This document shows positions 1-42,664 of a DNA stretch of 42,664 nt, piece by piece. The position numbers and the translations under genes were made by a program. Numbering within the stretch: position 1 is the first letter of the stretch; every line of letters begins with the position of its first letter. The stretch lies in NCBI GenBank assembly GCA_903889135.1, contig CAISWF010000044.1, positions 1-42,664 of the forward strand, given 5' to 3'. Under the pieces are notes generated by a model, which worked only from the letters and a program-made list of their open reading frames with translations, was not told where the DNA came from and searched no databases. Origin of the DNA: Candidatus Omnitrophota bacterium (GTDB lineage Bacteria > Omnitrophota > Gorgyraeia > Pluralincolimonadales > Pluralincolimonadaceae).

Positions 1-621
1 CTCCACAGACGAAATGCATTTGCCACAATGGTTCAAAGAGTTGCCGGGATTATAATTGGGCCCGACGGCGAATTTTATCTCTTTAAGTTCGGCGGGATTG
101 AAGTTGACGTCTGTCACCATCTTTTTGGCTGTGTCATCCCAATACTGCCCTTTCTTGGGATACGCGGAGAAAGGTATGGTCATTTTCTGCCACTCTTTGG
201 AGGTCTGGCCGTATTTCGGTGTGGCCATCACGCCTACTTCGGTCTTGTTGTGGTCGGTATCATCGGAATCGACCAATAATACCTCAAAATTCTCTCCGGC
301 CTCGGTGCCCTTGACCCAGAACTCGACCGCGGGTTTATTTAGCTTCGTCAGGTCAACCAGGGGGACCAGGGGGTTGCGCCCAACGACCGCTCCCGACCAT
401 TGCGCGCAATTCAAGACCGCCTTCAGGCACGCCTCGCCTGAGTGGGCGCCCTCCTTCACTATCTCGAAAGTCGTCCCGGCGCCGTAGGAATACATATACT
501 GCCCTTTGGAGTCATCGATGGCGTCCGTAAAAAAATCCGTTGATGCGGCGCGCGCGAAACCGGCCGAGCAGATCAGTACCAAACCGAACAAAAATACCGC
601 GACAAGCACCGTCCTGTTCAT
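1..621 (-). CDS. Secreted protein with a carbohydrate-binding-module-like (CBM11/CIA30-type, galactose-binding fold) domain; 3' end runs off the window
   Basis: Not in the ORF track; translated by hand. ATG at 621 after GGAGG. Signal peptide MNRTVLVAVFLFGLVLICSAGFARA, then VEFWVKG...FEVLLVD...EWQKMTIPFSAYP...ELKEIKF, typical of CBM11-like domains. Frame is open to position 1. Confidence 0.7.
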   Translation of the reverse strand, partial: MNRTVLVAVFLFGLVLICSAGFARAASTDFFTDAIDDSKGQYMYSYGAGTTFEIVKEGAHSGEACLKAVLNCAQWSGAVVGRNPLVPLVDLTKLNKPAVEFWVKGTEAGENFEVLLVDSDDTDHNKTEVGVMATPKYGQTSKEWQKMTIPFSAYPKKGQYWDDTAKKMVTDVNFNPAELKEIKFAVGPNYNPGNSLNHCGKCISSVE

Positions 622-648
622 TTTATTCCCTCCTGTAGATATGGATAA

Positions 649-677
649 ATTATACCCCTGCTGAAACCTTTATTCAA
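649..677 (-). promoter_or_regulatory. Sigma70-type promoter for the CBM-like gene
   Basis: Minus strand TTGAAT (677-672), 17 bp spacer, TATAAT (654-649). Confidence 0.6.
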
Positions 678-693
678 TAGAGAAGGTTATTCT

Positions 694-721
694 TTGACAC
701 GTTTTACTTTTATGTTATACT
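694..721 (+). promoter_or_regulatory. Sigma70-type promoter for the pilin gene
   Basis: TTGACA (694-699), 16 bp spacer, TATACT (716-721) with an extended -10 TG. Confidence 0.65.
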
Positions 722-764
722 ACCATCATAAGATGCTGAAAGTCCTAATATAGGAGGAACAGGC

Positions 765-1196
765 ATGAGAACACTAGTGGGAAGAAAGGGTTTCACGCTC
801 GTTGAGATCATGATCGTAGTCGCGATCATAGCTCTCTTAGCAGCCATAGCGATACCTAACTTACTGCGCGCAAGACTCAACGCGAACGAAGCGGCAGCTA
901 TATCCGCGCTTCGTACTACCAGTACCGCATGCGAGAGTTTCAGGGCCGTGCAGAGCCCGGTAACATATCCGGCGAACCTGGCTGCGCTGTCCGGCGCTGT
1001 TCCTCCGTACATCGATGCCACATTGGGAGGTGGTACGAAGCAGGGCTACAAGTTTACGTATGCGCTGGTAAACGCGAACCAGTACACCTGCACGGCTGCG
1101 CCTGTAACGGCGAACGTTACCGGCACGAGGACATTCTTCGTTGATGAGTCAGGCGTAATAAGATTGACTAACGCCGCGGGCAATCCGATCGAATAA
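765..1196 (+). CDS. Type IV pilin (prepilin-type N-terminal cleavage/methylation protein)
   Basis: KG|FTLVEIMIVVAIIALLAAIAIP class III signal with E5; C-terminal TGTRTFFVDESGVIR; AGGAGG ribosome-binding site. Confidence 0.92.
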   Translation: MRTLVGRKGFTLVEIMIVVAIIALLAAIAIPNLLRARLNANEAAAISALRTTSTACESFRAVQSPVTYPANLAALSGAVPPYIDATLGGGTKQGYKFTYALVNANQYTCTAAPVTANVTGTRTFFVDESGVIRLTNAAGNPIE

Positions 1197-1218
1197 TACT
1201 AAGGGCGTAGATCTTTAG

Positions 1219-1251
1219 AAAAAGGCGAAGACTTAAATCTTCGCCTTTTTT
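1219..1251. terminator. Bidirectional intrinsic terminator between the pilin and hydE
   Basis: Perfect inverted repeat AAAAAGGCGAAGA-cttaaa-TCTTCGCCTTTTT with A/T tails on both sides, between convergent genes. Confidence 0.88.
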
Positions 1252-1270
1252 ATTAATGAAGCGCCTCTAA

Positions 1271-2248
1271 TCAGGCGATGGTGCGGCCTATCGAGGCGGC
1301 GATGGATCCCATGCACGGGGCGCAGGCGCCGGTCGATTCGCTGATGCATCTTTTATTGGGGTAGATCTCGTATAATTTTTTGTAAGGCGCGGGCGTGAAG
1401 TTCGGCATGAGGACATTAGCTCCGGCCTTCAGCCCCTCTACCCTGAAATCTTTTCCCAGACTGCCGAGGGCGGTGGTCGCCGGGAGGTTCGCCCTTTTCG
1501 TGACTATGCGGGTGAGCGCGAGGGTTTTAAGGACTAAATTGACATCTCCGGCCTGCTTGCCCGCGAGCGGCGTTTTCCCGTGCGGGATGAACGGCCCGAT
1601 GCCTATCATGTCGAAATCCCATTCTTTGAAGAATAATATGTCGTTGGCGATGGAACGCAAAGTCTGGCCGGGGAGACCGACCATTATGCCTGAGCCGGTC
1701 TCGTAACCCAGGCCTTTCAGGTCGCGCAGGCAGCGCAGGCGGTTCTCAAAATCCATGCCGTAGTGCAGGGAATTGTAAAGCTTTTTGTCGGACGTCTCGA
1801 TCTTGAGTAGATACCTGTCCGCGCCCGCGTCCTTCCATAATTTATAATCTTCGCGCGGCCTCTCCCCCACCGAAAGGGTCACCGCGATTTCATATCTTGA
1901 TTTTATATCTTTGATGAGGCCGGCAAGCCACTCGGGCCTCAGCATGGGATTCTCGCCCGACTGCAGGACGACAGTCTTTATATCTGCGGCGGCGATCTGC
2001 GAGACGCTGTCGAGTATCTCTTCTTTTGTCAGGCGGTATCTTTCGAGAGACCTGTTCGTCGCGTTGAGCCCGCAATAGTAACAATATTTTCCACAATAAT
2101 TTGAGAACTCGATAAGCCCGCGCAGGAGGATCGCGTCGCCGACATATTTACGGCGGACTTTATCTGCCTGTTCATAAAGCTCGAGGAGCGACTTCTCGTC
2201 TTCGAGCGAAAGAAGCCGTTCGAGCTCTTTTGCGTCATACATATTCAT
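1271..2248 (-). CDS. hydE: [FeFe]-hydrogenase H-cluster radical SAM maturase HydE
   Basis: CGKYCYYC radical SAM motif, BioB-like fold, YEIYPNK and C-terminal Cx7Cx2C (CISESTGACAPC); overlaps the hydG stop. Start could be 2242, 2248 or 2251. Confidence 0.92.
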   Translation of the reverse strand: MNMYDAKELERLLSLEDEKSLLELYEQADKVRRKYVGDAILLRGLIEFSNYCGKYCYYCGLNATNRSLERYRLTKEEILDSVSQIAAADIKTVVLQSGENPMLRPEWLAGLIKDIKSRYEIAVTLSVGERPREDYKLWKDAGADRYLLKIETSDKKLYNSLHYGMDFENRLRCLRDLKGLGYETGSGIMVGLPGQTLRSIANDILFFKEWDFDMIGIGPFIPHGKTPLAGKQAGDVNLVLKTLALTRIVTKRANLPATTALGSLGKDFRVEGLKAGANVLMPNFTPAPYKKLYEIYPNKRCISESTGACAPCMGSIAASIGRTIA

Positions 2249-3617
2249 CACGCATGCCCGCGTCTACAGCTGAGAATAATTTTGAGATCTGGGCGCGGGA
2301 TTTTTCGTCGAGTTTCGCGGTCTCGCGCTCGATAAGTTCGTAGCCCGTCTCTTTTATTTTGGGTGAGGCGAAGTCGGCGAGATATTCCTTGAACGTCACG
2401 AGCGCGTTGACGCTGCACATGCCTTTTATGAGGCCGGGCTTTGCCAGGCTCATGAAACTCTCCCCTGTCCTCTCCCTGCGGTAGCAGGCGGCGCAGAAGC
2501 TAGGGATATAATTTTTCTCGATGAGCATGCCGACGAGCTCTTCAAGGCTGCGCTTATCGCTCGTGGTGAACTGGCCGTCCCATTTTTCGCTGTCGGAATA
2601 TCCGCCCGGCGAGGTCTTCGACTCGGCACTTATCTGCGAAATGCCCAAACTAATGACCTCATCCCTCATCTCTGCCGTCTCCCTTGTCGTAAGTATCATC
2701 CCGGTATACGGGACAGACAGACGGATGACAGCGACGAGTTTTTTGAAATCGTCATCCGATACCTGATATGGGGGATGGAGTGAAAACTCTGACCCCACCG
2801 CCGGCTCGATGCGCGGAACCGATATCGTGTGCGGGCCGACGTTGAATTTCTTCTCGAGGTGCTCGATGTGCATCATCATCGCCAGCGTCTCGAACCTGTA
2901 ATCGTAAAGCCCGTAAAGCGGCCCTATGCCGACGTCGTCTATCCCGGCCGAAAAGGCGCGGTCTATGGCATCGAGACGGTTGTCAGGATCGCTCTTCGGC
3001 CCCTTAAGGTGGCATTTCCTGTATGTATCGTCGTGGTATGTCTCCTGGAACAGCTGGAATGTGCCGATGTTCGAGGCCTTAAGTTTCTTGAAATCTTCTA
3101 CCGACAGGGGCGCGCAGTTAATATTCACCCTCTTTATGTAGTGCTGGCCGACGCGCGCTGAATACGCGGCCTCGACCGCCTCCGCATAATATTCGATGGC
3201 GGATTTGCCCGGGACGCCCGATTCACCCGCTACGACGAGGATGCGCTTGTGCCCTCTTTTAAGCAGCCACTCGACTTGCTCGCGGATCTCGGCGGCGTTG
3301 AGGTATTTCCTTTTTAATCCGGCATTGCCGGACTGGAACGCGCAATAGACGCATTCGTTCGCGCAGAAATTCGAGATGTAAAGCGGCGCGAATAGGACAA
3401 CGCGGTTGCCGTAGATGGCGTTCTTGACGTATGCCGCCGCCTCGAAGATCTTTTTTACCAGGCGCGGATCATTGACCGCGAGGAGCGCGGCCGTCTCTTC
3501 GATGGCGAGGCGCTTGAGCGAGCGCGATTTGTTTAAAATCGGGACGATTTTATCCTCGCCGGCCTTTCCGGCGTTGTTGAGCAGGTCCTGTATCTTGTTT
3601 TCGTCGATATGCTTCAT
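2235..3617 (-). CDS. hydG: [FeFe]-hydrogenase H-cluster radical SAM maturase HydG
   Basis: ThiH-like; APLYISNFCANECVYC, GPHTISVPR, C-terminal PSFCAAC...GMC auxiliary cluster motif. Confidence 0.96.
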   Translation of the reverse strand: MKHIDENKIQDLLNNAGKAGEDKIVPILNKSRSLKRLAIEETAALLAVNDPRLVKKIFEAAAYVKNAIYGNRVVLFAPLYISNFCANECVYCAFQSGNAGLKRKYLNAAEIREQVEWLLKRGHKRILVVAGESGVPGKSAIEYYAEAVEAAYSARVGQHYIKRVNINCAPLSVEDFKKLKASNIGTFQLFQETYHDDTYRKCHLKGPKSDPDNRLDAIDRAFSAGIDDVGIGPLYGLYDYRFETLAMMMHIEHLEKKFNVGPHTISVPRIEPAVGSEFSLHPPYQVSDDDFKKLVAVIRLSVPYTGMILTTRETAEMRDEVISLGISQISAESKTSPGGYSDSEKWDGQFTTSDKRSLEELVGMLIEKNYIPSFCAACYRRERTGESFMSLAKPGLIKGMCSVNALVTFKEYLADFASPKIKETGYELIERETAKLDEKSRAQISKLFSAVDAGMRDEYV

Positions 3618-4850
3618 CTCTTCTCCTTTTTCGAACCTCTTTCAAAAGCGTCAAGGGCCGCCGGGAACGGCGAGAGCACCCTTTTTATCACGCCCTGCGA
3701 CACGGATATTGCGAGCCCGTAATTTGTTATCGGCACGCCCGCTTCTTTTGCCTTTCCTACGCGGCTTAGCATCTCGCGGCGCGTTATCATGCAGCCGCCG
3801 CAATGTATCACCAGTTTATATTCTTTTAAATTATCCGGGTAATCGCGGCCCGAAGAGATATCTATCGTCAGGTCTCCCCCGACGTATTGCCTGAGCCAGC
3901 GCGGGATCTTCACGCGGCCGATGTCGTCTTCTATCGCGTGATGGCTGCACGCCTCGGCGATCAATACCTTATCGCCGGGTTGCAGAGATCCGATCACTGC
4001 CGCGCCTTTTGCCGCCTCAACTAGATCGCCCTTATACCTGGCAAATAAGATCGAGAATGTTGTGCATTTCACGGACGGCGGCGTATCCGCGACCATCTTT
4101 AATACGACCTGCGAATCGCAGACTACGATATCCGGCGGCGACTTCAGTTTGGCGAGCGCGGACGAGTATTCCCTCTCTTTCACGACGAGCGCGGACGAAT
4201 CGTTATCGAGCGCGTCGCGTATCGTCTGGACTTGCGGCAAAATTAGGCGCCCCTTCGGCGCCTGTAGGTCTATCGGGACGATGAGCACGGCTAGGCCGCC
4301 GGCTGGGAGCAAGTCGCCGATAAGCGCGGGAGGATTAAAGAAATCTTCAGGGCAGGCCTCGAGCAGGTATTTCTTAAACTCGCTTATGCTCTTATCCCTA
4401 TCCTTGCCGTTTACGCTCGAACAAAGGATTACCCTGTTTATCTTTTTTATAATATTATTTACGAAGGCGGCGGCCGGCATTCCGAGGTCTATTTTATTTA
4501 TAGCCGCGATCACGGGTATCTTATGTTTCTCCGCCTCAGATAAAACCGCGTCCTCATAATCCGTCCATATCCCCGGTTCAACAACGAGGACCGCCACATC
4601 CGAACGGTCGAAGATCTTATTCGTTTTATTGAGACGCGCCGGGGCTAGCTCGGACTTATCATCGAGGCCCGCTGTATCGAGGAAGACGACCGGCCCTACC
4701 GGCAAGATCTCCATCGATTTCTCTACTACATCCGTCGTAGTGCCGGCGACCGGCGAGGTTATCGCCACGTCCTGCCCGGCTATCATATTAAGGAAACTCG
4801 ATTTGCCGACGTTCGTCCGGCCGAAGATCCCTATCTGCAACCTTAACGAT

Positions 4851-4867
<17 letters not shown>
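3614..4867 (-). CDS. hydF: [FeFe]-hydrogenase H-cluster maturation GTPase HydF
   Basis: GRTNVGKSS, DTAG, NKID GTPase motifs; APKGRLILPQVQ; EACSHH...HCGGC cluster ligands. Confidence 0.97.
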
Positions 4868-6251
<1,384 letters not shown>

Positions 6252-6503
6252 TTATTTCCCTTTGCTCAAAGCGGATTTCACCGAAACGCCGGGTATCAGC
6301 CCCAGCCTTCCGGTCAGCGCGCCGACATCATCGGTCGTAGCGTCGACGATGAGCGTTATTATCGAGCAATTCCTTTCTTTGTACGGGATGCCCATCCGCC
6401 CCTGGATGATATTCCCGAACTCGGACAGGATCTTATTGACCTCTCCCGCCTGCTTGTTCCTGTCCGTCACTATTATCCCCATAAACCCCAGTCTCTTGTT
6501 CAT
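6252..6503 (-). CDS. TM1266-family iron-only hydrogenase system putative regulator (ACT-like fold)
   Basis: About 83 aa; NKILSEFGNIIQGRMGIPY...IITLIV...LTGRLGLIPGVSVKS; AGGAGG ahead of ATG 6503; sits in the hyd maturation operon. Confidence 0.9.
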   Translation of the reverse strand: MNKRLGFMGIIVTDRNKQAGEVNKILSEFGNIIQGRMGIPYKERNCSIITLIVDATTDDVGALTGRLGLIPGVSVKSALSKGK

Positions 6504-6518
6504 TTCCACCTCCTAAAT

Positions 6519-6549
6519 AAAAAAAGCCCGGCGTGAGCCAAGCCGGGCT
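6519..6549 (-). terminator. Intrinsic terminator immediately upstream of the maturation operon
   Basis: Minus strand AGCCCGGC-ttggctcac-GCCGGGCT followed by a T tract, a few nt before the AGGAGG site. Confidence 0.88.
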
Positions 6550-6604
6550 AAATTTACCGCTTTCAGCCCCTTGGCTTCAGAGTCGCCTCTTTACCGCAGG
6601 TATT
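6519..6604 (-). promoter_or_regulatory. Candidate attenuator/riboswitch-like leader with a mutually exclusive antiterminator
   Basis: AGCCAAG-GGGCTGAA (6576-6562) can pair with TTTAGCCC-GG-CTTGGCT (6552-6536), consuming the terminator 5' arm and loop; upstream GNRA hairpin AGAG-GCGA-CTCT; GCGGTAAA occurs twice. Confidence 0.62.
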
Positions 6605-6636
6605 TAATAGAACACCCCCGCTGAGGCGGGACTGCG

Positions 6637-8388
6637 CTACCTCTTGTAGATGGGACGTCCTTTATATGTCGTGTGGAGAAGTTTTTCGGATTTTTCGCTC
6701 AACGGCTTCTCCAAAAATTCCTTGTATAACCTCTTTATATACGGGTTCTGGTGCGAGCACCGGACCGCTTTAGTCTTGTCGTCTTCATACAGCGCCTGTG
6801 ACCTGAGCGTCCTGACCTCGTCGGTCACCATGTACGGCTGGCCGCCGCCTCCGACGCAGCCGCCCGGGCACGCCATTACTTCGATGAAATGATAGGGCAA
6901 TTCTTTGCCCGCTTTCTTCGCTTCCCTTACTTTGTTCAAAACATATTCGACGTTCGCCATGCCGTGCGCGACCGCGACCCGGACTTTTTTTCCGCCGACT
7001 TCGATCTCACCCTCTTTGACCCTCTTCAGGCCCCTGACGACATCGAGGTCGACTTTCTTCAACTCTTCGCCGGTTATGAAATAATTCGCGGTCCTTAACG
7101 CGGCTTCCATGACGCCGCCGGTCGAGCCGAAGATGACGCCAGCGCCGGCGTATTCGCCGAGTATCGTATCCGATTCTTCATCGGGAAGGTTCATGAAATC
7201 TATGCCCGCCTGTTTGATCATCAGCGCGAGCTCCCTTGTCGTCATGACGATATCTATATCCTGGTAACCTGAGGCGGACATCTCGTCGCTCCTGGTTATC
7301 TCGTATTTCTTGGCGGTGCAGGGCATTACCGAGACCATGACTATCTTCGAAGGGTCGATGTTGTTCTTCTGCGCGTAATAGGTCTTCGAGAGGACGCCCA
7401 ATATCTCGTGCGGCGATTTGCAGGATGAGAAATGGTCTATCATGTCGGTGTGGAACTTCTCCATGAAATCCACCCACGACGGGCAGCAGGTCGTGATCAA
7501 AGGAAGCGGCTTCGTGCCTTTTACGAACCTCTGCTCGAACTCGCTCGCCTCTTCCATTATGGTGACATCGGCCGCGAAGCTCGTATCGAATACAGCCTTG
7601 AAACCGAGCCGCCTCAACAGGGCGTATAATTTCCCGGTGAAATTCTTTCCCGCGACCCCGAACGCCTCGCCTATGGAGGCCCTGACAGCCGGGGCGATCT
7701 GCACTACGCAATACTTATCGGCATTCTCGAGCGCCTTCCAGACCTTCGGCACGTCGAAGTATTCGACGATAGCGCCGGTCGGGCAATGCGCCGAGCACTG
7801 GCCGCACTTTATGCACGGCGACTCGGCCAGCGTTATGTCACCGGCCGGGGAGAACCTCGTCTTTATGCCGCGCTGGAGGAACGAGAGCGCCCATACGTCC
7901 TGCATCTCCTGGCAGACATAGATGCACCTGCCGCACAAGATGCATTTTTCCGGCTCGAGGACGACGGCCTTAGTCGAGTCATCCATCGGAAGGTCGCGCT
8001 TTATCTTCGGGAAATATTCCTCGGAGATACCGAAGTCCGCGACTATCTTCTGGAGCTCGCAGTTATTGTTGCGGCCGCAGATGAGGCAGTCGTTGGGGTG
8101 GTTCGAAAGTATCAGTTCAAGGACGCTCCTCCTTATCGCGACTATCTCGGGATCGTGGGTCGTTATCTCCATCCCCTCTTCCATAGGGGTGCAGCAGGCC
8201 CTGAGCATCTTGTTGGAGCCCTTCGCCTTGACCACGCAGATGCCGCACGACGCGGACGGCGGAAGGTCGGGATGCTTGCAAAGCGTCGGTATCTTTATCT
8301 GGACGCTTTTGGCCGCCTCGAGTATCGTCGTCCCCTCGGGAACCTTGATGAATATGTCGTTTATCTTCGCCTGTATGGATTTTGCCAT
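6637..8388 (-). CDS. hydA: [FeFe]-hydrogenase catalytic subunit, group A3 multimeric NAD-linked type (HydA/HndD)
   Basis: H-cluster motifs TTCCPSW, MPCTAKKYE, EVMACPGGCVGGGGQP; N-terminal 2Fe-2S, HxxxCxxC and 2x[4Fe-4S] domains. Confidence 0.97.
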   Translation of the reverse strand: MAKSIQAKINDIFIKVPEGTTILEAAKSVQIKIPTLCKHPDLPPSASCGICVVKAKGSNKMLRACCTPMEEGMEITTHDPEIVAIRRSVLELILSNHPNDCLICGRNNNCELQKIVADFGISEEYFPKIKRDLPMDDSTKAVVLEPEKCILCGRCIYVCQEMQDVWALSFLQRGIKTRFSPAGDITLAESPCIKCGQCSAHCPTGAIVEYFDVPKVWKALENADKYCVVQIAPAVRASIGEAFGVAGKNFTGKLYALLRRLGFKAVFDTSFAADVTIMEEASEFEQRFVKGTKPLPLITTCCPSWVDFMEKFHTDMIDHFSSCKSPHEILGVLSKTYYAQKNNIDPSKIVMVSVMPCTAKKYEITRSDEMSASGYQDIDIVMTTRELALMIKQAGIDFMNLPDEESDTILGEYAGAGVIFGSTGGVMEAALRTANYFITGEELKKVDLDVVRGLKRVKEGEIEVGGKKVRVAVAHGMANVEYVLNKVREAKKAGKELPYHFIEVMACPGGCVGGGGQPYMVTDEVRTLRSQALYEDDKTKAVRCSHQNPYIKRLYKEFLEKPLSEKSEKLLHTTYKGRPIYKR

Positions 8389-8390
8389 TT

Positions 8391-10151
8391 TTATTCCTTT
8401 GATACCGCTTTGAACTTGCAGACCTCAAAACATTTACCGCAACGTACGCATTTGTTCATGTCTATGACGTAGCCGTCATCTTTGTTGCCGGTTATCGCCT
8501 TCGCCTCGCAGTTCATCATGCAAACCGAGCACTTCTTGCATTTCTCCGGGATTATCTTATAGCTTAAGAGGTTGCGGCATTTCTTCGACGGGCATTTTTT
8601 ATTGATGATATGGACTTCATACTCGTCCTGGTAATACCTAAGTGTTGAGACGACCGGGTTAGGCGCGGTCTGTCCGAGGCCGCAGAGCGCGGCCTTTTGC
8701 ATCGCCTGCGAAATCCTCCGTAAATTATCGAGATCAGTCAATTCCCCCAGGCCTTCCGTGATCTTGCTCAAGGTGTTGAGCATCTGGGCGGTGCCGATCC
8801 TGCACGGAGAGCATTTTCCGCACGACTCCTCAAAGCAGAACCTCTGGTAGAACCTCGCGATATCTACCATGCAGTCGTCCTCATCCATGACTATCATGCC
8901 GCCCGAACCCATTATCGAGCCCAGCTTCTGGAGGTTCTCGTAATCTACCGGCGTATCAAGAAAATCCTTGGGTATGACGCCGCCGGACGGGCCGCCTGTC
9001 TGTATCGCCTTGATCGCCTTGTTATTGAATATGCCGCCGCCAATATCATATACTATCTCGCGGATCGTCGTGCCCATGGGGACCTCGACGAGCCCGGAAT
9101 TTTTTATCTTGCCTGTGAGCGCGAAGACTTTTGTGCCTTTCGATGTCGCCGTGCCGACGCGCGCGAACACATCTCCCCCTTTAAGTATGATATAAGGCAC
9201 GTTGGCGAGGGTCTCGACGTTATTTATTACCGTCGGGCTGCCCCAGAGGCCCTTTACCGAAGGATACGGCGGGCGCGGATGAGGCGTTCCTCTCCTGCCC
9301 TCGATGGAGGCGATAAGCGCCGTCTCTTCGCCGCAGACGAAAGCGCCTGCACCTAATCTTATCTCGAGGTCGAAATTAAAATTGCTTCCCAATATGTTAT
9401 TGCCCAGCAACCCGCGCTCGTAACAACGGTCGATGGCGTTCTGGATCCTGTCGACGGCGAGCGGGTATTCGGCCCTTATGTAAAAATATCCTTTTGTGGC
9501 TCCGATGGAAAAACCGGCTATCATCATGCCCTCGACGACCGAGTACGGGTCGCCCTCGAGCACGCTCCTGTCCATGTAAGCGCCAGGGTCGCCCTCGTCG
9601 CCGTTGCAAATGACGTATTTCTGGTCAGCGGTCATCTGTTTCGCGAAATTCCACTTCATCCACGTCGGGTATCCGGCGCCGCCCCTGCCGCGCAGGCCGC
9701 TCTTCTTTATCTCGTCTATGACTTTTTCCTGGGTCTTTAATTCAAAAAGGACTTTCTTTAGCGATTGGTAACCGTCCCTTGCAAGATAGTCGTCTATATT
9801 ATCCGGGTCGACAATGCCGCAGTTCCTGAGGACTATCCTTAATTGTTTGGGCTCCTTGCACGTAACGAGGTCCTGGACGGGCTTGCCCCCCTGCGAAGGG
9901 ACTTCGCCTTCTTTTATGGAATCTATGATGCGGTTTATATCCCCGTCTTTGACGTTATAATAAGTCGTATCCGGCAGGACTTTTATCACCACGCCCTGGT
10001 TATAGACGCCGATATCGGCGGCGCGGACAGCCATTACCGAATCCTGCATGCCGCGTTCCCGCAGGCCGTTCAGGAAGGCCGCGTAGACATCCTTCGTCCT
10101 CTCCGGCTGCAATATCCCGGTATCCTTTATATATACAATCTTCCTATCCAT
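8391..10151 (-). CDS. hydB: NuoF-like FMN/NADH-binding hydrogenase subunit (HydB/HndC)
   Basis: [55 protein letters not shown]-terminal 2x[4Fe-4S]. Confidence 0.95.
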
Positions 10152-10506
10152 TAGCTTTCTTTACCTGTATGTCGTAAATGTGGTCGTTTACAAGCCTGTG
10201 GTTATGTATGTGGTCATCGAGTATCTGTATCGCGACATCCTTGTCCACCTTGCCGTAGGTCACCTGGGGCATCCCCTCGACGTTCACCTCTACGAGCGGC
10301 TCGACCGAGCACATCCCGGCGCAGCCGCACTTTTTTATCGTGACCTGGATATTCCTCTTCTTCACCTCTTCGGTGAGGGTCTTAAAGACATCTTCGGCGC
10401 CGGCGGCGATGCCGCAGCTCGACATACCGACTTTTATCCAGTTCTTATCTTCCTTTTTCGGCTGTTTCGCTATGTTATCAAGTTCTTCTTTTGTGATCTT
10501 GCTCAT
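10144..10506 (-). CDS. Thioredoxin-like (2Fe-2S) ferredoxin hydrogenase subunit (HydD/HndB)
   Basis: [12 protein letters not shown]...[14 protein letters not shown]...TYGKV; lies between the NuoE-like and NuoF-like genes. Confidence 0.88.
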
Positions 10507-10985
10507 TTGACGGCCTTTTCCTGTTCATATTCGGAGAGTATATCCGCGACCTGGTCCTTCCTGACCTTGCTGTAGATCTTGCTGTCGACCTTCACGACCG
10601 GGGCGAGCCCGCAGCAGCCCAGGCACCTTACGACCTCGAGGCGGAAGAGACCGTCTTTGGTGGTCGTCCCTTCCCTGACGCCGAGTATATCGCGCATCTC
10701 ATGCAAAAGGTCGGAGGCGCCCTTCAAATAGCAGGCGGTCCCCATGCAGACCTGTATCAGGTGCTTGCCCGGCGGCTCGAGCTTGAAAAAATGGTAAAAG
10801 GTTATGACTTCGTATATCCTCGCAAGCGGGACATCGAGGTAGTTGGAAAGCTGCAGCGACGTGGCGCGCGGGACGTATCCGTAGAGGTTCTGGATATCGT
10901 GCAGGATCATGATCAGGCTGCCCTTCTTGCCTTCCCATTTCTTGACGATATTCTCTATATCAGCGGATAGTTTCTCTTCGTGCAT
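10503..10985 (-). CDS. hydC: NuoE-like 2Fe-2S hydrogenase subunit (HydC/HndA)
   Basis: LHDIQNLYGYVP, VITFYHFF, VCMGTACY, RCLGCCGLAP. Confidence 0.93.
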   Translation of the reverse strand: MHEEKLSADIENIVKKWEGKKGSLIMILHDIQNLYGYVPRATSLQLSNYLDVPLARIYEVITFYHFFKLEPPGKHLIQVCMGTACYLKGASDLLHEMRDILGVREGTTTKDGLFRLEVVRCLGCCGLAPVVKVDSKIYSKVRKDQVADILSEYEQEKAVK

Positions 10986-11042
10986 CTTGGTTTTATTCTC
11001 CGAAGTTTGATTAAAGGTTCCCGGTGGGAAACTAGGGATGTT

Positions 11043-11071
11043 AATATATCATACCGGCGGATATCTGTCAA
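11043..11071 (-). promoter_or_regulatory. Sigma70-type promoter of the hydrogenase operon
   Basis: Minus strand TTGACA (11071-11066), 17 bp spacer, TATATT (11048-11043) with an extended -10 TG. Confidence 0.75.
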
Positions 11072-11098
11072 CCCTTCGGTCGCCTCCGGGTAAAGCCG

Positions 11099-11590
11099 TC
11101 AGCGGGCCGCGCCTTTATTTTCCGCCTTCGCGATGATCTCCAGTATCGTCCTGGCGGACTTTGTATAAAATTTGTAATTCTGGTCGGTGACGTTCAGGCT
11201 TTGCGTCGCCGCGGCCGCTTTCGAGAAATATTCCTTCGCCGTCTTAAGGTCACCGGATTTCCTGTATATCATTCCCGCGTCAAAAAGGGCTACGACGTCG
11301 TCCGGATCAAGCTCTATCGCCTTCTTATATTCGACGAGGGCCTTGTCGCCATGGCCCATGAGGCTGTAACAATACGCCAGCCAGTTCCTCGAGTCGACGT
11401 CTTTCCCATTGAAGGCAAGCGTCTTCTCGTAACTCCTCGCCGCGTCGGGTACGATCCTCGCGCTCATGTAATCACCTGCGCGCCTATAGAGCAGATACGC
11501 CAACGCCGGCCTCAGCGCGAAAAATAACCCCGCGATGAGCACCGCGCTGATAATATAATTACTTTTTTTTCCTATCTCTATCATTGTCAA
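11099..11590 (-). CDS. Membrane-anchored tetratricopeptide repeat protein
   Basis: N-terminal hydrophobic helix; TPR patterns (ALVEYKKAIELDPDDVVALFDAGMIY...AKEYFSKA). Confidence 0.85.
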   Translation of the reverse strand: MTMIEIGKKSNYIISAVLIAGLFFALRPALAYLLYRRAGDYMSARIVPDAARSYEKTLAFNGKDVDSRNWLAYCYSLMGHGDKALVEYKKAIELDPDDVVALFDAGMIYRKSGDLKTAKEYFSKAAAATQSLNVTDQNYKFYTKSARTILEIIAKAENKGAAR

Positions 11591-12291
11591 CCCAGTATAA
11601 AAAGGAATATGGCCAGCATTATGAGTATATTACCGCCTATTATCGAGGCGACCTTCTCCACGGACTCCACTTTGGGGCTGATATACTTGACGATGCCGCT
11701 GAATACGCCGACCAGTATTATCGGGAATGACTGGCCGAGCGCATAGGTGAAAAACAACAGGATGCAATAGATGAGGTTCTTTTTCAGGATCCCGAGGCTC
11801 GCGATGACCAAAAGGAAAGGTCCGCAGACCGGGCATGTCGGCGCCTCGAACAGGACAAAGACCAGCCCGAACAGGAAAGCGCCCAGCATCCCGCCGTGCC
11901 GTATCTGGAATGCGCGCGACGCGGCAGTCTCGAAAAACCTGAACCTGATAAGCCCTGCCATCTGCAGGCCGACCGGCAGGACGATGATGGCCGTGAGATA
12001 ATAAAAGTAGCGGCTCAACTTCATCATATTCCCGGCAAGTGTGCCTACGAGGGAGAACATGACGCCCATAAGCGTATAGCTCAGGATGAGGGCGGATACG
12101 AAAGACAAGGTCAGCAGGAACGCTTTCTTCCTGGATGAGGAGGCGCCGCCTATAAGGCCGACAAGCACCGGTATCCTGACTATGGTGCAGGAGGCGAGGC
12201 TGAGGACCGCGGCCGCCCAGAAAACGATAACGAAAGTCCAGGGCGAACCGTTTTTTATTATTTCCGTTATTGTGCCGACATCAAAAATCAT
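11587..12291 (-). CDS. ccdA: CcdA/DsbD-type transmembrane thiol-disulfide electron transporter (cytochrome c biogenesis family)
   Basis: About 6 TM helices; SLASCT and APTCPVCGP redox cysteines; YALGQSFP motif. Confidence 0.85.
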   Translation of the reverse strand: MIFDVGTITEIIKNGSPWTFVIVFWAAAVLSLASCTIVRIPVLVGLIGGASSSRKKAFLLTLSFVSALILSYTLMGVMFSLVGTLAGNMMKLSRYFYYLTAIIVLPVGLQMAGLIRFRFFETAASRAFQIRHGGMLGAFLFGLVFVLFEAPTCPVCGPFLLVIASLGILKKNLIYCILLFFTYALGQSFPIILVGVFSGIVKYISPKVESVEKVASIIGGNILIMLAIFLFILG

Positions 12292-12303
12292 GCGTTCATA
12301 TCC

Positions 12304-12843
12304 CTATAAAGCGAAGATGTACCCGGACAAGTCCAAATAGCGCATCGGCAGGTTTGTCGGCTCGCTTACGAAGAAAATGGACGCCCTGCCCTTGCCCGGC
12401 TCCGACATCTCGCAATGCGGCGTATCCTTAAGCATCGTGAAAACGCAGGTCTTATGATCGTTGTATTTGAGCCGCAGGAAAAGAAAATCCTTCGAAGCCA
12501 GTTTCCCTTTAACGGCCTTCCTCTCTATATCCTTATATTTAGTAAGGGCTATTAACATCAACACCGGTTTTAACTTCAGGCCCGTATTGTTTATCATTAT
12601 GAATTCCTCGTTGTCGGGATGAGAGTTGAGGGCAATCCTGCCGTCGTTATCCGACCTGACGCAGATCAACTTGTGGGTGCCGTGCTCGACCGGCGACGAA
12701 TAAATGGTATCGGCGAGGCCGTTTTTTACTGTCCTCCGCAACACCTTCGCCGTCGGCTTAAGCGTCCTTATAAGCCCCCTCGTCTCGAGGCGCAGCAGTA
12801 TCTTCTCGGTGACGTTTATGGGTTTGAGTTTTATCGTTCTCAT
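12304..12843 (-). CDS. Hypothetical basic protein, possibly a cupin-like metal-binding fold
   Basis: 179 aa ORF coupled to its neighbours (TGATG overlap); NSHPDNEEF...TPHCE resembles cupin metal ligands. Confidence 0.65.
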   Translation of the reverse strand: MRTIKLKPINVTEKILLRLETRGLIRTLKPTAKVLRRTVKNGLADTIYSSPVEHGTHKLICVRSDNDGRIALNSHPDNEEFIMINNTGLKLKPVLMLIALTKYKDIERKAVKGKLASKDFLFLRLKYNDHKTCVFTMLKDTPHCEMSEPGKGRASIFFVSEPTNLPMRYLDLSGYIFAL

Positions 12844-13205
12844 CAGCCCAAAAACTTTTTGAGTTCAGCCGTTAGTTGTTCCTGGTTGAACGGCTTGATA
12901 AGATACCCGTCCGCGCCGCAAGTTTTGACATTTTCATTGATCTCGTTCGTGCTTGCCGTAAAAAGTATGATGGGAATATCTTTCAATTTTGGGTCCGCTT
13001 TTACTCTCCTGCAGGCTTCCAGGCCGTCTATCTCGGGCAGCCGCAGGTCCAGTAAGACGAGATCGGGCCTTTCGCTTTCGATAAGTGACAACGCCTGATT
13101 TCCATCCGTGCCGACAATAACGTTATAACCCATCTTCTTCAACCTGAAACTCGTGACCCTTACCAGATCCGGCTCGTCATCAACTATAAGTATCTTCTTA
13201 GACAC
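12843..13205 (-). CDS. Single-domain response regulator (receiver)
   Basis: KILIVDD, LLDLRLPEIDG, FTA, KPF. GTG at 13205 after AGGAGG, overlapping the kinase stop. Confidence 0.92.
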   Translation of the reverse strand: MSKKILIVDDEPDLVRVTSFRLKKMGYNVIVGTDGNQALSLIESERPDLVLLDLRLPEIDGLEACRRVKADPKLKDIPIILFTASTNEINENVKTCGADGYLIKPFNQEQLTAELKKFLG

Positions 13206-15552
13206 GTGAACCCCTCCTTTCAATGATCGGCAGATTGAAAAAGAAAGTCGTCCCTTCGCCAAAAACCGACTCCACCCATATCTTTCCGCCGTGGATCTCT
13301 ATTATCTCCTTGGATATTGCCAATCCCAGGCCCGTTCCGCCGGGCTTCCTCTCCGTTCCTTTCTCAAGCTGCTCAAAACGCTGGAAGAGCCTCGGGATGT
13401 CTCCCTCGCGTATGCCCGGCCCTGTATCACGGATTGAAACCGCCACTGCGTTCGGCTCCTTGCTTGTAGAAATGATCACCTTCCCTTTATCGGTAAATTT
13501 TATCGCGTTGTTGATGATATTAGTCATGACTTGTATTATCTTGTCCCTGTCGAACATCACTTTCGGCAATCCCTCGGCCAGTTTCAATTCGACGGTCAGA
13601 TCTTTACCTTTTACCATCTTCCCCATGGCCTTGTATACTTCTTTAACGACCTCATTTATGTCATTAAGCGCTAAGTTTAAGGACAGCTTGCCCCCTTCAA
13701 GTTTCTGGAGGTCCAGGACGTCATTTATGAGCCTGGCCAGCCTGTCAACGTTCCTCTTCGCTATGCCCAGGAATTCTTTCTGGTCGTCATTGAGAGGACC
13801 GGTCGTTCCGTCAACGACAAGCGCGAGCCCTTCCTTCATAGCGGTAAGCGGCGTCCTCAACTCATGGGACACAAGGCTCACGAAGTCCGATTTTAGCTTC
13901 ATGCTCTCCTGCAATTTCTTTTCCGCTTCTCTCTTTGCGGTGGCGTCACGGAAGATCAGGACAACCCCGATAAAATTTCCTTTTGCATCCTTAATAGGAG
14001 CTGCGCTGTCATCGATAGGCACTCTTCTCCCGTCCTTGGCGATCAATATGGTATGATTTGCCAACCCGACGATAGTGCCTTCGCGGATAACCTTGTCGAC
14101 GGGACTCTCCACTTTCTGCCCCGTTTGTTCATTTATAATATTAAAGACAGTTTTTAACGGCGTACATTTGGCCTCATCCTCTTTCCATCCGGTCAATAAC
14201 CGGGCGACGGGATTAAGGAAGATGACACAACCGTCTTTGTCGGTAGCTATGACCCCGTCCCCGATGCTTTTTATTGTGGTAGAAAGCCACGCCTCGCTCC
14301 TACGCAATTCTTCCTCAGCCTTTTTACGGTAGGTGATGTCGCGGGCGATTGTGGCAAAACCGGATATAATCCCCTTATCATCCTTAATGGGAGAAACGGA
14401 TATGGAAACATCTATACAGTGACTATCCTTTTTACAGCGCATGGTCTCAAAGTGCTCGATACGCTCGCCCCGTTCAAGCCTTTTATACATCTGCAGCAAT
14501 TCATCCGGCCTATCCGGAGGGATGAGGATAGCTATATTACGCCCTTTGATCTCTCCGCTGGAATAGCCGTACATCCGTTCGGCGCCCTTATTCCAGCTTA
14601 GAATAGTACCATCTAAGGCCTTGCCTATTATCGCGTCATCGGATGATTCCACTATCGCCGCTAACAGGCGCAATGCCTCTCCACCTTTTTTTCTTATAAC
14701 ATCAACCATATCCAATTTGCGGCAGAGGAAATAGAGATACAGGCTTATAACAATGATGTAGGCTAGCGTCATGAGCGCTATGCTGTTCTCGTTGCTCATT
14801 TTTAGTTTTTCCCAACAAAGCTCAAGCCAACCTAACAGTACCGTGATAAAAATAACGGTAGGATATATCGCGCGCATGATCATGCCGCCGGAGCCGTCGC
14901 TGGTTACTGTTTTCATGACACCGCGCTCCGGTCGGGACCAGAGGAAGCAAAAAGTAACCAGGAGGAATAACATTACGGCATACGATGAGATGGCGGTGCT
15001 AAGGCCGGGCTCTAAATACCACAGATTCGCAGCGTAAATAAACCCTAATAATGTCATACCGGAAATGAGGCCTTGCATAATGACCAGCGACTGGGCCAGA
15101 TATGATAAAAATTCCCCTTTTGCCTCAAGCAAGGACAGCGCAACGGCTATCAGCATAAAGTTGATCGAAGCGGGCAATGCCATCCTGTTGGGGCTGCTCG
15201 TTAAAACGGCGTTAACAGGTTCTCTAAATAAAAGCTGATCTATGCCTAAATTTACGCCCGAGATATACTCATAGAACGTCAGGGATGCTATCAGAAATAC
15301 CAAAAAAGCGGCTAAATGCGCGATAAAGCGCCCTAAACGGCTGCCTATCCGTTTTTCCTGTAACAACCATAGAGATAAACCGGTCAGCATAAAACAGATC
15401 ACCGCGTTCGTTTTGATTTGGGGCAAGACGGGGGATAAGCTCTTCAGCGCGGTGATATCAAAAGCCCAGCCGAATAACATGGCTAAGCCCCACAGGAATA
15501 TAATAGCGCTCATCCATTCCGAGGCCGTCTTAAATAGATCAGTCCGTTTCAT
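13198..15552 (-). CDS. Multi-TM, dual-PAS sensor histidine kinase
   Basis: Multi-pass N-terminus, two PAS/PAC domains, SHELRTPL H-box, NAIKFT, DTGPGI, GTGLGL. Confidence 0.96.
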   Translation of the reverse strand: MKRTDLFKTASEWMSAIIFLWGLAMLFGWAFDITALKSLSPVLPQIKTNAVICFMLTGLSLWLLQEKRIGSRLGRFIAHLAAFLVFLIASLTFYEYISGVNLGIDQLLFREPVNAVLTSSPNRMALPASINFMLIAVALSLLEAKGEFLSYLAQSLVIMQGLISGMTLLGFIYAANLWYLEPGLSTAISSYAVMLFLLVTFCFLWSRPERGVMKTVTSDGSGGMIMRAIYPTVIFITVLLGWLELCWEKLKMSNENSIALMTLAYIIVISLYLYFLCRKLDMVDVIRKKGGEALRLLAAIVESSDDAIIGKALDGTILSWNKGAERMYGYSSGEIKGRNIAILIPPDRPDELLQMYKRLERGERIEHFETMRCKKDSHCIDVSISVSPIKDDKGIISGFATIARDITYRKKAEEELRRSEAWLSTTIKSIGDGVIATDKDGCVIFLNPVARLLTGWKEDEAKCTPLKTVFNIINEQTGQKVESPVDKVIREGTIVGLANHTILIAKDGRRVPIDDSAAPIKDAKGNFIGVVLIFRDATAKREAEKKLQESMKLKSDFVSLVSHELRTPLTAMKEGLALVVDGTTGPLNDDQKEFLGIAKRNVDRLARLINDVLDLQKLEGGKLSLNLALNDINEVVKEVYKAMGKMVKGKDLTVELKLAEGLPKVMFDRDKIIQVMTNIINNAIKFTDKGKVIISTSKEPNAVAVSIRDTGPGIREGDIPRLFQRFEQLEKGTERKPGGTGLGLAISKEIIEIHGGKIWVESVFGEGTTFFFNLPIIERRGSRV

Positions 15553-15948
15553 CTAGGAATTATCCTTTTCCTTTAACTTTCTGTGTATGTCCAAGGTCGT
15601 CTTTAAAGCGCTTTGGGAATCGGAATATTCGCTCAACTTGGGTATGAACGCGTTCACCATGAGATCTTCGGTGCCTTGGATCACTTTCTCCTCAAGGTGA
15701 GCGGTAAACATGATCACCGGGATCTTCACGTCTATCTTCCTTATTTCCTTGAGGGTCTTTATGCCGTCCATCACAGGCATCATGTAGTCGAGTATGGCCA
15801 GGTCGGCCTTCTTCTGTTTGACGGCTTCCAGCGCTTCCTTCCCTCCGGAGACAGGCATGACTTCATAACCCCACGATTCGATCCTGCGGCCCATGACCGT
15901 GAGAAAATCCTGCTCGTCATCAACAAGCAATACCCTGAATTTCGGCAT
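15553..15948 (-). CDS. Single-domain response regulator (receiver)
   Basis: VLLVDDE, ILDYMMPVMDG, FTAH; ATG 15948 after GAGGAG. Confidence 0.9.
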   Translation of the reverse strand: MPKFRVLLVDDEQDFLTVMGRRIESWGYEVMPVSGGKEALEAVKQKKADLAILDYMMPVMDGIKTLKEIRKIDVKIPVIMFTAHLEEKVIQGTEDLMVNAFIPKLSEYSDSQSALKTTLDIHRKLKEKDNS

Positions 15949-15949
15949 T

Positions 15950-16618
15950 TTATATCTCCTCTTCCCTTTTTTCATAAAATTTCTTTATCGCTTTGACGGC
16001 GTCTTTAGGCTCATCCGCGATCGTGAAGAGCTCGAGGTCCCCTTTGGATATCGCCCCGCTCTTGAGGACCGTCGACTTCAGCCAGTCTATCATTCCTTTC
16101 CAGTACTCGCTTCCCATTATGACCACGGGAAATTTCTGTATGCGCTGCGTCTGGATGAGGGTGATGGCCTCGGTGAATTCGTCGAGGGTCCCGTATCCGC
16201 CGGGCATTATTACGAAGGCCTTCGCGTATTTTACGAACATGACTTTCCTTACGAAGAAATAGCGGAAATCAAGGAGGGTGTCCACATATTTGTTGGCTTT
16301 TTGTTCGGACGGTATCTGGATATTCAGGCCTATCGAGAGGCCGTTCGCCCTTTTAGCGCCTTTATTGGCGGCTTCCATTATCGCCGGGCCGCTGCCGGTT
16401 ATGATAGCGTACCCTTCCTTCGCCAGTAGGTAGGCGGTCTCCTCCGCCATCTTGTAGTATTTATTTCCGGGCTTGAAACGGGCGGAACCGAATATCGACA
16501 CGGCCTGGCCGACCTGGGAGAGGGTCTCGAACCCATCCACGAATTCGGACATAATCCTGAATATCCGCCAGGTATCTTCCTGCGTGAAATCATCCTTGAC
16601 GGTGGAGTTATTGCGCAT
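15950..16618 (-). CDS. LOG family (TIGR00730-type Rossmann-fold) nucleotide phosphoribohydrolase
   Basis: SIFGSAR, GSGPAIMEAAN, FRYFFVRK, PGGYGTLDE signature. Confidence 0.93.
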   Translation of the reverse strand: MRNNSTVKDDFTQEDTWRIFRIMSEFVDGFETLSQVGQAVSIFGSARFKPGNKYYKMAEETAYLLAKEGYAIITGSGPAIMEAANKGAKRANGLSIGLNIQIPSEQKANKYVDTLLDFRYFFVRKVMFVKYAKAFVIMPGGYGTLDEFTEAITLIQTQRIQKFPVVIMGSEYWKGMIDWLKSTVLKSGAISKGDLELFTIADEPKDAVKAIKKFYEKREEEI

Positions 16619-16653
16619 CGCGTGCCTCCTTATTAAGGAAAGGTTGGATTCTG

Positions 16654-16689
16654 TTGATTTATTGTATCAAAGAGTAGTAAAATAGGCAA
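16654..16689. promoter_or_regulatory. Overlapping divergent sigma70-type promoters (LOG operon and pgi)
   Basis: Minus: TTGCCT-17 bp-TACAAT with TG (16689-16661). Plus: TTGATT-18 bp-TAAAAT (16654-16683). Confidence 0.5.
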
Positions 16690-16713
16690 ACCAAAAACAG
16701 AAAGGGATTTGCA

Positions 16714-18192
16714 ATGAAAGGTCTGAAATTTGATTTTAATAACATGTTTGGTTCCAACGTCGGGAAAGAGCACGGTGTAGAAGAAACGGAATTGAACGCC
16801 CTCTCCTACTCCGTAAAAGAGGCGCACGAACACCTGGTTTCGGTGCTTGCCGACAGCCGCAACAGGGTAAGTTTGGGCCTCGAATGGACGCGCCTGCCTT
16901 TCCAGGACAAGAAGGAAATAAAGATTATCCAAAAGCTCGGGGATGAGATAGCGAAAAAATATGAGAACGTGATATCCCTGGGCATAGGCGGTTCGTATCT
17001 CGGCTTGAAGGCGGCGCAGGATGCGCTATGCTCTCCCTATTATAATGAATTCGCCGGCGCAAGGAACGGGCGGCCGAGGATATATTTCGAAGGGAATAAC
17101 CTCGACCCGCACACCTTGTCGGTCCTGCTAAAGAATTTAAACCCGAAAAAGACTTTTGTTATCGTCATCTCCAAATCGGGCGAGACAACCGAGACGAGAA
17201 CCGCCTTTATCGCCGTAGAGAACTGGCTTAAGAAGAGTGCGGGCAGGAATTACGGCAGGCAGATATTCGCGATAACTGACCCGCAATCCGGGAGCCTGCG
17301 TAAGATCGTCGACGAGCGCCAGAAGAAGGACAAGCTCAGCTTCAGGAACCTGCCGCTGATCAAAGGCGTGGGAGGAAGGTTCTCGGAATTCAATATGGGC
17401 CTGCTGCATCTCGCGATAATCGGTGTTGATATACAAAAAGTCCTAAACGGCGCCGCGGATATGCACAAAAGGTGCAGCTCACCCGACCTCTTCAAGAACC
17501 CCGCGTATATGTACGCGGCCCTGCATACAATACTCTACAGGATGAAAGGCAAGGATATAGCGATAGTCATGCCTTTTTCTGAGACGCTGAAATCCACGGC
17601 CGATTGGTACATACAGATGCTCGCGGAGAGCCTCGGGAAAAAATACGCCAGGAAAATAATCAAGGCGCGGGACGGCCGCGAGGAATGGATAAACGATACG
17701 GGCCGCGTAGTCAATGTCGGACGCACTCCTATCCCGGCGCGCGGGACGAACGACCTGCATTCCATCCAGCAGAACAACATTGAGGGGATGAATAATAAGG
17801 CCGTAACTTTCATCCGAGTGGAAAAATTTAACAGCGAGATCAAGGTCCCCGCCGGCGGAGAAAGCGGCATCCTTGCCGGAAAAAGATTCTCGGAGATGAT
17901 CACGCTCGCCCAGGAAGCGACAGAGTGGGCGCTCGTAAGGGAATCGAGGCCGAGCTGCACTATAATTATGCCCGAGGCCTCGGCTTACAATTGGGGCGCG
18001 CTCCTGTTCTTCTTCGAGATGGCCACTGCTTTCGAGGGGGAACTGCTGGGGGTCAACGCCTTCGACCAGCCGGGCGTGGAAGGATACAAGAACTACATGT
18101 ATTACAAACTCGGCAAATCCGGCCTCTCTGAAAAGGTCGCTGACGAAATAAAGAACAACCCTCTCCTCAAGGACCCGAAATTCATCCTTTAA
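16714..18192 (+). CDS. pgi: Glucose-6-phosphate isomerase
   Basis: LGIGGSYLG, VISKSGETTET, VGGRFS, QMLAESLGK, DLHS, NAFDQPGVEGYK. Confidence 0.96.
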   Translation: MKGLKFDFNNMFGSNVGKEHGVEETELNALSYSVKEAHEHLVSVLADSRNRVSLGLEWTRLPFQDKKEIKIIQKLGDEIAKKYENVISLGIGGSYLGLKAAQDALCSPYYNEFAGARNGRPRIYFEGNNLDPHTLSVLLKNLNPKKTFVIVISKSGETTETRTAFIAVENWLKKSAGRNYGRQIFAITDPQSGSLRKIVDERQKKDKLSFRNLPLIKGVGGRFSEFNMGLLHLAIIGVDIQKVLNGAADMHKRCSSPDLFKNPAYMYAALHTILYRMKGKDIAIVMPFSETLKSTADWYIQMLAESLGKKYARKIIKARDGREEWINDTGRVVNVGRTPIPARGTNDLHSIQQNNIEGMNNKAVTFIRVEKFNSEIKVPAGGESGILAGKRFSEMITLAQEATEWALVRESRPSCTIIMPEASAYNWGALLFFFEMATAFEGELLGVNAFDQPGVEGYKNYMYYKLGKSGLSEKVADEIKNNPLLKDPKFIL

Positions 18193-19127
18193 ACGGGGAA
18201 GATAGATCGCCTGATAAGCGAGGTCAGGCCTTTTTCGAAATCTTTCGGCGGACCGATGAAAGATAATCCTACGAAGTAGAGGCCTCCGCTGGATCTCTCT
18301 TTATGCATAACGCTGCACTTTGCCTCGGCGGGTTTTTCATCCGGGGAAAATTGGATCTTGCATAAGAAATCCTTGCCATCGATATCTTTTGGGATCGAGA
18401 CCAGCATCCCGGTCCGTGAAATGTTCATTATCTTCACGACCGGAAGCCCGGCCTCCTCCTGCGGGCCCACCATCTCCGCCTTTACGCCGGGAAGAGGTTT
18501 TACCCTTGGAGAGTTGCGTCTTTCTACTACTATCCTGTCACGTCCCGCCGTCTTGGCTTCGTATAACGCCTTGTCCGCCACACTTACCAGGTCCTGGTAG
18601 TTCTCGCCGTTCAGGGGAAAAGACGATATCCCGGCGCTGAAATTAATGGTAGAGTTGACACTATTATCGGAGATCAACAGCGGAAGGGGGATCTGATTAA
18701 CGCTCTCCTTTACCCTTTCAAGGACGACAAGGGCCTCATCGCGATCCGCCTCGGGGAGCACTATCAGGAATTCTTCCCCTCCGTACCTGCCTACCGTGTC
18801 GATGTTCCTTACGTTCTTTTTAAGCGTTTGTGCGAAGATCTTCAGGACGAGGTTTCCCGCGGAATGGCCGCGCTTGTCGTTAATTTTTTTGAAATTGTCT
18901 ATGTCCAGCATTATGACGGCTACTTCCTTATGGTAACGCTTGCATCGGGATATCTCGTTCTCGAGTATCTCGGTTATCCATCGGAAATTGACGCAACCGG
19001 TAAGCTCGTCATAATGGGCGAGTTCGCGGTACTTGTCCTTAAGCCTCCTCTCTTTCACTACGAAATAGAGGGTCGCAAGGAAGAACAGCACCAGGTAAAA
19101 ATAATGTATCGGTATATATTTTTCCAT
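18189..19127 (-). CDS. Membrane-anchored diguanylate cyclase (GGDEF) with a C-terminal PilZ domain
   Basis: One N-terminal TM; DELTG, DIDNFK, RNID I-site, RYGGEEF; then ERRNSPR (RxxxR) and NISRTG (D/NxSxxG). Confidence 0.92.
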   Translation of the reverse strand: MEKYIPIHYFYLVLFFLATLYFVVKERRLKDKYRELAHYDELTGCVNFRWITEILENEISRCKRYHKEVAVIMLDIDNFKKINDKRGHSAGNLVLKIFAQTLKKNVRNIDTVGRYGGEEFLIVLPEADRDEALVVLERVKESVNQIPLPLLISDNSVNSTINFSAGISSFPLNGENYQDLVSVADKALYEAKTAGRDRIVVERRNSPRVKPLPGVKAEMVGPQEEAGLPVVKIMNISRTGMLVSIPKDIDGKDFLCKIQFSPDEKPAEAKCSVMHKERSSGGLYFVGLSFIGPPKDFEKGLTSLIRRSIFPV

Positions 19128-19134
19128 TTCCTGC

Positions 19135-20106
19135 CTATTCTACCGGGATTACGATCTTCGTCCCGGCCTTGAGCTTATTCGGGTCTCCTATCTTATTTTT
19201 GTTGATCTCATAAAGATATTTCCACTTAGAGGGATTGCCGAGTTCTTTTCTCGCGATGGAAGAAAGCGTATCGCCTTTCTGCACTATATACTCCCTGGTG
19301 GAGACTTTTATTTTGCTCTCGACGTTCTTCTCTTCCTCGACGACATATTTCCCCTCTTCTACCTTCGTGGCCTGATCGAGCTGGGTTTCGCCGGGGGCCG
19401 GGATCATTACCTCCTCGACCTCGGCTATCATGAACTGGGCGTTGCGGTCCTTCTGCATCCCGACCAGGTCCGTGACCGGGGCGATGGCGTCGAGCTTTCC
19501 GCGGCTTACTATCTTGATACGGCTGTCAGGTATGCCGTTCTTGAGCATGAAATCTTTCACCGCGTCGGCGCGCTGCCTTCCCAGTTTCTCATTGTATTTT
19601 TCCGTCCCGCGGATGTCGCAGTTACCGGTTATAAGGATGCTGCAATCGGGATTATGCTTCAGCGTCCATACAGCCTCATTGAGGATCTTCTTGACGTCAA
19701 CGCGCAAATCGGATTTATTATAATCAAAGTAGATCTTTACGTTCTTTTTTATGTTCTTGATAAGCAGTGACGGCCTCAATTCCTGCGGCTTGGGAGGCGG
19801 AAGCTCTTCAGATTTGTAATCAAATATTATCTTATACAGGTATATGTAGCCCCTGTTCCCCCAAGGCGTGGCCGTACCGGGCTGCTGCGGCCACCACCAG
19901 TATCCTCCCATATCGGCATCTTTTATAGGAGCGGGTTTCGCGTCCGTAGGCCACCACTGGAACTGCTTCTGTAATTCCTGCATCTCGGGCTCGCGGTTGG
20001 CCTTCCTCTGCGCCCTGCCTATGAAGAGGCTTGAGGCAAATAAGGCCGGCGCGGTCATAATTATCAGCGCGATCAATACGTACCTGGACAACATCCTTTT
20101 CGACAT
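19135..20106 (-). CDS. Exported OmpA-like peptidoglycan-binding protein with a C-terminal LysM domain
   Basis: Signal sequence; IYFDYNKS...GNCDIRGTEKYNEKLGRQRA...SRGK...DRNA (OmpA_C); YIVQKGDTLSSIA...N...KLKAGTKIVIP (LysM). Confidence 0.92.
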   Translation of the reverse strand: MSKRMLSRYVLIALIIMTAPALFASSLFIGRAQRKANREPEMQELQKQFQWWPTDAKPAPIKDADMGGYWWWPQQPGTATPWGNRGYIYLYKIIFDYKSEELPPPKPQELRPSLLIKNIKKNVKIYFDYNKSDLRVDVKKILNEAVWTLKHNPDCSILITGNCDIRGTEKYNEKLGRQRADAVKDFMLKNGIPDSRIKIVSRGKLDAIAPVTDLVGMQKDRNAQFMIAEVEEVMIPAPGETQLDQATKVEEGKYVVEEEKNVESKIKVSTREYIVQKGDTLSSIARKELGNPSKWKYLYEINKNKIGDPNKLKAGTKIVIPVE

Positions 20107-20135
20107 TTGAGCTTCCTCCTTTAAAATGTTTTAGC

Positions 20136-21266
20136 TCATTCCCCCCTGTTCCTGAGGCTCTCCTTGAGTTTATTCTCGATCTTCTTGCGTTCCTCTATCT
20201 CCAAATGTAACTGTTTATTTATAAGGTCCACGCATGTCTTTGACACGGAAAGTTCCGTGTTCTTTTTCTCGGACCTGTAAAATATGACCAGTGCGATTGT
20301 CAAAACGATGACGACGAATATTCCCGAGACCAGATTATCGCGGGCGTTCCTGTTGATGGGCCCTATTATCGAGCTGTAGTCCATGGCGACCGCGATAGAC
20401 CATATCTCGCTGCCTACCCTGATCGGCGTATACGAGACCAGCATATCCGCGCTATTGCTGTTGCCTTGGTCCAGCAGATACTTGATGACCGCGGTGCCCG
20501 ATCTCCCCCCGTTCATCTGATTTATGATCTCTTTCATCTTTAAGAACTCGGGATGCGACGGATTTTTCCCTAACAGATCTATGGCGTTTTTACCTATATT
20601 TTCCTTGTCCGAAGAGCTCAATATATTCGAGTCGTCGTCTATAACGACCGCGGATACCTTTTCCCGGCTGTTGATGTGTTCGATGAGCCTGTTTATCCTC
20701 TCCACGAGGACCAAAGCGCGGACTATTCCCACGAATTTCTTCCCGTCAAAAACCGGGTGCAGGTTGGATATTACCTTCCTTCCCGAAACGCTCTCGAATA
20801 CGCCGCTCGTGAATGTCTTATGCCCGGCGAGCATGAGGCTGATATCCGGCGCCTTCGAGAGGTCCATTCCTATGTAAGGGGCATTAAACGGCACGAGATC
20901 CACGATAACGCCTTTATCATCTGTCAGGGATAAGGAATCAGCCAGCCTTTCGATCTCTTTAAATGAATTTCCGAGAAGGTCCGTATTTTTTTTCTCTGTT
21001 CCGCCTCTATCCGCCATCGCATTAAGCAGGCGCGGGTCCGAACAAAGTTCGGAAAGCTCACCGTCGACATCGCCGATATATTTTTCTATGCTCTGGGCCT
21101 CGGAGCGGGCGATTATAGTCAGCTGGTTCTGAGCCTGCCTGACCATCGCGTTCTCGAAGTGATTATGGTTCTGCCAGGCGAGATACCAGATCGTGGCCAA
21201 AACGGCGGCGACTACCAGGAAGAACGGCGCCTTTCTGAAAATATTCCTGATCTTTCTGGAAAACAT
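20136..21266 (-). CDS. Cache-domain membrane sensor with no cytoplasmic output domain
   Basis: TM, dCache-like extracytoplasmic region (...VSYTPIRVGSEIWSIAVAM), TM, then a short coiled coil (INKQLHLEIEERKKIE) and stop. Confidence 0.82.
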   Translation of the reverse strand: MFSRKIRNIFRKAPFFLVVAAVLATIWYLAWQNHNHFENAMVRQAQNQLTIIARSEAQSIEKYIGDVDGELSELCSDPRLLNAMADRGGTEKKNTDLLGNSFKEIERLADSLSLTDDKGVIVDLVPFNAPYIGMDLSKAPDISLMLAGHKTFTSGVFESVSGRKVISNLHPVFDGKKFVGIVRALVLVERINRLIEHINSREKVSAVVIDDDSNILSSSDKENIGKNAIDLLGKNPSHPEFLKMKEIINQMNGGRSGTAVIKYLLDQGNSNSADMLVSYTPIRVGSEIWSIAVAMDYSSIIGPINRNARDNLVSGIFVVIVLTIALVIFYRSEKKNTELSVSKTCVDLINKQLHLEIEERKKIENKLKESLRNRGE

Positions 21267-21279
21267 CCGATACCTTTCT

Positions 21280-22233
21280 TTATTGCGTATCCGCGCTACC
21301 TACGAGGCTCTCGTAAAATTCTTTGTAATCCTCTTTTTTATCGCTGTCGCGCAGGGCCATCGCGGCGCGGGGGTGCTCGTCAAGGATGCCTGTTATCGCG
21401 TACGGTATGATGTAGCCCCACTCCATCTTCTCCCTTAAAGGTATGAATTCTTTCGATATGAGGTCGAGCACCGGGCGTATATCGAATTTCGGGTTCTTAA
21501 GGAACCCGAGTATGAGTTCGAGCGGGCAGTTGCCGGCGGCCCTTCCCAGGCCGTAGACTGTCCCGTCTACATAATTCGCGTTGTGGATTATCGCTTCTAT
21601 CGTGTTGCCGAAGGCGAGTTGCTGGTTGTTGTGGGCGTGTATTCCTATCTCCTTGCTCTTTATTATGCTTTTGGCCTTCTTTACGAGGAGTTCGGTAGTC
21701 TCCTGGTACAGCGCACCGTTGCTGTCAACGATATAGACCACGCCGGCCTTGCACTCCTCCTCAAGCTGGTGGAAAGCCTCGGTAAGCTCGGCCTCAGGCG
21801 CCCTTGATATGGCCATTATATTGACCGTGGTCTCGTAACCCTTATCCGCGAACTGGTTGACTAGGAATATGGCTTTATCTATATCTTTTACATAGCAAGC
21901 CACCCTGATCATGGAGACCGGGCTTTCCTTGCGCGGCTTCACGTCCTCTACATCGACGCGGTCGACGTCGACCATGACCGAGATCTTCGTCTGCGATTCG
22001 ATCCCGTCGATGACCTTTTTTATCTCATCATCATCGCAGAACTTCCACCTGCCGTATTCTTTATCCGAGAAGAGCTTCTTCGAGTTCTTATATCCTATCT
22101 CCATGTAATCTATCTTGGCTTCCGAGAGCGCCTTATAAACCGCGCGGACGAACTTAAAATCGAAGTCGTGCTTATTTATGAGGCCCCCATCCCTTATCGT
22201 GCAGTCCAACACCTTTATTTTTTCCCTGAACAC
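21280..22233 (-). CDS. DRE-TIM metallolyase/aldolase (4-hydroxy-2-oxovalerate aldolase/HMGL-like)
   Basis: LDCTIRDGG, YIVDSNG, GIHAHNN, GLGRAAGNC; GTG start after AGGAGG. Confidence 0.88.
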   Translation of the reverse strand: MFREKIKVLDCTIRDGGLINKHDFDFKFVRAVYKALSEAKIDYMEIGYKNSKKLFSDKEYGRWKFCDDDEIKKVIDGIESQTKISVMVDVDRVDVEDVKPRKESPVSMIRVACYVKDIDKAIFLVNQFADKGYETTVNIMAISRAPEAELTEAFHQLEEECKAGVVYIVDSNGALYQETTELLVKKAKSIIKSKEIGIHAHNNQQLAFGNTIEAIIHNANYVDGTVYGLGRAAGNCPLELILGFLKNPKFDIRPVLDLISKEFIPLREKMEWGYIIPYAITGILDEHPRAAMALRDSDKKEDYKEFYESLVGSADTQ

Positions 22234-22313
22234 TTAACGTTCCCTCCTTGAATTGGCTGAATGACCTGCTTATGCGGCAACTTGTATATTATATAACAAT
22301 TTCCCCTGCCGGG

Positions 22314-24107
22314 CTACTTCTTCTGTTTTTGCTCTCTAGGTATCACCGGCAGGATGACCCGGGAAGGATATTTGATGCCGCAATGAATATTTATAGCCGC
22401 CTTGCGCGTTTCGGCGCTCACGCTCTCGAGTTTGCCGGTCTGGAGGTTGCGCGAATATATGGGATACCAACTCGACATTATACATACCCTTATCCGGTGG
22501 CCTTTCAGGAAAGTATTGCCGGTCATCATGTTATCCAGCGTAAGCTTTACGACCTCCCCCTGTTTAAGCAGTTTTCTCTCCGGCAAACGGTCCCGGTAAC
22601 TGACGCGCAGCGCTTCCATGCCGGGGCTCATGAGGTTGAATGCGGTGCCGTCCGGCGCGACGTCGAGGAGCTTCACGAATATATCGCAATCCGGCGCGTC
22701 GCTTGAGAGATATACCTCGGCTTTTATATTTCCCGCGACTTCCAGGTCCTGCGTCAAGGGCTCGCTGTCAAAAGTGAGCACATCTTTCCTGCCGCTTATT
22801 TTCCGCAGGTCGTAAGCCCCGAAATTAGTCGCGAATTCATCTCTGACCGGGTCCGTCGGGTCGGCTATATAAGAACTCACCGCAACCGTCTTTACGGGCT
22901 CACCCGTTAATGTCCCCTGTTTTGTCTTATTACCGGACGGGGCCATATACATGGGGAACTCGACGGCTTCTTTAAGAGGCCAACTATCCGATTCGATCCA
23001 GCGATTATCGCCCATCACGAATATGGTCGCCGGTCTCAAGACCGAGATCCCGTTATCCGAGCCTTTTACATAACGGTCAAGCCAGTCCAATACCAATTTG
23101 TCATAATCCAACCCCGCGTTGGCGCTGAACTTGCGGTCGCCGGAAACGGATTTTTTCGTGCTGTCTACGCCGTGGCACCAGGGGCCGATTATGATCCTTG
23201 TCCGGGGGTCGGCCTGCCCTCTCCTGGCATCCAGCAGCCCGAGGTAATTTGCCGTGGCCCCTCCGGGCCCGTACGGCTCATCGTACCATCCGGAAATATT
23301 GAGCACCGCGGCGCGCACATTCCCGTATTTCGCGCCCAGGTCACCGTAGTCCCAGTATTTTTCATAAGGCCCATGACGGATCCAGTCGTAATAATACGGG
23401 GCGGTGTCTTTAAGGTACGGCATCTCGAGCGTCGGCAGGTAGCCCCGCAATTCCTTATCGCCTATCCTGTCATACTCTTTAACGGATTCATCGCAGTTGC
23501 GCGGCCCTTTCAGGTCCAGCCTTACGCGGGCGTCCGGCGACATCCATTTATACGCCCAGCCGATCCAATCCATCTCAAAGATCCCGCCAAAATAGACGCA
23601 TTGTCTCAACGTGGAGAAACACATGGCCGGAACCATGGCTTTTAAATGCGGGGGGTTCTCTGCTGCGGCGAGCCACTGCACTGCGCCGGGATATGAAAGC
23701 CCGAACGTCCCCACCGCGCCGTTCGACCAGGGCTGAAGGGCAGCCCACTCTATCGTATCGTAGCCGTCCTTGCCTTCGTTGAAGTAAGGGGTGAATTCCC
23801 CTTCTGAAGAGTAACGGCCTCTCACGTCCTGTATTACTACCGCGTATCCGCGCTTTACGGCATTTAAAAAAGTACTTTCGTTATCGGCGTCGCCCTCGTC
23901 TTTGCTATATGGGGTACGGAATACAAGGGCGGGAAACTTACCTTCTTTCGAGGGACGGTATATATTTGCTTTCAGTTTAACGCCGTCGCGCATCCGGACG
24001 ACGACGTCCTTTTCCTTATAAAATTCAAATTTTCCTGTTTCGCAACGGCCTGCCGCCGAAACAAAAAATAAAAATATTACGGCTGCGGCTATTTTATATA
24101 TTCGCAT
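22314..24107 (-). CDS. Exported CocE/NonD family serine hydrolase (peptidase S15-like)
   Basis: Signal peptide; MRDGVKL, RTPY, QDVRGRYSSEG, GLSYPG nucleophile elbow, GWYD, GPWCH. Confidence 0.93.
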   Translation of the reverse strand: MRIYKIAAAVIFLFFVSAAGRCETGKFEFYKEKDVVVRMRDGVKLKANIYRPSKEGKFPALVFRTPYSKDEGDADNESTFLNAVKRGYAVVIQDVRGRYSSEGEFTPYFNEGKDGYDTIEWAALQPWSNGAVGTFGLSYPGAVQWLAAAENPPHLKAMVPAMCFSTLRQCVYFGGIFEMDWIGWAYKWMSPDARVRLDLKGPRNCDESVKEYDRIGDKELRGYLPTLEMPYLKDTAPYYYDWIRHGPYEKYWDYGDLGAKYGNVRAAVLNISGWYDEPYGPGGATANYLGLLDARRGQADPRTRIIIGPWCHGVDSTKKSVSGDRKFSANAGLDYDKLVLDWLDRYVKGSDNGISVLRPATIFVMGDNRWIESDSWPLKEAVEFPMYMAPSGNKTKQGTLTGEPVKTVAVSSYIADPTDPVRDEFATNFGAYDLRKISGRKDVLTFDSEPLTQDLEVAGNIKAEVYLSSDAPDCDIFVKLLDVAPDGTAFNLMSPGMEALRVSYRDRLPERKLLKQGEVVKLTLDNMMTGNTFLKGHRIRVCIMSSWYPIYSRNLQTGKLESVSAETRKAAINIHCGIKYPSRVILPVIPREQKQKK

Positions 24108-25503
24108 TTCCCCGGCCCAAAACCCTTAAAAAAGCTTCCACGATCCTGGGGTTGAACTGCGTGCCGCTGTTCCTCTTCAATTCCTCCGCAGCCGCCTCTT
24201 TGGTCAGCGGGCCCCTGTACGCGCGGGTTGTGGTCATGGCATCATAAGCATCCGCGACCGAAACGATCTGGACCAGGGTATTGATCTCATCGCCTTTAAG
24301 CCCGTCCGGATAACCTGTCCCGTCGTACCGTTCGTGATGCGACCTGACGATCGAAAGCATCCGCTTATCAAGGAATACCGGCCCGAGTATTTCCTCTCCC
24401 ATGACCGGATGCTCCTTGACCGTCCGCCATTCCTCATCGGTCAGTTTTTCCACCTTGTTCAATACCCTCTCATCTATGCCCAGCTTCCCTATATCATGGA
24501 GCTCAGTCACCTTTTTCAGCATGTCGGCTTCTTTTTCGGAGACCCCCATCTCGATGGCAAGTGTGCGCGCGTACTCGGAAACCCTGTCCGAATGTCCGCT
24601 CGTGTAACTGTCTTTTGCTTCAAGGCCTCGCACCAGCGATTGGACGATGCGGTAGAAATAATCCTGGAGGGCCTCTTTTGACGCGACGAGGCTTTCGGCC
24701 ATTTTATTAAAGGACTCTCCCAACCGGCCTATCTCATCCCTTTCCTTCATATGCACCCTGTAATTGAGGTCACCCGAGGCGAAATGCCTGGTCGCTTCCT
24801 CGAGCTTCTTGATCGGATCGGTCGCCCGCTTTGAGACCAAAACCCCCAGGGCTATGGAGATAAGCATACCCACGCCCAATACTAAAATAGCGCGCCGTAA
24901 GAGTTCCTTTTGTATTCCATAGACGTCCTGCGCGCTGATATCTATGCCGAGTATGGCTACCGTCTTGCCATCTTTGCCGCGGACCGGCGCGTAACCCGAC
25001 AGAGTGGCGCCCCATTCATCTACCATAAGTTTTTTGTCTACGGAAGGGCTTGCTAACGCCTTTAACATCTCGGGGAACCTGGAGGCGTCATATTTATCGC
25101 CCGGATACGAGGTGGCCCCGGATTCCCCCATGCTCTGGGCCCTGGGCTCGGGATCAACTATGAATTGCCATATGCCATTGTCGGTCCGGCCCATGGTATA
25201 TATGAAAAGTATTTTGGGGTTCGATTTTTTGATCAGCGATAATTTTTCGGCGATGGCGTTATACTGTAAACTTTTTGCGCCGGCGCGGCTGAGGGGGACC
25301 TGCATCAGGGTTTCCGGATCGACGGATAGGGCAGCGGTCTGGGCGACCATCTTGAGTTGTTCCCTGAACTGCTCGAATTGCGCGTTATAACTGAACTGGT
25401 ATATGAGGAGACTGCTGATCGCGGCCACCAAAAACAGCGAAAGGACGAGGGCCACCGTGATTTTGGAGCGGAAGCTCCCGAAAAAAAACTGGCTATTTTC
25501 CAT
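24094..25503 (-). CDS. Membrane HAMP plus HD-GYP cyclic-dinucleotide phosphodiesterase
   Basis: Two TMs around a Cache-like domain, HAMP (DEIGRLGESFNKM), HSDRV, LHDIGK, HHERYDGTGYP, ADAYDAM. Confidence 0.93.
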   Translation of the reverse strand: MENSQFFFGSFRSKITVALVLSLFLVAAISSLLIYQFSYNAQFEQFREQLKMVAQTAALSVDPETLMQVPLSRAGAKSLQYNAIAEKLSLIKKSNPKILFIYTMGRTDNGIWQFIVDPEPRAQSMGESGATSYPGDKYDASRFPEMLKALASPSVDKKLMVDEWGATLSGYAPVRGKDGKTVAILGIDISAQDVYGIQKELLRRAILVLGVGMLISIALGVLVSKRATDPIKKLEEATRHFASGDLNYRVHMKERDEIGRLGESFNKMAESLVASKEALQDYFYRIVQSLVRGLEAKDSYTSGHSDRVSEYARTLAIEMGVSEKEADMLKKVTELHDIGKLGIDERVLNKVEKLTDEEWRTVKEHPVMGEEILGPVFLDKRMLSIVRSHHERYDGTGYPDGLKGDEINTLVQIVSVADAYDAMTTTRAYRGPLTKEAAAEELKRNSGTQFNPRIVEAFLRVLGRGNANI

Positions 25504-25537
25504 AATGTATTCTCGCCTTCCCCGGTTTTAATAGAAT

Positions 25538-25566
25538 ATTATACGCATATGCCGCGGTTATATCAA
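25538..25566 (-). promoter_or_regulatory. Sigma70-type promoter for the HD-GYP/CocE pair
   Basis: Minus strand TTGATA (25566-25561), 17 bp spacer, TATAAT (25543-25538). Confidence 0.65.
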
Positions 25567-25580
25567 GAAAACTCTGCAGG

Positions 25581-26324
25581 TCATGATAATTTTACGCGGG
25601 GATGCACCGCCGCCGAAAGCCGCCGGGCCCGGCTGATCACTTTAATGTAGCTTAGGCCCACTTTGAACAGGCGGAATTTTGACTTACCCATCCCGGCCCC
25701 CCTCTGTATCCATGATACCGGTACTTCGGCGATATTATATCCCGCCACGATCGGGAATATGCCGGTTTCGGCGTTTATCGCGAAATCATCGCTCTCCCAG
25801 GGAAGACCGCGGATTATCCCTGCCTTATAAAGTTTGAAATTATTGGTGAGGTCCTTCTGCTTTATATGGAAGAGCGCCCTGACTAAAAGATGGAACGAAC
25901 GGTTCATTATCTTCTTCATGAGCGGATAATTGACCAATCTACCGCCTTTCATATACCGCGAGCCTATCGCCCCGTCGCGCCCTTCCGATTCCGTCGCCTC
26001 GATAAGCGACCGCACCTCTTTTATATTCTCTATAAAATCCGAATCCATAGTAAGGACATAACCCGCTTTGGGGCTGACGTTCCTGAAGCCCGCCTTTAAG
26101 GCGGTCCCGGCCCCGCTCGGCTTGCCCTTCTCTATCAGCCTGACTTTGCCGTCGCGGCCCATCCGCTCCCGGACGATATCGGATGTCCTGTCAGTGCTGG
26201 AATCGCTGACCACGATGATCTCGAGAAGCTCATCGCCATAATCCCTCAGCAGGCCATCGATCATCCCGCCGATATTCTCTTCCTCATTATGGGCTATCAA
26301 AACGGCCGACAGGTTATTTTTCAC
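25581..26324 (-). CDS. Glycosyltransferase family 2 (polyprenol-phosphate glycosyltransferase/DPM synthase-like)
   Basis: IAHNEEENI, VSDSSTDRT, TMDSD, IGSRY, DLTNNFKLY; GTG at 26324 overlaps the upstream TGA. Confidence 0.9.
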   Translation of the reverse strand: MKNNLSAVLIAHNEEENIGGMIDGLLRDYGDELLEIIVVSDSSTDRTSDIVRERMGRDGKVRLIEKGKPSGAGTALKAGFRNVSPKAGYVLTMDSDFIENIKEVRSLIEATESEGRDGAIGSRYMKGGRLVNYPLMKKIMNRSFHLLVRALFHIKQKDLTNNFKLYKAGIIRGLPWESDDFAINAETGIFPIVAGYNIAEVPVSWIQRGAGMGKSKFRLFKVGLSYIKVISRARRLSAAVHPRVKLS

Positions 26325-27586
26325 CGTGAAGCCGCTTTCTTGAGCCGCGGGGTCTGCCCGATAAGGATCTTCACCATCACCGCCCACAAGGCCATCGTAG
26401 ACCATAAAATGAATGAACCGCTTTTAAGGAAAGATACTCCTGCCAGGCAAGTGGAAATGAACAAGACTGAGGAGGCCGCAAGCAAGAATATCTTATCGGC
26501 GGCCGGGGCTTCCTTACGACCGGCATAATTAAGGGCTGCGAAATAAAAAACGAACGTCCAAGCCCAGGTATAATAGATGCAATATTGCGGAAGCATAAGG
26601 GCGAGCATCAGGAAGACCGGATAAGCCAGGCCCTCTGAAGTCTCTTTCGAATTTTTCCAGGCCGCGATACACGAGAACAGAACGATCACCGCCGACAAGG
26701 CCCTGATGAGCAGGTGAATTGACACCGGAGAAACGAGATAATGGAAATTTATGGTCCCGCCCGGCGCCAACAACCTTCCGATCGCGCCCGGCAGCGACTG
26801 GTTGCTGACCCTGAGGTCGAGGTAGGTCACGTAAGAAGCCGCGGCGGAGAACGGCTTGATGGCGCGATCGAACCATTGCTGCAGCAGATAGTTATTGAAC
26901 CCGACGCCGAATACCGCGGAAGGGACGAGGAAAAAAACGATGAAAACACCCGCGATGAAACTGAAGATGTATCTCCCTTTGCTTTTAATTATGAAATACA
27001 GGATAAAGACCAGTAACGGGCTGTATACGGTCAAAGCAAGGCAAAAATAGACGGCCGAAAAGAACATCTTTTTTTCCTTGAACAATAAAAGGGCTGCCAA
27101 CAGGAAAAGCAGGGCGATGAGTTTGTTCTGGCTGTTCGACAATTCATACAACAGGAAAGGTAACGCCAACATCAGGCTTATCTTCAGATTCCGCAGCCCC
27201 TCCTCTTTGGTCGGCGACGGGATAAGCCTGAGCAACATCAACCCGCTGAGAGCGACCGCAATGAGTTCGGCCAGGTACCAGGCGAATATGGAAGGCAGCA
27301 TGTCTTTGAAGTCAAGGGGATCTCCATAAAAGAGGGGCTCGATCTTCTTGCTCATCAGCATAAAAGGATATTGGATTATAGCCATTCCCGGGGCGTAACG
27401 GAAAAGCGGGCGGTTCGTGTCGGAGATATTTTCATACGGCGACTTCCCGTGCAACACCTGATCCACGCCGTATAGCCCCACCTTCAAGTCCCTGCCGCCT
27501 CTTAGGGAAAGGGAGTAGCCCGTCGCTATCACGGCGATGGAAACAACCGACCAGAAAATATAGTTAAAGATCGCGGACTTTCTCAT
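26321..27586 (-). CDS. GT-C fold membrane glycosyltransferase (GT87/DUF2029-like)
   Basis: Many TM helices; G.SPY, FRYAP, NSQ, SNQSL motifs typical of GT87-like proteins. Confidence 0.75.
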
Positions 27587-28647
27587 TTATCTCCGGCAAA
27601 TTCTTTCTGCTGCGTGAATATATCCTGGATGAGGCCGCGGGCATCGTAGGAGATCTTCCAGCCGGGATAATGCGACTTGAATTTAGAGAGGCTGGATATC
27701 CACCATATGTGGTCCCCTATCCTGTTGCGATCAACATATTCATGGGACATATTTCTGCCGGAGACCGCCTCGCAAATACCTATCGCCTCAAGGACCGAGA
27801 CGCTGGCGGACCTGCCCCCGCCCATGTTATAGACCTCTCCCGAGCGGGGCTTGAGATAGAACTGGTAGAAGGCCTCGACCAGGTCGCGGGAATGGATGTT
27901 ATCACGGACCTGTTTGCCTTTATAGCCGAATATTGTGTATTTCTTTCCCGAGATGCAGCATTTCACCAGGTACGATAAGAAGCCGTGAAGCTCGGCCCCG
28001 GAATGATAGGGACCCGTTATACAGCCGCACCTGAACGCCGCGGTCTTGAGGCCGAAATACTTGCCGTATTCCTGGACTAGTATATCGGCGGCGGCCTTTG
28101 AGGCGCCGAAGAGGCTGTGGAGGCAGTTATCGATGCTGAATGATTCGTCTATACCGCCGTAAAACGTGTGGCTCTCAGGCAGTTCAAACCTCTTATCAAG
28201 CTCTACCAGGGGAAGCCTGTTGGGATTGTCGCCGTAGACCTTGTTCGTCGAAAGGAATATGAAGACCGCGCCGGGAGCACGCGCCCTGAAATTTTCCAGC
28301 AGGATCTGCGTCCCGCCGGCATTAATATCGAAATCCGTGGAAGGTTCCTTCGCCGCCCAGTCATGCGAGGGCTGGGCCGCGGCGTGGATTATCAGGTCGA
28401 AATTATATTTTGTAAAAAGGCTTTCGACAGCGGCTTTATCCCGTATATCGAAGTCATAATGGACATAACCGGGGGCAGTCTTGAGGAGCAGGGCCTTGTT
28501 CCATTCCACGGAGGCCGCGTCGCCGAAGAAGTTTTTCCTCATATTGTTGTCGACGCCAATGACGCCGAAACCCTTTTGAGAAAAAAACCTGACGCATTCC
28601 GAACCTACCAGGCCGGCCGAGCCGGTCACCAGGGCTAGTTTCTTCAT
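27583..28647 (-). CDS. NAD-dependent epimerase/dehydratase (CDP-paratose 2-epimerase-like)
   Basis: [47 protein letters not shown]. Confidence 0.9.
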
Positions 28648-28654
28648 GCGTCAT

Positions 28655-28663
28655 ATTATATCA
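28655..28663 (-). promoter_or_regulatory. Extended -10 promoter, probably giving a leaderless transcript
   Basis: Minus strand TGaTATAAT ends 7 nt before ATG 28647; no Shine-Dalgarno sequence. Confidence 0.5.
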
Positions 28664-28679
28664 GAATTTCAGAAATACG

Positions 28680-28868
28680 CTATTCTGTTATTACGATCGC
28701 CGCTACAGGACATTCCTCCGCGGCCTGCTTGCAGGCGGCCTCGGCCGCCTTAGGCGCGATGGCAACATAAACCACCGCCTTCTCGCCTTCCATCCTGTAG
28801 ACTTCCGGACAAGTCTGTACGCAGAGCGTGCAGCCTATGCAGATAGCGGGATCAATTTTAGCTTTCAT
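28680..28868 (-). CDS. Small single-cluster ferredoxin
   Basis: 62 aa; CIGCTLCVQTCP...C...EECPVAAI. Confidence 0.92.
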   Translation of the reverse strand: MKAKIDPAICIGCTLCVQTCPEVYRMEGEKAVVYVAIAPKAAEAACKQAAEECPVAAIVITE

Positions 28869-29740
28869 CAGTCATTCTCCTCAAGACTATTAATATGCCC
28901 GGCCATTATAAAATCATTTTCGGTCAGTCCGCCGGCGGCGTGGGTAGTAAGCGTTACTTTCAGTTTGTTATAGGCCAACGTCATGCTTGGATGGTGGCCC
29001 TCCTCTTCGGCGATGACGCTTATAAGGTCGAGGAAATATTTCGCTTCGATAAAATCCTTGAAGATAAACTCCTTCACGATCTTCTTCTCCTCGACCAGCT
29101 GCCACCCCTTATACGCGGCTGCTAATTTATCCGCTTTTTCTCTCGGCAGCGGAGGGGTGCCTCCCCCGCACGGTTTGCAGTGCGCCGGCAAACCTTCACC
29201 TAGCATCACCCCGTCACCGGACGGGGTACTTTTTAAAATCAAATCTAGCTCAGTCAGGGCCGCTCGATAATCCGGAGGCGTGGCCAATTCCGGCACTATT
29301 TGCAAGTATCTTACGGTATCGTTTTTATCTACTATGATCACGGCCCTGGCTAAAAGGCCCAGCTCTTTTATCAAAAGCCCGTAATTTATACCGAAAGAGG
29401 AGCTCTTATAGTCCGACAATACCGTTATATCCTTTATGTCGAAGGATTCGCAGAACCTCTTCTGCGCGAAAGGCAGGTCCTTGCTTACCCCTATAATGAC
29501 CGCGTCTCCGGAAAGTCCGGCGGCCCGTTTGTTAAATTCCTTTACCTGCAGGTCGCAGACCGGCGTATCTAGCGAAGGGAAAGAGGTTATCACTTTTACT
29601 TTCCCCTTAAAATCACCCAACCTGGCTTCTTTCATGTCGCCCGAAATAAGCCTGAAATCCGGCGCCTCAACGCCGGTCTTCAAGACCCTTCCGACCAGGG
29701 TCACCGGGCTTCCTTTAAAGGTCACGGTTCTGGTAGCCAT
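28868..29740 (-). CDS. tpx: Thiol peroxidase (Tpx) fused to pterin-4a-carbinolamine dehydratase (PCD)
   Basis: PSLDTPVC and SKDLPFAQKRFC (Tpx); then CKPC...W...F.FKDF...AEEEGHHP...LTTHAAGGLTENDFIMA (PCD). Likely start ATG 29740. Confidence 0.9.
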   Translation of the reverse strand: MATRTVTFKGSPVTLVGRVLKTGVEAPDFRLISGDMKEARLGDFKGKVKVITSFPSLDTPVCDLQVKEFNKRAAGLSGDAVIIGVSKDLPFAQKRFCESFDIKDITVLSDYKSSSFGINYGLLIKELGLLARAVIIVDKNDTVRYLQIVPELATPPDYRAALTELDLILKSTPSGDGVMLGEGLPAHCKPCGGGTPPLPREKADKLAAAYKGWQLVEEKKIVKEFIFKDFIEAKYFLDLISVIAEEEGHHPSMTLAYNKLKVTLTTHAAGGLTENDFIMAGHINSLEEND

Positions 29741-29741
29741 C

Positions 29742-30113
29742 CTACGACTTGAACGCGGTTTCCACCGCGGTGATGACATCCAAGGGATTAAACGGCTTCT
29801 TGAGGCATTTCTTGATGCCGAATATGCTCAAGAGGAACGCGTACTCCTCTTTAAAGAACGCTGACATCGCGATTATCGGGATCTTTTCCAGTTCCGGTAA
29901 CCGCCTTATCTCCTCGGCCAGCTGGAATCCGCTCTTCCCCGGCATCTTAAGATCGAGGATTATAAGATCGGGTTTTACACGGGACGCTATATCCACCACG
30001 GTAGTGGAATCATTGACAGGGATCATCTCATAGCCGCTCGCGGACATCGTCTCGTTCAGTTCCTCGAGAAATTCCGCGTCGTCGTCCACGATCATCACTT
30101 TTTTGTTTGCCAT
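29742..30113 (-). CDS. Single-domain response regulator (receiver)
   Basis: VMIVDDD, ILDLKMPGKSG, MSA, KPF; ATG 30113. Confidence 0.9.
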   Translation of the reverse strand: MANKKVMIVDDDAEFLEELNETMSASGYEMIPVNDSTTVVDIASRVKPDLIILDLKMPGKSGFQLAEEIRRLPELEKIPIIAMSAFFKEEYAFLLSIFGIKKCLKKPFNPLDVITAVETAFKS

Positions 30114-30205
30114 CTCAATTAACACTCCCTTTTCTTGTTACTATGTATGATATACCATCAGCAAGGAATGTAAATTGGCTGTTTCCACTTTCTTTTGACT
30201 TTTGT

Positions 30206-30952
30206 CTACCGCTTACGTTTTGCGGTTTTAGCGCGTTTTCCGGGCCTTACTTTCTTCCTGTATTCCGTAGGAGTGCAGCCTGCTATCTTTTTGAACTGCC
30301 TTATGAACGACTCCGTATTTTCGTAACCCATCCTCTCGGAGATCTGGTTGATATTGTAATCGCCTTTTTTCAGGAGCTCTTTGGCTTTGCCTATCTTCAG
30401 CTCCAATTTATAATCAATGAAACCCTTCTTTGTGATCTCTTTAAAGATCCTGCTCAGGTATTTCGGGCTCAGGCAGACGGCTCCGGCCGCTTCTTTGAGG
30501 GTTATCTTCTTATACCAGTTCCTCTCCATGAACCGCATGACCTTATTGATCTTGCCTTTTAAACCCTGTTCGTTCAGGCCGCTTTCGCCGCGCCTGGTCT
30601 CCAACAGGCCTTCTACCGTCTCTTTAAGCCTCCCGAGGCCGACCGGTTTTTCCAAATAATCGTCGGCGCGGGCTTTCAGGGCTTCGATAGCCACGTCTTT
30701 AGAGCTATGTCCGGTCAGTATAATGGTCTTGAGGTGCGGGTCCTTATTCTTGATCTCGGCCAGGACATCGAGGCCGTTCACTCCAGGCATCTTGACGTCC
30801 AGAATCACCAGGCCGATCTCGTTTGCCCTGCTCAATAATTTCAGGGCCGCTTCCCCGTCAGATACCTCGACTACATCGTATCCTTCCAGGTATTCGCGGA
30901 GTTCGCTCCTTAATCCCTCGTCATCATCCACTATCAAGATCTTATCAGCCAT
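30206..30952 (-). CDS. Response regulator with an AraC-type HTH (YesN-like)
   Basis: Receiver (ILDVKMPG, LTGH, EKP) plus AraC (LSPKYLSRIFK...ISERMGYEN...F.RQFKK..G.TPTEYR). Confidence 0.93.
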   Translation of the reverse strand: MADKILIVDDDEGLRSELREYLEGYDVVEVSDGEAALKLLSRANEIGLVILDVKMPGVNGLDVLAEIKNKDPHLKTIILTGHSSKDVAIEALKARADDYLEKPVGLGRLKETVEGLLETRRGESGLNEQGLKGKINKVMRFMERNWYKKITLKEAAGAVCLSPKYLSRIFKEITKKGFIDYKLELKIGKAKELLKKGDYNINQISERMGYENTESFIRQFKKIAGCTPTEYRKKVRPGKRAKTAKRKR

Positions 30953-30976
30953 TTATCTCCTCGCTTTCAATCTTTT

Positions 30977-31837
30977 TTACGCGTACCCTTTTAAGATGCC
31001 GGTTATGTCTATATTGTCTATATTGCTGTCGACCAGCGGCGGCACCTTATCCAGACCGCTCTTTTCTCCATAGGAAGGTTTCTCGATCCTGTATATTATG
31101 CCCGTCGGGATCCTATCGCCCCATTCCGAGGCTTTCTGGAACGCCGCGGCAAAATTCCTGGGATCGTATGCCGGGTCATCGTTCACCTTATATATCCTCT
31201 TCGAATACCATTCGTAGGTATTTTTTTTGTTGAACGAGACGCACGGTTGTAGTACCTCGATAAGGGAGAACCCCTTGTGATTTATCCCTTCGAGCATCAG
31301 CCAAGAAAGGTGATCCATGTCCGCGGAATAACCCCTCGACACAAAACCCGCGCCGAGAGCTATCGCCATCTCAAGGGAGCGTATCGGCTCGAGGATCACT
31401 CCCTGAGGCTGCACCTTTGTGACATATCCCTCGTCGGTCGAGGGCGAGGCCTGGCCTTTCGTGAGCGCATAGATCTGGTTATTGTGGACTATAACGGTAA
31501 TATCCGTATTGCGCCTGATGTTATGTATGAAATGGTTTCCGCCTTCACTGTAACAATCGCCGTCGCCTGTGGTGACGAGGACGGTCAATTCGCGGTTGGC
31601 AATCTTGACCGCGGCCGCGTATGAGAGGGACCTGCCGTGGAGCCCGTTTATACAGTTGCATTTTATGTAGTGCGGCAGTTTTGCGGCCTGGCCTATCCCG
31701 GAGGCGATGACTATGTCCTTGGGCTTACGGCCTAGTTTTACGAGCGCCGCTTTCAAAGCGTTGAGGATGCCGAAGTCCCCGCATCCCGGGCACCATGCTA
31801 TCGGATCATTGCTCATGAAATCTTTAACGTCTGCCAT
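30977..31837 (-). CDS. korB: 2-oxoacid:ferredoxin oxidoreductase beta subunit
   Basis: WCPGCG, SGIGQA, LHGR, GDGD...NNQIYALTKGQ.SP TPP motif, QPCV. Substrate not assignable from sequence. Confidence 0.92.
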   Translation of the reverse strand: MADVKDFMSNDPIAWCPGCGDFGILNALKAALVKLGRKPKDIVIASGIGQAAKLPHYIKCNCINGLHGRSLSYAAAVKIANRELTVLVTTGDGDCYSEGGNHFIHNIRRNTDITVIVHNNQIYALTKGQASPSTDEGYVTKVQPQGVILEPIRSLEMAIALGAGFVSRGYSADMDHLSWLMLEGINHKGFSLIEVLQPCVSFNKKNTYEWYSKRIYKVNDDPAYDPRNFAAAFQKASEWGDRIPTGIIYRIEKPSYGEKSGLDKVPPLVDSNIDNIDITGILKGYA

Positions 31838-33551
31838 GGCTTGTGACCTCCGAGACCCTGTTTAAAAGGAGATCGACGTCAAAAGGCCTCCCGTCATATT
31901 TCAGTATCGAACCGTCGACTTCGATTCCCGTGCAGCGGCGGATGAGGCCGGCGAGCTGCGCGCCCGCGTTGTTCTCAACGGTAAGGATGTTCTTCTCCCC
32001 TTTCAACAGCTCGGTCAAATGCCGCGAGGGGAACGGCCATACCTGTGAAAGATGAATAAATCCGGCTTTCCTGCGCGGGATAGAGTCGCAGACCTCTTTC
32101 ATGACCCCGTAAGTCGAACCGAACCCGATCAGTATTGTATCGGCGCTGTCAATATTGAACTTGGTCGGCTCCTCGATTTCCTGCGAGAGCAGTTCCATCT
32201 TCTTATATAACCGTTTCTCGACCATTGATATCCTTATATGCGCGTCCTCGGTGATGTGTCCCTCTTCGGTATGCTCATCGCTGTCCGCGTAGATCACGTC
32301 ATCTATCCACGAAGGCACTGCCATAGGCGAGATGCCTGTTTTGGTAAGCTGATAACGTTTATATCCGGTGACCTTCTTCGAATCTTCTTTTGAGATGATG
32401 TGGCGCTCTACTTTCGCCCTATCCATATCGAACGAGCCTATGTCTCGGGAAGAATCGGCCAGGTGTTGGTCTGTCATTATCAGGACGGGTATCTGATATT
32501 TTTCCGCCAGGTTGAATGCTTTTACCGTAAGGTAAAAAGCCTGCTCAGCGGTCCCCGGGGCGAATACGGCCCTCGCGAATTCTCCGTGGCCGGCATGGAT
32601 GATGAAATCGAGGTCCGCCTGTTCCGTGCGTGTCGGCAACCCGGTCGCGGGAGCCGGCCTCTGAGCGTCCACTATGACGATCGGAGTTTCGAGCATCCCG
32701 GCAAGGCTTAACCCCTCTACCATGAGGGCGAATCCGCCTCCGGACGTGGCACACATAGACCGGACGCCGGCGAAAGAAGCCCCTATTATCATATTTATCG
32801 CGGCGATCTCGTCCTCGGCCTGTTCGACGATGACATTGAAATCATTCGCATAACGGCTTATATTTTCCATGATGGTCGTGGATGGGGACATCGGGTACGC
32901 GGAATAAAACTTGCAGCCTGCCCTTATAGCGCCGAGAGCTATCGCATCGTTGCCGTTCATCAATAAGTTTACGTTCGGGCCGCCTTCCTTGATCGCGAAT
33001 ATATCCGGCTTAAAATTATTTTTCGCGAAGTCGTACCCCAGGCGAGCCGCATCGATATTAATCTTTATCACGTCGGCAGATTTGTCGCCGAACGTTTCCT
33101 TCAGCGCTTCTTCAATATGACGGAAATCGAGGCGCGTTACCCCGGCAAGGATACCGCTTGCCGCGGAATTGGCGTAAAGTTCGCTGCCTCCTGCCCGTTT
33201 CGCCATATCGTAAAACGGGACGTCAAAATATGCCGAGTCGTTATCCGTTATGCCGTGTTTTTGCCTGTCCAGTATCATTATGCCCTCGTCGGCAATGGAC
33301 GGCCTGTGAAGATGCACGCTTTCCTTGTCCAGGGATACGGTGATATCGCTTTTCGCGCGCGGGGCGAAGAGCGGATTTACCGATACCCTTAGCTGGGAAA
33401 AATTGTTTCCGCCGCGTATCCTCGACATGAAATCCTGGTTAACAAATATATGAAAGCCGGCTTTCTTGAACGCCTTGGCCAAGACCGTACTTACCGTCTG
33501 CATACCCTGGCCCGCGTCCCCGGCGATCCTTATAGTCAGCTCATCCGGCAA
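31824..33551 (-). CDS. korA: 2-oxoacid:acceptor oxidoreductase alpha subunit (gamma-alpha fusion)
   Basis: GDAGQG, SRIRGGNN, YPMSP, QAEDEIAA, ATSGGG, QRPAPATGLPT; TTG start after AGGAG. Confidence 0.92.
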   Translation of the reverse strand: MPDELTIRIAGDAGQGMQTVSTVLAKAFKKAGFHIFVNQDFMSRIRGGNNFSQLRVSVNPLFAPRAKSDITVSLDKESVHLHRPSIADEGIMILDRQKHGITDNDSAYFDVPFYDMAKRAGGSELYANSAASGILAGVTRLDFRHIEEALKETFGDKSADVIKINIDAARLGYDFAKNNFKPDIFAIKEGGPNVNLLMNGNDAIALGAIRAGCKFYSAYPMSPSTTIMENISRYANDFNVIVEQAEDEIAAINMIIGASFAGVRSMCATSGGGFALMVEGLSLAGMLETPIVIVDAQRPAPATGLPTRTEQADLDFIIHAGHGEFARAVFAPGTAEQAFYLTVKAFNLAEKYQIPVLIMTDQHLADSSRDIGSFDMDRAKVERHIISKEDSKKVTGYKRYQLTKTGISPMAVPSWIDDVIYADSDEHTEEGHITEDAHIRISMVEKRLYKKMELLSQEIEEPTKFNIDSADTILIGFGSTYGVMKEVCDSIPRRKAGFIHLSQVWPFPSRHLTELLKGEKNILTVENNAGAQLAGLIRRCTGIEVDGSILKYDGRPFDVDLLLNRVSEVTSHGRR

Positions 33552-33566
33552 TATATTTCTCCTTTA

Positions 33567-33596
33567 TCAGAATTTAGCGGCCGCTGGTCGCAGTCT
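33567..33596 (-). repeat. Diverged duplicate of the azoR 3' end
   Basis: GCG GCC GCT AAA TTC TGA (33584-33567) versus the azoR end GCG GCC GCA AAG TTT TGA (33615-33598); both read AAAKF*. Confidence 0.7.
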
Positions 33597-33597
33597 G

Positions 33598-34221
33598 TCA
33601 AAACTTTGCGGCCGCAAGCCTGGCGACCTGTTGAGCTTCGCCTATCTTCTGTTTCTGCAACTCGGGTCCCATGTCCATAGGCTGGGCGATAACAAAAGAA
33701 ATGTCGGTGATGCCAACCAAACCGAATATCGCGCGCAAATACGGTTCCTGGAAATCGGCCGCGCGGGCTTCCTTGGCGCTGTAATCACCGCCCCTGCTGG
33801 CGATGACGGCCATCTTTTTGTCCTTTATCAGGCCTTCGGCGCCTTTTTCCGTATAACGGAACATGTACTTCGGCTGGATTATGACATCTATATAATGTTT
33901 GAGCGTGTACGGGATGCTCAAATTCCACATAGGCGTGCTTATAAGGTAGGCGTCTGCCGACTTAAACCTCTCGATGTGCCTGACGATCTCTTCCCATGCT
34001 CCTTTCAGGTCGCCGGAGAGATCCTTACCGGACAAAAGGACATATTTTCCGTCCACCCTCTTTGACGTAAGCGAGGGTAGGTCCTCTTTCGAAAGGTCCA
34101 GCTCCTCCACTGCCCAGTCGGGATGGCCTGTCTTGAAGGCCTCGAGAAAGGCGCCGGTTACCGCCAATGTCCTTGATTCCTCCCCTCTCGGTGTGGCTAT
34201 AATGTGCAATAATTTTTTCAT
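33598..34221 (-). CDS. azoR: FMN-dependent NADH-azoreductase/quinone reductase
   Basis: IIATPR...S.T, TPMWNLSIP..LKHYID, FRYTEKG.EGL, ASRGGDY, FQEPYL. Confidence 0.93.
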   Translation of the reverse strand: MKKLLHIIATPRGEESRTLAVTGAFLEAFKTGHPDWAVEELDLSKEDLPSLTSKRVDGKYVLLSGKDLSGDLKGAWEEIVRHIERFKSADAYLISTPMWNLSIPYTLKHYIDVIIQPKYMFRYTEKGAEGLIKDKKMAVIASRGGDYSAKEARAADFQEPYLRAIFGLVGITDISFVIAQPMDMGPELQKQKIGEAQQVARLAAAKF

Positions 34222-34237
34222 TTTGTTCCTTTCAGAA

Positions 34238-34642
34238 TTATTTCTTTATGACCCTGAATGAACTATAACTATAGTCGCTCTTTTTGCCGCCCAGTAATAC
34301 CTGCCTCAGGCTCCATGTATAGACCCGGTCCTCCTTGAACGTAGAGGCCGGGATCTTCGCGGGGCTCGTCGGGATATCCTGTTTCAAGATCAACCCGGTA
34401 ACCGTGGTGTCATAGCCGTTATATAATCTTAATTCATAATATTCTGTCTGGGCAAAATCGGTCGTCTCCCACCGGAAGACAAGGGAATCTTTTTCCTCAA
34501 GGCTGATGTCATTTGTCGTGGGATAAAGGAGCGTCGGCGGGACGGGGTAGTCGGATCTCAATAAAAATCTGGGCAACGCGTACGAATACGGCGAAAAGCA
34601 AGTGAGACATAATAACAGGACTAAACTCGTGAACGACCTCAT
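34238..34642 (-). CDS. Hypothetical exported protein (single Ig/FN3-like beta domain)
   Basis: Signal peptide; PTLLYP...FRW...YYEL...YTW pattern; GGAG site and an upstream TGGACA-18 bp-TATAAT. Confidence 0.7.
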   Translation of the reverse strand: MRSFTSLVLLLCLTCFSPYSYALPRFLLRSDYPVPPTLLYPTTNDISLEEKDSLVFRWETTDFAQTEYYELRLYNGYDTTVTGLILKQDIPTSPAKIPASTFKEDRVYTWSLRQVLLGGKKSDYSYSSFRVIKK

Positions 34643-34749
34643 GGACTTCTCCTATACGACAGGTATTATATAGGAAATAGTAGAAATATGTCCATAGTGA
34701 TTTTCCGCTATTTATTGACTTTTTTCTACCTGGCTCCGGGGGCGAGGAT

Positions 34750-36930
34750 CTACTTTTCGGACTCGATTATCTGGGGTAATTCCGCTATGAGGGTGTTCAG
34801 GCGGTCTATTTCCTGGCGCATTTTTTGGATCAGGGCGCGCTGTTTCGATTCATCTTTCATATTTTCCGGCTTCAATAATTCTGCGGCTGTTTGTGAAATG
34901 GACGTCAACGGCTCAGGCAGTTCGTAAGAAAAAGTCGTCAATAATAGATTCCTTAAGCGTTCATTTTCAATATTCGTCTCCGCGTCGATAGCGGCCGCGG
35001 CAAGCCTGGCGCCTTCAACCGCCAAAGCGGTCTGGTTGACGAACATTTCGAGCATATGGAGTTGGTCCGGGTCCGCAAACTGCTTCTCTTCATTAGGGAA
35101 TACACCAAGGACTCCCACCATCTCTTCGGAACCTATGAATGGTAAATACATGCCGCTTGAGCCGGGGAGAGTATCTGTTCCCTTGCCTGCGGGTCTCCTA
35201 TGTTCATATACCCACTGGGCGACGGCAAGTTCATTTTGGGACAATTCTGATTTCGAGGCTTCGCCAAACCGGGCTGCCAGCTTCTTATCCTTATCCTGGG
35301 TAAAGACAACAGCCCTGCATTTAAAAAACTCCTCGATATGGCTAAGCGCGATCTTAAAGAGTTCATCCGGATAGGAACTCTTTGACAGGTCACGGCTTAA
35401 GGCGTATAAGATCTCAGTCCGCTCTTCCTTGATCCTCATCGTTATCGCCTGGCGTCTAAGCTGCCCGGTTAAATGACCTATCATGAAACCCACGATCAGC
35501 ATTACCAGGAATGTAAAGACATACTCGATATTAGCGACTCGAAACGAATAATAAGGGGGTATGAAAAAATAATCAAAAACGAGTATGCTCAGGAAAGACG
35601 CTATGATGGACATCCGGCGCCCGTACCAGAACGCGATCCAGGTTATGCCAAGAAGGTAGATCATTATCAAGTTCGCGAGGGCAAGGCGGGATAACAGCAT
35701 CCGGTCGATTAGGGAGCAGATAGCTACTATACCTACGGTCCAACCGAGGTTTTTCCAGGAAAACGGCTTTAAAACAGGCGGCTTAAATTTGACCGGTTGC
35801 GCCTGGACATCACCGCTCAAAAGGTAAAGGTCGATCTCTCCGCATTTCCTCGCTAATTTATCTATCACGGACCCGAGAATACGCTCCCTCAACCTCGGCC
35901 TGCCGGGTTTTCCCACGATTATCTTGGTGACGTTCCTCGAGCGCGCGTAAGAGATGAGCGTCTCCGCGATCTCTTGGCCGCTGAGCGTCACGGTTTCCGC
36001 GCCCAACTTTTCCGCGAAATTCATCATCTCGGTCACCCTGTTCCTGTCCTCGGGACGCAATTCGGCAAGGGTCTCGACATACGCGACTATCCACTCTTCC
36101 CCCAGATCAGAGGCTATGCGCTTTCCCGCCCTGATCAAACGCATCGCGGTCGGGCTAGGGCTTATGCATACCAAAAACCTGTCCCTTACGTTCCAGACCT
36201 TTGAGACGGAATGCGCCTTTTTATACGACATTAACTGGGAATCTACGTTGCGTTCGGTATAACGCAACGCTAACTGGCGTAAAGCGATCAAGTTCCCCGG
36301 CTGGAAAAAATGCTGGGCCGCGCGCTCGGCCTGCTCGCCGAGATAGACCTTCCCTTCCTTAAGACGTTTAAGCAACTCCTCGGAGGGCAGGTCGACGAGC
36401 TCCATCTCATCCGCCTTCTCGATAAATGTATCAGGGACGGTTTCGTGCACCGTAATGCCGGTCACCTGGGAGACTATATCATTAGCGCTCTCGCAATGTT
36501 GCACATTTAGCGTCGTATAAACATTGATGCCCTTATCGAGAAGCTCTTCGATATCCTGCCAGCGTTTGGTATGGCGCGACCCGGGAGCGTTTGTGTGCGC
36601 TAATTCATCTACTAAAATAAGGCCGGGGTTTCTTTTCAAGGCGGCGTCGACGTCAAATTCGCGGAGATCGACATTTTTGTACGGTATTATTTTGGGAGGC
36701 AGGACCTCGAGACCTTCCAGGAGAGCCTCTGTCTCGGCGCGCTTATGGGTTTCTGCGTAACCGACCACAACATCAATGCCTTCTTTTTTCCGGTGCCTGG
36801 CGGCCTCGAGCATCGAATAGGTCTTTCCGACGCCGGCAACCGCGCCGAAGAATATCTTTAGTTTTCCGCGCCGGGCGTCTTCCGCTTTGACCCTCGCTAA
36901 TATTTCATCCGGATTCGGCCGTTTTTCCAT
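34750..36930 (-). CDS. kdpD: KdpD-like K+ sensor lacking the phospho-accepting His and the HATPase domain
   Basis: KdpD N-domain (GAVAGVGKT, VDELAHTN), USP, 4 TM, GAF; H-box reads FSYELPEPL; protein ends at 726 aa. Confidence 0.9.
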   Translation of the reverse strand: MEKRPNPDEILARVKAEDARRGKLKIFFGAVAGVGKTYSMLEAARHRKKEGIDVVVGYAETHKRAETEALLEGLEVLPPKIIPYKNVDLREFDVDAALKRNPGLILVDELAHTNAPGSRHTKRWQDIEELLDKGINVYTTLNVQHCESANDIVSQVTGITVHETVPDTFIEKADEMELVDLPSEELLKRLKEGKVYLGEQAERAAQHFFQPGNLIALRQLALRYTERNVDSQLMSYKKAHSVSKVWNVRDRFLVCISPSPTAMRLIRAGKRIASDLGEEWIVAYVETLAELRPEDRNRVTEMMNFAEKLGAETVTLSGQEIAETLISYARSRNVTKIIVGKPGRPRLRERILGSVIDKLARKCGEIDLYLLSGDVQAQPVKFKPPVLKPFSWKNLGWTVGIVAICSLIDRMLLSRLALANLIMIYLLGITWIAFWYGRRMSIIASFLSILVFDYFFIPPYYSFRVANIEYVFTFLVMLIVGFMIGHLTGQLRRQAITMRIKEERTEILYALSRDLSKSSYPDELFKIALSHIEEFFKCRAVVFTQDKDKKLAARFGEASKSELSQNELAVAQWVYEHRRPAGKGTDTLPGSSGMYLPFIGSEEMVGVLGVFPNEEKQFADPDQLHMLEMFVNQTALAVEGARLAAAAIDAETNIENERLRNLLLTTFSYELPEPLTSISQTAAELLKPENMKDESKQRALIQKMRQEIDRLNTLIAELPQIIESEK

Positions 36931-36946
36931 ATGGATATGATATATC

Positions 36947-37939
36947 CTATTCGCCTTTTACGCTATTTATTTTTGTATCCGCCGGTTTTCCAACTTGCAG
37001 GGAACGAGGTCCGGACACGGGCTCGTAGTTCACGCCCGAGACGGGCTCTTCCTGAATAGCCTGCTGCAGGGCGGATAGGGCGTCCTGGCACAGAAACAAC
37101 ACCTTGCGTTTCTGACCCAGGGACATGGCCAGGGATCGGACGTTCGTGTTCTCACGAGATAGAGCGAGGATATGCCCCCTGACCTCACTGAACCTGGCAT
37201 AGTCCAACGCCGCCGTTTCAAGATCGGGATCGCCGTGAAGTTTCTGCAGCGAGACCAGGCCATCCAGGTCCTTGCGGACATCCTGATCTTCCTTGGTCAT
37301 CAGCGCCTCCAACTCATCCATTTTCTTGTCGCTTTCTTCCGCGATGTGCGGCGCGAGCAGAGTCTGTATGCGCAACGCTGCGGTCTGGGCGCCGAAAGCA
37401 AGCGACGTCACGTTGCCGGCCTCCGGGGAGCCGGCGCTCTTCGCCACGAGGCTAGAGAGGGCGGTGTCCATTTCCTTAAGCGCATCTGCGGCCGGGCCAA
37501 AAGCCAAACCGTAAGCTTTGATATTTGTGTTCTTGACTGCCAGAACCAGCAGGTCGTTGTCGATGCGCTGGAAGTCGGTAAAAACCTTGGAGAATTGGGC
37601 AAGAAGATCCTTTTCACCCCGGGTTCCGCCCGCCGCCAGTAGTTCCCCAAGTTCCTTGCGTTCCAGCTCCACCTCAGCCGTGGCCGCGCGAGCCTGGTCC
37701 GCGAAAGTCTGCGAATCTTGGTCGGTGACGGCCAAGACCGCGCTCTTCTCAGCCTCTGAGGCCGAGGCCAACGTCAAACGCATCCGGGCTACCAGGTCCA
37801 CCCGTTTGGCCTTGAAGGCGAATTGCTCGGCGGGGCCCTGTCCTGTTCGGAAGTGCAGCGCTACGAATATGACCACAAGCAAAATCGCCGCCCCGGTGGC
37901 CATCCACAGAAATTCCTTGATGCCGGGCTTGATTGTCAC
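36947..37939 (-). CDS. Membrane-anchored protein with tandem MCP-type four-helix-bundle domains
   Basis: One N-terminal TM; two helical repeats ending LLVLAVKNTNIKA and ILALSRENTNVRS; GTG start after AAGGAG. Confidence 0.75.
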   Translation of the reverse strand: MTIKPGIKEFLWMATGAAILLVVIFVALHFRTGQGPAEQFAFKAKRVDLVARMRLTLASASEAEKSAVLAVTDQDSQTFADQARAATAEVELERKELGELLAAGGTRGEKDLLAQFSKVFTDFQRIDNDLLVLAVKNTNIKAYGLAFGPAADALKEMDTALSSLVAKSAGSPEAGNVTSLAFGAQTAALRIQTLLAPHIAEESDKKMDELEALMTKEDQDVRKDLDGLVSLQKLHGDPDLETAALDYARFSEVRGHILALSRENTNVRSLAMSLGQKRKVLFLCQDALSALQQAIQEEPVSGVNYEPVSGPRSLQVGKPADTKINSVKGE

Positions 37940-37989
37940 TATACGATCTCCTTATCTTTAGCGAACGCCGGATTAACTTCTAGTATATT

Positions 37990-38017
37990 ATTATACTCCA
38001 TAATATTCCCTCTTCAA
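37990..38017 (-). promoter_or_regulatory. Sigma70-type promoter for the four-helix-bundle gene and kdpD
   Basis: Minus strand TTGAAG (38017-38012), 16 bp spacer, TATAAT (37995-37990). Confidence 0.5.
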
Positions 38018-38037
38018 TGGATTTTATGTAAGATATG

Positions 38038-38904
38038 TTATACTTTTTGTACCGGCCATATCTTTCGCATAAGAAAAACTGCTCCATAGATAAATCCCAA
38101 TAAAGCTACATCGGTCGGGCCAACCGGAAAATCCCATTGGTAGGCCAACCAAAAACCAACAAACGCCGCCACTCCCCCAAATAACGAAGCGAAGATAGTT
38201 AACTGCCGCATATTCCGCGCGAACGTTTGCGCCGTCAAAACGGGAATCAAAAGAAAACCAAAGGCGATTAACGGACCCACACTTAGCACGGCCATTGATA
38301 CCGTGAGCCCGATCAGCAAATAAAGCAACATATCCCACAAGACAACGTGCTTGCCGAGCGTGATCGCAAACACACGGTCGTATGACACCAGCAACAGCTC
38401 TTTCCTAAACAAACTAAGCATCGCCAAAACCAGCGCAAGAGCCGCGGCCGTCAAAACCAAATCAAAATTGGAAATTGTAATCACCTCGCCTTTTAGCAGA
38501 TCGAGCCAGCCAAGTTCGGCATAACGGTTCTTCGATAACAGCAAAATACTTACTGCCGCCGCAACGACATAGACGGTCCCGAGCCGGCCTTCAGGCAGGC
38601 CGCGGCCACGCCGTTCCAGAAACGCCAAAACGAGAATGGCTACCACTGAAAACAAAGTCGAACCGATAAATACCAGCGCATGTTCGCGTTGCGGAGTCAC
38701 TTGAAAACCCAGCCACAAAGGCAAGGAAAGCGATACCGCGATCCCGGTTGAGGAAATCTGCGGCAACGCCACACCCACGAACACTAATCGCCGCAGCACA
38801 AGAAACACGCCAACGAGCGGACAAGCAAAACCAATAAGCATGCTCGTATAAACCGAGTTGCGCAACAGGAAATTAAACGAAAGAATCTGATGTAATGTAT
38901 CCAT
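38038..38904 (-). CDS. Metal (Zn/Mn-type) ABC transporter permease
   Basis: LVGVFLVLRR, ELLLVSYD, VGPL, PVGPT motifs of the ZnuB/ABC-3 family. Confidence 0.92.
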   Translation of the reverse strand: MDTLHQILSFNFLLRNSVYTSMLIGFACPLVGVFLVLRRLVFVGVALPQISSTGIAVSLSLPLWLGFQVTPQREHALVFIGSTLFSVVAILVLAFLERRGRGLPEGRLGTVYVVAAAVSILLLSKNRYAELGWLDLLKGEVITISNFDLVLTAAALALVLAMLSLFRKELLLVSYDRVFAITLGKHVVLWDMLLYLLIGLTVSMAVLSVGPLIAFGFLLIPVLTAQTFARNMRQLTIFASLFGGVAAFVGFWLAYQWDFPVGPTDVALLGFIYGAVFLMRKIWPVQKV

Positions 38905-38905
38905 G

Positions 38906-39649
38906 TTAACTTATCTCCATTTCAAAAATCTCCCGTATGTGTTCCGGCGAGAGCAATTCTGAAGTAGTGCCGTAAAGTACTTTTCCTCCGTGCAACCAAA
39001 TAACGTGTTGTGCGTGCTTGCGAACGAGCTCCAGGTCATGTGTCACCAAGAGAGTCGTCAACTTCCGCTCTCGATGGATCTGGGAAATAAACTCCAATAA
39101 CGCGTGAGTCGCTTGAGCGTCCACGCCTGCGGTCGGTTCATCCAGAACGAGCACATCCGGTCGTGTGGCTAATGCCCGTGCGATCAGCACGCGCTGTTTC
39201 TGGCCTCCTGATAGCTCACTAAATTTCTTCTGGGCGAATTCTTCCGCCATTGCCGCGCGTAAACATTCTTTTATAAAAAACCGTTCTTCGCGCGGCACAA
39301 CGCGCCCGGGTTTGACTCGTCCATAAGCCCCCATCAGTACAACATCAAAACCCGTCAATGGATAAAGAGGATCCAAGCGGACCGCCTGCGGTACATAGCC
39401 GAATACAACCGGAACGTTATCCGGAGTGGAAAAACGAACGTAACCGGAGATAGGCGGCTGAAGGCCGAGCAACGTCTTAAGCAGGGTTGATTTCCCTGAT
39501 CCGTTTGCGCCGAGGATGGCGGTAAAACTCGTGCGACAGATCGAGAGCGAAATATCGGAAAGTATGGGTTGGCCTATATAGCCGATACTCAAATTATCAA
39601 AAGTAATGAATGGTTCGCTGCAAACATGCTTACTTAGCGATATATTCAT
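38906..39649 (-). CDS. Metal ABC transporter ATP-binding protein
   Basis: GANGSGKST, GYVPQ, LSGGQKQR, LVLDEPTAGVD, VTHD. Confidence 0.95.
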   Translation of the reverse strand: MNISLSKHVCSEPFITFDNLSIGYIGQPILSDISLSICRTSFTAILGANGSGKSTLLKTLLGLQPPISGYVRFSTPDNVPVVFGYVPQAVRLDPLYPLTGFDVVLMGAYGRVKPGRVVPREERFFIKECLRAAMAEEFAQKKFSELSGGQKQRVLIARALATRPDVLVLDEPTAGVDAQATHALLEFISQIHRERKLTTLLVTHDLELVRKHAQHVIWLHGGKVLYGTTSELLSPEHIREIFEMEIS

Positions 39650-40569
39650 TTTCCCGTTGCCCTCACCATAGTCGTTACGATGTAATCCATCATCTCAATA
39701 TATGTATCCGTATGCGCTACGCCGCCTGGCATAATCGGCAATGTCACAAGCTTGGCGCCGGTCTGTTCGGAGATAAAGGCCGGAACTTTCTCAGGAAACT
39801 GCGGCTCACGGACAACAATTGAAACGTGCTCTGCCTTCATGGAAGTAATCAATTCTTCGATATGGCGAGGCGTCGGGTCGATCCCCGGCTTCAATTCTAC
39901 TGTACCGAAATACACCATACCGAATCTCTCAGCGAAATAGTTCCATTCTTCATGATAGGAAATGAACTTAACGCCTTTCAGGGGCGCAGCTTCCGCTTTC
40001 CATTCGGAGATCTTTGCGTCAAGCTTGGCCAGATAAGCATCGCGGTTACTGGTGAAGGTTGCTTGATCCTGCGGCGAAAAAGTGACCAGTGCATTGTAAA
40101 TATTATGGATCGCGGTCTCAGCCAGCACGGGATCAAGCATATAGTGTGGATTTCCGTAAGGGTGCACGTCGCCTTCCGAATGGTCCGTAGATCTGGGTAC
40201 ATCCACGGGAGCTATGCCCTCTGAGCAGTCCACATAGCCGGGCTGCCCCTTCTGGATGCGCGGATTTCTGCTTGCTTCCAAAAGCGCCGGCAGGAACGCG
40301 TGTTCACAATCAAAACCGACCAACACAATCAGATCCGCCCGATTCATCAAAGGGACAAAGCTCGGTTTCATAGGCACCCCGTGCGTGTCCTCTACTCCGG
40401 TGGCAAGACTATGCACTTCAACTTTATCTCCGCCAATGTTGCGCACCAGATCGGCCAAGTCCGTAAGCGTAGTTACCACCTTGATCTTGGCCGCGTAAGC
40501 GGGTTGCACAACGAACGCAAGACCCGTAATGACAACCAAAAATAACAGGCGTAATGGGTGTTTCTTCAT
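39646..40569 (-). CDS. Metal ABC transporter substrate-binding protein (cluster A-I, ZnuA/TroA-like)
   Basis: Signal peptide; VVTT, EDTH, GDVHPYGNPHYMLDP, SYH, ELKPGIDP. Confidence 0.93.
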   Translation of the reverse strand: MKKHPLRLLFLVVITGLAFVVQPAYAAKIKVVTTLTDLADLVRNIGGDKVEVHSLATGVEDTHGVPMKPSFVPLMNRADLIVLVGFDCEHAFLPALLEASRNPRIQKGQPGYVDCSEGIAPVDVPRSTDHSEGDVHPYGNPHYMLDPVLAETAIHNIYNALVTFSPQDQATFTSNRDAYLAKLDAKISEWKAEAAPLKGVKFISYHEEWNYFAERFGMVYFGTVELKPGIDPTPRHIEELITSMKAEHVSIVVREPQFPEKVPAFISEQTGAKLVTLPIMPGGVAHTDTYIEMMDYIVTTMVRATGK

Positions 40570-40588
40570 GTTTTGATCCTTTCATATA

Positions 40589-40660
40589 AATCCCGATACC
40601 CTTCGGGTACGGGATTAATTCGCGCATGCAACTTACTGTCACTGTCGTTCCGTAAGTTGC
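40589..40660. repeat. Two intergenic hairpins between the porin and binding-protein genes
   Basis: AATCCCG-a-TACCC-ttc-GGGTA-CGGGATT and GCAACTTAC-(15 nt)-GTAAGTTGC. Confidence 0.6.
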
Positions 40661-40667
40661 GCGCTCA

Positions 40668-42107
40668 TTAACGTTGCTGCCATCCGTGTGAATGCGAGCC
40701 GATGATCCATGTCCACTGCAGGTATACAGCGTCATCGTCGCGCAAGCCGGATATCGCGTTATGATCGGTATGGGTGTATTGCAACCGTAATTGATTCCAG
40801 TGGCTGATTGCGTAAGTCAGATAGGCTGAATATGCGTAGGTCCGATCACGCATGTTTTGTTCGTTTTCAAGGAAGTCAAACAATAAGCCTGTCGTCCATT
40901 CCCGGTCAATTTTGTAAGCCAAATACGAATACAGGCCAGTAGAATTGACCGATTTAGAGAACTCATCGCCGCTATCCGGGATGGCATCGGGGTCTGAAAG
41001 ATAGCGATTACCGCTGAATAATACTTCGTTGCCCCATGTAAAGCTGCGGAACTGGTTGTCCCTAAGCGGCACGTAGCGCAATGAAAAATCCATGCCGGCA
41101 AGACGCCGTTCCTTCTCGCTAAGCGTAGAGCCGTCGGGTTGCACTAATGCGCCGCCGCGGTCTACGGTCCGGGGATCAATCAAGCCAGAAACGCCTGTTT
41201 CCACCTGCCAATCAGGAGTCAGATCAAAATAGGTTGATAGACGCCCAAAATAGTTTAGTTCCTTGCCTCCGCGAAAAACGCCGGGATTATTTTGCGGATC
41301 GCCGAATTTATCTCCCAAGCCTGCCGTAAAGTTTACGTAATGCTCGATGGGCAATAACCAACTGACCTGCGCTCCATCCGTTTGCGATTCGCCGCCGATG
41401 TACCGGTCAAGTACCAGCGGACGGTTCACGACCGGAAGTTCGTGGTCATGGATGTATGCTAACCGTCCAAACTCACCGAAGAACCTTCCCCCTTTCAGCG
41501 TCAGGTTCCACGGTAACGAGGTAGTCTGTGCGGCCGCCTCTTCAACCTCCAAATTCGCTTCCCCCGTAATTGGGTCGGCTGAAGCATTGATGACCGCATA
41601 GCCGGTTGCGAAAGGGTCCACCGATGCCGCCACGTTTAATTCTACGGAACGCTGGAATATGTCGAAACCGCCGGGACGATCGCTGCCGGTGGCGGCTGAG
41701 CCGCGCGTACGATATGAGAACAAAGTCTCCCCTACCACTCCGATGGCCGGATTGAACTCGCCTGGCAAACTTTTCTTCTGGGCTTCAATGACCTTATTTA
41801 CTTTCGCGTTGACCTCCTTAATTTGCTCCTGCGTGGCCGCTCCCGCCGGTGGTGTAGATGCAAGCGGAGAGGCCGGCGCCACTACGGTAGAGGGCACAGT
41901 TTTATCCGGAAGGGCAGCAGACTGGGACGAAGTTTCCTTTAAAGAATTAATTTCCTTCTGCTGTGACTCGACTGTACTTTTTAAGCCCTGAACTGCTTGA
42001 GTCAATGTCTTCACCTGTTCTTTTAGCTCGGACATTTCATCGGCAAATGCTGTATTTATTAATAAAAATAAACAGCTAAATAAAATGAGAACGGCTAGAA
42101 TCCTCAT
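40668..42107 (-). CDS. Outer-membrane beta-barrel (zinc-regulated receptor/porin-like) with an N-terminal coiled coil
   Basis: Signal peptide, coiled coil, FNPAIG, ELNVAASVDPF, EVEEA, FGRLAYIHDH, C-terminal LQWTWIIGSHSH; upstream of the metal ABC genes. Confidence 0.8.
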   Translation of the reverse strand: MRILAVLILFSCLFLLINTAFADEMSELKEQVKTLTQAVQGLKSTVESQQKEINSLKETSSQSAALPDKTVPSTVVAPASPLASTPPAGAATQEQIKEVNAKVNKVIEAQKKSLPGEFNPAIGVVGETLFSYRTRGSAATGSDRPGGFDIFQRSVELNVAASVDPFATGYAVINASADPITGEANLEVEEAAAQTTSLPWNLTLKGGRFFGEFGRLAYIHDHELPVVNRPLVLDRYIGGESQTDGAQVSWLLPIEHYVNFTAGLGDKFGDPQNNPGVFRGGKELNYFGRLSTYFDLTPDWQVETGVSGLIDPRTVDRGGALVQPDGSTLSEKERRLAGMDFSLRYVPLRDNQFRSFTWGNEVLFSGNRYLSDPDAIPDSGDEFSKSVNSTGLYSYLAYKIDREWTTGLLFDFLENEQNMRDRTYAYSAYLTYAISHWNQLRLQYTHTDHNAISGLRDDDAVYLQWTWIIGSHSHGWQQR

Positions 42108-42156
42108 AGATTCTCCTTTTTAAATATTAATTTGGTTGGATTTTGGAACTAACGGA

Positions 42157-42441
42157 CTAAAAAGCGGGGGGTGCTCGCGAGGAAAATGACCTTATGCAAA
42201 ATTTGTCTGAAAGGATAGGCTCATTAAAGTGACAAATTATTAAACAAATTATAAAAACAATCAAAAGAAGCGATTCAAAAATAACACTGAATCCTATCGG
42301 GTTAATTGAATGGAATTGACAAAAAGGGCATTCGTCGGCTGAACAATCATCATGATGGACATGCGGAATTCCTGATAATACGGCTATCAGGCTTAAAGAA
42401 AAGAAAACGACGCAAACTACAATAGCTAATGTCTTTTTCAT
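42157..42441 (-). CDS. DUF2946/CruR-like leader protein with His-rich/CxxC segment and C-terminal RAPP motif
   Basis: Hydrophobic N-terminus, PHVHHDDCSADECPFC, C-terminal SSRAPPAF*; 49 nt upstream of the outer-membrane gene. Confidence 0.8.
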   Translation of the reverse strand: MKKTLAIVVCVVFFSLSLIAVLSGIPHVHHDDCSADECPFCQFHSINPIGFSVIFESLLLIVFIICLIICHFNEPILSDKFCIRSFSSRAPPAF

Positions 42442-42442
42442 A

Positions 42443-42479
42443 TTGTTATAATTGTACAGGCCCTAGCCTATTATAACAA
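42443..42479. promoter_or_regulatory. 10-bp inverted repeat overlapping an extended -10 (candidate Zur/Fur-family operator)
   Basis: TTGTTATAAT (42443-42452), 17 bp, ATTATAACAA (42470-42479); each arm contains TGnTATAAT. Confidence 0.45.
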
Positions 42480-42545
42480 GAATTATATGGCTTTAGAGAG
42501 GTATTCCCTACGCCGCCCAATAAATTTTGGTAACGAAAAAGCTCT

Positions 42546-42664
42546 CTAAAAGGTAAAGAGGGTGTCCATGCTGAATGTCAGCTCGTGATTCCGGTCGCTG
42601 TTATTAAAGACCGAGTGGTCGGAACGGTCGTAGCGGAATTCCGGCCGGAAGAGCAAGTTAGAGA
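42546..42664 (-). CDS. 3' end of an outer-membrane beta-barrel porin (BBP2/OmpL-like), partial
   Basis: Hand translation ...SNLLFRPEFRYDRSDHSVFNNSDRNHELTFSMDTLFTF*; RPE.RYD motif and terminal Phe. Confidence 0.72.
   Translation of the reverse strand, partial: SNLLFRPEFRYDRSDHSVFNNSDRNHELTFSMDTLFTF

What the first reader, a model, noticed from the sequence alone, without database searches (positions are those of the whole stretch)
6515..6636. Candidate new RNA switch gating the hydrogenase maturation genes
Seen (minus strand): a strong intrinsic terminator (8-bp GC-rich stem plus U tract) sits a few nt before the ribosome-binding site of the TM1266-aspA-hydFGE operon. A longer alternative helix, AGCCAAG.GGGCUGAA paired with UUUAGCCC.GG.CUUGGCU (15 bp, 2-nt bulge), uses the terminator's 5' arm and loop, so the two folds exclude each other. 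Upstream is a GNRA hairpin (AGAG-GCGA-CUCU). The octamer GCGGUAAA occurs twice (6597-6590, 6560-6553), once as the antiterminator loop. There is no room for a promoter after the terminator, so expression needs read-through. It matches no riboswitch consensus I recognise. Inference: either an undescribed riboswitch or a protein-dependent attenuator. The first downstream gene is the uncharacterised TM1266 regulator, with an ACT/ferredoxin-like fold and no DNA-binding domain, so it could bind the repeated octamer and autoregulate maturase synthesis.
Basis: partly seen in the sequence, partly recalled or inferred. Interest (0 to 1): 0.82.

Follow-up and report, generated by a model that had tools for sequence, protein, structure and literature searches.

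The report
Conserved leader RNA gating hydrogenase maturases
A short folded RNA that is conserved in many bacterial phyla and matches no catalogued RNA family sits between the [FeFe]-hydrogenase gene and its maturation genes, and most likely lets a small uncharacterised protein (TM1266 family) or a metabolite switch their transcription off.

Summary
The core of the region is a ~40-nt hairpin (window 6603-6567, minus strand) with consensus CCUGCGG-Y-RA-GG[P2]CU-GAA-NCC-A-AGGG.

- **Conservation:** I found it at 86 sites in 87 hyd loci I had selected. Record titles name about ten phyla. Helices P1b and P2 covary.
- **Clostridia:** these carry a variant, YCUGA-[P1b]-RA-[P2]-RA-[P1b']-RA-AGG.
- **Rfam 15:** no family matches.
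- **Context:** sites lie before TM1266-family genes, hydG, hydE, aspA or a second hydA. Many lie directly after hydA.
- **Switch logic:** an intrinsic terminator usually follows. Its 5' arm pairs with the hairpin's 5' strand, or in the window's genus with its 3' strand. A stabilised hairpin therefore favours termination (OFF switch).
- **Effector:** unproven. The RNA occurs almost only in genomes that encode TM1266. It was found in none of 40 HydG+ TM1266- relatives, and I saw two exceptions overall. That pattern, the low-information G·A-loop hairpin and frequent tandem copies favour a TM1266-dependent attenuator (~0.55) over a metabolite riboswitch (~0.25).

It is a new family of a known kind of regulator.

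The parts
6565..6610 (-). Conserved leader hairpin (aptamer-like domain), core 6603-6567. P1a is 6600-6598 with 6571-6569. Loop 1 is G6597 and C6596 opposite A6572. P1b is 6595-6593 with 6575-6573. Loop 2 is A6592 and A6591 opposite G6578, A6577 and A6576. P2 is 6590-6587 with 6582-6579, with GCGA loop 6586-6583. The GG tail is 6568-6567.
   Evidence: The model hit is 57.7 bits and is the only real hit in the genome. On the 14-sequence alignment 96.0% of cells are paired, against 85.9% in shuffles (0 of 500 reach it). On the 86-site alignment 93.7% are paired, and the covariation score is 0.265 against 0.135 (0 of 500).
6536..6576 (-). Genus-specific antiterminator helix. 6576-6561 pairs with 6552-6536. 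It uses the 3' strand of P1 and the terminator's 5' arm and loop.
   Evidence: It has 15 canonical pairs and evaluates at -22.5 kcal/mol with P2. It is the MFE fold of transcripts ending at 6536 or 6533. It is kept, with changes, in L002-L004.
6519..6549 (-). Intrinsic terminator. The stem is 6549-6542 with 6532-6525, the loop is 6541-6533 and the U tract is 6524-6519.
   Evidence: The stem alone is -16.2 kcal/mol. The full-length MFE fold contains hairpin plus terminator.
6553..6560 (-). Second GCGGUAAA octamer, which forms the loop of the antiterminator.
   Evidence: It is present in the window. It is absent from the same-genus loci L002-L004.
6501..6514 (-). RBS AGGAGG (6514-6509) and start codon (6503-6501) of the TM1266-family gene.
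6252..6503 (-). TM1266-family protein, 83 aa. It is the candidate trans-acting partner.
   Evidence: TIGR03959 scores 110.2 bits against a cut-off of 60.8, and PF21699 scores 109.6 bits. PDB 2NZC matches at E 4.2e-14. The model has pLDDT 94.9 and its closest folds are 2NZC, the NikR C-domain and ACT.
1271..6251 (-). Genes gated by the leader: aspA 6251-4851, hydF 4867-3614, hydG 3617-2235 and hydE 2251-1271.
   Evidence: NCBIfam and Pfam scores over cut-off.
6637..8388 (-). hydA, the [FeFe]-hydrogenase catalytic subunit. It ends 26 nt before the model hit.
   Evidence: NF040763 scores 781.8 bits.
6616..6631 (-). Small GC hairpin just after the hydA stop codon. It looks weakly like a terminator.
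   Evidence: It is not conserved in L002-L004.
11043..11071 (-). Best promoter-like site, upstream of hydC. It is the likely source of the transcript that reaches the leader.
   Evidence: TTGACA-17-TATATT with an upstream TG. No promoter-like site was found between hydA and the leader.

Best explanation
The 133-nt spacer between hydA and the TM1266-family gene encodes a transcription attenuator that belongs to a widespread, so far uncatalogued RNA family.

Transcription comes from upstream, from the hydC-fdx-hydB-hydA unit. A ~40-nt irregular hairpin is made first. It consists of P1a, a G·A loop with a bulged C, P1b, a purine-rich loop and P2.

If nothing holds this hairpin together, one of its strands is captured by the 5' arm of the downstream terminator. 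In this genus that is the 3' strand GCCAAGGGG plus CUGAAA. In most other lineages it is the 5' strand CCUGCGGUAAGG. The capture forms an antiterminator, and RNA polymerase reads on into TM1266-aspA-hydF-hydG-hydE.

If a factor binds and locks the hairpin, the terminator forms a few nucleotides before the RBS and the maturase genes stay off.

Shown here:
- the conserved structure;
- the mutually exclusive pairings;
- the gene contexts;
- the co-occurrence with TM1266.

Inferred:
- the factor is the TM1266-family protein itself, possibly loaded with a ligand through its ACT/NikR-C-like fold. That would give negative feedback on maturase synthesis;
- copies of the hairpin at hydA 3' ends respond to the same factor.
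For: **Structure**
- All 14 TM1266 loci found in 41 related genomes carry the motif upstream.
- P2 and P1b covary. For example, pair 20-65 is GC in 65 sites, AU in 10 and GU in 10.
- In Clostridia P1b varies freely: CGCC/GGCG, CCAC/GUGG, UUGC/GCAA, CACC/GGUG and UUAC/GUAA.

**Specificity**
- The motif has one real hit in its own genome.
- 46 of 120 pattern hits across 185,579 species genomes lie beside hyd genes on the same strand. The first hyd-type gene downstream is TM1266 at 38 sites, hydG at 4, aspA at 1, hydA at 1 and none at 3.

**Switch**
- In 22 of 40 leaders with a detectable terminator, the first 14 nt of the hairpin pair with the terminator hairpin better than at least 98% of shuffles. 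The pairings are 10-13 contiguous bp in, for example, L105, L155 and L034.
- Truncated transcripts fold into the antiterminator and full-length ones into hairpin plus terminator.

**TM1266 link**
- In 151 genomes of the window's class, TM1266 is present in 24 and HydG in 63. Model hits confirmed by context are in 18 of the 24. Four more carry a divergent form by eye. None of the 40 HydG+ TM1266- genomes has one.
- In 101 Desulfovibrionales genomes, hits near hyd genes occur in 8 of 15 TM1266+ genomes and in 0 of 86 TM1266- genomes.
- 9 of 10 motif-bearing genomes from other phyla encode TM1266. At least four of them have gene and RNA on different contigs.
- In Clostridia 21 of 22 genomes with a variant hit are TM1266+.
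- Only 1 of 11 HydG+ TM1266- genomes has the RNA before hydG.

**Other features that suit a protein site**
- Tandem copies, few invariant unpaired bases and a mostly basic partner protein with five conserved basic positions.
Against: - No binding was or could be tested here.
- Two genomes carry a good motif but no detectable TM1266: G168 and G365. Their completeness is unknown.
- Seven of 15 Desulfovibrionales TM1266+ loci, and 12 of the 31 Clostridial TM1266 loci by eye, show no motif upstream of TM1266. The protein therefore does not need this RNA everywhere.
- In Clostridia the co-occurrence has little power. Variant hits occur in 20 of 82 HydG+ TM1266+ genomes against 1 of 11 HydG+ TM1266- genomes.
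- The regulon-like spread over hydG, hydE, aspA and TM1266 units is just as typical of a riboswitch.
- TM1266's nearest folds are metal- and ligand-binding domains, not RNA binders. S10/NusE and S6 appear only among weaker neighbours.
- pI does not separate motif-linked from motif-less TM1266 proteins.
- Related genomes are not independent. Part of the alignment was collected with a sequence pattern and fitted to the model.
Confidence: 0.55

Rival explanations
1. It is a metabolite- or ion-sensing riboswitch. The hairpin's G·A loops and bulge form a small pocket for a compound tied to H-cluster assembly, for instance a by-product or precursor of the HydG/HydE radical-SAM reactions, an amino acid or iron. 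Ligand binding locks the hairpin and terminates transcription. TM1266 is merely one of the regulated genes.
For: - The core is conserved in about ten phyla by record titles.
- Expression platforms are varied: intrinsic terminators, RBS overlap in L278, L282 and L283, and a hairpin followed directly by a U tract.
- Several separate transcription units per genome carry it: hydG, hydE, aspA and TM1266.
- Tandem arrangements occur.
- Two motif-bearing genomes have no detectable TM1266.
Against: - The motif holds little information. In the Clostridial form only about a dozen positions are conserved, mostly G·A-type loop purines.
- It was found in none of 40 HydG+ genomes lacking TM1266 in the window's class, and in 1 of 11 in Clostridia.
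- Copies sit at hydAB 3' ends with no regulated gene behind them: L104, L163, L236, L238 and L229.
Confidence: 0.25
2. It is an effector-independent element. The hairpin and terminator form a fixed partial terminator and/or a 3'-end stabiliser or processing site of the hydA mRNA. It sets a constant ratio of structural to maturase transcripts. The alternative pairings have no regulatory role.
For: - The motif lies directly after hydA at 25 of 47 sites.
- In some Desulfovibrionales the hairpin, closed by extra GC pairs and followed by U's, is itself the hydAB terminator.
- Full-length MFE folds mostly favour hairpin plus terminator.
Against: - A mere terminator does not need about 20 nearly invariant nucleotides across phyla.
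- 21 of 47 sites have no same-strand hyd-type gene upstream within the locus. One example is L012, which has a -10-like box just upstream.
- The complementarity between the hairpin strand and the terminator arm is maintained through sequence change, for example CGG to CGA with the matching U.
Confidence: 0.1
3. The hairpin is bound by another trans factor. This could be a different protein, such as a maturase or apo-HydA, an L7Ae-like G·A-loop binder or an RNase, or it could be a small RNA. TM1266 only travels with it.
For: - Tandem G·A loops are common protein-recognition elements (general knowledge, recalled).
- TM1266's closest folds are not RNA-binding.
- TM1266 loci without the motif exist.
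Against: - No other gene co-occurs as tightly. Maturases are present in 40 motif-less genomes of the class.
- The loops lack the 3-nt bulge of K-turns.
Confidence: 0.1

Closest known systems
Protein-mediated transcription attenuation (PyrR with the pyr leaders, TRAP with the trp leader, HutP with hut; recalled from the literature, not tested here)
   Same: A leader RNA has mutually exclusive antiterminator and terminator folds. A small regulatory protein binds a leader hairpin and decides which fold forms. As with PyrR, binding would stabilise an anti-antiterminator hairpin and cause termination.
   Different: The RNA motif is unrelated to those leaders and has no Rfam hit. The candidate protein has an ACT/NikR-C-like fold that is not known to bind RNA. 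The candidate regulator is usually the first gene of the regulated operon. Copies of the site also sit at the 3' end of the structural gene hydA.
Small hairpin-type riboswitches with terminator expression platforms (kind, not a specific class)
   Same: A conserved hairpin with internal loops supported by covariation, followed by a terminator that competes with it. Several operons of one pathway are controlled. Tandem copies occur.
   Different: No match to any of 4227 Rfam models. Few invariant unpaired bases. Presence is tied to one protein family.
Autoregulatory leaders bound by the product of the first gene (ribosomal-protein leaders; recalled)
   Same: The site lies just upstream of the gene for a small basic protein. 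G·A-rich internal loops look like a recognition surface. The site varies between phyla while its architecture is kept.
   Different: It is not tied to translation genes. It acts mainly through an intrinsic terminator. It is also found before hydG, hydE and aspA when TM1266 is encoded elsewhere.
NikR C-terminal regulatory domain and ACT domains (for the TM1266 protein)
   Same: The fold is beta-alpha-beta-beta-alpha-beta. Foldseek TM-scores to NikR C-domains are 0.73-0.83.
   Different: TM1266 has no ribbon-helix-helix DNA-binding domain. No conserved His or Cys metal ligands appear in the 35-sequence alignment.

Membership tests
Any Rfam 15 family (4227 models, all curated riboswitch classes included) | Covariance-model score at or above the family's gathering threshold | tested here: not met
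   No hit in the whole window. In 6300-6900 at E up to 10, only sRNA models aligned to the terminator, at 12-20 bits against thresholds of 34-99. In 15 diverse loci that carry the motif, the only hit was an unrelated tRNA.
Intrinsic (Rho-independent) terminator | GC-rich stem-loop directly followed by a U tract | tested here: met
   An 8-bp stem with 6 GC pairs and a 9-nt loop, followed by a run of seven U's counting the last stem base.
Riboswitch (kind) | Conserved structured sensor domain supported by covariation | tested here: met
.
Riboswitch (kind) | Expression platform mutually exclusive with the sensor fold | tested here: met
Riboswitch (kind) | Direct, protein-free binding of a small ligand | not testable with these tools
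   This needs in-line probing, ITC or in vitro transcription.
Riboswitch (kind) | Distribution independent of any single protein factor | tested here: not met
   The motif was found in 0 of 40 HydG+ TM1266- genomes of the class and 0 of 86 TM1266- Desulfovibrionales genomes. It was found in 1 of 11 HydG+ TM1266- Clostridia. There are two exceptions overall, G168 and G365.
Protein-dependent attenuator (PyrR/TRAP kind) | Leader with terminator and antiterminator alternatives, plus a hairpin whose stabilisation selects the terminator | tested here: met
Protein-dependent attenuator (PyrR/TRAP kind) | A dedicated regulatory protein that co-occurs with the RNA site, also when the two are unlinked | tested here: met
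   Unlinked cases are G165, G166, G169 and G170.
Protein-dependent attenuator (PyrR/TRAP kind) | Physical binding of the protein to the RNA | not testable with these tools
   No RNA-protein prediction or assay is available here.
TM1266 family (TIGR03959 / PF21699), for the downstream gene | Profile score over the curated cut-off, and the 2NZC fold | tested here: met
   110.2 bits against 60.8, and 109.6 against 27. Foldseek TM-score to 2NZC is 0.91 at 42% identity.
K-turn (L7Ae-type binding site) | A three-nucleotide bulge followed by tandem sheared G·A pairs | tested here: not met
   Read from the alignments. Loop 1 is G plus a bulged C opposite one A in the window's form. In the Clostridial form it is a symmetric GA/GA loop. 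No 3-nt bulge is present.
T-box leader | Specifier loop and the T-box sequence in the antiterminator | tested here: not met
   No Rfam T-box hit. The leader is only about 100 nt long.

The most novel reading that the evidence does not exclude
TM1266-family proteins are a new class of RNA-binding attenuation factor built on an ACT/NikR-C-like fold. They recognise a hairpin with two G·A loops. That hairpin is placed both in the leaders of the H-cluster maturase genes (TM1266, hydG, hydE, aspA) and at the 3' end of hydA mRNAs. Abundant hydA transcript would then titrate the repressor and switch on maturase synthesis. This would be an mRNA-decoy circuit that couples cofactor assembly to apo-enzyme supply in anaerobes of more than ten phyla.
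Probability: 0.2. Interest if true: 0.9.

Novelty: new member of a known kind. Interest (0 to 1): 0.8.

Why it matters
- In my literature searches I found nothing on how bacteria regulate synthesis of the HydE/F/G maturases of [FeFe]-hydrogenases.
- The TM1266 family has had a solved structure since 2006 and the label 'putative regulator', but I found no demonstrated function.
- A conserved leader RNA tied to that protein gives a concrete, testable mechanism, a predicted binding site and a predicted direction of control.
- If the effector is a metabolite instead, this would be a new riboswitch class reporting on H-cluster assembly.
- Either way the element is a handle for tuning maturase expression in hydrogen-producing strains, and an annotation marker for hyd regulons in uncultured anaerobes.

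Tried and rejected
- **Transcript evidence:** one metatranscriptome run (X1, Logan contigs, 0.05 of the words) was found and laid. It gave only short pieces 80-95% alike, and none crossed the leader. It says nothing about ends or read-through.
- **The search of earlier findings:** the first call had too many words.
- **Loose structural descriptor on Clostridial upstream regions:** it scored no better than shuffles and I dropped it. I replaced it with a strict descriptor with controls.
- **R2 on 31 Clostridial TM1266 loci:** it gave one weak hit. The family there is a variant that needed its own model, R3. R3 was built from only 7 sequences and is insensitive.
- **Net charge and pI of TM1266 proteins:** these do not separate motif-linked from motif-less genes.
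- **Fold neighbours of TM1266:** these are generic ferredoxin-like domains and do not decide for or against RNA binding.
- **The TM1266 paralogue in the same genome (G000:C36, L083):** it follows what reads like a phosphofructokinase-type gene (by eye, not searched) with no leader. The 8 paralogue loci L015-L022 lack the motif.
- **The repeated octamer as a protein site:** rejected, because the second copy is not conserved.
- **Literature:** six full-text searches used TM1266, hydG/hydE with riboswitch, hydrogenase maturation with riboswitch candidate, hydrogenase system regulator, structured noncoding RNA with hydrogenase, and orphan riboswitch.
  - I read passages of PMC3543383 and PMC9481103. 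Neither describes this element.
  - Subscription journals and supplementary motif lists were not visible, so prior description cannot be excluded.
- **Correction to my notes:** Recounting one search gives 22 of 40.
- **First submission:** I added the field and sent the same report again.
Full report
**1. What is in the window**

On the minus strand the genes run hydC (10985-10503), a small 2Fe-2S ferredoxin-like ORF, hydB/NuoF-like (10151-8391) and hydA (8388-6637). A 133-nt spacer follows. Then come a TM1266-family gene (6503-6252), aspA, hydF, hydG and hydE.

- the terminator: stem 6549-6542 with 6532-6525, and U tract 6524-6519;
- the RBS at 6514-6509;
- the competing 15-bp helix: 6576-6561 with 6552-6536;
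- the AGAG-GCGA-CUCU hairpin at 6590-6579;
- GCGGUAAA at 6597-6590 and 6560-6553.

The consensus scan also finds the terminator. It finds no promoter-like site between hydA and the leader. The best promoter-like site, TTGACA-17-TATATT, lies upstream of hydC at 11071-11043.

Rfam 15 gives nothing for the whole window at gathering thresholds. In 6300-6900 at E up to 10 it gives only weak sRNA matches that align to the terminator.

**2. The conserved unit**

A search with the TM1266 protein in 41 related genomes found 14 homologues. All 14 have the same sequence 95-185 nt upstream of the start codon: AUACCUGCGG-YRAGG-[variable hairpin]-CUGAAGCCAAGGG. The 8 loci of a distant paralogue have none.

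In the window this unit is 6603-6567. I read it as one irregular hairpin:
- P1a: CCU paired with AGG;
- loop 1: G and a bulged C opposite one A;
- P1b: GGY paired with RCC;
- loop 2: RA opposite GAA;
- P2: variable.

On the 14-sequence alignment 96.0% of cells are paired, against 85.9% in column shuffles. The covariation score is 0.345 against 0.146, and 0 of 500 shuffles reach it. Versions with the 3' partner slid by up to three columns pair at 26-56%.

A covariance model of this alignment (R1) has one real hit in the window's own genome, at 57.7 bits. The next hits score 18.7 and 15.5 bits.

**3. Distribution**

*The window's class.* In 151 genomes, R1 gave 30 places at E up to 0.01. Fifteen of them lie upstream of a TM1266 homologue. 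The other 15 have no hyd gene nearby and lie in what look like coding regions.

*Pattern scan.* I scanned 185,579 species genomes with CCTGCGRYNARGN{4,22}CTRWN{1,2}YYWAGGG.
- 46 of the 120 loci have hyd-type genes on the same strand, giving 47 sites.
- The first hyd-type gene downstream is TM1266 at 38 sites, hydG at 4, aspA at 1, a second hydA at 1 and none at 3.
- Three of the four 'hydG' sites have a divergent TM1266-like ORF in between.
- hydA is the nearest upstream hyd gene at 25 sites.
- Four more loci (L093, L144, L145, L198) score 37.9-43.2 bits with model R2 but show no hyd gene by tblastn in the DNA held.
- The other 70 loci are chance matches.

*Taxa.* Record titles of the hyd-linked loci name Omnitrophota, Planctomycetales, Lentisphaerota, Verrucomicrobiota, Spirochaetota, Desulfovibrionaceae, Syntrophales, Cloacimonadota, Fibrobacter, Caldatribacterium and KSB3. 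Two loci labelled Omnitrophota are nearly identical to loci of the window's own family.

*Second model.* R2 was built from 58 sites. It found 86 sites in 87 loci that I had selected as hyd-linked.
- On that alignment 93.7% of cells pair, against 84.7% in shuffles. The covariation score is 0.265 against 0.135, with 0 of 500 shuffles reaching it.
- Pair 20-65 is GC in 65 sites, AU in 10 and GU in 10.
- Two caveats apply. The alignment is fitted to the model. Part of it was collected with a pattern that fixes CCUGCG, ARG, CU and AGGG.

*Rfam on other carriers.* Rfam at gathering thresholds on 15 diverse carriers found only an unrelated tRNA.

**4. A Clostridial variant**

In 150 genomes of the class around an Oscillospiraceae MAG, TM1266 is present in 97. 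R2 finds next to nothing beside 31 of these genes.

Reading the upstream regions shows a hairpin of the same architecture with different helix sequences: YCUGA-[P1b]-RA-[P2]-RA-[P1b']-(G/A)A-AGG.
- Both loops are GA/GA-type.
- P1b changes freely: CGCC/GGCG, CCAC/GUGG, UUGC/GCAA, CACC/GGUG, CGCU/GGCG and UUAC/GUAA.
- A strict descriptor hits 10 of 31 loci. Shuffles give a mean of 0.15 (maximum 2 in 200), and the reverse complement gives 0.
- By eye about 19 of 31 carry it, often in tandem (L255, L264, L260, L251).

A model of seven of these sequences (R3) hit 22 of 151 genomes at 23 places.
- 13 places lie just upstream of TM1266.
- The other 10 lie before hydG (5), hydE (2), aspA (2) and one unidentified gene.
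- The five hydG sites are L278, L282, L283, L284 and L287. In the first three the 3' strand of the hairpin overlaps the RBS.
- The hydE sites are L285 and L288, and the aspA sites are L281 and L286.

**5. How it switches**

*Other lineages.* A terminator could be detected in 40 of the 58 leaders examined. In 22 of those 40, the first 14 nt of the hairpin pair with the terminator hairpin at least as well as the best 2% of 200 shuffles.
- The duplexes are 10-13 contiguous pairs in L105, L155, L034, L092 and L093. They cover the upper 5' arm and loop of the terminator.
- Lineages with CGA instead of CGG have the matching U.
- The GGG tail of the hairpin faces the CCC that starts nearly every terminator.

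*The window's genus.* The hairpin's 5' strand does not pair with the terminator in L001, L002 or L004, where shuffles do as well.

*Energies for the window.*

| Fold | Energy (kcal/mol) |
|---|---|
| Hairpin alone | -11.5 |
| Terminator stem alone | -16.2 |
| Hairpin plus terminator | -27.7 |
| Antiterminator plus P2 | -22.5 |
| Full-length MFE (hairpin plus terminator) | -33.2 |

A transcript ending before the terminator's 3' arm folds into the antiterminator, at -25.9 to -26.3 kcal/mol. Other lineages behave the same way.

Both designs therefore give one logic. The nascent RNA goes to the antiterminator unless the weak P1 is held shut. Holding it shut frees the terminator. This logic is inferred from sequence and was not measured.

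*Other platforms.*
- In Desulfovibrionaceae a first copy lies right after hydB and is followed by a C-rich, G-poor tract. A second copy, with an intrinsic terminator, precedes TM1266.
- In other Desulfovibrionales the hairpin is closed by extra pairs and followed by U's, so it is itself the hydAB terminator. The next gene is on the other strand.

**6. Which effector**

Co-occurrence with TM1266:
- **Window's class.** TM1266 is over cut-off in 24 of 151 genomes and HydG in 63.
  - Hits supported by context are in 15 of the 24 with R1, and in 3 more with R2 (L056, L066, L069).
  - Four genomes of one genus carry a divergent form by eye.
  - One locus is unclear and one is cut by a contig end.
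  - None of the 40 HydG+ TM1266- genomes has a supported hit.
- **Desulfovibrionales.** In 101 genomes TM1266 is present in 15. Hits next to hyd genes are in 8 of those 15. The two hits in TM1266- genomes lie in apparent coding sequence without hyd genes.
- **Carriers from other phyla.** Of 10 checked, 9 encode TM1266.
  - In G165, G166, G169 and G170 the gene is on another contig and has no motif of its own. The RNA sits before hydG or after hydAB.
  - In G167 two copies lie 6.7 kb apart, before TM1266-hydG and before aspA-hydF.
- **Clostridia.** 21 of 22 genomes with an R3 hit are TM1266+.
  - HydG is present in 93 genomes and 82 of those are TM1266+. The comparison is therefore weak: 20 of 82 against 1 of 11.
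  - Looking directly upstream of hydG in the 11 HydG+ TM1266- genomes, only G365 has the RNA.
  - G365 shows no TM1266 even at E up to 1.
- **Exceptions.** G168 and G365 are the two exceptions, and their completeness is unknown.

The converse does not hold. Several TM1266 genes have no detectable motif.

The protein:
- It is 83 aa long and mostly basic.
- R4, R15, R36, K/R66 and K76 are conserved, and there are no conserved His or Cys residues.
- It folds like 2NZC and the NikR C-domain. S10/NusE and S6 are among the weaker neighbours.

None of this shows binding.

My weighting:

| Effector | Probability |
|---|---|
| TM1266-dependent attenuator | 0.55 |
| Metabolite riboswitch | 0.25 |
| Effector-independent element | 0.1 |
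| Another trans factor | 0.1 |

**7. Verdict**

This is a real regulatory RNA of an uncatalogued family that gates the maturase genes. The octamer repeat and the GNRA loop are incidental. The drawn antiterminator is one lineage's solution. The real recognition element is the two-loop hairpin.

No description was found in Rfam 15 or in six full-text searches. Supplements and subscription journals were not visible.

It is a new member of a known kind of system, a transcription attenuator. It has a plausible and testable link to a structural-genomics orphan protein.

Noticed in passing
L087 1095-1520, L102, L107, L109, L134, L160 (Desulfovibrionaceae): There are two copies of the motif per locus. 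The first lies right after hydB and is followed by a C-rich, G-poor tract that looks like a Rho-loading site. A conserved AT-rich promoter-like block comes next. The second copy has an intrinsic terminator and precedes TM1266.
   Followed up: partly
L236 ~816-858, L238 ~812-855, L229, L223 and L224 ~1501-1547: In some Desulfovibrionales the motif hairpin is closed by extra pairs (GCAAC/GUUGC) and followed directly by U's. It therefore looks like the terminator of hydAB itself. The next gene is on the opposite strand.
   Followed up: partly
L004, L009, L010 (between hydA and the motif, and after the terminator); L115, L181: Palindromic GGGAC...GUCCC elements of about 35 nt (for example GGGACGGUUCU...AGAAGUGUCCCC) recur around the leader in several genomes. 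They may be REP-like repeats.
   Followed up: no
G000:C36 5503-5709 (L083 1474-1731, minus strand): A distant TM1266 paralogue (PF21699 at 20 bits, below cut-off) follows directly after what reads like a phosphofructokinase-type gene (by eye, not searched). It has no leader RNA. Similar paralogues are in L015-L022.
   Followed up: partly
L144 1-900 (Spirochaetia MAG): A good motif (38.6 bits with R2) lies at the very start of a contig. It is followed by a C-rich tract, a 19-codon ORF, a P-II protein, a GAF/HAMP histidine kinase and an AraC-type response regulator. No TM1266 was found in that genome.
   Followed up: partly
L186 2694-2738 and 4833-4878 (Syntrophales MAG): There are two motif copies in one cluster. 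One lies between two hydA paralogues and has its own terminator. The other precedes TM1266-hydG-hydE.
   Followed up: no
window 10144-10506 (minus strand): A 120-aa ORF with a weak thioredoxin-like 2Fe-2S ferredoxin match lies between hydC and hydB and overlaps both by a few bases.
   Followed up: no
L300 ~600-690 (G365): The one Clostridial genome with the motif but no TM1266 also has GACCUGCGGAAC just 5' of its variant hairpin. This resembles the 5' strand of the other form of the motif.
   Followed up: no
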